Assembly: GCF_000143415.4 (NCBI RefSeq)
Contig: NW_003314265.1
Span: 1,260,446-1,324,445 of the forward strand
DNA: 64,000 nucleotides
Reading direction: 5' to 3'
Source of the DNA: Selaginella moellendorffii
Taxonomy: Eukaryota > Plantae > Lycopodiophyta
Every line of letters begins with the position of its first letter. The stretch's first letter is position 1. The position numbers were made by a program, and so were the translations under genes. This document shows, piece after piece, positions 1 through 64,000 of the stretch. The notes below the pieces were generated by a model that saw only the letters and a program-made list of their open reading frames with translations, did not search any database and was not told the origin of the DNA.

Positions 1-842
1 TCTTTTTCAATTATATAGTACAATGTAAGTGATATAGTTGTAAATTTAATATATTTTTTTTGGAAAAAGTTACATTAACAATATATATTAACAAATAAAG
101 TAAAATTTTGAATTAAATGAGAGAACATCCATTAATATTTTTATTAATGAACTTTTATTTTATAAATTTTTTTATTAATATTTTACTTCCAAATGCTATA
201 TAATTTGGGTATTAAGGATTATTATAGTTGGACTAATTACTATCAAATGCATTTTATAAACTATTTTCTATTTTAAATTTTTAAAGTTATTTCACAAAAA
301 ACTAAACAATTCATTCTTGAGTATTAATAATAGAGAGTACCTAAAGTGTATTATCGAGGTTGTTTACAAAAATGAGGATATAAAAATACTCAAAGTAGAG
401 GTCAGGGGATGAAAATAAGCTGGGTGCAATTTGATGGTTGGAATTAAAATCAAGTCGAATAAAAATGTTAAAAATTGAAAATATTTACCATTATGTTTTG
501 TCGAAAAATTCCAAACCTAATAAAATAGAAATTAAGTTCTAAGATTAAAATAAAATTAATATTAAAATAATTAAAATTATTAATTATTTAACATCAGTAT
601 GATCAATACTATCTGAACAAGCAACATAAGCATTATCCCCAAAGTCATGTTAAAGCTTGAATTAAAGAATTTGCTTAGTGAGAAGGCACAAACAAACTCA
701 ATGACATGGCAAACACCACAAGAAAATCATTGAAAAAACTACCAATTTCCCTTTGCTATGTGTAAAACAACTAGCTCTTATACTAGAATCTATTTGTAAT
801 TTGTAACTATTTTCCAACATGAAATTTAAACCTACATTTTTA

Positions 843-2081
843 TCACTTTGGGTTCCAGCGTTGCGGCCAGGAGTATAGGTTCTTGTGACGGCCGTAGCTC
901 CAGTTTTGGTGGTGATGATCGCTTCGTCGCGGCCAGCTTTGGCTCTGACCGCCGTAGTACTCGCTCGGCCAACGCTGATGATCATAGCCATACTCTGGAG
1001 CTTGCGAGGTCGAGGGATCGTAAGGATTGTGGTATTGATGATCGTAGCTCGTGGATTGATCGTAGCTAGCAGCATTGTAATAGTCCTCCGGCTGCTGCTG
1101 CTGCTGGTAGTAGTTCTGTGGATCGGAGTGGTATTGGTTGTAGTAGTCGTAAGAAGGTGGAGATGATTGGGCCGAGGAATCGTAGTACTGTTGGCTCCAG
1201 GATTGCTGGGGCTGCTGGGAGTGCTGGCTCCACGAAGAGGTTTGATGGGGAGCTTGATCCCACCAAGATTGCTGCTGTTGTTGTTGGTCGTAAGGTTGCG
1301 AGGAATTGGATTGCTGCTCTGGCCAGGATGTTTGATTGTTCCAATTGGAATTGCTGGGCCACGATGGCTGTTGCTTCCAAGCCCAAGATGGATTTGTATA
1401 GTTCCAGGGAGAGTAAGCTTGTGCCTCGAATGGCGACGACGAAGAAGAGAAGAAAGCCTGCGGGGAGACCATGTTGTAAGATTGCTGCTGAGGAAATTGT
1501 TGTGAGAAGCCTGGCATTCCGCGCGGCTGCTGTTGCAATCCCATTCCCATCATGGTGGCTCCTCCGCGACTGAATTGCTGCTGGAATGGATTCATCATCA
1601 CCGGAGGCGAGCGGCTCATCATCGTCATTCCCGGGAATCTCATCGCCATCATCATCCCAGGCTGCTGCTGCGGCATCATCATTCCCTGCTGCATCGCTCC
1701 CAGCCTTGGGGGGACCATCATCATCGGCACTTGCGGCCTGATGCCTCGAATTCCACTCAGTCCTCCCATGAGGCCGGATTGGGGAGGCACTGCGAGAGCG
1801 CCGCCGGGAGCTGAAGATCCTGGCTTCGTTCCAGCTGCTGGCTCGTCGCCTGCGCTGCCTTGATCGGATACACGCTCCTCCGTTGCAGTGCTCGTCTCCT
1901 CCTCGCTGCTCTCCACCGCTTTCTTCAGTTTGGTCTTCGTCTTGCTCGCGGAGGTAGCGGCCTTTTTGCTCTTCTGCGTGGCCGCCGCATTTTTCGACGA
2001 TTTCGGGGTAGATTTCTTCCCCTCGGCCGACGATTTCTTCGTCCCAGCTGCCGCCTTCTTCTTGCCCTTGTCGACCGCCAT
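843..2081 (-). CDS. Uncharacterised low-complexity protein: K/S/A-rich N-terminus, M/G/P/Q middle, Q/S/Y/W prion-like C-terminus
   Basis: Uninterrupted ORF of ~412 codons from ATG 2081. A probable short 5'UTR intron (gtaagt...gag, ~2084-2128) lies upstream. No globular domain recognised. Confidence 0.65.
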   Translation of the reverse strand: MAVDKGKKKAAAGTKKSSAEGKKSTPKSSKNAAATQKSKKAATSASKTKTKLKKAVESSEEETSTATEERVSDQGSAGDEPAAGTKPGSSAPGGALAVPPQSGLMGGLSGIRGIRPQVPMMMVPPRLGAMQQGMMMPQQQPGMMMAMRFPGMTMMSRSPPVMMNPFQQQFSRGGATMMGMGLQQQPRGMPGFSQQFPQQQSYNMVSPQAFFSSSSSPFEAQAYSPWNYTNPSWAWKQQPSWPSNSNWNNQTSWPEQQSNSSQPYDQQQQQQSWWDQAPHQTSSWSQHSQQPQQSWSQQYYDSSAQSSPPSYDYYNQYHSDPQNYYQQQQQPEDYYNAASYDQSTSYDHQYHNPYDPSTSQAPEYGYDHQRWPSEYYGGQSQSWPRRSDHHHQNWSYGRHKNLYSWPQRWNPK

Positions 2082-2428
2082 AGCTCGCAAGAACAGGGGA
2101 TATTTTCCCGCGGGAAACCGTTACTTACCGTTGAGATTCATAACGAAGGATATTCCTGCCGAGCTGGCGGAATCAAGGGCCACGCTGAAGGGGCGCAGAT
2201 CGGCATCCGACGGCTGCCAAGCCTCAAGCGTGGTGGCCTAGGGCTAGGCTGTCCACCAGCATTCTAGGGTTCCAATTCCAGTCGCGACAGTCACTGTTTG
2301 CTTTGGCACAGCGGCTATCCCATTCCCTTGGCGTGGATGTTGTCACTCGCTAGATGAGATTTAGGGTGTCCTCGATCTTGGTGGGTTCCTCGGCTCTCCA
2401 TCGCTGAGCGGCGGGGCGGCAGGGCAGG

Positions 2429-2453
2429 GCAGCAGCAGCAGCAGCAGCAGCAG
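2429..2453 (+). repeat. (CAG)n microsatellite just upstream of the E2 start codon
   Basis: gcagcagcagcagcagcagcagcag read directly. Confidence 0.85.
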
Positions 2454-2464
2454 CGCAGGCGAGA

Positions 2465-3798
2465 ATGTCTTCCCCGAGCAAGCGCCGCGAAATGGATGTG
2501 ATGAAACTGTGAGTCTCGCCTCCTCTCGAATTTCAATTCCTTCTTCGCTCTCCAGTGGACCTCTCTTTCTTCGCTTTCTTCCTCTCTGCTAATTCATTGC
2601 TTCTTCTTTTTGCTTCCCATTCCTCTTTCCAGGATGATGAGTGACTACAAGGTGGAGATGGTAAACGATGGGATGAACGAGTTTAATGTGGAGTTCCATG
2701 GACCTCGGGATAGTAAGTCCTCCACACTGCCCTCTTCTCTTCCTCTTGTCTCCCTGTGGTTTTCGTGCCTCTGTGTCTCTCGGCTTGTTTGAAAGAGAGA
2801 TTTCTTCTTGTTTTTGCCTTGGATTGGATCTGTAGGAGAACTGCCCTCGAGTTGAGTTGCCATTTTTTGTTCGCTCTTCCAGATTCATAGCCATGGACAC
2901 AAAAGAATGCCACCACTTTTTGGTGCGGGTCCTCGAGAAGAGCTCCAAAAACTCCAGGTGTCCACCTCTCAAAGCTAAAACACGTAAAAATCTAAGCCAT
3001 TGTCACTTCGCCGGGAGTTTTTTTCTTTTGTTTTTCTTCCCTTGTGGTGTCACGTATCACGTAGATAGAGTGGATTTCGTTGCTTCTGCATCTCTTTTTC
3101 AACTCCCCGGGCTGTGGCATGGTTCTAATCCTGTTTCGTTTCCAACAGGTCCATATCAAACGGGGACTTGGAAGGTTCGTGTCGAACTTCCAGAGGCTTA
3201 CCCGTATAAATCTCCATCCATCGGTTTTGTGAACAGGATATTTCACCCCAATGTGGACGAGATGTATGCCTGCCTGAAATCTCCCATTTCTTTTCGTTCT
3301 CTTTCCTTTTCTCTCTCTTTTTTTCGGTCTTTCGGTTCTTTCTTTGGAGCTCATCTTATCGATGCTTTGCTTCCAGGTCCGGCTCCGTGTGCTTGGACGT
3401 GATCAACCAAACGTGGAGCCCAATGTTCGGTAAAGATGATTTGCTCGAAAGTTTCAAGCTCTGAAAGTTCGTTGGTATAGATTTGATCAACGTGTTTGAG
3501 GTGTTTCTACCTCAGCTGCTACTCTATCCCAACCCCACAGATCCACTCAACGGTGAAGCGGCCGCGTTGATGATGAGGGACAGAGATCGCTACGACCAGA
3601 AAGTTAAAGGTAAGAGCGATGTACTCTCTTCTTGTTTCGCCTGGCCAAAGTTTTTCGTGCGTCTTGACAGAGTACTGCGAAAGATATGCAAAGTCAGAGG
3701 ATACGGCAGCTCACCCCGAAGAGAGCAGCGACGCGGAAGTGACTGATGAGGATTACGCGTCCAGCGACGAGGAAATGGCTGGCCATGCCGATCCTTGA
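2465..3798 (+). CDS. Ubiquitin-conjugating enzyme E2, plant UBC4/5/6 (UBE2H/Ubc8-like) class, multi-exon
   Basis: Spliced translation [15 protein letters not shown]|[26 protein letters not shown]|[39 protein letters not shown]|[17 protein letters not shown]|[19 protein letters not shown]..., then an acidic tail and TGA at 3796-3798. HPN motif and catalytic Cys present. Confidence 0.95.
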
Positions 3799-3981
3799 CG
3801 CTGCTCATAGCTGCTGTGCTGGGTACATAAATTAAAATCTATATCAGAAATAATAGAACACAAATTTGAAACATACCAAGAACACGGAGCTGTTTGTCAA
3901 GCTTGGAAAAACCGTTAATCACAGAGGTACCAATATAAGTACCTTCGTTCACGAAGTTAAAACGAGTACCTGTGTGATCGA

Positions 3982-6900
3982 TCATGAAGTTGGAACTAGT
4001 CCGGACGATTCGCAGTTTGTCAAGCTTTGTGGATCCTTCTCCAGGTACATGTTGCTCAGCAACACGTAAGGCGACGAATCGCAGTGGTCAAAGAAGTTTG
4101 ATGCCTTCCGCGCTGCGTTTGTGCCTCTCTCCAAGTCTCCATGGAGCCTACAAGCTCCCAGGAGGACCTTCCAAGTTAGAGGGTCTCCCGCCGGCATCTT
4201 CCTGATCAAATCCTCGGCCTCCCGGAGCCAGCCTGCTCGTCCCAGCAAGTCCACAAGGCAGTTCATGTGATCCGCCGTGGGAGTGACGCCGTGATCTTCC
4301 ACCATGCACGCAAAGTAGTGCATCCCCTGGCCGACGAGGCCGGCGTGGCTGCAGCCGCTGAGAATGCTGGTGAGCGTTACCGAGGTGGGAAGGACGCCTT
4401 GCAACACCATGCCGTAGAAGAGCTCCAGCGCTTCACTGGGGTGGCCAGCGGACGTGTAGATGGTGACCATCGTCGTCCAAGTTACTACGTTGTTCTTCCT
4501 GGTTCTACCACCCGGATCAGGCGTCTGAAGCTCGTCTTCGAAGAGCTTCCTGGCGGTCTCCAGGCAGCCGCACTTCCCGTACATGGCGATGAGTGCGTTG
4601 GCGAGGACCTCTTCCGCCTGGAAGCCCGAGCGGAGGATGCGAGTGTGGAGAGATTTGCCGTGAGCAAGAGCTCCCAGCAGCGCACACGACTCCACCATTC
4701 TCAGCAGGGCCACCTTTCCTGCCTTGACCCCTTCGAAGTCCATGCTCTTGAGGAGCTCTAGTGCCGGAGAAGCCTGCCAGTTTTGGGAGAGAGCCACGAT
4801 GAGAGCGCTCCAGGAGACGGAATCCTTGTTGCACGAGATACCCTTGAAAACGGACTTTGCATCCTCCACACTCCCGCAACGTCCATAAGCAGCTATGAGA
4901 CTGTTCTCTAGTGCGAGGCTGGGAAGAACTCCTGCCTCGGTCAGCCTTGCGTGTGTCTGCTTCACCATCGTGATGTCTCCCACTCCAGCAATGGCGTCCA
5001 GCAGGCCCAGAAAGGTGACTCTGTGCAGCTTTATCCCTTCCAAGTCCATCCTTCGCACTAGTTCAATCGTCTCCAGGCCGTGTCCGTTGGTAGCATAGGC
5101 AGAAACCATGGCATTCCATGCGATAGAGTCCCTTTCCCCATCGGCCATCTTCTCAAAAAAAATCCTCTCGGCTTCCTCTACGTTGCCACACTTGGCGTGC
5201 ATGTTGAGCAGCGCAGTCTCTAGCACGATAGTCGACTCGAATCTGCTGGCCACAGATAGAACATACTCCGGTATGACGATACTTCTCTCGTCTTTGTCCA
5301 CTGCTGCTGCCAGGCTCACGCACGCATCGATCAAGCCCAGCAAAGTGACTTTGTTTGGATGAACGCCTTCTAGATGCATTTGATGAAGCAGCTCCATCGC
5401 CTGGCTAGCCTGCCCGTTGGTTGCGTGAGCTACAATGGAAGAAGTCCACGAAATCACGTTCTTGCACTCCATTCCCGTGAAGACGGCTCTTGAAGCGTCT
5501 ATGTTACCACACTGGCCATACGAGGTGATGAGTGTGTTGCCAATCTCTTGATCTGCCTCCAATCCTTCCGCAAGCAGTCGTAAGTGGAGCTGCTCCACCT
5601 GTTGTAACGTCGAGCACGCGTCGAGCAGAGCAACGTAGCTGAACTTGTTGAGTCTTACGCCCTGGAGGTCCATACTGTGAAGAAGCTGAGCTGCTTGTTC
5701 GGTCTGGCCGTTGTGTGTGTGAGCTACGATGAAAGCGTTCCATAAGCTGGCTAGATCCTTCCCGCAATCCGGGACACTTTTCCGAAACACTTGGTTGGCT
5801 TCTTCTAGATCTCCATGCTTCCCGTACATGATCACAAGCGTGTGCGGGACACCTTTGTCCCGATCGAATCCACATTCGATGATCTTGGAGTGGACCATCC
5901 GCCCCTGTGACAAATCTTTGCAAGCGTCGAGGAGGATGAGTAACGTAGTCGAGTCTGGCTTAACCCCTTCTAGCTGCATCACCTGATAGACTCGAAAAGC
6001 CTCGTTGCTCTGCCCGTTAAACCCGAGAACCCTCACCATTGCGTTCCATGATAACTCGTTCCTAAAGCTCATCCCGTCGAACAATGTCTTGGCTTCGACT
6101 AAGCTTCCACACTTCCCATACATGTTGACGAGCGAAGTGCTGACAGCAACATCTTCATGAAAAGCTGACTGAGCTGCTCGAGCGTGCACTCTCCGGCCTT
6201 GCTCCAGGAGCTCGGAGCAATCACAGGCGTCGAGAACTGCAATGTAGGTGACGGCATCGGCCTCAATGCCTTCAAGGTCCATCTGATGAAACAGCTTGAA
6301 TGCTTCGTCTACGTATCCAGACTGCGAGTATGTCGAAAGCATGAGCGTCCACGAAACCACGTCCCTGACTTCCATGCGATAGAACTCGGCCATGGCATCT
6401 TCCAAACTCCCAGCTTTCACGTAGAGATTCATGACGGCGTTCCTCATTACAGCGTCTACGTGGATCTCACTCTCGATCAATCGCCGGTGGAGAATCCTGG
6501 CTTGTTCTAAGCTCACCACCCCCGTGCACAAGTTGACGAGATTGTTGAAGGTCACGTCGTCGGGTCTGGTCCCATCCAGCGCCATCTCTGTGAAGAGCTT
6601 GAGTGCATCCTCCACGAGCCCGTTCTGCAGATAGGCCGTTATCAAGACGTTCCACGACACCACATTCTTAGAAACAATCTTACCAAAAAGCGACCTTGCT
6701 TCCTCCAGCGCTCCACACTTCCCGTATAAGTTCACCAGCGCGTGCCCGAGAACGTCCTCGGCCTCAAACCCGAGCTCGGTCACGCGCCCGTGCACCACCT
6801 TCCCTTGCTCCAAGTCCCCCAGCTTAGAGCAAGCCTCGAGAAGGCTCACAAAAACCACCCTGTCCGCCTTGACTCCCTCGTGTTCCATCTCCTGGAACAG

Positions 6901-7626
6901 TTTGGCGGCCTCGAGCTCGTACCCGTTGTGAGCATAGGCCGAGAGCATCGCGTTCCAGGCCACCACGTCCCTGTGCTCCATCCGAAAGAACATCTCTTCG
7001 GCGTCGTGTATGCTGCCACATTTCCCATACATGTTGACGATGGCAGTTCCCAGGAAGATATCTCTGTTCAACCCAAGCTCCAAAGACGTCGAGACTCTCT
7101 CGTGGAGCCACCTTGCCTGGGGCAGCATCTCCTTGCGCGAGATCATGTTGAAAATGGTGGAGTAAGTGAAAGCATCGGCCTCTACTCCATCCAGATCCAT
7201 TCTCCTCAGCGCCTCCATGGCTTCCCTGTGATGCCCATTGCGGGCATATGCCGCGATGAGCAGCGTCCACGAGTAGACGTTTGGGGACTCAATGGCATCG
7301 AACGCCGTACGGGAGCCCTCCACGCCGCCGCACCTGCCGTACATCTCCACCAAGAGATTGGAGAGGAAGCGATCGCCGCCGAGCCCGGATCGCAGCACCG
7401 CGGCGTGAACCCGCTCGGCCTCGGCCAGATCTCCGGCGCGCCCGCACTGCCGGATGCGGTTCGCATGATCTTTGATCTCCTGCTCGCCATGAAGATTTCG
7501 ATCCTGCTGCTGCCTACCCTCCCGATGAATCGCTGCGAGGCGCTGGATTTCCAGCAATGCGGCCTCTCCCAGCGATGCGGCGCTACCGTGCTGCAAGGAT
7601 TTCGCCCGCCATGCCCGAATGCTCAT
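3982..7626 (-). CDS. PLS-class pentatricopeptide repeat protein with E domain and no DYW (organellar RNA-editing factor type)
   Basis: Intronless 1214-aa ORF with many LVNMYGKCGSL / DVVSWNAM repeats. Ends with E-domain motifs CLVDLLGRAG, TWKVLLGACRLHGD and PYVLLSNMY. Confidence 0.95.
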   Translation of the reverse strand: MSIRAWRAKSLQHGSAASLGEAALLEIQRLAAIHREGRQQQDRNLHGEQEIKDHANRIRQCGRAGDLAEAERVHAAVLRSGLGGDRFLSNLLVEMYGRCGGVEGSRTAFDAIESPNVYSWTLLIAAYARNGHHREAMEALRRMDLDGVEADAFTYSTIFNMISRKEMLPQARWLHERVSTSLELGLNRDIFLGTAIVNMYGKCGSIHDAEEMFFRMEHRDVVAWNAMLSAYAHNGYELEAAKLFQEMEHEGVKADRVVFVSLLEACSKLGDLEQGKVVHGRVTELGFEAEDVLGHALVNLYGKCGALEEARSLFGKIVSKNVVSWNVLITAYLQNGLVEDALKLFTEMALDGTRPDDVTFNNLVNLCTGVVSLEQARILHRRLIESEIHVDAVMRNAVMNLYVKAGSLEDAMAEFYRMEVRDVVSWTLMLSTYSQSGYVDEAFKLFHQMDLEGIEADAVTYIAVLDACDCSELLEQGRRVHARAAQSAFHEDVAVSTSLVNMYGKCGSLVEAKTLFDGMSFRNELSWNAMVRVLGFNGQSNEAFRVYQVMQLEGVKPDSTTLLILLDACKDLSQGRMVHSKIIECGFDRDKGVPHTLVIMYGKHGDLEEANQVFRKSVPDCGKDLASLWNAFIVAHTHNGQTEQAAQLLHSMDLQGVRLNKFSYVALLDACSTLQQVEQLHLRLLAEGLEADQEIGNTLITSYGQCGNIDASRAVFTGMECKNVISWTSSIVAHATNGQASQAMELLHQMHLEGVHPNKVTLLGLIDACVSLAAAVDKDERSIVIPEYVLSVASRFESTIVLETALLNMHAKCGNVEEAERIFFEKMADGERDSIAWNAMVSAYATNGHGLETIELVRRMDLEGIKLHRVTFLGLLDAIAGVGDITMVKQTHARLTEAGVLPSLALENSLIAAYGRCGSVEDAKSVFKGISCNKDSVSWSALIVALSQNWQASPALELLKSMDFEGVKAGKVALLRMVESCALLGALAHGKSLHTRILRSGFQAEEVLANALIAMYGKCGCLETARKLFEDELQTPDPGGRTRKNNVVTWTTMVTIYTSAGHPSEALELFYGMVLQGVLPTSVTLTSILSGCSHAGLVGQGMHYFACMVEDHGVTPTADHMNCLVDLLGRAGWLREAEDLIRKMPAGDPLTWKVLLGACRLHGDLERGTNAARKASNFFDHCDSSPYVLLSNMYLEKDPQSLTNCESSGLVPTS

Positions 7627-7718
7627 GCCCTAGCCATCATTCCTCTGTTTTTAGGGCTTTTATTTCGTATTAAAGGAAATATAAGCTAAACGCCATATGT
7701 TAACTTCCCGGATTTAAG

Positions 7719-10700
7719 CTAACTTCCTTCTTCTTCCACGAGCATGGATTTGCTTCTTAGTTGCTGTTCTTGCTGTTCATCTTGTTGCGGTTCTTCGTTT
7801 CCACCGCTTTGATCGTCTCTGAGCAACGGAAATCCTCCCTCAAATTCTTCTCCTCTAGCCCGGGCAGCTCGCCTCCTTACTAGAAATCCCCGCACAAGTG
7901 CCTGGACTTTCGTGGTCGCGCCGCGGATATACACGTCTTGGATGCGCTTCTCTCTTTCGATGCGTAAAGTGAGCGGTAGACCCTGTGCATTGTTGAGAAA
8001 CACTCAAGCCACGAGAACCATGAAACGAAAAGGCTTAACTGTGGGTCCGATCTTGTAAAGCGTCAAAGTTTCTAGCAGCTGCTTGAAAGGAATCCCTTTG
8101 TCTGGAACCCGGAAGCTCATGACCTCGAACTCGATCCTCAGGTACCTGAAATGGGAGTAGGAGAGTGAGAAGCTTGAGATGAGAGTTTAGATCACCATTG
8201 AACGGTGGCATTGTAGCGACGTCCCAGAGGAATTCCTAGAGAGTTTACGAAACGCCGTAGCTTGTGCATGCCAATATAACCCGTGGCTCTGCTCAAAGTA
8301 AAGTGAGAAGCCTGATCAACGAAGTAAAATGCTTACTCGGGATCGAAAGGCAATTCAGCCCATAGAGACTTAAACGCGAGAAGGTGCTCCGGCGTCACCA
8401 TTGAATTCTCGTTCACCAATCCAAAAGTGATGGCATCGAGAATCACGGCTACAAACAGGTTCATGAAGATGTGGCTTGCCACCACGATCAAGCAAACGAA
8501 GTATATCACTCCCGCAAAAGGATAACCACAGTCGTTCTTCAGCATGGTGTTGCCATCGGTACATTTTGGAGTACCCAGCATCGCGTCGGCCATAATGCAC
8601 GACCAGTTGTCAAGCGTCGTTACCTGTGAAACAAGCATTAGCTAATCACGAGCAGAACTAAAATGCAAACGAACTTACTTGAAACACGGTAATGAAAGAA
8701 TTCACAAAGGTTTTGAAGTTAACCAGGGGACCAATACAAGCTCCATCCGCAACTTGGCTGAACATCTGGAAACCGATTCCAGCGAACAAGAAGAGGAAAA
8801 TCCCCAGAAGAGCCATGATCTCTCCTATAGTCGGGCAGCATATGAACATCACTCTCATAATGACCCGAGCTCTTGGTACGTGAGGAATGATGCAAAACAC
8901 TCGAGCAATGTAAGCAAACCGGCCAACATAACCCCTGGGTGTTCCCTTCAATCCCATCAATCCCGCCCCTGCTAAGATGGAAATCACAGCCTCTATGTGT
9001 CTTGAATACTCGTATCTGTAAACTCTAAACTGCAAAACCAGCAATAAAACAACGTTTCATGAGAAAGAAAAACAAAACACGCAGCTTTATACCTCGTCGC
9101 CGAGAAACTTGGTCAATGACTCGACCAAAAAGTACGCAGTGAGCGCGCAATGAGCTTTCTGGCGGCGATTGGATACATACGCTGGTTGGCCGGCATAGTT
9201 CGTAGCCAAGAGTCCAGAGTAACCAAGGAGGCAAACAATCATAGTGTTCTGGTAATGCCGGTTCCGGATCGCATAGAAGCACAGCTTTCTGATATAGTTC
9301 TTCGGTGGTCGTGGCAGTGCCCCTGGTTTTAGCTTCTGAATAATACGGTTCATGTCCCGCCATAGCTTCTGCCTCTCCGTCAAGAGCAGCGACCCAGAAT
9401 TCTTTCCAAACTCGTTTATAAAAACTCCGATGAACACCCTGATGATAAAAAATCCTCCGCAAACGCAGAACGCCACGAAGTACAAGGCATAAGCCGGGCT
9501 GTTGTCCCGTTGCGGCTGCTTGTTTTCACCAACAATATCCATTACTGGATACAGCCAATTCGTTACCCAATTGTCGAAGGTAGAGCAGACGAATAAAGAG
9601 AGAAAAGCATTACCAATGTCGTCAAAGTGGAAGTTCGGATTTACCCAGGCCCGCGGAGAGTAAACGCCAACATTGTTGTAGTAGTGCCCGGTGCAATAGG
9701 CTCGATGAGATATTTTGCTGTCGTTGCAAAAGTAGAGACGACCTCGAAAGAGCTGGATCCCGATGGAGCCGAAAGTCACGAAGAGCATAAATGTGAATAG
9801 CAGCACAGCTATGATGGCAGGAAGCGTCTTGACCAGGTTGGACATTAAGGAGCGCAGTCCACTGATCCTACTGATGAAGCGGAATGGCCGCAATGCCGTC
9901 AAGGCATGAACAGCTCTTCTGGATTTCTCACCCCAGGTGGCAAGGTTGACCGCGTCGATGATAACAATGAAAATATCGAGGATGTTGTAGGGGTCGTTTA
10001 GAACGGCATCCGGCGAGAACATAAAACCGTTGGCTATAACCTTGAGCAGCAGTTCCAGCATGAAAACCTGCAACTCGAGTCATAAGCAATGAAGACATAT
10101 AGCTTGACTCTTACCACAAACACAAGCTTGTGCAGCACGTTGATAGCAGTGGGTGCAAATACCGGCTCCCCAGTTGCCCGCATCTCGATGACAATCCACG
10201 TACCTATGCCAACCCAAGCTATAGAAAACCATTCCCACCACTTGCTCTCGACGATAGCTTTGCAATGCTTTCTCAGGTGACTCTTCTCTCCGAACAAGAG
10301 AAGAGAGCCTTCGTGCAGGTACCATGGCCTTTCGATGCTGTCGATGTTCTTTTCAAGCTGTTCATAGTCCGATAACTGGAACGACTGCCTTTTGCCCGAG
10401 CCTTTTCTGCTCATGTCTCTGCTAAGAAGCAAGCTGGGAGATTTGAAGGACGGAGGCTTAGTGATGTCGGCAAGAGTTAACACAGCATCCTCAAGTGCAG
10501 TTCTCGACCCTCGCTTCTCTCCGATGTTAGGGGGAAATCCAGAAGCTTGCAAAATCTGAGAATTCCGGCTGCGTCGTCTTTGCGGCTCAGTCGAGCTGGC
10601 ACTGGTTTGCTCTGCAGCTGCAGTAGACACTGCCTCCAGATTATCCTGTCCTTTGCCAGAGTCCCGGTCCTTGCGTCGAGAACGATGTTTTTGCTTCTTG

Positions 10701-13700
10701 CTTTGCGTTTTCACAGGTCTAACGTTCATGCTTAGAACTCGATACGCAAGATTTCCAAGACCTGTTTTCATTCCTTCGACCGCACCAACAACCCAGCTTC
10801 CACTTCTCGTGAAAACTCTGCTTTGCATGCGCCTGATCAACCTCATGTGCTCTGTCTGCAGGAAAATGTCATAGAATACGTCTTTGTCAAGAGCTTAAGC
10901 CGACGTACCCTTTGTATTTGCTTCTTCTGGTTGTCTGTAAGCTCGTTTTTCTCCAGTAGAACAGCAATGATGAGGTTCATAATAATATGGACTGTTAAAA
11001 CGAAGTAAAAAACGTAAAGAAAGGGCGCCACTCCGCTGCACATAAACAACACTCATAAGAATTTGACTACAAGGGATCAACGCAACGTACTTATATAGCA
11101 CCCCGGGTCGCATGGAGTTCCACATTTGATTCGGCCAGCCTTCAGCGGTAGTTACCGAGAACCACAGAAGCATAGTCTGGAGCATAGAATCGTGGTGTGC
11201 ACGAGGATAGCCATCCGCAAACGTATAATACTGACCACTAAACAGTTCCATGCTTATGATAGACATTATAACTATAACAAGCACATAGAAAAAGAATACG
11301 CCAACCAGTGAGCCAACAGCACTTATGCAAGTGGCCTAGAACGTCACAAAAAACAGTCAAATGCACACCGCAGGTCAGAAAACTCACCACAACTGAAGGA
11401 TGCTTGTCAACGTATTTCTTTGACAGGTAGAACCATCGCATAATTCGAAACGCGCTGATATTTGGATACGCTCGTGAAACCAGAGCTCCAGCAGAGACCG
11501 CTACAACAACCAGATCTACCATGTTCATCTCTGCAACCACAATCAAGATCAAACTCTGAGGCACGGAGAATGTGAGCTTCACGTACTGTCCTCGTAAAAT
11601 GTGGGCGGGCCGTAAGCAAGAAATCGCAGTAGCAACTCGGCGGCAAAAGTGACAAGAAGCACAGCTTGAATGCCATCTAAAGTTGTCAAGTTAAGGGCCA
11701 GCAAAGTGAAAAGCAAGAACCAAACAGCAATGTGGATACAGACTGTATAGAAGAGATCCTTCGACATGCCATACCTGTACAAACATAAAACAACCGCGTT
11801 AACTGTAACAGCCAACAGCACCCCCCAGTCAAAACTTGGGTGTTGTACGATGGCACGAGATTGTTCAGAGATAGATGCGGCTGCTCTAACTCCCATCGTT
11901 ACGCTTCGACTTAACGACCGGTTATATCGTTCTGAGCCTATCCGGCTCATACGGAACGAAGTAGCATGAAAAGCATCTCTCATAGATGACTGAGTACGAC
12001 TTAAAGCTCGGAAGACACTCCTTTTGACTTTCTTGGATCTGTTCAGAATACGTAAATGCCACTTCATATTCGCTTCGTCTTTTATAATATCGTCCTTGAG
12101 TATATCAGCCATCACCGTTGCATTGTAAAAGGAAGTCTGGTTTTTACGAGATTTTTTCAAAAGCGCCTATACGAAGACGAATTAGAAAGACATAAACAAT
12201 ACAAAAGAACCATGCCTGATGTTCTGCCCTGACCCGAAGGAAAACGCCACTTATTCCCGCAATGAACACGTTGCAAAGAAAATACGTGCCAATGACTACT
12301 AAGGTCATAAAATATGAATCTGCATTGCAAGTATTAGCATAGCTAAACCCAGCAAGTCGAAGACATTACTAGCTCGTTCTCCTTCGGCATCCTTCACGCG
12401 GTACATAATGAGGCTCCATCCCTCCAAGGATACGATCTGAAAATGTTTACTGTAAGTAAATCATTTACTTTGGAATACCAACTGATAATTCCTTTCTCCA
12501 TAAATAGAAACAAACCTGAAACATAGTAAGTAGAGACCACCAGAGGTAATCAAAACTTGTACATCCAAAGTTAGGATTTCCATATACCTGTAAAGACAAC
12601 GTTATAAGTGACAGCTTGGGAGCATTGCAAACCTCACCTTACACTTCTGATTAGAAGGGCAGATGTATCCATCAATGACCTTCTTGTCACAGAAGCGTTC
12701 TGGATATGATAGACGTAAATCGGTTGTCCGCAAGCACCTACAAGACAGCTTTCGCGAAATGGACTTCATCAAAACTCTTATACCTTTGAGACATAGTTTT
12801 TTGCAAAAACTGAGTCCCAAGTAGCGCGTAAAAGACCAGCATAAAGAATGTCAGCAGTATGACATTTTGAAGCGGGCCAACACTCCTCTTAACGGCTGCC
12901 ATGATAGACTGTAAAGAACAAGAAAAAAACACAATTGCTAGCTATTACATCATCGATGAAGCTGACATGTACACAAAACGGCAGCATACAATGACATCCG
13001 CGAAAAAGGTGATATGCTTCAATGCGAGCAGGCCTCGAAATGCACGGAAAACTGCAACTCGTGCAAAGAAGTCCTTTCCAGTTATGCCTCTAACAATGAT
13101 ATGAATCCTGTAACTCGGATAATACTAAAGCATGCTTGTGGAAAGGAAAAGGAAGAGAAGGTGCAAGTACCAGGAGTCGACAACGACGGCAAAATCAAGC
13201 CTGTTATACGGATTCCGAAGGTAGCAGTGGCTTTTCTGGTAAAGCCCCAGACAGCAAATCTTCAAAACCATCTCCAACCTGTAGGAAATCACACAATAAG
13301 GCTAAGACTTTAGTCGCTTAGACGTACGTGTAAAGTGCGGTAATAAACCCGTCCAGAAAATCGAGGTTGAAGTCTCGTACTTCCGTCCACCTTTCACCTC
13401 TGTGCCCGACCTTTACTTGGAAAATCAGCACTATGATATGTGAAAATATGATAAAGCAGAGGAAGTATTCCGCTTTTCTGCAAACAGTGTAAGCAACCAC
13501 CAACAAGAAAACGCGAGCAGTAACGTACTGGCAGTGAAGAAACATGAAGAGATTGAGGCGAACAGAGCTGTAAGGACTCCAAAACCCTAGAGCATGACCC
13601 TCCATCCGAGCTCCAGTGCCTACAGCACTCCTTCTCGCCTTCCTTCTTATGAGCTGAAACAAAGAAATAATAAGAATGGATAAAAGAAAAAAAAAGTTGA

Positions 13701-14050
13701 GCTGATACAAACCAGTATGCGCTTGACTGCCTTGTAAGCCTTCTTCCAATTCTTCCTCGGCAAGGACTCGGGAGCGCGTGGAAGATTCTCGAGCGCAGCT
13801 AGCAAGGCGGCAGTAGATTGCGCTTTGTCATCCTGTGGCTTCCCGACACCATGAATGGGAGGGAGTTGATCTTCCCATCGGGGATTTCGAGCTAGGAAAT
13901 CCGGATCTTCCTCCGGATCTGGTGCACTGCCTCCAAGAACACCAAATCGCTAAGCTACATTCTCTGGGAATGGAAATCTTACCGCTCTGTGAGCTTGGAC
14001 ACGGCCTTGGAGGCGGCCTCAAACACCCCGGCGCTCAAGCGCCTGGCCAT
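7719..14050 (-). CDS. Four-domain (24-TM) voltage-gated-superfamily cation channel alpha subunit (Cav/Nav/NALCN-Cch1 type), many exons
   Basis: ATG 14050 (MARRLSAGVFEAASK). Four pore loops: NPNFGCTSFDYLWWSLLTMFQ|IVSLEGW, WFSVTTAEGW, FHFDDIGNAFLSLFVCSTFDNW and NFKTFVNSFITVFQ|VTTLDNW. S6 motifs include MNLIIAVLL and MNLFVAVILD. EF-hand-like segment EHLLAFKSLWAELPFDPE; IQ motif VQALVRGFLVRRR. Confidence 0.92.
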
Positions 14051-14238
14051 CGCCGCGGCAGCGTTGGACGAGCCCTAGCTCTCAGCTCCAGCTAAAATCT
14101 TTAACGGAAACCCTGATTTCTTTTTTTCAATTAGCAGTTACGCGCCAACCTTTGCCCGCCAAAGCCACGCGTCGCGCACACATTGGGTAATATCTAGAAA
14201 CCCTTATCACACTTTGTCTGATTAGGTTTTGCCCTTCA

Positions 14239-15964
14239 ATGGAGTCCTCTCCCACTGAGCTTTTGGATCTTCCTTCGGACGCTCTATTGCTCTGCGCGGG
14301 GTCGCTCGATCTCAGAGATCTCTCACATTTGGCGATGTCATGCAAGCGCCTTCGACAAATCGCCTACGCCGATCCCCTTTGGGAACGCCAATGCCGGTAA
14401 GCAGCGAATTCTAGCTTATCTTAGACGAATTCTAGCTTATCCTAGCTTTCTTCCATCTAGAATCCGCTGGCCGGCCAAGCAAACTACTTCCGGATTGTTT
14501 GAGTTTGTCGGTGGAAGAGATGATTACCTCGGCAGGCTCATTGCGTGTCAGCAGTTTCGATTCAGGGATCCTTTCGAGTGGCAACTTTCGCTACCGACGA
14601 TGGTCAAGCAGATTTTGATCCACGAAGATGCCATTGTAGCAGCTCGAGTAAGGCGCAACTTTGCACTTAAGTCTTTAAAACCTTTGGTTTCCATTTTTCT
14701 CCTCAGGGCTCGGAAGTTCTAGTTGTAATGCTCAGTTCATCTGGGTTGAAAGTTCTCAATGATCATAGTGCCAGAATTAACTGCATGAGGTGTGTAGTTG
14801 ATCGTCACATTGTTTTTCCTTTCTAGTTTTAATTCTTTGTCATGGCTCAGATTATTTCCTGTAGGTGGACTTCGCAATTACTTCATTGGAGACAACATTT
14901 TAGCTACATGCAGTGCTGATCGTACCATTCGTATATGGGGAAAGGTATCTTTTTTTTTCCTCGATTCTCTTTCCTTGTATCACTTCAAACACACAGGGTC
15001 GAAGCTTGAGAACTCTTAGAGGTCACTCTGATGGGGTCAGCGTTATTGCAGACAGGCTTCTTGGACAAGCAACGGTAATTGCTTCCGGTGGCATGGACAG
15101 CACTGTGAAACTATGGAATTTCAATGGCGGCCGAACACCATTACTAACAACGTTATATGGTCACGAATCATATATTAAAGACTTGGCAGTAGCTGGGTAA
15201 GAATGTTGATACTTAACAATCGTTTCACGATTCTTTTTGTCTTTTGCTTTTCCAGGCACAATCCTTGTATCATGGTTAGTGGAGCCAAAGACTCAAAGGT
15301 GAGCAAAAATATGTGCTCTTTCATGGCTAAATTTGCGTCGCAGCTGCGAGTATGGGACACAAATACGGCAACTTGCGTTGGAGCTGCCAAAGGTCCCGCT
15401 TCCTTGACGAGTCTCAAGTCGTTCCAGTCCATTTGCTACGCTTCAGGAGGCTCTACCGTTGCAGCGCTTGATCTAAGAACGATGAAAACTGTTGCGACGA
15501 TTGATCACCCCGGTGGAATCTGTGCTACTGCGCTATCTTCTTCTGGAAAGCTTCTGTGCACTGGAGGCAACGACAGGTATCAATCAACCGAAATTAATTC
15601 AGAAGTTTGATTTTTCTTTTCAAGGACTTGCAAGCTATGGGACACTAGAAGCAACCATCAGGCTCTCGCAGAACTCTGCGGCCACGACAGCCCCGTGCAC
15701 TTCCTTCACCTTGACGACGTTAAAGTTGTCACTGCAGGCCCCGACGACACTGTGGTAAACGTCTGGGATTCTAACCATGGGACTCTGGTATCAAGCTTCG
15801 ACCAGGGGTCTTGCACGACCGCTCTAGCAAGTCAAGGTCCCAGACTTGCAATCGCAACCTCATCAAGCACCACGCGGCTCCTCTCATACAGAGATTTTTC
15901 GAACTGCACGGAATCCACGGACCAAGCTGCCGGATCAGAGAGCTCAAAGTTTTGGGATATGTGA
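14239..15964 (+). CDS. F-box/WD40-repeat protein, multi-exon
   Basis: Exon 1 MESSPTELLDLPSDALLLCAGSLDLRDLSHLAMSCKRLRQIAYADPLWERQCR is an F-box. WD repeats include LATCSADRTIRIWG, LRGHSDGV...ASGGMDSTVKLWN, LYGHESYI and VTAGPDDTVVNVWD. Confidence 0.9.
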
Positions 15965-16058
15965 AGCTGCCTTGGGCTGGATCAACACAGCTCATTCATC
16001 GGTACACAAGAAGCAGTACAAAAATGTTATCAAGGTTTGAGACAGTTTACAACATCAC

Positions 16059-17210
16059 CTAACTTGGGACTGGTTGCTGCTCGTAGATCTGCATGTAAGG
16101 CTCGGACAACGCAACTAGTTGCGGCAGTATACTTTCCACACACAGGTCTTGGATCTGGTACCACGCACCCTCGCATTTGCTGTGGACAAGAGCTCGATAC
16201 GAACCGGACATGGCTGTGCCATCGTGGACAACGGTGGCAACCAGGTCATACTTCGATCCACTGTGACGATCAGGCAGTGGGATGTGGTCTCTCAGCTCCA
16301 AGTTCTTCACTGGAAAGTTGACGAGGGTGGGGTTCTTCTCGGCGAAGATCCTCTTGCAATATTCGAACTTCTTGGTGGCGAAACGTCCCATATGGAGCAA
16401 GAGGTACCTTGGTAGCCTTGTCACCCGGTAGCGCTTCTGTGCTGGCTGTGGCCTCAGACAATCAGTCACGGTCTCTCCATCAAACTTTCTCAAGAGCGTC
16501 GCGAGTGGGACTCGCGGGATGATTTTCCCCTGTATTGGATCCTTGAACAGCGGTGGCGGTGGCAAGTCGAGTCTGAGGCGTAGAAATGGTATGTGACGAA
16601 CCTCCGGCTTGTGAGCTCTGGCCGGGATCACGGTGGTCTCTTCGAGCTCGCCTTGGAAGCACTGGAAGACGATGCTGCTGTTGGGGATCTCGGTGCCGCC
16701 GAGATCTCTGTGGAGGGCGTCCAGGAGCCAGAAGCAAAACTGCACAGGATCCGAGGGCTTCCCAATGCCAAACCGGTTCTTGCTAGACACTGCTACTGCT
16801 TGTATGAACTCGTGGGGACTTACGTGACACTTGGAAGCTCCTTGTGTTCCAGATCCTCCTCATCAACTCGCCAAATGTGTGGATAAGCCAGGATGTAATA
16901 AAGCTTGTGTAATTCTCTTGGACCAAGAAGAAATCTCGGAGTGGTGCTACCTTTGTAAGTAACTAAATAACGATATTGACATAACTAGTGTTATTGATAT
17001 TGTTTAGACTAACTATTTTTTGTTGAAACAAAGAACCATCCAAAGTTTTACTCCACGAGATAGCAACTGTTATTCCACAAGTTGCTGTTATCGATTTGCG
17101 AGAGCTGCCAACTTTTGAACTTAGGGTTTAGAACACGTCGAATGTCATCCAATGTCGAAAGGATTGCCCATATCTCGACACGGTCAAGCGGCAGGCACTG
17201 GATTTTGATT
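16059..17210 (-). pseudogene. USP39/Sad1 (U4/U6.U5 tri-snRNP associated, inactive UBP-fold) pseudogene, no introns seen
   Basis: LDDIRRVLNPKF...DGSLFQQKIVSLNNINNTSYVNIVI*LLTKVAPLRDFFLVQENY...FGELMRRIWN, a frameshift near 16830, then HVSPHEFIQAV...LDLPPPPLFKD...EKNPTLVNFPVKN...YMQIYEQQ. In-frame TAG at 16963-16965. Confidence 0.8.
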
Positions 17211-17884
17211 TCGAGAGGTGTTGCTCAGTCTCCCTGTCCAAGCGATGCCTGGTTTGTGGCAAATACTTCCAGGGGAGAGGACCAAACACCCACACCTACA
17301 TGCACAGCCTCGAAGCCAGCCACCATATCTTCATCAACCTGGAGAGTGAGAAAGTCTAGTGCCTCCCCGAGGGCTATGAGTTTGACAACCCGCTTCATTC
17401 GTTAAAAGTGAAAAGCCCTAGAAGGACTTTTATAAGGACCAGTCAACCTTTTTTCCAAATTTCCCACTGGAAGTTTAGAGCAGGTTTAGACATAATGTCA
17501 CTATAGTTTTGTTTTTGGTCCTCCGCATAGGCACTAGGATGCAAAGTGTCCCTCTAGTAGATCACAAGTAGGTCAAAGCCACTCATCTAGAAGACTCGCA
17601 CAGAGTTGCAACGATTCTTCAACCAGATTCCTGAGAGCAACCTTGTGAAGGTGAGCGATATTCGCTCAACTTTATGAAGGTGAGCGAATATCCTGCTAAG
17701 ACTTAGTCATCAACTTCAACACAAGGAACGCTCATCTTTTCACCATGTGCCTTGCATGCATTGACTAACAAGACTGAGATTTACAACTGAAAGAAGAGCG
17801 CTCGGCTCGATCTATTTATTGGCAAATGCACACAATAGCAGTATCAATCGTTACAGAACACACAGAGCTTTACAGGCTTCTCAT

Positions 17885-18112
17885 TCAGGCAATTCGCATA
17901 ACCGCAAAACCCATCAGAACCACAGCAATACTGATCCAAGAGGGGGCGCATTCTGCAAGTCCTGCGCTCATGGGCCCTGGAGCGTGAGCATGGTGAATTT
18001 GGGGACCTGGGGCAGGAGCATGAGCACCATCTGCAATTGGCCATGTGAGCAGGACCATAAGCACTAAGAGAACCACGCTGAGCTTGAGGCTGCAGTTCCT
18101 GAATCCAGCCAT
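17885..18112 (-). CDS. Arabinogalactan peptide-like (signal peptide, short APAPGP core, GPI-anchor-like hydrophobic tail), 75 aa
   Basis: MAGFRNCSLKLSVVLLVLMVLLTWPIADG-AHAPAPGPQIHHAHAPGPMS-AGLAECAPSWISIAVVLMGFAVMRIA. Confidence 0.75.
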   Translation of the reverse strand: MAGFRNCSLKLSVVLLVLMVLLTWPIADGAHAPAPGPQIHHAHAPGPMSAGLAECAPSWISIAVVLMGFAVMRIA

Positions 18113-18759
18113 GTGTAGCTTCGAAGGCCCCAGAATAGAACAGAGAAGAGAGAACACAGAGTACGACCTAGGCAAACACTCAGGCTCCATCTCATTTTAA
18201 ATTCAAAACTGAAAGGTATATTCCAGCTTGACATTGGATTGAAATTTCGGGTTACCCAAATGATCGGTTGATCTGATACTCAATGTCGCTAACAATGTAG
18301 AAGGCCCCATGAAGGAGCATTGTGAAATATCTAACATGTTCTTTTCGTAAAGATGTAAGAAGAAGTCAACGAGCATAATTAATATTTTTAAAATTATTTA
18401 CATGCAGATAATATTTAAATAAACAAACAAACCAAGGTCCAACGCGCAGAAAAATTATTATAATTTGATCATTTTATATGTTTTATCAAAATAAAAAAGA
18501 AATCTCTTACGGCTTCAACCTCATTAATTTCAATATATTCCAGGCTTATTTATGACTGAACTTTTAGTGTTTACAGCTGTATCTTTAAGAATAATATTTG
18601 ACACAGTTTGTGCAGCCTCGTTCTGTCCGACATAGCAGCTTGCAAAACTTGATATCTTCACAAAGCTTGGATCTGGAGGACAGCGGCTTGCGCAAATTCG
18701 TTCGCCAGTACAGGCAGAACGCACGCATCTGACATGAGGCTATAGTGCAAACATTGTGT

Positions 18760-19630
18760 GCACACCCTTCCCATAAACAAAGTAAGCTCCAGCTATACAG
18801 AAAGTTCCCTTCCTCTAGTGGGAACAAGCTAGCATGGGAGCTCTGCTCAGAGATAACAACTTCTATATTGATAATTGCAGGTAGCTCTCTTCTGCCTTAA
18901 GGACGAACTTAAGTGTTAAAAAAAAGGTATAAACCCATCTTGTTCGATAAACAGTTTCACGGCCATGGTATTCCCACTTGTAGCGCGTCCAGGCTGAGAA
19001 AATAGTGCCTATCAAACGGAAGTTTCTTCACCCTCCATGAGAAAGCATGCTAAGAAAAGGCAACTCAGTCAAAGCTCGTAGTGCACCAGAGCAATGTCCA
19101 GTTTGGTTTTGCCTCGGGAGCGAGATTCCGCGGCTGTGGTTTACGGAGACGTTTTCCATCACAATGTAGCCGGCAATTGCCGCTATTCCCTGCATTTTCT
19201 CAACATTATTTAAACCTTCCCCCGGATTCTCTGACGAAGCTGACAGAAACTTTCGTGAGCTGGCGAAGCCTCGTCTTACTTTTTCTTGTATGCGTTTTTC
19301 GTCTGCTTAGAACAGTTTCTTCGACACAAAAGTATTTATGTTTTTGTTACAAGTGAAGTGCATAGGAAGCAAAAACATAAGCTCCAAAACGTTGACAGAA
19401 AATATAGTTTTTCATGCAAAGAACCGACCTGAAAATAGAAACTTCAATATAAGTACCTGCACCAGACTTTCTAAATAATCACCTAAAGACGAGCCATTGA
19501 ATGAAGGACGTATTACGGCTGACCCACGCAAGCACTGCAGAAGGATTTCTAAAGTGCTATGGCTCCCTTCGACACCAAAAAGGACGCAATTGAAGCTTAA
19601 ATTCCATTTAATAGTTAGTGACTATAAAAA
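18760..19630 (-). pseudogene. Degenerate inverted partial duplicate of separase (~26880-28010), introns included, with an internal segment re-inverted
   Basis: FPLEEGNFLYSWSLLCLWEGCA matches separase FPLEEANLLYNWSLLRLWEGCA. Nucleotide matches extend to separase exons and introns. Segment ~19224-19380 matches separase 27205-27380 in direct orientation. Confidence 0.85.
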
Positions 19631-20076
19631 TGGAGCACGACTTTGAATACATTTCCTAAAACTACGAAACCCTATATAGTTCAAACGAAGTTAGATTATA
19701 AATATTTAACTGTTGGTTAAATGTTATGGACGTTTTGGCAGCCAGGTGACTGGCCCGGGAGGGAAGACGAGGGTTCAACAGCTGTAATGCATGCGAGTCT
19801 AGGGCGATTCTATTGTCGTGAGCAGCAATGCTTTGGCCTTCAATGGCAACTGTTGGCGCGATAAGCCGGGAGTTTTTGCTGGTGTACTCTTTAGCTCCAA
19901 TGTTGATGATATCTATTGAGAACCTGTGTAAATCATTCCGACGATGGTGGTGAAACCATGGTTATCCACGTTAAGGTGTTAACGTTACGCTGCCGTTGGA
20001 GCTTTATCTATGGGAGGTTGCCCCCTTTGTTTGCTCAATCTATTTGCTCCTCTTTTCTCTTGGCTCTCTAGAAATT

Positions 20077-20456
20077 ATGGCTCCTACTCGAAAGCTTGTG
20101 CTTGCATGGCTCCTCTCATGCTTGGTCATCACTGCCTGCACCAGCTGCTGCCATTCGCAGCGAACTATTGAGCACTGTAATTTGCAAGATTTTGGAGAAA
20201 GAACTGAAGGAAACTGCTATTCATTTCCGATGAGTGGGGCGAGAGTGTTTGCTGTAAGCTCCCAACTGCGAGTTCCAAGCCGCATATATTCTATATCATG
20301 TTGGTATATTATGTGCCCGAAGGAACACAAAAACCCATGTGTGGATGTTTTGTTTGAGATTTTTCATTCCACCTGCAGGCCATAGCGTATAATCAATCTG
20401 AAACGACTGAAAATCACTGCTGGTGTTGCTTCATCTGCTTCATATGGGCATTATAG
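20077..20456 (+). CDS. Candidate small secreted Cys-rich protein (2 exons, ~85 aa)
   Basis: Signal-like MAPTRKLVLAWLLSCLVITACTSCC. A gtaagc donor (~20254) and ctgcag acceptor (~20378) join in frame to AIAYNQSETTENHCWCCFICFIWAL*. No family recognised. Confidence 0.3.
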
Positions 20457-20975
20457 AATTTTAAAGCGTGCTTGCATCTCTTCCACTCATCTTTGTAGGA
20501 GCTGTGTTTCAGGAGCTACCACCATTAGAGATCAATGACGTACAGGCATGCTAGGTGGAAGAATTGATTTATGAGGTCAAACTTCCTGATTCTTGATTGA
20601 TGAAATTCAAGGAGCTGGAGAGCTAGCATGGATTCTCATCCACCTTGCATGTAAGACATTGATAAAGAGAAGTTCTAGGGTGATGTAACTAATGTAATGC
20701 ACATGATTATAGATGAAATTTGAATATACTATCAATTCTACAATAATAGTTTAAAAAATCTCCATATACTCACTGGTCACCATAGATCCTTAAAACATTA
20801 AGGGATAAAATAATGATTAAAAGGTCTTTCATCAAATAATTACTTTTTTCCCAATTGGGTTAAAAGGGGAGAGGGAATGATTCCTATTGATTAATGGCTT
20901 CATAAAATATAATATACTCTTAAACAAGGTATATTTCTATTATTAAAATTGAAATCGTATATATTTAACATTCAT

Positions 20976-20998
20976 GGGTTTAGGGTTTAGGGTTTTAG
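20976..20998 (+). repeat. Short interstitial telomere-like (TTTAGGG) repeat
   Basis: gggtttagggtttagggttttag. Confidence 0.6.
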
Positions 20999-22912
20999 TA
21001 TTCTCAATGGTTTTAAAAGTACTTAGTAATTACCTCATGAGAAATTTAATATATGTAACTTCATCTAACTGTGGCATTTCAATTTTCAATAAATTGTTTA
21101 GTATTGCAATATAACTTGCACGGAGGTTATTGTTATGGTTGTGGACTTTGCTTAGACTTCTTTAATAACTATAAAGTTTTCTTTGACCTGTGTCAAGGAT
21201 TCTTCTAAGAATATTACCCATTGATTTCCTTTAAAGGCATTGTCTACCAAAAATCAAAATTATATAAAAATCAACTACTTTAGAAAAGTACTTACTTGGA
21301 TTAATATTTGATCTTTTTTGTATTCATTGCTTCCTAGTCCATATTAGTTTGATCATCAAACTCCTTTTGCTTTGCAAATACTTCGTCCTGGCCTTCTTTT
21401 GGCCTCTGCTATTGCTCCTCATCATCCTGTATAAAAAAACTAATTATATTGTAAGAAGATAAAGTTTTACCTTAGATGCTTTATCCTATCATCTTTGCTT
21501 GAAGTGTTGACCTATCTTAGTGAGCATAAATAATCACTTTTGAACTTAACCCTCTTTATCAACTTATTTTATTTCCTGTTTTTGCCTAAACATCCTTTAA
21601 CTACATCTTTTTCTTCATGGTATCTTGAAATGCTTGCAAATTAACTTATTCACAAAGTAGTTCCCTCACATACCCTCTAGCAACAACAATTGTCATTTAT
21701 TCAACTTCATATTCCTGTAAAGTAGTTGGTTCAAGTGTATTAAATTTGGAATTTATTGCTCCTCCCGCCCCTAATCAAACTTGAAGTAAGCTTGTTTACT
21801 TTTTTGTTTTTCCTCCATACCCCAAAAGAGGTTCATCATATCATTAGCCACTTCATTGCTTCTTGCTTTCACATTTCTAAGGTTGATGCCTATTGCATTA
21901 AGTTGATTCCTTGAGGTTATTGGTGGAAGCTTAAACATCAACTTCTCTAACTCTTTCCTTCTCTTTGATAGAAATCTTGTTGTCTTCTTTGTCCTTGATC
22001 ACTACCTTAATGTCTTCTTTTACTCAACATATAAATGACAAACCATTCATTTAAAATAGTTTAAAAATAAAGTACTTAGTTGCTCCTTGTTTAGCTTTAT
22101 TTTCTTGCTTGGTTGCTCATCAAGATCATCAGAAACCTCATAAACCATTGGATTCTTCTTCTTGTGATTGTGCTTTGTCGGTGTCATACTCTCTCGTTTG
22201 CTAGTTGTCACTTTGCTCCTTTCCTGTGCTTTACTCTTTACAATTTTAGCTAATGTTCTGCACTTCTTGGCTTCTCAGGTATCTCTGTCTCAAGATTTTC
22301 CTTGACATTAGTTTTTGCCTTGGTTTTTGAACTATGAATATGTGGTAGAAAGTAAAAAGCTAGTTATAGAACTGTGTTACCTCGGTGACGCAATAGTGTG
22401 CACCATTTTAACGCTGACCACTCCTTGGAATTAAAGGAAAGAAGTGGAAAAAGAAAGATGGAGTAGGTGAAGCAAAGCGATGCTACTTCCCTGAACCCCC
22501 ACAGCTAGACTTAGACCTCCTGAACTAGATCGCAATTACTTCCAATCCGGCGTAGCTGCTTGCACTACTTGATATTTTCATAAAGGAGAGCGGCTTCTTG
22601 GCAGTGGCGCAAATTAGTTCGCTGGTTCCGGCAGAAGGTCACACACATCTGAAGGGCCTTGCTTATTTCCCACATCGAAGGATGAATTTATTCAGTACTT
22701 CTCATTTAGGAAATGTACCTTTGTCCTGGTCCCTTGCTTGTTCTCGGCATAGTATAGTTTATAAACCAAATTAAATTAACCCACCCTTTGAACCTTTAAA
22801 TTTTCGAAACGAGACATTCCCATTTTTACTTTTGGAGCACCTGTGCGTGAGAGTTGGAGAAAGTCCTCGAGCCATTTGCACCGAGAGCAAAGTTTTGGAG
22901 TGTTGGTGAAGT

Positions 22913-23821
22913 TCACACCCGAGTAGAAAAGCCTTGGACCTGATCTTGAGTTGGAGCGTCACGCATTTGATCATCCGCAGTCTCCTCTGCCAGTTTTCGA
23001 CGGAGAAGTTCTTCGAGCTCCTTGAGCTGGAACGTGTAGAGCGCGACGAGGCCGAACTTGCCCAGGCCACCCGACTCGGCCACCGTGTTTGCGGCTGGTA
23101 TCACCGTCCCCAAGATCTCGGTGTAGAAGCCGGAGCCACGGTTGCGAGGATCAAACGTGACGTCCGGGAGTTTCTCCTCAGGGGGCAGCCGCTGGAGCAA
23201 GGCCTGGAAATGCTGGCAGCCAGAGTAGGACTCGTCCAGGAATTCCTGATTGCGAGCGATGGTTCTAGCGTCCCGGATCAACTCCTCGCCATCGCCCTCT
23301 CGCGAGAAGAAGCTCGATTCCGCCCAGAAGACTGTTCTAAGCCCGAAAGATCTCGCGCTGGTCAGTATCGCTTTGTCTACCCGCGAGTCCCTGGAAGATC
23401 TCATGTAGTGGAACAGCCGCCCTTTCACCCTCTTCCGGAGAAAGAGTAGAAGGCTCCCATCCAGCGCGGGAGGAGAGAAGCTCTCCACCACCGAAGATCT
23501 CATCCTGGATTCGTCGCTCTCGTCCAGCCGGACGATCGCGCTCGATCTGTGGTACATCTCCGAGTAGTGGATGCAATCCTCCGCCGTCTTCCTGGAGCGA
23601 TCCATGACTAACCTAGGCATGCCCAGCGCCAGCAGCAGCGCCTCCAGCTCCACGCCCGCCATGGCGCACGCTCGCGAGAAGTGGTAGCGCGTCGCCATCG
23701 TCAATCGCAGCATCGCGAGCTGGAGCACGCCGTAGTAGTAGATCTCCTCCGCCGATGCATTCGTCCTCTTCCGGATCCTCACCCCTGGGCAAGAATCGCC
23801 GTGGATCAATCGCCTCAACAT
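22913..23821 (-). CDS. Uncharacterised intronless protein, 302 aa
   Basis: GC-rich ORF starting with ATG, head-to-head with separase. No domain recognised. Confidence 0.55.
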   Translation of the reverse strand: MLRRLIHGDSCPGVRIRKRTNASAEEIYYYGVLQLAMLRLTMATRYHFSRACAMAGVELEALLLALGMPRLVMDRSRKTAEDCIHYSEMYHRSSAIVRLDESDESRMRSSVVESFSPPALDGSLLLFLRKRVKGRLFHYMRSSRDSRVDKAILTSARSFGLRTVFWAESSFFSREGDGEELIRDARTIARNQEFLDESYSGCQHFQALLQRLPPEEKLPDVTFDPRNRGSGFYTEILGTVIPAANTVAESGGLGKFGLVALYTFQLKELEELLRRKLAEETADDQMRDAPTQDQVQGFSTRV

Positions 23822-23880
23822 AAACCCTAGAATGTGGTGTTTCGAATTTCCCGCTTGGACAGGATCTAGGGTTCTTAGCT
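23822..23880. promoter_or_regulatory. 59-bp divergent spacer with two oppositely oriented telo-box-like motifs
   Basis: aaaccctag at 23822 and ctagggtt at ~23866, between two divergent ATGs. Confidence 0.45.
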
Positions 23881-26800
23881 ATGGCGCCGGCTGCCCGGGG
23901 GACGGCGAGGAAGGCGAGAGCAGCAGCGCCAGCAGCAATATCCTCCATTGCGATCTCCGAGGAAGGTATTCTGGCTCGCATTTCCAGCTCGGAATCCATC
24001 GCCGGGCTCTCGGATCAGGTCCGATGCTACTTAGAATTGAACGCGAAGAATTCCAAGGAGAGTGAGGGCCATGCGCGAGCGAAGAGGGTTGTTCCTTTCC
24101 TCGGGCGCTTGCTCAAGCTGTGTAGTGCTGAGCTGAAGAAGATTCCAGCGGAAGGGGACACGATGGGGTATCAGCGGGGAGGCGATCTCTTTGGAGTCGT
24201 GGGTGTGGCTTTGGAGTCACTGGACAGTTTAAGGCCCTGGCTTGCTAGCGGGATCATCGAGATCGAGCTGCAGAGATACGGGTTTGTGCGTCGATTGGTG
24301 TCGTGGAAGAGGTACAGGGAAGCTGCCGCGGAGTGTAGGAAAATACTAGCGAGCCTCAACGCTCGAGTGTTTTCTTTGGCCAAGGATGAGAAGGCCCGGA
24401 AGAATGCGAAGAACTCCAAGAACCAATCTGACAAGCTGGTTTTGCCCACTCCGAAGAGCTCCGAGGACATGGTTCCTGGTTTACCAGCTCTAGTGGTCGG
24501 AGTGGCCACGGACTTGATACTATACACCGTCGAAAGTGGCGAACGAGACATCGACGTTTTGGAGAGTTTGGCTCGTCTTCCTCGCCAACTAGAGCCATGG
24601 CTGAGGTAGGCTACGTTTTTTCTTAAGATGGTCTTGGGAACACTTTGTTGGCCTTTGGATGCAGTGTTATGGATTCCAAGGACCAGGGAGCGCAAAGAGA
24701 CGCCGTTTTCAAGGCGTTGTACAGGTCCACTACGATTCTGATAGCGAGGAGTGCAATTGAAGCCGAATCTCTTTACAGTTTTTGCACAATTGCTCTGGTT
24801 TGGTGCAGTATCTCGTCCCAGGTCGATCAGTATCTTAAGGTACTTGCCATCTATTAACGTAATCGTTTAGTGAGGCATCTCACTGCAGGTTGCTCGTAAA
24901 TTTTGCTCGAGTCCCTCTGTTCAGGAAAATGTTGCGTTAGATCTTTGCTTGTTTGTAATCGCCAGTCTACGGTCCAAAGTAGAGGTAAAGGCTACTTATT
25001 CTTTCAGTCATGTGAGTTACAAGCTATGTCTTTTTTTTATATGCAGCTACATTTGGTTAGTGAAGAGATGTTGGAGGTATGTAAGCTGATGACTTGTGGT
25101 TTTCTGACTTTGATCATCTGCTTTTTCAAGGAAAGCGCCTTGAAAGTTCAGAACCTTATGCTAAACAGTAGCATGCCATCAGATGAGCTTCGGGGGCTAA
25201 TTTCAGTTACATATAATATGGGAGTGCAGTTATACAACAAGAAGGAGTATGACTTGGTAATACTTACTATGATCTGAATACCTGACTTCCTGTATTCAGG
25301 CATGCAGGCCTCTCAAATTGGCTCATGACGGTACTTGGATCAGGGTGGATTTCCTGTCGATGATATCTGCTGTTCCGGTTGTTGAGGCTGTTTCGGAAGC
25401 TTGCGTAAAAACTTCGGCGTACGTGGACTGTTTGGTACGAAACAGTGATACCGACTATGCAATAGAAGTTCTTCGAAACTCGCTGGTTTACTGGCTAAGG
25501 GTTCATAGCCAGGGGTTCAAGCTTGAAAGTCCTCAAAGTGTATTGAAGCTCTGGTGCAAGGTATGTTTGGATGTTTCTGAGCTCTTTCTGAATATCCCGA
25601 AATCTGTACAGGTTACCCTTGAATTCGCACCAGAACTATGCTGCTTGTACGGCTCTTTATGTGATCTGCAGCCACCTGCGCCTGCTGCATCGCTGGGCCT
25701 AATTCTTGAAGGGGTAAAGGATTTTGAGGTTATGATTTAACGTGTTAAAAGCTCTTGGCAGCAATTACTGGCTCTTGATGATACAGAAAAACATGGGATA
25801 GAACAAGTTAAGGAAGAACTCATCAGTTTTCTTGCTGATGAGGTCTACAATGGTGGATCTTGTCCTCTTGAACTTTCAAGAGTTTTGATAGAGAAAGGTC
25901 GCTTTGCACGGAAGAAAGGAATGCAGAACCTTGGAACTGTTATCGCTCTCCTATCGAAGGCTTTGCTACTTTCTGTAAGTCCTTTCTTTTTTTCTGTTTT
26001 TTTTTTTGGACGATAAATGCTAATACTTACGTTGACAGGAAAATGCTTTAAGGACAGGGGAAGAAGAGAAAGTAGAAACGAACTACCTTTGTGCTGTTGC
26101 ATATTGTCTTCGGGCACATTGTTCTCAGGAGGCAGATTCTTCATCCGAGGTGTGAACATGGGCCTTGTGGCATATTTTACACCAAGTGTTCTTGTTTCAG
26201 GAATATGTTGCGGATTTGACTTCAGCAGTTAAAGCCTGGAGAAAGTTTCTGGGATATCTAAGAACTGGAGCAAGCGCTGGAGCATCTTATAGGATGACGA
26301 AAGAATCAATTTTATTTTTATTGAGGAGCATGGCAGATTTGTTGTCTTTGAAGGTAAGGTCTTCAAATTTATATATGTATTCCAAAGCAACAAAATGGCA
26401 GGCATTGACGAGTCTACAAAATGAGATACAATTATTAATATTCGAATTCATTTCGTACTGGTATGGATCACAGAGTTCTTCAGTTTGGGAAAATACGCGT
26501 ACCAGCCATGTTCTTTGTCTTGTTCCCCTATCGTCGGACTTCGAAGCTATCCTGCAGACGAAGTTTGGACAGAAAATGGACGTTTTGTACGATTTTGGGA
26601 AAACTACCGATTCACTTGCGGCAGCAGTAAAGCTAGTCCTCAGTGAAGATTTGTCCGCATTTTCTCAACAACATTTGTTGGAAACTGACGCGGCTCTCAC
26701 ATTGGCTCGTGGTACACCGAATGTAAGTGTTGTCAAACTCTTATTTTTTATAAGTGATGCCTGACTTATCTTTGATTTGCCAGAGTTTTCGGGAGCGTGT

Positions 26801-29800
26801 ACACTTATCAAGGTTACAGTTCTATTTGGCCGAAGTATTTATGCAAAGAGGGGACTTGGAAATGGTACGTGCTTCATGTTTATAGTCACTAACTATTAAA
26901 TGGAATCTAGGCTATCAAACTTGCAACCGAAAGCCTTCAATTGCGGCTGAAGCTTCTAAATCGTACCTTCTTAGTGTCCAAGGATGTGAGCCATAGCACT
27001 TCAAAAAGCAAAGTCGAGGCAGTCGGTCCTTCTGCAGTCCTTTCATGGCCATCGTTGCTCAGCCGTAATACGTGCTACGAATTCAGTCAATGGCACATCC
27101 TTGGTGATTATTTAGAAAGTCTGATGCAGGTACTTATATTTAAGTTTTTAATGATTGTTTCACTCTACTCTGTTTTCAGGTCGGTTCTTTGCATGAAAAA
27201 CTAGGATTCTCTGACGAAGCTGAGAGAAGCTTTCGTGAGGGACTTTGGTTGGCGAAGGCTCAAAATCTAACTTTTTCTTGTATACGTTTTACTTCTGCTT
27301 TAGGTACGTTAGAACAGTTCTTCACAACAAAAGTATTTTTGTTTGTGTTACAGGTGAAGTGCACAGGAAGCAGCACATGTGGGAACATGCCGAGGAAGGT
27401 TTAAAGGATGCTGAGAAAATGCTGGAAGAGCTTAATAGTGGCAATGTTTGTGCCGGCTGCATTACGATGGAAAAATGTCTTCTTAAACTGCGGTTTGGGG
27501 ATCTCGCTCGGCACTCTCCAAAGCTGGACGGAGGGAACATTTTCACCAATACCAAACTGGACATTGGTCTGATGCACTACGAATTTGCGATAGAAGCTTT
27601 GACCGAGTTGCCTTTCTTGCGGGAAGTCTTGGAGGAGTTCAAGCATGCCTCTCATGGAGAGTGCAGAAAGTTCCGTCTGAGAGACACTACGTTGTCAGCC
27701 TGGACGCACTACAAGTGGGAATATCATAGTCGGTGTTTGGCCGCGAAGCTGTTTATCGAACAAGGTGGGTTTATACTTCCTTGTGCGTTGTTTAACACTT
27801 TTCCTGTTTGTAGGCAGCTGTCGGTTTCAGCTACGAGACGTCCTCAAGGCAGAAGAGAGCTACCTGCAAGCGAGACAGCTTATTAATGTAGAAGTCGAAA
27901 CCTCTGAGCAGAGCTCCCATGCTAGCATCAACGCAAGTTTGTTCCCCCTAGAGGAAGCGAACTTGCTGTATAACTGGAGCTTACTTCGTTTGTGGGAAGG
28001 GTGTGCTCAAAGGTTTGTACATATTATCTTCTTGCCGATATCTTATTTCTGGTTGCAGAGTTAGTGACGAATTTTTGTCTATGCCATGCACTTGGTTGTA
28101 CCGCGCCTTTTTCTTGAGTATTACGGCTTCTGTTTTGTCTAAAAAGGTATGCATCTATTTCTCTTAATGCAGGACATGCTCCAATTTGTTTTGAACTCAG
28201 GTGTGCCAACTTTTAGCAATCCTTCACTTTTTAATGCTTGCTACGAATAATAGCAACCATGAGACGAAGGAGCTAGCCGCCTATTTTCACCAAGCATCCA
28301 TAGGATCGATGAGTCGCCAGCAACACCTTCTAGTACTCGACTCTAAATCGCAACAGGTGTTTATTTGCTTTATTGTGTTGGTTTATACTGAAATACTGTC
28401 CAGGCTGATGCTCGAACGTGTATAAAAGAAATGAGAAAAGCACTGAGGTGGGCAATCTCGATCTGTATATGGAATTTCCTAAGGTCGTGGTTTTAATCTT
28501 TGGCTAGAGTGGTACAAGAAGGATCGTTTGATCTGAGGGCCGAGTTTAAGGCGCTTATGGACGGATTGCCTTCCGCAACTATATGCTGCATCAGCTTACT
28601 CGAGCAAGAGTTCTCTTTTATTTTGGAGCAAATTGGTAAAGATCCTAGTGCCGCATGGCTACTTATCTCTCGTATCGGAGGCGATGTCGTGGTTACCATC
28701 CTCCCCATAGGCTGTGCTAATCGTACTGGTTTTGAAGTTCGCCAAGCACCTGAAAGCAGATGGAGGCACAAAAGCGTCTTAGAATCCGATGCTCTAGTCA
28801 GAGCCTTTATGGGAGAACTGGCCTCTATTCTAGATGAAAGCCGTCAATCTACGTCTCGTCTACTGCCAGTATCTACTCCAGAAGAAAAAAACCAGTGGTG
28901 GAAATGGAGAACTGAGCTAGATACACGACTGGCTTCATGTCTAAGGTCTGACGTTTTTTATTTTTTTATTTTTTTATTTTATTTTTATTTATTTTGTCTT
29001 TTCTGCAGAAACATAGAAAACAGCTGGCTTGGATTCTGGAAATGTCTGCTGCTGGGAGAACCTGCTCGATCCTCTGTTTCAGAAGCCCTTCGCAAAAAGT
29101 CCAAGGAGCTGTGCCGAACTTTGAAGTCCAAAAGCTTCCTTGGGCAATTGAAAGCATGTAAAGTACCTGAGGAAGCGCTGGTAAAGTTATTGCTGCAAGC
29201 AGTTGGCTCACTAGAAGCTGAGCAGCTCCGCCAAGGTATCGCTTTCATTCTGGGTTGGGATCATAACCTTGGAGAAAGGGAGGAATTATTGATTGAGAAA
29301 GCATCGGAAGTATTTCGTTCTTCATTTTTATCGGCAATCAACAAGGAGCTGGATATTGAGTGGGAACCTGTTGAGCTTGTCCTTGATGGTAAATTGCAGG
29401 TAACTTTGTTTCTGCAACGTTTTTCACTTCTAACACTTCTTTTCGCAGGCCTTACCATGGGAAAGCCTTCCCGTCATGCGAAAACTTGAAACATATCGCA
29501 TGCCTTCGCTAGGAAGCATAAAAGCCGTTTTCATCCACCATAGATATTCATTGTTGGAGCTCGACGTTTGTGATGGCTTGGGGCGTCTACAACTAAATGG
29601 AAAGGCGAGAAGAAACGCCATTAGAGGAGCATCCAGACCAGCCGTCAATCCTCATAGTACATTTTACCTGTTAAATCCTGGAGGTGATTTAGAAAGCACA
29701 CAGTCGGCTTTTGAGGAATGGTTTAGGCGCCAAAAAGGCTGGGAGGTAACTGGATTTTCTTACGCTCTAAACGCTTTACACCATTATCTTTCAGGGTAAA

Positions 29801-30430
29801 ACAGGCCAGGTCCCTACGCTTGACGAGTATTTGGAAGGATTTCAGCAGCATGACATGTTCGTTTATCTCGGACATGGCAGTGGTAACTTTTATGTTTTTT
29901 CTTTTAAATGCGAGTAACACATTATTTCAGGTGACCAATATTTTCCTGAGAAGCACATGCGCAAGCTTGTACACTGTCCAGCATCGCTTCTGATGGGATG
30001 TAGCAGTGGTCGTTTCTCCGCAAGGGGAGACTACGAACCAGTTGGAGTGCCGCTATCTTACCTCATGGCTAGTTGTCCTTTGGCTATAGCAAACCTGTGG
30101 GACGTGACTGATGGAGACATCGACCGGTTTAGCAGAGCTGTGCTCCAGAGATGGCTAGAGAGCTGTGCAAACGAAGGGGCCTCGAAACCAAAGATCAAGA
30201 CGCCGGTGAAGGCCCCAAGAAGGGGTAGAAGTTCGTCGAAGGCAGTACAGGAGGTGGACGACAGTTTATCTACGACCGAAGAATGGGAAGAAGTTTGCAT
30301 CGGTCCCAGCATCGAAGCCGGCAGGGAAGCGTGCAGACTTCCATACTTGATTGGAGCATCGCCTGTCTGCTTTGGAGTTCCGACTGTTATTCGCAGGAGC
30401 AAAACGGACGATAAGATCACGAGTCAATGA
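23881..30430 (+). CDS. ESP1: Separase (peptidase C50), multi-exon
   Basis: C-terminal motifs QWWKWRTELDTRL, LPWESLPVMR...YRMPSLGS, FYLLNPGGDL, MFVYLGHGSG (catalytic His), LLMGCSSG (catalytic Cys), IANLWDVTDGDIDRF and LIGASPVCFGVP. Long helical N-terminus. Confidence 0.95.
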
Positions 30431-30762
30431 TGCTGGCTTTGCTGCAGGTAAAACAAATCTAAGCTGTTTGGCTTCTCTGTAATGCCGTATTTTCTTGTCT
30501 CAGGCACTTCAGATGGTTGAAGCACCTGCAACTCAAGCTTGGCTTTCTAAAGAAGCCTCTGCTCGTTTTAATGTGGGACCATGGTAAATTCCTCCTCGTA
30601 ACCATTGCTACAGTGACTCAGCTGTGGTTTTGCAGGCTTACCTTTGCTAGGTAAAGCCCGCACAGTGGTTTTTCCATCGCTCTAGGAGGAAAAGAAGAGC
30701 ACCAGTGTTGCAAGGGGGGTTTCTCGGCATTCTTGCGTGCGCTCGACTCGAGTCTACTCGCC

Positions 30763-30948
30763 ATGGACGACAAGAAGAATGCGGCGAAGACTAGTGCACA
30801 GGGCGTCCAGCGCGAGGATGTTCTCAAGGCGGCGAAGAAGAAGCCCCTCCCTCCAAAGCGTGGCGAGGTGAAGAAGGAAGTGGTGGCGTCGCTCATCACT
30901 TCAATCGGCTCACTGCTGCCACCGTCGTCTTCGTGCTGCTCTTCGTGA
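30763..30948 (+). CDS. Small basic protein, 61 aa, with LPPKRGEVKKEV motif
   Basis: ATG in good context (gccATGG). The PPKRG-x-[IV]K motif resembles small uncharacterised land-plant proteins (from memory, unverified). Confidence 0.5.
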   Translation: MDDKKNAAKTSAQGVQREDVLKAAKKKPLPPKRGEVKKEVVASLITSIGSLLPPSSSCCSS

Positions 30949-31432
30949 CAGGCAAAAGCTTCATCATCTCTAGTGTTTCTCCAGATCTATGTTGCTAACA
31001 GATATGTGAGTGAACCGAGTGGAATCGTCCGCGTGAGATGGGCGTGGCTCGGTTTTGTGCTATAGAAATCTCTTTCGCGCTTAGTGGGCCTACACTGTTG
31101 CTTCGCACCAGATGCAGGCCCTGTCAAAATCCCCTCTTCTTTTCGAGGATCGATCCTTTTGCTTATGGGAACCTTCCTTCCTATCTTCCTATCTTCTCCA
31201 AGGAAACTTCTCGGTGTGTGCTCGATTTTAAGATTTGTTTAATAATGTTAAACAAATACTAATATTAAAATTATAGTTTTTCCTTTATCACTGTTTCTTG
31301 TACAGATCGTCTCTCTCATTCGAAACCTTAAGGAATAGCAGCATAGGAAATATAAACGAAAGGATTATCTTCGCCAAAGAGAAACATTGATCAATCAATA
31401 CAGCTTGGGCGGCGTATCTATTATACATGGTT

Positions 31433-31861
31433 TTAGCAACAAACTAGAACTCCATCCTGGTTGGCAACGTGTTTGTTCACATCCACCGCAGCCGAACGCT
31501 TGTTGCAGGTGGTATGCAGATTGGTTTCTAGCAAACTTCCGGGGGAGCAGCTCTTCGCAAATTGGCCTATCGGGTGCCACTTGAGATGGCCTTGATCGTT
31601 GGAGAAGCACAGGTTGAGATCCAGCGACGTCTTCTTGCGACCCCCGTCATACGTTTCGCAATTCCCGTGGAGCGTGGTGCCAATGTAGCGGATTTCCAAG
31701 CAAGATGTTGGGTAACCAGAGCAAATTGCCTGTCAAGAGTATCAAGTTGCTTCATTGAAAGAGATCCTTTGAAATTTCCAAACCTCGATGTGAGATGGTT
31801 TGATCACTGTGAGCACCAGCGCCGCCACGACCCAAAATCCTGCCCTTTCTCCTCGCCTCAT
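31433..31861 (-). CDS. Secreted cyanovirin-N homologue (CVNH lectin), copy 1, 2 exons
   Basis: MRRGERAGFWVVAALVLTVIKPSHIE|AICSGYPTSCLEIRYIGTTLHGNCETYDGGRKKTSLDLNLCFSNDQGHLKWHPIGQFAKSC...AVDVNKHVANQDGVLVCC. Matches the CV-N motifs SIDLNxxxxNxDGxLKW and INLDDHIANIDGTL. Confidence 0.88.
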
Positions 31862-32103
31862 ACCTTGTAAGAGTTCTCTCGCTTCTTTCGTCCCTCAACG
31901 GCAAATGCCGTGTTACTAAATACTCAAACGAAGCTCATTTTGTGTTTGCCAAATGGCAGTAAGCAAACACCACTGTACAGTGGCTAAATTGTCTTTGGCA
32001 AATAAACCTCGATCAATGGTCGGAACATCCGAGCTGTGATTTAAATCATCCCTTTCATTGGGCTGGCAATGCAAATTATTTAGATAAATCTATGAGCGTT
32101 TCT

Positions 32104-32553
32104 CTAGCAGCAAGTCAAGACTCCATTCTGGTTAGCAACATGTTTGGTTACGTCCACGGAGATCTCTTGCTTGTTGCAATAGGCAATCAACTTGGTGTTC
32201 TCCATTCTCCCCATTCCATAGCAGCTCTCCACAAAGTGGCCCATGGGGTGCCACTTGAGCGCACCGTGATCATTGGAGAAGCAAAGATTGAGGTCCAGGG
32301 ATGTGTCTCTGTATCTGTTGTTGTAGGCGCTACAAACGGCATAAAGTGTGGTGTGAAGGTAACGGATGCTCCAGCAAGTTTGCTCGTAGCTACTACAAAC
32401 ACCCTGGAAAGATGAAGATGGTGATGAATCACATCTATTATACAAGCGATATAAACCATTAGAGAAGTAAGTGATCACTCACACAACCTCGACATTAAGT
32501 TCCAATGTTGCTAGACCCAAGACGGCCACCATCCAAAGTTCTGTGTGTCTCAT
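32104..32553 (-). CDS. Secreted cyanovirin-N homologue (CVNH lectin), copy 2, 2 exons
   Basis: MRHTELWMVAVLGLATLELNVE|GVCSSYEQTCWSIRYLHTTLYAVCSAYNNRYRDTSLDLNLCFSNDHGALKWHPMGHFVESC...SVDVTKHVANQNGVLTCC. Same intron position as copy 1. Confidence 0.88.
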
Positions 32554-32761
32554 TAGAGCCCTTGTTGGCTTTGATTTGTTTCTATGTTTTGTTAAATACA
32601 AAAATTTCTCATGCAATACAAAACTAAAACTAACTCCTCGATGGCAGACAAATGGCAGAGTGTCAAAGCGCTTAAATGTGGCAAAAAAAATAGTAAAAAA
32701 AGGTCAACCCTTTTCTAACGTGGCTATAAAACGAAGAGGTTTATTGTTCCAGCAAAGTAAA

Positions 32762-33448
32762 ATGGGTAGCGTTCTGTGTAAAGGATTGGGACCAGCCTCT
32801 GATCTTATGGTGTCGCGGAGGCCAAAGATATGTGGCTTCGGGTGGCGGGAGGAACCCGAGCTTGTGGCAATGACTGAATCTACATCGATAGTGACTTTGA
32901 TGCCGGAAGGAAGTGACTATCAACCCCAAATCGACTGGAGTAGCCTCCTCCTCGGCGTCTTTGCCAGCCTTTCAGGAGAAACTTTCAAGAACAGATCAAG
33001 CTGGGTGAGAGCCATCAAAATATGTGCTCGAGCCATGTCTATGCTCAAAGCTCCTAAGCCCAGTCTGGGCCAGCAGCCGGGGAAAAGAGGAGAACTTCTC
33101 GTTCTATCCAAGGATTTCTCGAGCAGCGTTCGAGTTCATAAAGGCTCCATTCTGAAGCTTAAGTCTGTGACGAGGGATGTGCTCATGCAGCTTGTAGCCA
33201 AGCATCCGGTTGTGACGAGCCTGCGCTGCGTTGGGCCACCCCGTGTGCTTGTCAAGAAGGAGATTGCGCAAACCACGTTGCCCATCTACAATGGCAAGTT
33301 TGATCTCGAGTGCATACCGCGTTGCGGCGTGCTGCTTGGGTATACTCCCAAGTTCTGGATCGTGTACGATCCTACGTATAGCATTTCTTACAAGGTTCGC
33401 GACGTTGATCCGAGTGGGGTTGGCGAGTTTGTGTTGGTGGCAATGTAG
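32762..33448 (+). CDS. Uncharacterised intronless protein, 228 aa
   Basis: ATG 32762 lies ~35 nt downstream of ctataaaa. Open frame to TAG at 33448. No family recognised. Confidence 0.55.
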   Translation: MGSVLCKGLGPASDLMVSRRPKICGFGWREEPELVAMTESTSIVTLMPEGSDYQPQIDWSSLLLGVFASLSGETFKNRSSWVRAIKICARAMSMLKAPKPSLGQQPGKRGELLVLSKDFSSSVRVHKGSILKLKSVTRDVLMQLVAKHPVVTSLRCVGPPRVLVKKEIAQTTLPIYNGKFDLECIPRCGVLLGYTPKFWIVYDPTYSISYKVRDVDPSGVGEFVLVAM

Positions 33449-33584
33449 TGAGATTCGGCAAATGTAACATGCATAAGCATTTATTTGAAAGGGTTGAATC
33501 TTTTGAATCCCATTCAAAATGCCAAGAGCAATCTTCAAAAAAATAAAATAAGAACACAAATGCCCATTTGCGGCATCTGCGGAC

Positions 33585-34262
33585 TCACAACTTTGGAAAC
33601 ATTGCACGGATGTTGTCCTTCATCTGCTTCAAACTGGATCCATCTAGCGGGATCCCAAACGCCCTCGCCAGCACCGCGTCCGTGATCTCCGGGTCGGACG
33701 CGAACAGCGCGTGTGGCATTTGCATCACCCCCGGGTTCTGGCTGTTGAACGACACAAACGCCGACGCCGGAGAGCTCCCCATGTTGAGTTGAAACTGAGG
33801 GAGGCCGCGGGGGAAGATAAACACATCCCCGGGCTGCAGCGTCGTGGCATACAGCTTGAAATCGTTGGTGACAAAGCCGACGTAGAACTGGCCAAAGAGG
33901 ACGAAGAACTGCTCGGTGGCCCGGGGATGGACGTGCGGGGGATTCACTCCAAAGGGCCCAAAGTCGGCCCTCGCCGCGGAGATGCCCATGCTGTTGAGGC
34001 CCGGGAACTTGAAAACGTTGATGGTGGTGATCTTGAGCCCCAGGGTGTTGTTAGTGTCGGCCGCCACCCCAAGCCCCCGGAAGCGAAAGTCCTCTCCCAC
34101 AACCTGGGAGATGGGCTTGCAGGGGAAACCATTCACCAGGGTAACGCTGGAGTTGAGATCCGCCACGCAGATGTCCTGGAGAGGGTCGGAATCAGCGCAA
34201 GTTGCCAGCTTTGCCAGAAACGATAGAAGAACACATGAGATCACCACCGCCATTTGAATCAT
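33585..34262 (-). CDS. Germin-like protein (cupin), secreted
   Basis: Signal peptide, box A DSDPLQDICVAD, VNGFPCK, box B GVNPPHVHPRATE and box C variant GDVFIFPRGLPQFQLN. Confidence 0.95.
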   Translation of the reverse strand: MIQMAVVISCVLLSFLAKLATCADSDPLQDICVADLNSSVTLVNGFPCKPISQVVGEDFRFRGLGVAADTNNTLGLKITTINVFKFPGLNSMGISAARADFGPFGVNPPHVHPRATEQFFVLFGQFYVGFVTNDFKLYATTLQPGDVFIFPRGLPQFQLNMGSSPASAFVSFNSQNPGVMQMPHALFASDPEITDAVLARAFGIPLDGSSLKQMKDNIRAMFPKL

Positions 34263-34487
34263 CTGGATGAAATCTAGCTAAGAAACTCTCTCTTGAATGG
34301 ATCTTAGAGGGGAATTGCAAGATGGAGCTACAATGAACGGTAACCATGGTTATATATCTGTAAGTTTTGTTGTGATCAACCGGGACGTGCAAGGTGACAA
34401 GGCTTGATTTAAAACACGAGCGTCGTATTCAATTGCCTGGTGCTACATGTCTAGTTCTTGCAGTAACTAGCACGAACTTCCATTTTC

Positions 34488-34582
34488 ACATAGTGCCAAG
34501 GGCATCTACAGTACTCTCGTCCACTTCTCATGTTCAGATAGTGCCAATGGCATCTACAGTACTCCCGTCCACTTCTCATGTT
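34488..34582 (+). repeat. Two-copy ~48-bp tandem repeat between MSL 3' end and GLP promoter
   Basis: atagtgccaa(g/t)ggcatctacagtactc(t/c)cgtccacttctcatgtt occurs twice. Confidence 0.8.
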
Positions 34583-34663
34583 TGCTTCCAACACTAGCTC
34601 AATGACAGACCACTGTCTGACAGAAAGTAAGTTTAGAGATCTTGAAGACCGAGTTTGACAGCT

Positions 34664-37638
34664 CTAGGACAGGCGGAAGGGATGTGCAGCAATGGTGTGA
34701 TTGTCGGAGAGAGTGACCTCTTGCGGAGGAAGATGGTACTCGATCCCGAGCTCCTGGAAGAAAGTCTTGAGCTTGATCAAGAGGTCGGAGCGGCGAATGA
34801 GCCGCTCGCCATTGTTTTGGTAGTTCATCGTGTGCTGGACCCAGAGCGCCATCTTCATTCGGTTCATGTCCTCGATGTCCTTGACCACGATGGTCGACTT
34901 GTTGTGCCAGTGAGCCGATTTGGAGCTGATATACCTGCAAAACAAGCACGATCAAAGTCAATCTGGATTGAGCAAAGCTGGAAACGACGAACTTTGAGAC
35001 TCGCTCCTTGAGTGCCGCGATCTTCTCGACGGGGGTGGACATGTCCACGGTGAAGTCGATGGCGTCGGTCATGTCGGGGCTCCGGTAGTAGTTGCTGATC
35101 GGCTTGCTGGCTAGAACAGAGTTGGGATAGTAAATCTTCTCGTTGTCATAGCGGAGAAACACGGTGGTCAGGATGTTCATCTCCTCCACGATCATCTAGA
35201 AAAGCCACCCCACGTTTGATCTTGAGAACTTTGAGAGAAACATATAGTATCGATCCACTTGCCTGGACGCCATCGATGACACAGCGATCGCCCACGTCGT
35301 AGGGATGCATCACGAACAGGAAGATGATGGCCTCGAACACCGTCTTGCAAGTGTTGCCAAAGATGAAGACGATGAGCAGCAGCTGCGACGATGCGAAGAT
35401 GAGTAAGTGCGAGGTGGCGATGCCCAGCACCAGCAGCCAGATTATCACAATCACCACCGCGGTCACGGCATTGATGATGTGGTGGAGCTTGTCCACCGCG
35501 GTTTTGGTGTCATTGAGCGACAGCGCCAGTGATCTCCTCTCCCGGTACACACTGATCTAGAATGCGCAAAGAAGACGAAGTTTTCAGCTGAAAGGTCGGT
35601 TTTTTACGTACCACCCAGTTGACGAGGTTCTTCTTGGTGATGGTCTCGGCCTCGGCGGCGCCCTCGAACAGCGCCAGCGCCTTGTGAGCCTCGCTGGGCG
35701 TGAGGAAGCGCAAGAGATCCTCGAGCACAATCTGCCTGAAAGAAACGATCAATCGCCCTCGATCATCTATCGGCTCGTGAAACCATGCACCACGATGAGG
35801 ACTTACTTGCTTCCCGGCTGCGCGACGTTTCTAAACACCTCCTTGGCCGCCGCGCGCGCCTGCCACTCGGTCTGGATCTCGTTCTCCTGCCCATCGTCGC
35901 TTCTGTCGATCGTCTGCGACAGCGTCGAGATGTTGGACTGCTTGACGAGCATCACCAGCCGCTTCATGTTCCACGCCGAGACGTTCCGCTGGTTCATCTT
36001 TTGCAGCTTGTCGATGCTCAGCACCGAGTCCGACGAAGCCTTATCCTTCTTCTTGGCGGCGGCGGTGGCGGGAGCGCTTTGATCCACCACCTTGAAGCTC
36101 AGGCCTTTCTTCTTGATCAAGGACGGTGGCGCTCCACCGCGATCGTCATCGCCCACGAACTCCAGCGGCGGCCCGGACAGCTTCTCCAGGATGTACTGGC
36201 TGAAGAGCGACTCCTGGATGCGATCGAAGTACGTGTTGACGTGGTAGGAGCTGGCCAGCACCTTGACGAAGAGCAGCTTGGCCAGCCACACGAAGGCCGC
36301 GATGAGCAGGCAAATGAGCACCTTGGTCACGTAGAGGAGCGCGCGATTGTTCTTGGTGGAGCGCTCCACCTTGGGATCGAAGAGGAGGAGCCACGCGACG
36401 AGCGCGAGCGTGAGCCAGAGCGCGGTCTGGACGCCCTTGCGCAGGCCATAGACGAAGTAGAGCACGCGCTTGCGCCACAGGAAGTTGCGCTCGATGAAGA
36501 AGACTGCGACGTGGATGATCCAGCCGCTGAGGAGGCGGCCGCTGAGCGCCACCAGCACCATCACCGTCCACTTCCACAGCTCCAGGCCCAGGATGGAGCG
36601 CCGCCGGAGCACCGCCACCGTGACGCTGCAAACGAGCAGCGCGGTGAGGAGGACGAGCGCCACCAGCTGGAAGAGCGAGCAGCAGCCCCAGCGCGCGTGG
36701 CGGTACTTGTCCGGGAGATCGACGTCGCGGAGTGGATCCTCCTCCTCCGCTGGCGGCGCCGCATCTCCGCCGCCTAGCCGCCCGGAGCCCGGCGCCGCCG
36801 CATTGCCCGGGGTGGCGAGCTTGGATTCTTCGCGCGGCTGTGGTGGCGGTGGCGGCGGCTCCGCTAGCCTGGATTTGCTCTTGAGCCTGGCGGGGGCCTT
36901 GACCACCACCGCGTCCACCGGGGTCGAGTTCTTGGGCTCCTTGATCGTCGGCGGTGCTGGCGCTGGCGGTGGCGCTGGATCGAAGCTCACGGTTTTGGGC
37001 GAGGGGATCGCGGCGGGCGGCGAATCGGCGGTGGCGGCGGCGGCGATCGCGTTTCTAAGCGTCGTGGTGTTCTTGGCATCGCCCAGGAAGATCTCCGCGA
37101 CTTGGGGGCTGCTCACGCGCCTCGCGGGCGAGGATTGCGCGGACGATTGCTTGGGTGGGTCTTGCTCCTGGCGATTGGGAGAGGGGAGTCTGTGGTAGCC
37201 CTGTCCATTTCCCCTGTTCTTGGGTGGTGGGAGAGACGAAGAGGGCGCCGGCATTGCGCCGCCGCCGCTGCCATTGCTCAATCCCACCCCAAAATCGAAG
37301 CTTTTGTTCCTAGCGCCGGGGACGCTCCCTTCTTCTGCTTGCTCGCTGCTCTCGATCACCGCCGCCATAGCCAGGGGCTGTTCGTCTTCCGAGAAGTTGT
37401 AGCTGGAGCCCCTGGACGATCTGGCGGAAATGCCGCTGGCCTTGGGCGGCGATCTTCTCGGCGATGGGCTCTTGGGCGCGTCGCAAACCACCGAGATCCG
37501 CTCGCCATTGGACGATCCCGGTGGCGGTGGCGGCGGCGAAGAGGACGGCGAATCTCTCCTGCCAGCAATGGATCGCTGCTGCTGCTGCTGCTGTTGCTTC
37601 TCGATCGTCACGACAACATCATGGCGATTCTTGTCCAT
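34664..37638 (-). CDS. MscS-like mechanosensitive ion channel, MSL4-10 class, 5 exons
   Basis: Long disordered N-terminus, then FIERNFLWRKRVLYFVYGLRK, VLASSYHVNTYFDRIQESLF, VSAWNMKRL, LNDTKTAVDKL, FIFGNTCKTVFEAIIFLFVMHPYDVGDRC, MIVEEMNILTTVFLR and KPISNYYRSPDM. Confidence 0.95.
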
Positions 37639-38370
37639 CGCCGACCGATCGATCCTCCTTTGCGCGGAGATGCTTTCGAGTCCGAGAGAGGGAAAGAATC
37701 AAAAGAGAAAGGAGGAGAGGAAGAGAGAATAGATTCTTTCTTTCACTGCCACTCACCTGAGAGAGAGAATGTGGATCGCTCTCAAAGCGACCGGATGCGA
37801 TGCCTTGCCCTCGAGACACAAGCCATTTTCTATGAAGATCCTGGCATAGATAGAGTCACTCTGGGTGACACAAAACACAAGGGAGTCAAAAGAGAGAATA
37901 GTTTTTGTCTAAGCGATCAAGAGCTTAGTTATCGGTCTATCTCTAAAGATATATTTTCTTTGCATGTTCGATGCTTTCTTCATACATCGCATCAGTTGCA
38001 TTAGCAACGTATTATCATAGCAATGCTATGCAAGGTCTGGATTTTTGGCGGCAGGGGTCGTGGTACGGAGGGATAATACTAAATTTTCCCGCTTTTTCAG
38101 GTTTAATTGCGCTGACACCATTGCAAGCGATGTTTCACACACAGAGAATCCAAGAGAGAACACTTCTAACACGTTCGAATATCCCCTGATTATGCCTGGG
38201 AAGCCCAGCCACTCACGCAAACTTTGGTACCGTGAATTCGCAGACCAGGCATTTGCATAATTCCACTCCACTGCCTTGTTGATGAATTTGCCTGTACCAA
38301 AAGCTCATCCTTTATAAACTCTATGCAAAAACCATCCAGCACTAGCTTGTGGAAAGAAAATAACACAAAG

Positions 38371-38442
38371 GCGTTAGTAGTCCAACGGTTAGGATAATTG
38401 CCTTCCAAGCAATAGACCCGGGTTCGACTCCCGGCTGACGCA
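38371..38442 (+). tRNA. tRNA-Gly (anticodon UCC)
   Basis: Acceptor stem GCGTTAG/CTGACGC+A; anticodon arm ATTGC-CTTCCAA-GCAAT; T-arm CCGGG-TTCGACT-CCCGG. Confidence 0.95.
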
Positions 38443-38586
38443 CCTAGATTCCGGCTCTCTCTCTCTCTCTCGTTTTGCCATTATTACGTGTCCTGCCTTA
38501 GAAGGGCCGAGAGAGTTTGCGCGAGCCTTCTTTTTTTTGTTCGCTACATCAAGATAGAGCTTCGATCTTCTCTTTGATCGATTGAG

Positions 38587-40126
38587 ATGGTGGACGAGGC
38601 GACGGCGCTTTTGCCGCGATCATCGTTGCTGCCAGGAGGTGGAGAAGGAGCGTCGGTGAGGAAGACGTTTGCCAACATTATCATCTCGATTCTAGGGTCG
38701 GGCGTGTTGGGGCTTCCATTCACTTACAGGGTCAGCGGATGGGCGGTTGCTGCTACCTCGATCACCCTTGCGGGAGGTCTCTCCTATTACTGTATGATCT
38801 TACTGGTGAGCTAAGCTCCTCCTATTCGAGCCATCTTTTCTAGCTTGATTGGTAGTGAGTAGTGAATGTAGCACCAACGAGTTTGCTTTGATCGAGTAGA
38901 TCGTGTTGTTCTTGAGTTCTAGTGAATAGGGAGACTTGATCTTCTATCCTACACGACAACTTTACTATAGTTTTCATTCGCTACATTGCATCTAGTCCAT
39001 CTCGACTTAGATTGTCTCACTGATCACTTGTCTCGCGTATGATCTTGAGTAGTTTCCATACTCACATCTCACCACTCTCGCTCTCTCGCAGGTAAAGTGC
39101 CGGGACAAGCTTTCCAGCAATGGCGGCCACCACTTCATCCAAACATACCCGGACCTGGGATACCACACCTTCGGCAACCTCGGCCGCCAAGTCATCGAGG
39201 TGACGCTCCTCATCTCCCAGGCCGGCTGCTGCGTCGCATATCTCATCTTCATCGGCCACAACTTGTCCTCCGTCTTCTTCCCGGACTCCAAGTACGCGCT
39301 GGTAATCGCCATCCTCGTCCCCCTGGAGATCCTCCTCGCCTGGGTGCGCTCCCTCGCGTCCCTGGCGCCCTTCAGCATCTTCGCAAACGTCTGCAACGTC
39401 CTCGCCATGGCCATCGTCATCAAGGAGGACCTGGGCCGCCTCCATAGCACCGGAGAAAAGATGGCGACCTTCAAAGGGTGGCAGTCGGTCCCCTTCGCGC
39501 TCGGGGTGTGCATCTACTGCTACGAGGGCTTCGGCATGACGCTCTCGCTACAGGCATCCATGAGGAAGCCACACAAGTTCGCCAGGGTTCTCGGCCTCGC
39601 GTTTGGATTGATCACGACGGTCTACCTGGTGTTTGGACTCGCCGGGTACGCGGCCTTTGGCGAGGAGACGCTGGACATCGTGACGCTCAACCTGGGGAAC
39701 CGCGACTGGTCGACCAAGCTCGTCAAGCTCGGCCTCTCCATCGCGCTCTTCTTCACGTTCCCGGTGATGATGTACCCCGTGTACGAGATCTTCGAGGGGA
39801 GGCTGCTGCTCAACAAGTGGTTCCAGCGGAGCGTGGTGCCATCGCCAAGGCTGCTGGCCGCGGTGACGGGCTCCATCCGCGGGGTCGTCGTCGTGGTGGT
39901 GGCGCTCATCGCGGTGGCCGTGCCCGGGTTTGGGACTTTCATCTCGCTGGTGGGAAGCACCGTGTGTGCGCTCCTCGCGTTCGTGTTCCCGGCGCTCTTT
40001 CACGCGCGGGTGTGCGCGGATGCGCCGGCGTGGTCGAGGGCCGTGGACGCGACGCTGGTGGTCTTTGGAGTCGTGTTTGCGGTGTACGGCACGTACCAGA
40101 CATGTACGAATGCGTTCGTCAAGTAA
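38587..40126 (+). CDS. Amino-acid transporter, ANT1/AVT3 (SLC36-like AAAP) family, 2 exons
   Basis: KTFANIIISILGSGVLGLPF...|VKCRDKL...TYPDLG...LISQAGCCVAYLIFIG...LAPFSIFA...YCYEGFGMTLSL...FFTFPVMMYP...FISLVGSTVCALLAFVFP. Intron ~38806-39091. Confidence 0.93.
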
Positions 40127-41070
40127 GGCGTGGTCGTTTTTCTTACGTTGTCGCTCGAGATAATTGGATCTCTTTATCTTGAGTCAGAGTCGAAGCTTCT
40201 TTGGCTGGAGACTTTTTAATGTTATAAAATAAGCTTGTAGGCAAGAGCACATCTAATCTTTCAAGACCTAGTTACGTCAAAATATGGATTAGTAAGTTTG
40301 ATGAAGTGGAACCAAACAACACAACAAACTTTATTCATATGAAGCATCATGGATCCATATACAAGTAACCAAAATATCATATGTAAATCAAGAGCAAACA
40401 AAACCACATTCAAGTACTAGAACTAACCTTCAGAAGCAAAGTCTGCAACTTCTGAAGGAGCTGAGGAAGTTCTTAGGAGCTCCATACTTTCCCCCCACTT
40501 CGTGCATCAATGGAATTTGGAAACTTGAAGAAAGGTCCAAGCCATAGAACTGGTTCCGTAGAATATTTCATGTGCGGTGAACTAAGCTATTTGTGCATAT
40601 CTTTATCTATCTCATCCAATCCAACTATCCAACTTAGAGATTTACCGATTTGGAGAGGGCCGCACGTACGCGAGCCCTCAACTTCCAGAAATTCACGACG
40701 TCCACTCTGGAAGAAGGTAGGCCAGCCAAGCCAGAGTGCAATGGGAAGGCCAAACCTGGGCCATTGGCCTTCAGGATCACCAATAAACCCCGTCAGGTAA
40801 GTATGGAACTACAGACCTTGATTTATATACTGCTCTTGTGGCGTCATTCCACGCTCGGGCATGTGGGATAGGTTTTACGGTTTGGTCAAAACCTTAAGCA
40901 AGGACCGAACCAAAGAACCTGCATTCTCTTTTGATGGCCCAGCTGCGATATTCACCAGCTTCAAGCAAGAACCTAAGAAAGCAGGTTAAACGTCCCTCAT
41001 TGTCGAAACTTGTGATCACGATATTCATTTATTTTCGCACAACACAAGAAGTCTTCGAATTCTTTCATTT

Positions 41071-42247
41071 TCATGGCAGAAAACCTTGTTCAGGCAGAGT
41101 TTGTTCGTAAGGAATGAATCCTCCGATTAGATCTGTAGTTTTCTTCTTCTCGGGAGGGATTCCATCGTATGTTCCGGCATGAGGAATGCCAATGGTCGTT
41201 TCACCCTACACATCAAAATTTCGTAAACGCTTTGAAAAAACCAATGAAATGCAAAACTCACTCTTGGGCACAGCTGCGAAGCCGGGGAGCTTTTCCTTGA
41301 CCGATTTCAGGACGTCTCCTTGGGAACCCTAAAGCAGTCTCGTTCTCAACTACCAATATGTGAACTTTTGCAACATCTTTCACGTCCACGAAAGGAATGT
41401 AAGAAGCACTTAGCAAAGGATTCCGGGAACCTGGATCACCACAAACAAGACATTGTGTTTGTATGAGAAAACCAAAGAAACTAACCTTCCACAACTTGAG
41501 ATATTCGTTGCTAGTGTTCATGGTCTGTTGCAAGAGAGGGCCAAACACATCACACAGGCACACCACAACAAGTTCGAGACCATGCTGTCTTCTCAGACTC
41601 CAGTACCACCGCTGCAAAACAATGCCAACTCAAAAGACTCAAACTAAAGTCCAAATTCATTGACTTGCCCTCGGTAGTAGTCAATGCTAGCTCTCGTCAA
41701 CCATCTTGTCCTCCGGACGATCCGAGTCACACATGACCGCGGTGCCGGAGGAGGTCATCACCACTCGCTTGATCTTGCAGTGAGGATCCTCACTGCAACC
41801 ACGCATCACATCCTCCGTTCCAGTGATTCCTGGGACCAACACATCCTGGCAGAAAAGAAAACCCAGATAATTTCTCATGAGATAAAACCAGCAAGATTCT
41901 CACATCTGCGGTGTCAAAATTCCAGAAGAAGGGGCAGTCCGCGTGAAAGACGGCATCACTGCCCCGGACTGCCAGGTTGTAGTCGAGAACATCGGCTTTC
42001 AACAGCTTGAGCCTCTCGCCAGCTCCTGGGAGCTGCTTGAGATGTCCACACTTGGCATTGTTACCTGACGATACACATATCATGCATGGGTCATTCAGGT
42101 GGAGGTGGTGGATCCAATACTACTTACTTGGATTGCACACGGTGCCGTGAACCGTGTAGCTTCTCGAGAAGCTGCTTTACAATCCAAGAGGCAATGAAAC
42201 CCCCGGCTCCAGTCACACACATGATTCTTGCTTGCTTCCATTGCCAT
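41071..42247 (-). pseudogene. CCR/TKPR-like NAD(P)-dependent reductase, copy A (frameshifts, stops, deletions)
   Basis: [20 protein letters not shown] is out of frame with the ATG, exon 3 carries a stop, and exons 4-6 have deletions. Confidence 0.85.
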
Positions 42248-42952
42248 GCTCTTTGCTTTAATTTGCTACTTATTTGCTCTAGCTTGCGCTGCTGTGTTTT
42301 TATACACTCTATCAAGTCTTCAAGAATTTCCGCTTGCCTTCTGAGCAAGCATCCTGGAGCACTGTGGCGTCGCAACTGGAGCACTGAGGCACCGGTCTCT
42401 AGACTTATTGGTAGAATTTAATGTTTTATAGATAGATGGGGACGCTAAGATTGCTATTTAACTTATTTATTATGGCTAAATTAGATGTGTGCATCATGTT
42501 GGGCAGTGGTGGTGGAGTTTTTGTAAAGCAGCAATATGCTCTTGCACCTTTTACTTCTATAATACTAATTTTAGGTGAGAATGCAGCGTTTATGAAATGC
42601 AAAATGCGCTTTGAAGTTGCTGGTGGTACACGGAGGCGACAGTAGCAGCAAGAGAGGGTTCAATTTTCAATCTTCTCTTGCATTTTTCCTCCAAAGACTA
42701 TCAAGCTCGGAACACGTCGCACTCCACTAGGGCATCCAACTCGCCATCGCCATCCCTCTTAGAACCCTGGACAATTCCATAACAACAGCAAAATATAAGA
42801 CGTTCTCTTTGAGTAAGCAAGAACTTAAGAGAAAGCAGGTTAAGTGCGTAAAGTGGAGTTGAGAGTCTTTATAATTTGCAAACCAATACGCACATTCATT
42901 CATTTTCGTTTTCATACAGATCTATAGCAATAGTCCTTGAGTTCTTTCATTT

Positions 42953-44280
42953 TCATGGCAGAAAACCTCGTTCACGGATGCTAGCAATGGTGTCAAAGAG
43001 AGTTTGTTCATAAGGTATGAATCCTCCTATTAGCTCTGTAGTTTTCTTGTTCCCAATCTTCTCGGGGGGGATTCCATCGTATCTTCCGGCATGAGGAATT
43101 CCAATGCTCGTTTCAGAAACACCCCTACCCATACAAATCTCATTACGCTTTGAACAAAACTGAACAAAAAGGAATGAAAGTAAACTCACTCGTGGGCACA
43201 GCAGCGAAGCTCGGGGAACTTTTCCTTGACCGATTTCAGGACGTCTCTGTGGGAAACGCTCAGTGCAACGCAAAAGTAGCGCCCCAAAGCAGCCTCGTTC
43301 TCGACTGCCAAAATGTGAGCTTTTGCAACATCTCTCACGTCCACGAGAGGAATGTAAGAACTTGGCGAAGGATTCCGGGAACCTAGATTATCACAAACAA
43401 GATAAATGTCTGTACGAGAAAACCAAGGAAACAACAGTCAAACCTTCTACAACTTCCTTGAGATATTCGCTGCTAGTGTTGAGGGTTTGTTGCAAGAGAG
43501 GACCAAACACGTAAACCGGGCACACCACGAGAAGTTTGAGCCCTTTCTCTTCGGCAAACTTCCATGCCGTCTTCTCCGCCTCGGTCTTGGCAACCAAGTA
43601 CCACCGCTGCAAAACGAAGTCCAACGCACAAGAGTCAAGAGTCAAATTAAGTCCAAAGCAAGTCCCATTTAGTTGCCTCGTTTTTGCGGCAGTGGTCAAC
43701 GTTCGTCCAGCAGCGCTCATCAACCACCTTGTCCTCGGGACGATCGGGGTCAAACATGACCGCTGCGCCGGAGGAAGTCATCACCACTCGCTTGATCTTC
43801 TCCTCGCTGCAAGCACGCATCACATTCTCCGTTCCAGTGATTGCTGGGACCAACACATCCTGGCAGAAAACAAAACTCGAAATTTCTCATCGCCCACGAG
43901 CAAAACCAGCTAGATTCTTACATCTGGGGTGTCAAACTTCCAGAAGAAGGGGCAGGCTGTGTGGAAGACGGCCTCACAGCCCCGGACTGCTGGGACAATG
44001 GAATCGTAGTCGAGAACATCGGCTTTGAACAGCTTGAGCCTCTCCCCAGCTCCTGGGAGCTGCTTGAGATGTCCACACTTCGCATTGTTACCTGATGATT
44101 GGGTCATTCAGATTTCGGCTATGGATCAAAGGTAAAAGGGAGAAGTCTATGCTTACTTGGGTCGCGCACGGTGCCGTGAACAGTATAGCCTTTCTCCAGA
44201 AGCTGCTTTACAATCCAAGAGGCAATGAAACCCCCGGCTCCAGTCACACACACGACCTTCTTGCTTTCTTCCATTGCCAT
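42953..44280 (-). CDS. CCR/TKPR-like NAD(P)-dependent reductase (extended SDR), copy B, 6 exons, frame apparently intact
   Basis: [41 protein letters not shown]...VFHTACP...[12 protein letters not shown]...[12 protein letters not shown] (YxxxK)...[11 protein letters not shown]...GFLP*. The intron-3 donor is a weak GCAACT. Confidence 0.75.
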
Positions 44281-44936
44281 GCTCTTTGCTCTATTTGCTA
44301 CTTATTTGCTCTAGCTTGCGCTGCTGTGTATTTATACACTCTATCAAGTCTTCAAGAATTTCCGCTTGCCTTCTGAGGAAGCATCCTGGAGCGCTGTGGC
44401 GTCGCAACTGGAGCACTATGGCGCCGGTCTCTAGGCTACTGTTTAACTTAATTGATTTTCTATAGATAGATGGGGACGCTATTAAGCGTGCTATTTACCT
44501 ATTTATTGTGGCTAAGTCAGATGTCTGCATCATGTTGGTGGAGTTTTTGTAAAGTAGCAATAGGCTCTTGCACCTTTTGCAGCTACTATACTAATTTCAG
44601 GTTAGAATGGCGCTTTGAAGTTGCTGGTGGTGCGACGGTAGCAGCAAGGGAGGGTTCAATTTTCAACCTTCTCTTGTATTTTTACATCCTCCGAAGACTA
44701 ACACGTCGCACTCCACTAGGGCATCCAACTCACTTGGACAATTCCATAACAAGAGCAAAATATAAGAGCTGCGTTCTCTTTGAGGAAGCAAGAACTTAAG
44801 AGAGAGAAGGTTAAGTGCGTTGACTTCACTCCTAAAGTGGAGTTGAGAGTCTTTATCTTTTGCAAACCAATATGCACATTCATTCATTTTCGTTTTCATA
44901 CAGATCTATAGCAATAGTCCTTGAGTTCTTTCATTT

Positions 44937-46238
44937 TCATGGCAGAAAACCTCGTTCACGGATGCTAGCAATGGTGTCAAAGAGAGTTTGTTCATAAGGT
45001 ATGAATCCTCCAATTAGCTCTGTAGTTTTCTTGTTTCCAATCTTCTCGGGGGGGATTCCATCGTATCTTCCGGCATGAGGAATTCCAACGCTCGTTTCAG
45101 GAACACCCCTACCCATACAAATCTCATTACGCTTTGAACAAAACTGAACAAAAAGGAATGAAAGTAAACTCACTCATGGGCACAGCAGCGAAGCTGGGGG
45201 AACTTTTCCTTGACCGATTTCAGGACGTCTCTGTGGGAAATGCTCAGTGCAACGCAAAAGTAGCGCCCCAAAGCAGCCTCGTTATCGACTGCCAAAATGT
45301 GAGCTTTTGCAACATCTCTCACGTCCACGAGAGGAATGTAAGAAGTTGGCGAAAGATTCCGGGAACCTGGATCATCACAAACGAGATAAATGTTTGTACG
45401 AGAAAACCAACGAAACCACAGTCAGACCTTCTACAACTTCCTTGAGATATTCACTGCTAGTGTTGAGGGTTTGTTGCAAGAGAGGACCAAACACGTAAAC
45501 AGGGCACACCACAAGAAGTTTGAGCCCTTTCTCTTCGGCAAACTTCCATGCCGTCTTCTCCGACTCCGTCTTGGCAACCAAGTACCACCGCTGCAAACCG
45601 AAGTACGAGTCAAGAGTCGAATTAAGTCAAAAGCAAGTCCCATTTACTTGCCTCGATTTTGCGGCAGTGGTCCAGCAACTCTCATCAACCACCTTGTCCT
45701 CGGGACGATCCGGGTCAACCATGACTGCTGCGCCGGAGGAGGTCATCACCACTCGCTTGATCTTCTCCTCGCTGCAAGCACGCATCACATTCTCCGTTCC
45801 AGTGATTGCTGGGACCAACACATCCTGGCAGAAAAAAAAACTCAGAAAATTTCTCATTGCCCACGAGCAAAACCAGCTAGATTCTTACATCTGGGGTGTC
45901 AAACTTCCAGAAGAAGGGGCAGGCTGTGTGGAAGACGGCCTCACAGCCCCGGACTGCCGGGACAATGGAATCGTAGTCGAGAACATCGGCTTTGAACAGC
46001 TTGAGCCTCTCCCCAGCTCCTGGGAGCTGCTTGAGATGTCCACACTTCGCATTGTTACCTGATGATTGGGTCATTCAGATTTCGGCTATGGATAAGGGAG
46101 AAGTCTATGCTTACTTGGGTCACGCACGGTGCCGTGAACAGTATAGCCTTTCTCCAGAAGCTGCTTTACAATCCAAGAGGCAATGAAACCCCCAGCTCCA
46201 ATCACACACACGACCTTCTTGCTTGCTTTCATTGCCAT
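44937..46238 (-). pseudogene. CCR/TKPR-like reductase, copy C (10-nt deletion frameshift in exon 3; upstream region replaced)
   Basis: ESCWTTAAKSR here versus [14 protein letters not shown] in copy F. Similarity to the B/F upstream region stops at ~46265. Confidence 0.75.
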
Positions 46239-46911
46239 GCTCTTTGCTCTATTTTGCTACTTATTAGTTTATTTTGCACAACACAAGGTTTCTTGCACTT
46301 TTCACTATACCCACTTCTTGTGATTGATGCTGGTGATTCTCATGTTTAAGGACAAGAGTGAGAATATAGTTATGGCTATGATATTTGTTATTAAGCATGT
46401 GATAAAGTTGGCCATATGTATCAACATTGTTAACATTTTTCAGATTAGTGTCTTCCATTTCGTAAGTGAAAGCTTTAGCATTAACAAAATTTTGTTGGTG
46501 TTATTATAATTGAAGGTTTTGACATAGAAATTCTTTAGGGAAATGAAGAGTCACACAAGTAATGAAGAGTCTTTATGTGAATAAGTAACCCTTTCATCCT
46601 TCTTTTGAGAGTATTATTAAGGAATTCATCAAGTATTTAGTTTCCAAATTTGTTTTTATAATAAAAGGTATTTTATTATTCTCTTGATAAAGGTTTGAAT
46701 TTATCTTTTATTGTTCAGCTTATTGCCATATATTGATGTCTATAGTTGTGTCATGTAATAGAACCAATTTTCATTTTTTATGGCAACAATTATATATATA
46801 CATGTGTATGGGATGAGATAAACCTAGCTATACATGTGGCAAATTTTGAGCTTGAACTTTAATTATTGCAGGTGGTGTTGAGTCAAGTTTTTGATTTTAT
46901 TATTGATATAG

Positions 46912-47959
46912 TGTCGCAAATGTGACTTTGAGTATCGAAAGTTATATGTCGGCCAGTCCTTACGGACATTCTTTACTTACTGTCACAACGGCAGGAAGTC
47001 AGTATTGCTGGACCTATTATTAGTCTCCACCTAAGTTAGTTGAGAAACTGATCATCACATATGCACTTAGACTAAAAGGGTACTAAAGAAGGAAATCCTA
47101 CGTTGTCAATTAGTCAAGCATACTTGGCATGGTGATGAGAAACTCATATTGTTGACTTGCACTTGCTAGTGTTGGGAACCCCGTAATATTGAGTTTGGTC
47201 TCTTAATATCACTAAATGATAGCTTACTGTGTCTGCAAAACACCCTCGCTATCATGCTCTTTGTGTTAGTTTCAATTCGATCCCAAATGTTAATTATAAA
47301 AAGTGTCTAGATTTGCTCATTTGGCATATCTACGGAATGTAGAAATTGGCTTGAACACAATGGTGTTTGTTCCGTGTCCAAATTCACAATTTAGCGCCAT
47401 TTCATATTTAGTAAGTTTTAAGCTTGTCCCAGAGACTAACTCCTGATGCTAAAGGAGGCTTGGGGTGAAAGCCTAAAGCATGTGTTTCTGAAAGGGGGGG
47501 GGGGGGGGGGTTCCAAATGTATAGTAGGGATAGTGGGTAGGTTGGGCATGGCTGACCAACCTGAGGCATAGTTTAGCTCTCGCTTGTATGCTTGTCCTTG
47601 TTCTGCATCTGGCTTGGGTCTAAGCCCAAGTTCCATTCCATGTTAGCTGGTGAAGTACTTATATCTTTACATTAGGCCACCGGTATGCTGAAATAGCACT
47701 AGACCCTATTTGGCTCCGTTTTGCATGTTGGTCTTGGCATTGGGATGTTAATTGCTTTAGGACTGTTCCAAGTCACTCCGGGCTCCTGTCCCTTCGCTCC
47801 TTGGGTTATATGCTTAAGAATTGCTCCATGGTCCAGTTCCGACACTCCTTGGCTCTATGCTTGGGAGTTTGGCACCATTCCTTTGTTTAGTGGCCCAAGG
47901 CCCTGAACCTTAGGTTCCACACCACAATCCTATGGACATGTGGTATATAACATGTGGCA
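46912..47959 (+). mobile_element. Solo LTR (~1.05 kb) related to the chromovirus LTR at 60668-61377
   Basis: TGTCGC...GTGGCA termini with 5-bp TSD TATAG at 46907-46911 and 47960-47964. Colinear similarity to the reverse complement of 60668-61377. Confidence 0.85.
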
Positions 47960-48774
47960 TATAGAGGGTTTAGGTTCCACTTCGTGGTGTTATTCTATGG
48001 TAAATTACCATAGGATAAAGGGTAAAAACCACGTGCGCTACATATAGATTGATTATAACATAATTATGATAAGTGTGACTTTGAGGCTTCTTCCCTTTAT
48101 TTTATATTTCCTCACATTTCTTCCATTCTTCTCACTTTTGTTCTCTTTTGTCTCTTTGCTTCTATCATTTTTGCTTCTTTATTATTTTCTATTGTATTTC
48201 AATTTTGCTTTTATATTTCCTTTATAGATCCTTCTGATGTTGCAATAATGGACCAACTCAAGAATGAGTATGTTGATCTTTTTTATTTTGACTTGTTGTT
48301 TGGGGCTTGCAACACATCATCTTGCTCATCCAATTAAAATTATTATTTAGCATCAGTCATTAAAGGAAATCAAGATTTTACACATAAATATCAAAAAGAT
48401 GTTAAAAATAGGTGTTATCCAAAATTTTTAAAGTCCTTAAACATATGAATGTCATCTTATGATGGGAGTGTTCACTTTTGTATTGACTAAATTCAATGCT
48501 AACTCTATGGTTAAACTCATAAATTATAAGGCTTTTTTCTTCATCCCATATCAAAGTTAGAGGTTGAAATTACTAGAGCAAGAACTTTGGGTTCTATATA
48601 TATATGATGTAATATATATCACCAACATATAATAATCAAATAACAATAATACAATAATAAATCATTGGTTTACCATTGAGATAAAAAAAATTGTAGTTAT
48701 ATATGTCAATGTCAAAATACAATATGGTAGTAGAAAAAATAAAGAATTGTCAGAATTGTGCTTTTAAAGAACTC

Positions 48775-49812
48775 CCCTACACATCAAAATTTCGTAAATG
48801 CTTTTAAAAAAACCAATGAAATGCAAAACTCACTCTTGGGCACAGCTGCGAAGCCCGGGGAGCTTTTCCTTGACCGATTTCAGGACGTCTCTGTGGGAAC
48901 CCTAAAGCAGTCTCGTTCTCAACTACCAATATGTGAACTTTTGCAACATCTTTCACGTCCACGAAAGGAATGTAAGCACTTAGCAAAGGATTCCGGGAAC
49001 CTGGATCACCACAAACAAAACATTGTGTTTGTATGAGAAAACCAAAGAAACTAACCTTCCACAACTTGAGATATTCGTTGCTAGTGTTCATGGTCTGTTG
49101 CAAGAGAGGGCCCAAGACATCACATGGGCACACCACGACAGGTTTGAGACCATGCTATTTTCTCAGACTCCAGTGCCACCGCTGCAAAACAATGTCAACT
49201 CAAAAGACTCAAACTAAAGTCGAAATCCATTGCCTTGCCCTCGGTAGTAGTCAATGCTAGCTCTCGTCAACCATCTTGTCCACCGGACGATCCGAGTCAC
49301 ACATGACCGCGGTGCCGGAGGAGGTCATCACCACTCGCTTGATCTTGCAGTGAGGATCCTCACTGCAACCACGCATCACATCCTCCGTTCCAGTGATTCC
49401 TGGGACCAACACATCCTGGCAGAAAAGAAAACCCAGATAATTTCTCATGAGATAAAACCAGCAAGATTCTCACATCTGCAGTGTCAAAATTCCAGAAGAA
49501 GGGGCAGGCTGCGTGAAAGACGGCATCACTGCCCCGGACTGCCAGGTTGTAGTCGAGAACATCGGCTTTCAACAGCTTGAGCCTCTCGCCAGCTCCTGGG
49601 AGCTGCTTGAGATGTCCACACTTGGCATTGTTACCTGACGATACACATGCATGAGTCATTCAGGTGGAGGTGGTGGATCCAATACTACTTACTTGGATTG
49701 CACACGGTGCCGTGAATCGTGTAGCTTCTCGAGAAGATGCTATACAATCCCAGAGGCAATGAAACCCCCGGCTCCAGTCACACACATGATTCTTGCTTGC
49801 TTCCATTGCCAT
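48775..49812 (-). pseudogene. CCR/TKPR-like reductase, copy D (near-identical to A, 3' truncated)
   Basis: Shares copy-A lesions (KQARIMCVTG frameshift, exon-3 stop). Confidence 0.85.
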
Positions 49813-50534
49813 GCTCTTTGCTTTAATTTGCTACTTATTTGCTCTAGCTTGCGCTGCTGTGTATTTATACACTCTATCAAGTCTTCAAGAATTTCCACTT
49901 GCCTTCTGAGCAAGCATCCTGGAGCACTGTGGCGTCGCAACTGGAGCACTGTGGCACCGGTCTCGTTCAATTTATTTATTGGTAGAATTTAATGTTTTAT
50001 AGATAGATGGGGAGCCGGTCTCTAAGATTGCTATTTAACTTATTTATTGTGGCTGAATCAGATGTGTGCATCATGTTGGGCAGTGGTGGTGGAGTTTTTG
50101 CAAAGCAGCAATATGCTCTTGCACCTTTTACTTCTACAATACTAATTTTAGGTGAGAATGCAGTGTTTATGAAATGCAAAATGCGCTTTGAAGTTGCTGG
50201 TGGTACACGGAGGCGACAGTAGCAGCAAGAGAGGGTTCAATTTTCAATCTTCTCTTGCATTTTTCCTCCAAAGACTATCAAGCTCGGAACACGTCGCACT
50301 CCACTAGGGCATCCAACTCGCCATCGCCATCCCTCTTAGAACCCTGGACAATTCCATAACAACAGCAAAATATAAGAGCTGCGTTCTCTTTTGAGTAAGC
50401 AAGAACTTAACAGAAAGCAGGTTAAGTGCGTAAAGTGGAGTTGAGAGTCATTATAATTTGCAAAGCAATACGCACATTCATTCGTTTTCGTGTTCATACA
50501 GATCTATAGCAATAGTTCCTGAGTTCTTTCATTT

Positions 50535-51639
50535 TCATGGCAGAAAACCTCGTTCACGGATGCTAGCAATGGTGTCAAAGAGAGTTTGTTCATAAGGTAT
50601 GAATCCTCCAATTAGCTCTGTAGTTTTCTTGTTCCCAATCTTCTCGGGGGGGATTCCATCGTATCTTCCGGCATGAGGAATTCCAACGCTCGTTTCAGGA
50701 ACACCCCTACCCATACAAATCTCATTACGCTTTGAACAAAACTGAACAAAAAGGAATGAAAGTAAACTCACTCGTGGGCACAGCAGCGAAGCTGGGGGAA
50801 CTTTTCCTTGACCGATTTCAGGACGTCTCTGTGGGAAACGCTCAGTGCAACGCAAAAGTAGCGCCCCAAAGCAGCCTCGTTCTCGACTGCCAAAATGTGA
50901 GCTTTTGCAACATCTCTCACGTCCATGAGAGAAATGTAAGAATTTGGCGAAGGATTCCGGGAACCTGGATTATCACAAACAAGATAAATGTCTGTACGAG
51001 AAAACCAAGGAAACAACAGTCAAACCTTCTACAACTTCCTTGAGATATTCGCTGCTAGTGTTAAGGGTTTGTTGCAAGAGAGGACCAAACACGTAAACCG
51101 GGCACACCACAATAAGTTTGAGCCCTTTCTCTTTGGCAAACTTCCATGCCGTCTTCTCTGCCTCGGTCTTGGCAACCACGTACCACAGCTGCAAAACGAA
51201 GTCCAACGTACAAGAGTCAAGAGTCAAATTAAGTCAAAAGCCAGTCCCAATTACTTGCCTCGTTTTTGCGGCAGTGGTCAACGTTCGTCCAGCAGCGCTC
51301 ATCAACCACCTTGTCCTCGGGACGATCCGGGTCAAATATGACCGCTGCGCCGGAGGAGGTCATCACCACTCGCTTGATCTTCTCGTAGTCGAGAGCATCG
51401 GCTTTGAACAGCTTGAGCCTCTCCCCAGCTCCTGGGAGCTGCTTGAGATTATTCCACACTTCGCATTGTTACCTGATGTTCTATGGATCAAAGGTGAAAG
51501 GAAGTCTATGCTTACTTGGGTCGCGCACGGTGCCGTGAACAGTATAGCCTTTCTCCAGAAGCTGCTTTACAATCCAAGAGGCAATGAAACCCCCGGCTCC
51601 AGTCACACACACGACCTTCTTGCTTGCTTCCATTGCCAT
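50535..51639 (-). pseudogene. CCR/TKPR-like reductase, copy E (internal deletion fusing exon 2 to exon 3)
   Basis: [18 protein letters not shown]: the VFHTACP segment is missing. Confidence 0.8.
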
Positions 51640-52431
51640 GCTCTTTGCTCTATTTTGCTACTTATTTTCTCTATAGCTTGCGCTATTTATACACTCTATG
51701 AAGTCTTCAGGAATTTCCGCTTGCCTTCTGAGGAAGCATCCTGGAGCACTGTGGCGTCGCAAATGGAGCACTGTGGCGCCGTACTGTTTAACTTAATTGG
51801 TAGAATTTAATGTTTTATAGATGGGGACGCTATTAATCGTGCTATTTAACTTATTTATTGTGACTGAATCAGATGTCTCGGCTAGGTGAGGATCGTGTTG
51901 AAGTTCCAACCCAAGAGGCATCAGGAGGGGCAACAGGCAGTGAAGCCGAGGTCGGGGACAGAAGGCGTGGTGGTAACAGACCTGAAGGAGCTTAGTGAAC
52001 GAATGACTCATGAGATTATCAAAACAGCTTATTATAATCTGTCGGTCTCATGCTCCACAAGACCCCGTAAACAGTTAATGAATGAGTTAATAATCTATTG
52101 CACCTTTTGCAGCTGCTACACTAATTTCAGGTGAGAATTCAGTGTTATGAAATGCAAAATGCGCTTTGAAGTTGCTGATGGTACACAGAGGCGACAGTAG
52201 CAGCAAGGGAGGGTTCAATTTTCAATCTTCTCCTGCATTTTTACTTCCCTCCAAAGACTATCAAGCTCGGAACACGTCGCACTCCAGTAGGGCATCCAAC
52301 TCACTTGGACAATTTAGCAAAATATAAGACCTGCGTTCTCTTTGAGTAAGCAAGAACTTAAACAATACGCACATTCATTCATTTTCGTTTTCATACAGAT
52401 CTATAGCAATAGTCCTTGAGTTCTTTCATTT

Positions 52432-53737
52432 TCATGGCAGAAAACCTCGGTCACGGATGCTAGCAATGATGTCAAAGAGAGTTTGTTCATAAGGTATGAA
52501 TCCTCCAATTAGCTCTGTAGTTTTCTTGTTCCCAATCTTCTCGGGGGGGATTCCATCGTATCTTCCGGCATGAGGAACTCCAAAGCTCGTTTCAGGAACC
52601 CCCCTACCCATACAAATCTCATTACGCTTTGAACAAAACTGAACAAAAAGAAATGAAAGTACACTCACTCTTGGGCGGAGCAGCGAAGCTCGGGGAACTT
52701 TTCCTTGACCGATTTCAGGACGTCTCTGTGGGAAACGCTCAGTGCAACGCAAAAGTAGCGCCCCGAAGCAGCCTCGTTCTCGACTGCCAAAATGTGAGCT
52801 TTTGCAACATCTCTCACGTCTACGAGAGGAATGTAAGAACTTGGTGAAGGATTCCGGGAACCTAGATCATCTCAAACAAGAGAAATGTCTGTACGAGAAG
52901 ACCAACGAAACCACAGTCAAACCTTCTACAACTTCTTTGAGGTATTCGCTGCTACTGTTGAGGGTTTGTTGCAAGAGAGGACCAAACACGTAAACCGGGC
53001 ACACCACGAGAAGTTTGAGCCCTTTCTCTTCGGCAAACTTCCATGCCGTCTTCTCCGACTCCGTCTTGGCAACCAAGTACCACCGCTGCAAAACGAAGTG
53101 AGAGTCAAGAGTCGAATTAAGTCAAAAGCCAGTCCCATTTACTTGCCTCGTTTTTGCGGCAGTGGTCAACGTTCGTCCAGCAGCTCTCATCGACCACCTT
53201 GTCCTCGGGACGATCCGGGTCAATCATGACCGCTGCGCCGGAGGAGGTCATCACCACTCGCTTGATCTTCTCCTCGCTGCAAGCACGCATCACATTCTCC
53301 GTTCCAGTGATTGCCGGGACCAACACATCCTGGCAGAAAACAAAACTCGAAATTTCTCATCGCCCACGAGCAAAACCACCTAGACTCTCACATCTGGGGT
53401 GTCAATCTTCCAGAAGAAGGGGCAGGCTGTGTGGAAGACGGCCTCACAGCCCCGGACTGCCGGGACAATGGAATCGTAGTCGAGAACATCGGCTTTGAAC
53501 AGCTTGAGCCTCTCCCCAGCTCCTGGGAGCTGCTTGAGATGTCCACACTTCGCATTGTTACCTGGGTCATTCAGATTTCGGCTATGGATCAAAGGTAAAA
53601 GGGAGAAGTCTATGCTTACTTGGGTCGCGCACGGTGCCGTGAACAGTATAGCCTTTCTCCAAAAGCTGCTTTACAATCCAAGAGGCAATGAAACCCCCGG
53701 CTCCAGTCACACACACGACCTTCTTGCTTGCTTCCAT
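52432..53737 (-). CDS. CCR/TKPR-like NAD(P)-dependent reductase, copy F, 6 exons, apparently intact
   Basis: All six exons read in frame from ATG 53737. Intron 3 has a GC donor AG|GCAAGT. YxxxK motif RWYLVAKT. Confidence 0.78.
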
Positions 53738-54520
53738 TGCCGTGCTCTTTGCTCTAATTTGCTACTTATTTGCTCTAGCTTGTGGTGCTGTGTATTTATA
53801 CACTCTATTAAGTCTTCATGGAAACATCTTATACACTCTATTAAGTCTTCAAGGAAGCATCCTGGAGCACAGTGGCTAGACTACTGTTTATCTTAATTGG
53901 TAAAATCTAATTTTTTATAGATAGATGGCGCTGTGCCGGTCTCTAAGCTACTTATTTATTGTGGCTGAATCAAATGTTTGCATCATGTTGGTGGAGTTTT
54001 TGTAAAGCAGGTGAGGACCACCAACCCAAGAGGCAACAGACAGGTCGGTGAAGCGGAGGGCGGGGACAGAAGGCATGGTGGTAGAAGCCCTGGAAAAGCT
54101 TAGCGAACGAATGGCTCATGAGATCATCAAAACACCCTAATGAATGAGTTAATAAGTTTGCTATACTAATTTCAGGTGAGAATTCAGTGTTATGCAATGC
54201 AAAATGCACTTTGAAGTTGCTGGCGGTACACGGAGGCGACAGTAGCAGCAAGGGAGGGTTCAATTTTCGATCTCCTCTTGCATTTTTACATTCCTCCAAA
54301 GACTATCAAGCTCGCTCTCCAGTTCCCACTCACTTGCACAATTGAGCAAAATATAAAACCTGCGTTCTCTTAAGCAAGAACTTTAGAGAAAGCAGGTTAA
54401 GTGCGTCGACTCCACTCTTAAAGTGGAGTTGAGTCTTTATCTTTTGCAAACCAATACACACATTCATTCATTTTCGTTTTCATACGGATCTATAGCAATA
54501 GTCCTTGAGTTCTTTCATTT

Positions 54521-54835
54521 TCATGACAGAAAACCTCGTTCACGGATGCTATCAATGGTGTCGAAGAGAGTTCGTTCATAAGGTATGAATCCTCCAATTA
54601 GCTCTGTAGTTTTCTTGTTCCCAATCTTCTCGGGGGGGTTTCATCGTATCTTCCGGCATGACCCTACCCATACAAATCTCATAACGCTTTGAACAAACTG
54701 AACAAAAAGGAATGGAAGTACACTCACTCTTGGATCATCACAAAAGATAAATGTTTGTACGAGAAAACCAACGAAACCACAGTCAAACCTTCTACAACTT
54801 CCTTGAGATATTCGCTGCTTGTGTTGAGGGTTTGA
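54521..54835 (-). pseudogene. CCR/TKPR-like reductase, copy G (3' remnant)
   Basis: Last exon plus deleted pieces of exons 4-5. Confidence 0.8.
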
Positions 54836-54991
54836 TTTTTGTGTCATGTTTCAACTTTTCAAAAGGTTGACCGCTGTATCAAGATGTGATGGTTTTTAGA
54901 AATTCAAATATAAATTCCTTCCCTTGACAAACAACAGAGTGTAACTCAAGAATCCAGATTTCTAAAAGACAGAGAGCCAATCAGTTTGCAC

Positions 54992-55372
54992 TTAACATGA
55001 GGGGAGATTGCAGACGCCGAGGAGACTGTTGGCGAAGGGACGCAGCATCGGGGTACAGGCGCCGCACTCGTGCGCAAACTTGGCCATTGGCATGCAGCAC
55101 TGCTCCGTGATGTTGGTGCCGCGGCTGCCGGTCAGCACGTAGCTCTGGCACCCGTTATACTTGCTCAGCATGTAGCGGAAGTTGCATGCGCCGGTGCTGT
55201 TGCTTGAACCTGATCCCGCTCCTGAACCTGATCCCGCACCTGCTCCACCGCTTCCGCCTCCAGGGATGATCGGAACTTGGGCCTGCGCGCAGACGCCACT
55301 CTGCTGATCCACCACCAGCAGCAGAATGAAAAGCACTTGAAATGCTGCGGAGATTGCCAGCTTCGAAGACAT
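54992..55372 (-). CDS. Secreted 8-cysteine-motif (nsLTP/prolamin-fold-like) protein with Gly/Ser linker, 126 aa
   Basis: Signal peptide, GGGSGGAGAGSGSGAGSGS linker, then C-x11-C-x16-CC-x9-CxxC-x14-C-x4-C. Confidence 0.75.
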   Translation of the reverse strand: MSSKLAISAAFQVLFILLLVVDQQSGVCAQAQVPIIPGGGSGGAGAGSGSGAGSGSSNSTGACNFRYMLSKYNGCQSYVLTGSRGTNITEQCCMPMAKFAHECGACTPMLRPFANSLLGVCNLPSC

Positions 55373-55747
55373 TGTCGATGGAGATTCTGCTTGCTTGCCC
55401 AGGAAGAGCCAAGAGGAAGTGCAAGACGCAGTGAGCAGCGATGCGATGGCTGGTTCCTGGCTTTGGCCGAGCACAGGAATTTATATGCGTCTCGAGCCTG
55501 GATGTTTGATGGTCAATAAATGTTGACACAACAACAACGCCCCAAATCTCTCCACAATCCCCGCGAGCGTTGCAACCACAGCCATGCAGTGTCTCTTGTA
55601 TGGAAGTATTCTCTTTCCAGTGGGTAAATACCATGAGCTAATTTACAAATCGATAATATAGATGCCATTCATTTTCACTTTTCTTTTTCGGCTCTTTTTT
55701 TTTTCTGGTTGGAAAGAAAGTTGGAACCATGACCGCTCTCGCTTAAC

Positions 55748-56816
55748 TCACAGACCTTGTATGCTCTGGACAATGGTGTGGTGCCATGGGTCGCTAAGGT
55801 GCGTCAGCAAGTTCTCGAAAGGTCCCTGGTGTGTCACGTTGGACTGGATGATGAATCCAAGGAACGCGAGCATTGCAAGGCGACCTGCGCAAAACAAAGG
55901 TTCGATCGATCACACAATCAAGAGCTTTCAAAGAACAAGAACTATACCATTTGCCAGCTCCTTTTCTTTGTACTCCTCGTTGGCTGGGAAGTTGAGAGGA
56001 TTGAAGATGCCTCCCGGGTAGCCGACCTCGTTGGGAGGCAAGCTGTAGCCCTTGAAGATCGGATCCTGGTTGACGCTCCCGGGGTACTTGATGTCTTGCC
56101 ATCTCCTCACCTCCACGTAGTGGAACATGAGAAACTCGATGACGAAGAGCGTGGACGCTGGAGCAAAGTACTCCACCTTGCCAGCGTCATACCACAGCGG
56201 CGCGTTGATCACCCCGATCTTGGTGAGGACCTCAGGGATGAGCATGCCGGCAACTCCAACCATGGCCCAGCGTCCGTTTTGGAGCTCGGCTTGGACGTAC
56301 CACTTGAGGTTGGCCGGGTCGCCGGCGAGTCCCAAAGGATCGAAGCCATTGTCTCCGGGAAGGCTGGAAGAAACCAAGACAAGTGTAAGCTTCTCACACA
56401 ATTTTAGCTCAAGACAAGTTCACCACACTATACTATAGATTTCACACAAATCTTGGTCTAGCATCGAGCTTTCGCGTGGATATATATCCATGCCAGGGCT
56501 TCCAGGCAATGTGATCTACGTGGACTAAAAGCCATACTTCTAGCATTGCACCGAAACTAGAGCCTTATCGATCAGAGAACTCTTTCTAATCTGCTATAGA
56601 GAGATCACACGAGCTCACATACCTTCCATTGAGATAGCCAGGAGACGCCAATCCGGGGCACCACTCGCCTTTCTTGGCCTCCACCTTGAATTTGCCAGTC
56701 GCGAAAGAAGGCGCGGCCACGGCTCGGGATCCCCTCTGGAGCTTGCTACTCGATCTCGAGAGGAATGTGGATGGGCACGACACGCCGATCGATGCCTGCA
56801 TTGTCGATGCCGCCAT
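55748..56816 (-). CDS. LHCA4: Photosystem I light-harvesting chlorophyll a/b protein Lhca4, 3 exons
   Basis: Transit peptide, then [17 protein letters not shown]|[13 protein letters not shown]...[11 protein letters not shown]...[35 protein letters not shown]...KEKELANG|[10 protein letters not shown]...[11 protein letters not shown]. Confidence 0.92.
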
Positions 56817-57769
56817 TTTTCCTCCTCCTCGGCTCGATCCCTCAAGCAGTGTCTTCTTCCAATTTTACCTAAGAAGAACTGGATGTGTGGCCTTGGCCAT
56901 CGGGCGGCCCAGCTGCTCCCAGAATCTAATCTGACGGCTCCTGGCCAGCCTAGTTTTCGCAATGGATATCTCGGCGTGGCCAATGAGAGTGCGCATGGCC
57001 AATCCGGCCGGGTGCTCCCTGGACCGTTCGTTTCTGGATCCAACGGCTGAGCGCAGCTCTACCATAAGAGCCACAAGAGAGAGTTTGTGGCTTCCAGTTT
57101 GCTGCTCTCTCCATATCTTTTTCTTCCATCAGAGAAGTCTAGATAATTAGTGTAAATAGTTAAGCATTTATCCTTAGTTTCGCTAAGCTCATAGCTTAAT
57201 TGAGCTGCTAATAAGAACTCAACTGTATAGCTAGAAAGCATAGTAGGGAAGACCCCTCGCCTCTACGAAGTAGACATACTAGACACACTTAAGATCTAAA
57301 TTGATGTGATTGCCAAATTGCTCCTTGATGCTATCAGAATCAAGCACTCCTTGAGCTGATTCATTGTAGGCCCTTTGGTTTATTCTCATAAAGTTTTATG
57401 TAATCTTTTCCATTTTTACTTTTTTTTCACGTGCAAGCTTCCTAGAACCATATCAGAATCCAAAAGGAAGAATAATCCAGCACCCCTCTCTTACGTGGCT
57501 ACCCCCTTACCACGCTCACTACTCTTAGCCCTGCAAACTTTAATTAGTAGATGTTGTTAATGGGCATGTTAATGATTATAATTTTATATTTAGCCAGTGA
57601 ATGAACAACTATAATTTATAAATATATAACCTACGCTTGGTTTAAGTTTTTCCTCATTGTGTGTGCTCCTTATATTTTCTCAAGATAATATTCTTTATTT
57701 CTTTGATCTTATTGAGAGAATTAATAGTAAGAAAAATTCTTTTACTTTCTGTATTATGGTTGGTCTTCT

Positions 57770-58500
57770 TCCAGAAGAGAGAGAATATGAAAGATGCCAT
57801 TGACTAATGAGATATCGATATCATTATCGAGGTTGTAAAGATGGTTTGAAGTGGAATTGTAAAAATTGCAATACCACAAGATTTCTTAGAGTTAATATTT
57901 GATTTGCAAATAGTAAATTCACATTTATTCAAATGTTTAGAGTGATGTATTGTTGATGCATTAAAATGCCACAAGATCAAGTTCATATTGAGTGTAATAT
58001 TAAAGTGAGCACAAGATAACAAATTGGTACAACTTTTGTCATGATATTTATATTATTACATTACAATGAAGTAGTTAAAAGATTGGTGGTCCAGAAAGAA
58101 ATATGAAAATTGATGAAAGTAAGTTTGGTAAGAAAAAATATAATTGTGGTAGAAGAGTAGAAAGTCAATGGATCTTTGAAGGAATTGAATGTGATTCAAA
58201 TTGAATGTTTATAGCTTCGGTGGCCAATCATATTACACAAAATTTAATTGATATATTATATACATATGTTGAACTAGGAAAGTTCTATTTCTATAATTAT
58301 TATTAACTAATAATTATAATTAATATTTTAGGAACAATTATATATAGTGATTATTGGGCTGGTTATAATTCAGAGTGGTTGAATTAGTTGAACTTCACTT
58401 ATTATACAGTAAACCACTACCAAATTTTTGTTGATCCCATAACTAGAGTTTATACAAATCATATTGAATCATTCTATGTAGTCATATTAAGGTATACAAT
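57770..58500 (+). mobile_element. Degenerate Merlin (IS1595/ISXO2-like) DDE transposase with an intron
   Basis: NWYNFCHDIY, then KIGGPERNMKIDESKFGKKKYNCGRRVESQWIFEGIECDSN*MFIASV...YVELG, a 54-nt intron, and GTIIYSDYWAGYN...YTVNHYQIFVDPITRVYTNHIESF. Confidence 0.85.
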
Positions 58501-59699
58501 CAAGGATAATGCTGTTATAGTAGAATAAATAGTATATTTTACTTTGTACTTTTAAATACTTAAAAATAATTGATAAAATAATATACTAGAACAATCTTTA
58601 ATTTATAGCAATGAGGTGGCATACAATTCCAAATAAGCAAATGGGCCCACCCTAAATAGGGGGTGGAGGGGGTTGCTATATTGTGCATTCTACCTATCCA
58701 AAAAGACTGCCTTTTAGAGCATCTTAGTAGTAAACCAGTTATATACAAGCCTACCATGCCTAAAGGTAATCACCTCAATCCCTTTGCTACTCAAAAACTC
58801 TAGAGTCTTGGGACACAGGCCTTGCTCTCCAAATGAAATAGCCATAGTATATAACACTATCTTTCATCTGCTCATGTACTACAGCTATCATGGGTACATG
58901 ATTATTCAATTGGCGGTAGTAGAACTTGAGCACCAAGAAGATCTACACCCTTGAGTTGGGGACGTTGAGGTAGCTATCAGTGTAAGAAAACAGTTTTGTG
59001 TAAGTTACAAATTTTACCAACTTACTTTGTCTATTTGCTTTGGCCTTAGTTAAGTTCTTTCGCCAAGGTTCTTGTATATTGTATGAACTCCTAGTTAGTT
59101 CTACTTGGTTTCAGCTACTTACTACATAAATAACAAAGCATTAGCCATCTATCCACGGATTCCCAAATTCTCTCATAATCCCCCTCCCTGGATTAGATTA
59201 GATTTAAGGTTCAGTTGCTCTCCCTACAAGCACAAGCAACTAAGCACATCAAGCCTCCAAGTTTCTCACATCCCTTAGTACAACAAAATTTGATCATGAG
59301 ACCCTTTAAATCCCAAACCTTGGGTGTATCATTTACTTTGGGACACTTCGGAGGGGGGGGGGGGGGGGGAACACTGTGGCCTAATGGCTCGATATAAGTA
59401 CCCTTACTCCTTTATTTCCATCTTGAAGAGAAGGTCCAAGCCCCTAGGAAGGACCAATAAGCCATAAGGTACTCAAGTGGGGCATCACTCCATATAAGTT
59501 AAGAGCATTGTAATCAATTTCCCCTCCGAGAGTGACTATTAATATATAGAATATATAAATATGCATACTAATTAGTCAAAAAACTATAGCTTATATACAA
59601 AAGCAAGTGGCCTAGATTGAAATTAATTTGAAATCCCTCTATGCTAATATAAGTATACAATATTACAGTTATATACTTGGACCTCATATCATCCCCTCT

Positions 59700-60000
59700 T
59701 TGTGGAAGGATAGAAGGACTTAATCTACCAATCTTTCTATTGTATAGATTAGTTAATCCATGTAAGGCAATTAGTCATCCACCTATAATATAGTCTCTTT
59801 ATTCCATATAAGCTAACTAGTCATCCATTTGTACCATAGTTTTGTTATTTTTGGAAGGATAAAAGGATTGAATTTACCAATCCTTCTATTGTGTAAACTA
59901 GTTATTCCATATGAAATAATTAGTCATATATTCATACTATAGTCTTGCTATTCCATGTGAGGTAACTAGTCATCCATCCATACCACAATCCCACTCCACA
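59700..60000 (+). repeat. Two imperfect ~150-bp tandem units
   Basis: ggaaggata(g/a)aagga..ttaccaatc.ttctattgt.ta.a.tagtta.tccat...tagtcatccat recurs at ~59704 and ~59853. Confidence 0.65.
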
Positions 60001-60221
60001 AGAGGAAGGACATACGTATAAATGTCTAAAATATACAATTTCAAATTTAGGGGTAAAAATATATCTTGCCCAAGGGTATATTATATTTTAAATAGCCACT
60101 AATTAATTAAAGTTGAATCTATACCATTTGCTCTAGTAGTGCACCTTATCTCTCTCTCGTTAAGCCAATTGGAAAAAAGACAACTATTTAATAAAAGAGC
60201 AAATCTTATCAAATCAAACAC

Positions 60222-60662
60222 TAAATCATCCACTATATACTTTACAAGTTGACAATGATGGGACTTGATTTGCTTTGATATATTTGGGTTTGCACGAAGC
60301 AAAAGGCTCTGAAAGAGAATACCAAATTGCATTCATCACAATCATCAACATGTCCAAATATGCACTTAAAGACATTTGGGAGAATTCTCCAATTCTCATT
60401 ACATCAAACTCCAAATCATCCATTTTATACTCCATATATTGACAAGGATAGGACTTGATTTGCTATGACATATTTGGGTCTGCACAAAGTAAAAGGCTCT
60501 GAAAGAGAACACAAATTGTATTCATCACACCAAATTGTATTCATCATAATCATTAACATGTTCAAACGTGCACTTAAAGACGTCTAAGAGAATGCTTTAA
60601 TCCACACAAGTGTAAGCTTCTGAAGATATTTGAGAGAATGCTTTAATCCACATAAGTGTAAG
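60222..60662 (+). repeat. Imperfect ~190-bp tandem duplication plus a shorter duplicated unit
   Basis: aaatcatcca...ggacttgatttgct..ga.atatttgggt.tgcac.aag.aaaaggctctgaaagagaa occurs twice; gagaatgctttaatccaca.aagtgtaag occurs twice. Confidence 0.7.
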
Positions 60663-60667
60663 TATAG

Positions 60668-63600
60668 TGCACATGAATTTGGAGCCAAACTCCAAGCTTG
60701 TTGCATTACGAAACGAGGGTTCGATATAATCCCACGAGCATCAACTCTCTGTATTTAACACTTGCACACAAAATGGTGTCAGATGGTGTCAGGCACAATT
60801 TTGGCATACTTGTGGCCTAACGCGAGAAAGAGGGTACCCCACAGACTAAAGCAGCGTGGAGCTTGAGTTTAGACCCAAGCTAAATGCAAAACAAAGAGTG
60901 ATATAGCTCAGTGGGAGCCAAACTAATGTTTTAGATGGTTGAACATGCATTCTAACTAGTATCCCTACTATATATTTGGACCCCCCATAGTCCCCCCTGT
61001 CCCTCCACACTTTCCATAATTAGCCAATAGAATGAAATGAGACCAATACAAAGGGCATGATATGGTAAGCTATCATTTAGCAAATGTTGAGGGACCAATC
61101 TTAATATCGTGGGGGTTCTTGATACTAGCAAGTGCAAGTTAATAACACAAGTTTCTCAAACTAAAATGAGTATACTTAGCAAGAAACACATAGAGTTCCT
61201 ATCTTATATTTATCCAATTTAAGTGCAAGGTCATTGACTAGTTTCTCAACTAACTCAAGTGGGCATGATAAAGGGAACCAATTGTACTGACTTTCTGCCA
61301 TCATGGCAGTAAGGAAAGAGTGTCTATAAGGATTGACCGACAAGTATCTTTTGATACCCGAAGTCATATTCGCGACATTCTCCCCCCTTTAGAGAAGATT
61401 GACATCCTTGTCGATGCATATCCAAGTCTAGTAAACTGTTAAGGAAACAACTCCAAAAGTTAATGGAAAGCACACTATATGGGAAACACACTGACTTAAA
61501 TGAGTTATGGAACGACCTCTTTTATATGTCCAAAGACATTTAAGACTTAGACACCCTTCGGCTGTCATTGACAAGGAAATGACTAATGGAGTTAGCCACC
61601 CTTGTTACTCCGAGTACCACTCAGTTTACAAAGGAATGGTATATCCCTACCTACAAGGACATAGGGAGAAGGCCATAGGCCCAACTTCCTTGAGCAAGAA
61701 ATTAACCTCATTGGGAAGATTTAAACAACTATTATAAACTGGCAGAATAAGTTGTTTAAACGACCATACCCTTTTAAAAAATGAGTCATCGAGAGAGAGG
61801 CAGGGACTTGTGATCAGTCTATAATAGTTATCCCTATGGTTATGGATTGGACCTATGCACGAAAGTGCTGAAGTTAGCTTGCCAAAATTGACCCAATTAC
61901 TAACAAACGAAAGAAATGAAACTTTGATTTCTAGAAATATATTACTTTATTAATTTGCAAGATTTATTACAAGTTTACAAAAGTTAATCTTTATTACTAT
62001 TCTCATACTCCGTGACAAGCTCATGAGCATGTGTAAGATTCCTAAGAGGTTCCCAAGTTGATTCACAAGTCAGGCAACCTTTCCACTTAATTAGATATTC
62101 CTTGGAACGACCACCACGAGCTTTGTGGGACAAGAGAATTGCCTTGACCTCATACTCAAGATCACCATTCACAACTTCCGGAGGGGGACAAATGTCCATA
62201 GAGCGATCCGCATCAACATGATATGGTGCTAGTAAACTGATATGAAACACATCATGTACATGGGATAACTCATCTAGAATATTCAACTTATAAGATACAT
62301 CACCAACTCGCATCAATATCTAATAGGGCTTGACATATCATGGTAACAGCTTCCAAGATAAAGATTCCTTAATGTTTATGTTCCAAGAAGATAACCATAC
62401 ATGATCTCTCATTTGATAGGATACATTTTGACGATGTTAATCCTTAATACGTCAATACCTATCCTGAGCTTTGCCCATCGCCTCAATAGCTCTAGACCAA
62501 CTTTGGCATAGCTGCTCTACATAAATCTCAAAGGCCCGGACCAACACTTTGGACATTGGTTTCGGTACAACAATCTATTGAGGCACCCCATGAGCATTCC
62601 CTTATAGCATCTCCCGCAGAGAATAGCCAATAACGCTGTTAAATGTGTTGTTATAACATATTTCTGTTGTGTCCAAATGTTCAACCCAGTCATGTTGGTC
62701 CACTATGACATAGTACTACAGATAATCCTCAACTTGAGCATTCATATGTTTGGTCTGCCCATCAATTTGAGGATGATAAGCCATACTAAACTTCAACTTG
62801 GTACCAAACAGCTGGAACAGTGTGCCCCAAAACTTCCCCGTAAACCTTGAATCTCTATTTAAGATCATCTCTTCGAGAAGACTATGAACTCATACTACTT
62901 CATGGAAAAAAAGCTTTGCTACTTGCTTCGCATTCATTGTTTCCATAGTTTGAATGAAGTGTGCAATCTTTGACAACTGATCCACAACCACCATCAAAGT
63001 ATTATAACCCTTAGACTTCGGCAAGCAAGTGGCAAAATCAAGTGTCACACTCTAAAATGGCCATGTCAGTGCTGGAATGCACTGCAACTTTCCAGCTTGC
63101 TTTTAGTTCTGCGCTTACATTGCTGGCATATAGAGCAGGAACGAACATAATCCGCTATATCACCTTCCATACCAGACCAAAAAAATCCCTTTTTTCAATG
63201 AAGCAAGAGTCTTTTTTTTTCCATCATGTCCTACTTCCTGAACATAATGATGTTCCTGTAGAAACAACTGCTGCAGATCCTTAGAGGGAAGATACAATCT
63301 TTCTTGCTTATAAAAAATAAGTCTATCCCGAACTGAGAAGTGAAGTTTTATATTGGTATGGCTAGCAACTTTCGTGGCTTCACTACCAAGGTTTTGCTTC
63401 GACAACTCCACATGATGTAAAATTACCTTTGCTAATAGATCACTTCCATATGAAGCCCAAATGTTTTCCAACCAATCCAAACTGATTGCTAATATTGCCT
63501 AGAACTGAGACTGACGACTCAATGCATCTGAAACAATATTGTCTTTATCAGGTTCATATATGATTTCAATATCATATCTAGTAAGCTTCTTTTGCCAATG

Positions 63601-64000
63601 AGTCTGTTTCAGCGTAAGTTTTGGCTACATAGCAAAGTAGCTCAGTGTGTTATTATCTGTATAAACTTTGGTATATCCACCCAAATAGTGTCTCTAGTGT
63701 TCCAATGCCGACACTATAGCAAACATCTTTTTCTCGTGTGTTGGCCATTTTCGTTGGGTTTCATCCAATTTCTTGGAATAAAACGCAATAGAACAACCAT
63801 ATTGCCTTAGCGTAACACCAACTGCTTTGTCACAATTTTGCTACAACACGGCACCAATAGTATAGCCAGATGCATCACAATGCACTTCAAAGGGTTTATC
63901 AAGAGCTGGGATCCTGAGAACAGGAATCGTAGTCAGATCTCCTTCAATCATACAAAAGCACGCTAACAAGCTGGTGTCTAATGAAACAGTATATTACATT
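60668..64000 (-). mobile_element. Degenerate Ty3/Gypsy chromovirus: RNase H, integrase, chromodomain, PPT and 3' LTR; continues beyond the window
   Basis: RNase H KPFEVHCDASGYTIGAVL; integrase KLKFSMAYHPQIDGQT; chromodomain EYEVKAILL...EYLIKWKGCLTCESTWEPLRNL. PPT aaagggggagaa (61379-61390) is followed by LTR TGTCGC starting at 61377 and ending approximately CATGTGCA at 60668. Many stop codons. Confidence 0.92.

What the first reader, a model, noticed from the sequence alone, without database searches (positions are those of the whole stretch)
7719..14050. Apparently complete four-domain Cav/NALCN-type channel with an E-E-D-D filter in a vascular plant
Seen: four homologous 6-TM repeats. The filter residues are E (12422-12424, IVSLEGW), E (11141-11143, TTAEGW), D (9573-9575, STFDNW) and D (8609-8611, TTLDNW). 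No lesion was noticed in the exons I could assemble. Established: flowering plants lack four-domain Cav/Nav channels, green algae have them (Chlamydomonas CAV2 is flagellar), and EEDD is the filter of animal Cav3 T-type channels, so an all-acidic ring implies Ca2+ permeability. Inference: this is a retained channel of a flagellated-sperm lineage and may drive Ca2+ control of sperm motility or chemotaxis. The ORF track splits it into more than 10 fragments, so it is easily mis-annotated.
Basis: partly seen in the sequence, partly recalled or inferred. Interest (0 to 1): 0.9.

Follow-up and report, generated by a model that had tools for sequence, protein, structure and literature searches.

The report
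Four-domain cation channel gene in Selaginella
This spikemoss gene is an intact relative of animal calcium and sodium channels, a type that reviews say land plants lack, and its plant relatives were found only in lineages that still make swimming sperm.

Summary
On the minus strand, 14050-7719, lie 23 exons that encode an uninterrupted 1699-aa protein. The window is Selaginella moellendorffii. The RefSeq models for this locus are truncated and mis-spliced.

The gene looks functional. The other haplotype has the same 23 intact exons, with dN/dS of 0.16. Seven introns are confirmed by RNA. No complete productive mRNA was seen.

In trees it is neither Cav3, Cav1/2, Nav, NALCN/Cch1 nor Chlamydomonas-type CAV2. 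It belongs to a separate green-lineage clade. Prasinophyte algae in that clade have EEDE and embryophytes have EEDD. The named plant members are liverworts, Sphagnum, lycophytes, ferns and Ginkgo. No angiosperm or conifer was found.

Other features are S4 helices with about half the usual charges, no "beacon" aspartate next to the filter, and a conserved EF-hand-like plus IQ tail.

The sperm role fits this distribution but is untested. The link between Cav loss and flagella loss was published in 2016 (Brunet & Arendt). Other first-stage notes of this scan flagged four-domain channels on other pieces of this genome, which are paralogues or the other allele.

The parts
7719..14050 (-). Whole coding span of the four-domain channel gene. 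ATG at 14050-14048, stop at 7721-7719. 23 exons, 1699 aa.
   Evidence: Spliced alignments to paralogues P0002 and P0164 and to RefSeq model P0162. Assembled ORF has no stop.
13983..14050 (-). Exon 1 (start codon, N-terminus)
   Evidence: Aligned to the P0002 N-terminus
13713..13926 (-). Exon 2
   Evidence: The junction to exon 3 is seen as contig ends that run on into this exon (table 7).
13529..13653 (-). Exon 3
   Evidence: Intron 3 (13528-13478) is spliced in X1 and X2 contigs and in 2 raw reads of X7.
13328..13477 (-). Exon 4 (DI S1)
   Evidence: Intron 4 (13327-13279) is spliced in X1 and X2.
13171..13278 (-). Exon 5 (DI S2-S3)
12990..13107 (-). Exon 6 (DI S3 end and S4), 118 nt
   Evidence: It is skipped in one X1 contig (joint 12908>13171, out of frame). 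It is present with intron 5 retained in one X2 contig.
12784..12908 (-). Exon 7 (DI S5)
   Evidence: Intron 7 (12783-12738) is spliced in X1.
12638..12737 (-). Exon 8 (DI turret)
12516..12587 (-). Exon 9 (DI pore helix start)
   Evidence: Intron 9 (12515-12437) is spliced in X1.
12370..12436 (-). Exon 10 (DI filter, SLEGW)
   Evidence: Intron 10 (12369-12320) is retained in the one X1 contig that covers it.
12216..12319 (-). Exon 11 (DI S6), followed by the single GC-AG intron (12215-12167)
   Evidence: The GC-AG intron is spliced in an X1 contig (joint 12164>12214, may slide by 4).
11740..12166 (-). Exon 12 (I-II linker, DII S1)
11587..11676 (-). Exon 13 (DII S2). The in-frame 63-nt intron 12 before it (11739-11677) is kept as coding in the RefSeq models.
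   Evidence: Two X7 reads join 11676 to about 11740 and carry the other allele's T558I/V559L.
11388..11530 (-). Exon 14 (DII S3-S4)
11091..11335 (-). Exon 15 (DII S5, pore, filter TAEGW)
10909..11035 (-). Exon 16 (DII S6). Its boundary with exon 17 may slide by 4 nt (10905/10851 is the alternative).
   Evidence: Searches give the two equivalent solutions
10115..10855 (-). Exon 17 (long II-III linker, DIII S1)
9093..10067 (-). Exon 18 (DIII S2 to DIV S2, with filter TFDNW and the III-IV linker)
   Evidence: Pfam Ion_trans 1.8e-38. Cav3.2 1.6e-67.
8679..9029 (-). Exon 19 (DIV S3-S5)
8337..8623 (-). Exon 20 (DIV filter TLDNW, S6, start of C-terminal domain)
8196..8288 (-). Exon 21 (EF-hand-like region), missing from the RefSeq models
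8040..8145 (-). Exon 22
7719..7982 (-). Exon 23 (IQ motif, stop)
   Evidence: Pfam IQ 20.4 bits against a cut-off of 20.3. RefSeq P0162 uses the same exon.
12422..12424 (-). DI filter residue E365
   Evidence: Aligned to the filter E of Cav1 and Cav3.
11141..11143 (-). DII filter residue E702. The next residue is G, where Cav1/2/3 have the 'beacon' D.
9573..9575 (-). DIII filter residue D1173
   Evidence: HMMER aligns it to the D of SKDGW in Cav3.2.
8609..8611 (-). DIV filter residue D1455
13011..13067 (-). DI S4. In-register basic residues are R, R, (L), K.
11412..11459 (-). DII S4. In register are R, R, then Y. The helix is divergent after that.
9852..9920 (-). DIII S4. In register are R, H, T, R, R.
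8865..8924 (-). DIV S4. In register are R, Y, R, C, P.
8222..8395 (-). EF-hand-like post-S6 region. It spans intron 20 and aligns to the matching region of Cav1, Nav2 and Cch1.
   Evidence: 54% identity to the C-terminal domains of Marchantia and Ceratopteris.
7854..7928 (-). IQ motif (VQxxxRGxxxR), aligned to the Cav1 IQ domain

Best explanation
Shown. This is a real, intact, selectively maintained gene of Selaginella moellendorffii. It encodes the pore-forming subunit of a four-domain (24-TM) cation channel of the Cav/Nav superfamily. It belongs to a Viridiplantae-specific subfamily in which prasinophyte algae have EEDE and embryophytes have EEDD. That subfamily was inherited vertically and is distinct from Cav1/2, Cav3, Nav, NALCN/Cch1 and volvocine CAV2.

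Inferred from sequence. The all-acidic E-E-D-D ring should bind and pass divalent cations, so the channel is probably Ca2+-permeable. It lacks the filter+1 aspartate of strictly Ca2+-selective Cavs, so it may also pass monovalent cations. The conserved EF-hand-like plus IQ tail suggests calmodulin/Ca2+ feedback. The voltage-sensor scaffolds keep their S2/S3 counter-charges, but S4 carries only about 10 basic residues in register, against about 20 in Cav3. Gating is therefore probably only weakly voltage dependent, or is driven by another signal.

Inferred from distribution. Its main job is Ca2+ entry in the biflagellate spermatozoid, for control of the flagellar waveform or for chemotaxis. This would be analogous to Chlamydomonas CAV2 and animal CatSper. 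The gene would then have been lost where swimming sperm were lost.
For: Gene structure and intactness.

Allele comparison: the second haplotype (GL377592.1) has the same 23 exons and the same neighbours. There are 34.5 synonymous and 18.5 non-synonymous differences, giving dN/dS 0.157.

Transcription: introns 2, 3, 4, 7, 9, 11 and 12 are spliced in RNA contigs or reads, and both alleles are seen.

Family.

Phylogeny: FastTree with 174 and 77 taxa and IQ-TREE LG+G4 with 49 taxa and 1212 columns. The green clade gets 100, liverworts 100, tracheophytes 91, lycophytes 100. The gene tree is close to the species tree.

Distribution: Marchantia polymorpha Mp2g23520 and Mp6g11570, M. paleacea, two Riccia species, two Sphagnum species, two Diphasiastrum genes, four Selaginella loci, Ceratopteris, Adiantum and Ginkgo. 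After these the next hits are animal Cav1. No angiosperm or conifer appears.

Filter: EEDD in all complete embryophyte sequences except Ceratopteris, which has EDDD.

S4, S2/S3 and tail.

Expression pattern: only 4 runs of one study hold 20-23% of the gene's words, and 13 of the 20 contig-based RNA runs hold none. This fits restricted expression.

Precedents for genes kept only in plants with motile sperm: CAPE (PMC8115329) and BK channels. Cav loss tracks flagella loss across eukaryotes (PMC4685582).
Against: There is no tissue information, because run identities are coded. Sperm expression is therefore untested.

Every multi-exon RNA contig seen also has a defect: exon 6 skipped (frameshift), or intron 5 or intron 10 retained. 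A full productive mRNA has not been shown. Some of the signal could be leaky transcription from the promoter region shared with the F-box/WD40 gene 188 bp away.

Selaginella has four paralogous loci, which is more than one sperm function needs.

The word-indexed protein search is not exhaustive and it filters by length, so the absence from seed plants other than Ginkgo is not proven.

Selectivity and gating are predictions from sequence only. The missing DII aspartate argues against high Ca2+ selectivity.
Confidence: 0.5

Rival explanations
1. This is a functional four-domain channel whose main role is not in sperm. It serves general Ca2+/cation signalling, for example in sporophyte or gametophyte tissues, rhizophores or stress responses. 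On this view it was lost in most seed plants for reasons unrelated to flagella.
For: Transcripts are detectable in several RNA-seq runs of the species. Public Selaginella libraries are mostly sporophytic (my knowledge; the tissues here are coded). Selaginella has four paralogues and Marchantia and Diphasiastrum have two each, which points to diversification.
Against: Every named plant member comes from a flagellate-sperm lineage, including Ginkgo, the only seed plant found. The transcripts seen are rare and partly unproductive. Most RNA runs hold none of the gene's words.
Confidence: 0.3
2. In function it is a voltage-insensitive leak or background cation channel, working like NALCN or Cch1. 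It may pair with a Mid1/NALF-like subunit. On this view it is not a depolarisation-activated Ca2+ channel, whichever cell it works in.
For: S4 charges are roughly halved, and DIV S4 has only two in register plus a proline. There is no beacon aspartate in DII. The III-IV linker motif LLTERQK resembles that of Cch1 and Nav2. Other first-stage notes report Mid1/NALF-like genes in this genome (untested).
Against: The filter has no lysine or asparagine, being EEDD against EEKE/EKEE or NEEE. The tree places it away from Cch1. NALCN is the weakest solved-structure match. The S2/S3 counter-charges of the sensors are conserved in DI-DIII. The linker motif is also present in volvocine CAV2 and in Nav2, so it is not specific to NALCN.
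Confidence: 0.15
3. It is a decaying or unproductive relic. It is transcribed at a low level, but it no longer makes a working channel.
For: The RNA contigs show a skipped exon 6 (frameshift) and retained introns 5 and 10, the latter giving a premature stop. RefSeq could build only truncated models. The voltage sensors have lost charges.
Against: All 23 exons are intact with canonical splice sites in both haplotypes. dN/dS between the alleles is 0.157. Identity to paralogue b is 75%, with conserved TM segments and tail. The charge-poor DI and DII S4 pattern is shared with the algal sister clade, so it is old and not a sign of recent decay.
Confidence: 0.04
4. It is a contaminant or a recent horizontal acquisition from a protist or animal.
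For: RefSeq names the models after animal channels, and reviews say land plants lack the family.
Against: The gene is flanked by a PLS-class PPR gene and an F-box/WD40 gene on both haplotypes. Its introns of 46-81 nt are typical of Selaginella. The gene tree follows plant phylogeny from liverworts to Ginkgo.
Confidence: 0.01

Closest known systems
Animal Cav3 (T-type) channels
   Same: Four-domain architecture. EEDD filter ring. Best solved-structure hit for the DIII exon (Cav3.2).
   Different: It is not in the Cav3 clade. DII filter+1 is G, not the Cav3 aspartate, and DIII filter+1 is N, not G. It has an EF-hand-like plus IQ tail, a stretch where the Cav3 sequences do not align. Its S4 helices carry about half the charges.
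Animal Cav1/Cav2 (HVA) channels
   Same: The C-terminal EF-hand-like region and an IQ motif lie at the homologous position. After plants and algae, Cav1 channels are the next best hits of the Marchantia orthologue.
   Different: The filter is EEDD, not EEEE. There is no DII aspartate. The Pfam GPHH and Ca_chan_IQ models are not reached. It falls in a separate clade.
Chlamydomonas CAV2 (flagellar voltage-dependent Ca2+ channel; Fujiu et al. 2009, cited)
   Same: It is a green-lineage four-domain channel, and the proposed role in flagellar Ca2+ entry is the same.
   Different: The volvocine CAV2 orthologue (Pleodorina, P0182) lies in a different clade and has full S4 charge sets. The plant gene is therefore not a CAV2 orthologue.
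NALCN / fungal Cch1
   Same: Reduced S4 charges. A similar III-IV linker motif and EF-hand-like region.
   Different: The filter is EEDD, against EEKE/EKEE (NALCN) or NEEE (Cch1). It is distant in the tree. NALCN gives the lowest solved-structure scores.
Prasinophyte 'voltage-gated calcium/sodium channel' (Pycnococcus provasolii, Pseudoscourfieldia marina) and related marine metagenome proteins
   Same: It is the sister clade with 100% support. It shares the DI and DII S4 pattern, the III-IV linker and the tail.
   Different: The algal filter is EEDE, and the algal DIV S4 keeps five arginines. Identity is about 30%.
Other genes retained only in plants with motile sperm (CAPE adenylyl cyclase/PDE; BK/Slo K+ channels)
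   Same: They show the same phyletic pattern: bryophytes, lycophytes, ferns and Ginkgo/cycads, absent from angiosperms.
   Different: They are unrelated proteins. For CAPE and MpBK2a, male-organ expression has been shown. For this channel it has not.

Membership tests
Four-domain voltage-gated cation channel superfamily (Cav/Nav/NALCN) | Four homologous 6-TM repeats in one polypeptide | tested here: met
   The 1699-aa model has four repeats, and each matches Cav/Nav repeats. The paralogue aligns over its full length to solved Cav and Nav structures.
Four-domain voltage-gated cation channel superfamily (Cav/Nav/NALCN) | A P-loop with one filter residue per repeat, followed by W two residues on | tested here: met
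   SLEGW, TAEGW, TFDNW and TLDNW align to the filter columns.
Four-domain voltage-gated cation channel superfamily (Cav/Nav/NALCN) | S4 with basic residues at every third position in all four repeats | tested here: inconclusive
   The pattern is present but depleted. DI has 3, DII 2, DIII 3 (plus H) and DIV 2 in register, against about 20 in Cav3. The S2/S3 counter-charges are kept in DI-DIII.
Cav3 (T-type) | EEDD filter | tested here: met
Cav3 (T-type) | Placement inside the Cav3 clade | tested here: not met
   The Cav3 sequences (Anopheles, Gadus, Branchiostoma) form their own clade. The plant clade is separated from it with 100% support.
Cav3 (T-type) | Aspartate at filter+1 of DII ('beacon'; PMC10120453) | tested here: not met
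   The window has G, the paralogues have S and Ginkgo has N.
Cav1/Cav2 (HVA) | EEEE (or EDEE) filter | tested here: not met
   The filter is EEDD.
Cav1/Cav2 (HVA) | C-terminal EF-hand-like region plus IQ domain | tested here: met
   Both align to the Cav1.4 EF-like and IQ regions. Pfam IQ is at threshold. GPHH is below its cut-off.
Cav1/Cav2 (HVA) | AID motif for the beta subunit in the I-II linker | not tested
   I saw no AID-like motif when reading the linker, but I ran no formal search.
NALCN / Cch1 | Filter with K (EEKE/EKEE), or NEEE in Cch1 | tested here: not met
   The filter is EEDD. The Cch1 references have NEEE.
NALCN / Cch1 | Placement with Cch1/NALCN in trees | tested here: not met
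   Cch1 forms a separate clade. No NALCN sequence was in the tree, but NALCN is the weakest solved-structure match.
Chlamydomonas CAV2 orthologue group | Placement with volvocine CAV2 | tested here: not met
   Pleodorina CAV2 groups elsewhere.
Viridiplantae EED(D/E) four-domain clade (defined here) | Monophyly with the prasinophyte and embryophyte sequences, plus the shared DI/DII S4 pattern and LLTERQKLWRD linker | tested here: met
   UFBoot 100 and SH-like 1.00. Alignments.

The most novel reading that the evidence does not exclude
Land plants with swimming sperm kept an ancient green-lineage four-domain channel as their sperm-flagellum Ca2+ entry pathway. It would be a plant counterpart of CatSper and CAV2. 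Its voltage sensors have largely been disarmed, so a chemoattractant-linked signal (cAMP, pH or Ca2+/calmodulin) would open it instead of depolarisation. The gene would have been lost each time flagellate sperm were lost.
Probability: 0.3. Interest if true: 0.8.

Novelty: new member of a known kind. Interest (0 to 1): 0.6.

Why it matters
Reviews up to 2024 state that embryophytes lack four-domain Cav channels (PMC5824947, PMC6509283, PMC11085791). That statement underlies the usual account of how plant Ca2+ signalling differs from that of animals and algae. The evidence here shows a vertically inherited, selectively maintained four-domain channel family from liverworts to Ginkgo. In the searches run, it was found only in lineages with motile sperm.

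This corrects the gene inventory. It also gives a concrete candidate for a Ca2+ channel controlling plant sperm motility or chemotaxis, a role for which the papers I read name only GLR channels and cAMP signalling. The question becomes directly testable in Marchantia (Mp2g23520, Mp6g11570) and Ceratopteris.

The combination of an EEDD ring without the beacon aspartate and half-charged S4 helices is also a natural experiment for ideas about selectivity and gating.

The novelty is limited. The models are already in RefSeq, truncated and auto-named, and the link between flagella and Cav loss, with a moss candidate, was published in 2016.

Tried and rejected
Steps that led nowhere:
- IQ-TREE on 77 taxa exceeded the time limit. 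A background run was killed. I reduced the set to 49 taxa.
- Paralogue P0164 is not on record in the look-up of encoding contigs. So I could not compute dN/dS between paralogues and used the two alleles instead.
- Full-text search for the Marchantia gene identifiers found nothing.
- The supplement of a land-plant expression atlas preprint holds neither the identifiers nor 'calcium channel'.
- Dreyer et al. 2021 (Trends Plant Sci) is not held.
- Papers on plant sperm and on the Cycas genome do not mention such a channel.
- Pfam GPHH stays below its cut-off.
- The first word-indexed protein search with P0001 found only Selaginella. An alignment query and the Marchantia protein reached further.

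Readings considered and rejected:
- Cav3 membership: rejected on the tree, the tail and the missing DII aspartate.
- NALCN/Cch1 membership: rejected on the filter and the tree.
- CAV2 orthology: rejected on the tree.
- A NALCN-specific III-IV linker: rejected because the motif is also in Nav2, CAV2 and Cch1.
- Pseudogene and contaminant: rejected, see the rival explanations.

Not done:
- No structure prediction. The protein exceeds the size limit, and a spliced sequence has no reference.
- No check of the Mid1/NALF-like genes noted elsewhere in this genome.
Full report
WHAT IS THERE. The ORF list for 6500-15500 shows many short minus-strand ORFs with channel-like sequence. Pfam finds Ion_trans in the larger ones and an IQ motif in the last. 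The 328-aa ORF at 9087-10073 matches domain III of solved Cav3.2 (231 bits, E 1.6e-67), Cav3.3 and Cav1.2. Nav channels score lower and NALCN lowest, at 113 bits.

An exhaustive HMMER search with that exon found 6950 relatives. The best are two Selaginella moellendorffii RefSeq proteins and a Ginkgo protein. I wrote a protein-to-genome spliced aligner and ran it with the full-length paralogues P0002 and P0164 and with the RefSeq models.

The result is 23 exons on the minus strand, from the ATG at 14050 to the stop at 7721-7719. The CDS is 5100 nt and encodes 1699 aa with no internal stop. The 22 introns are 46-81 nt, and all are GT-AG except one GC-AG. All four repeats match Cav/Nav repeats.

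WHOSE GENE, AND IS IT ANNOTATED. RefSeq protein P0162 ('voltage-dependent L-type calcium channel subunit alpha-1S-like', S. moellendorffii) is 1140/1142 identical to the window. P0001 ('sodium channel protein type 9 subunit alpha-like') is 1086/1102 identical.

Both models start in the I-II linker and lack domain I. Both keep the in-frame intron 12 as coding and drop exon 21, and their splicing around exons 15-17 differs from the paralogue-guided model. P0001 lies on scaffold GL377592.1 with the same neighbours, an F-box/WD40 gene and a PPR gene, so it is the other haplotype. There the first domain-I exons were called as a separate 174-aa gene.

The flanking genes in the window are a 1214-aa PLS-class PPR gene and a divergent F-box/WD40 gene whose ATG is 188 bp from the channel's ATG. 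With the short introns, this makes contamination very unlikely.

IS IT ALIVE.
(a) The other haplotype has the same 23 exons, of the same lengths and intact.
(b) The alleles differ at 53 of 5097 coding positions, 34.5 synonymous and 18.5 non-synonymous. This gives dS 0.030, dN 0.0047 and dN/dS 0.157, which indicates purifying selection.
(c) RNA was laid on 7719-13718. Introns 3, 4, 7, 9 and 11 (the GC-AG one) are spliced in assembled RNA contigs. Intron 2 is shown by contig ends that run on into exon 2. Intron 12 is shown by two raw reads that carry T558I/V559L, which are the other allele's residues.

There are caveats. One contig skips exon 6 (118 nt, domain I S4, a frameshift). One retains intron 5. 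One retains intron 10, which gives a premature stop. The 3' half is covered only by unspliced fragments. Depth is low. Of the 20 contig-based RNA runs of the species, 4 from one study hold 20-23% of the words, 3 hold 4-6% and 13 hold none.

So transcription and correct use of 7 of the 22 introns are shown, but a complete productive mRNA is not. The tissues are unknown because the runs are coded.

WHICH FAMILY. I aligned 174 full-length relatives and read the filter columns. EEEE occurs in 67, EEDD in 20, and many other combinations occur. EEDD is found in animal Cav3 and, separately, in the plant sequences.

FastTree on 174 and on 77 taxa and IQ-TREE on 49 taxa (LG+G4, 1000 ultrafast bootstraps, 1212 columns) agree. 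The window groups with three other Selaginella loci (support 100), then with Diphasiastrum (lycophytes 100), then with ferns and Ginkgo (tracheophytes 91), then with liverworts (100), then with Sphagnum (85). The whole embryophyte group is sister, at 100, to a clade with an EEDE filter.

Cluster look-ups name the members. They are Marchantia polymorpha Mp2g23520 and Mp6g11570, M. paleacea, Riccia sorocarpa and R. fluitans, Sphagnum troendelagicum and S. tenellum, two Diphasiastrum complanatum genes, Ceratopteris richardii KP509_11G019800, Adiantum nelumboides and Ginkgo Gb_09885. An unnamed UniParc entry groups with Sphagnum.

The EEDE sister clade contains the prasinophytes Pycnococcus provasolii and Pseudoscourfieldia marina, plus marine metagenome proteins.

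The green clade is separated with 100% support from Cav1, Cav3, Nav2, volvocine CAV2 (Pleodorina) and fungal Cch1. The gene is therefore a member of the four-domain superfamily. It is not a Cav3, Cav1/2, NALCN/Cch1 or CAV2 orthologue. The gene tree follows plant phylogeny, which points to vertical descent from the ancestor of land plants.

DISTRIBUTION AND THE SPERM IDEA. Every named plant member comes from a lineage with flagellate sperm. In the search with the Marchantia protein, the plant hits are followed directly by animal Cav1 at about 26% identity. No angiosperm or conifer appears, although such proteomes are abundant in the sources searched.

That search has limits. It uses a word index, and it sees only proteins of 1057-3363 aa. 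It also lists only the best 120 of 290 hits. Absence is therefore likely but not proven.

The pattern matches CAPE (PMC8115329) and BK channels. It also matches the published generalisation that Nav/Cav loss tracks flagella loss, for which Brunet & Arendt 2016 already cited a Physcomitrella candidate and found none in seed plants (PMC4685582). Ginkgo extends that picture.

Other reviews say plainly that land plants lack the family. I found no paper that names or characterises the plant genes.

HOW IT PROBABLY WORKS. Pore: an all-acidic E-E-D-D ring implies divalent binding and probably Ca2+ permeation. [quoted passage not shown] Neutralising it makes Cav3 Na+-permeable. Here filter+1 is G (DI), G (DII), N (DIII) and N (DIV). 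The paralogues have S in DII and Ginkgo has N. So the degree of Ca2+ selectivity is open.

Sensors: the S2 aromatic and acidic residues and the S3 N/D counter-charges are kept in DI-DIII. S4 has in register R,R,L,K (DI), R,R,Y (DII), R,H,T,R,R (DIII) and R,Y,R,C,P (DIV). That is about 10 basic residues, against about 20 in Cav3. The DI and DII pattern is shared with the algal sister clade, so it is ancient. The DIV loss is specific to lycophytes, since the prasinophytes keep five arginines. This confirms the other first-stage note on charge-poor S4 helices (s1-380799). Its 'NALCN-like III-IV linker' is not specific, because the LLTE.QK motif also occurs in Nav2, volvocine CAV2 and Cch1.

Tail: the post-S6 EF-hand-like region and an IQ motif align to those of Cav1. 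The Cav3 sequences do not align across this stretch. IQ is detected by Pfam in the window, in the paralogues (five stretches in paralogue b) and in Marchantia. The tail is the best conserved part between Selaginella and Marchantia or Ceratopteris, at 54% identity against about 35-39% overall.

My reading is a Ca2+-permeable, calmodulin-modulated channel with weak or unconventional voltage dependence. These are inferences from sequence. Nothing here measures function.

VERDICT. The gene is real, complete and under selection, and it belongs to a land-plant-wide family found only in lineages with swimming sperm. The labels 'Cav3-like' and 'NALCN-type' do not hold as family assignments. Ca2+ selectivity is uncertain. 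The sperm function remains a well-motivated hypothesis.

On novelty, it is a new, uncharacterised member clade of a known superfamily. It is present in databases under misleading automatic names and contradicts a common review statement, but it was partly anticipated in 2016.

My confidence that this is an intact functional channel gene of this clade is about 0.9. My confidence that its main role is in sperm is about 0.45.

Noticed in passing
window 3982-7626 (-): A single-exon 1214-aa PLS-class pentatricopeptide repeat gene with a weak E-motif hit and no Pfam hit to a DYW domain. It lies directly downstream of the channel gene and is also present on the other haplotype.
   Followed up: partly
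window 14239-15610 (+): A divergent F-box/WD40 gene whose ATG lies 188 bp from the channel's ATG. The two genes probably share a bidirectional promoter. That could explain low-level, poorly spliced channel transcripts, which are deeper at the 5' end.
   Followed up: partly
window 12909-13170 and 12320-12369: RNA contigs show exon 6 (domain I S4) skipped, which shifts the frame. They also show introns 5 and 10 retained. It is not known whether this is noise at low expression or regulated unproductive splicing.
   Followed up: partly
window 11740-11745; L001 about 6368-6373: Raw RNA reads at the intron-12 junction carry the other haplotype's residues (T558I, V559L). Both alleles of the sequenced heterozygous plant are therefore transcribed.
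   Followed up: yes
L001 4062-4909: On the other haplotype, the first domain-I exons of the channel were called as a separate 174-aa gene with no Pfam hit. This is an annotation artefact.
   Followed up: yes
P0164 residues about 1550-1721 (Selaginella paralogue b): The closest paralogue has five IQ-motif stretches in its tail (Pfam IQ 72.7 bits), against one in the window's gene.
   Followed up: no
other pieces of the same genome (scan notes s1-374919, s1-346922): First-stage notes report Mid1/NALF(FAM155)-like accessory-subunit genes in this genome. If they are real, they could be partners of these four-domain channels, as in Cch1-Mid1 and NALCN-NALF. I did not check this.
   Followed up: no
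Ceratopteris P0171 and Adiantum P0258: The fern orthologues have D instead of E at the DII filter position (EDDD), unlike all other embryophyte members.
   Followed up: no
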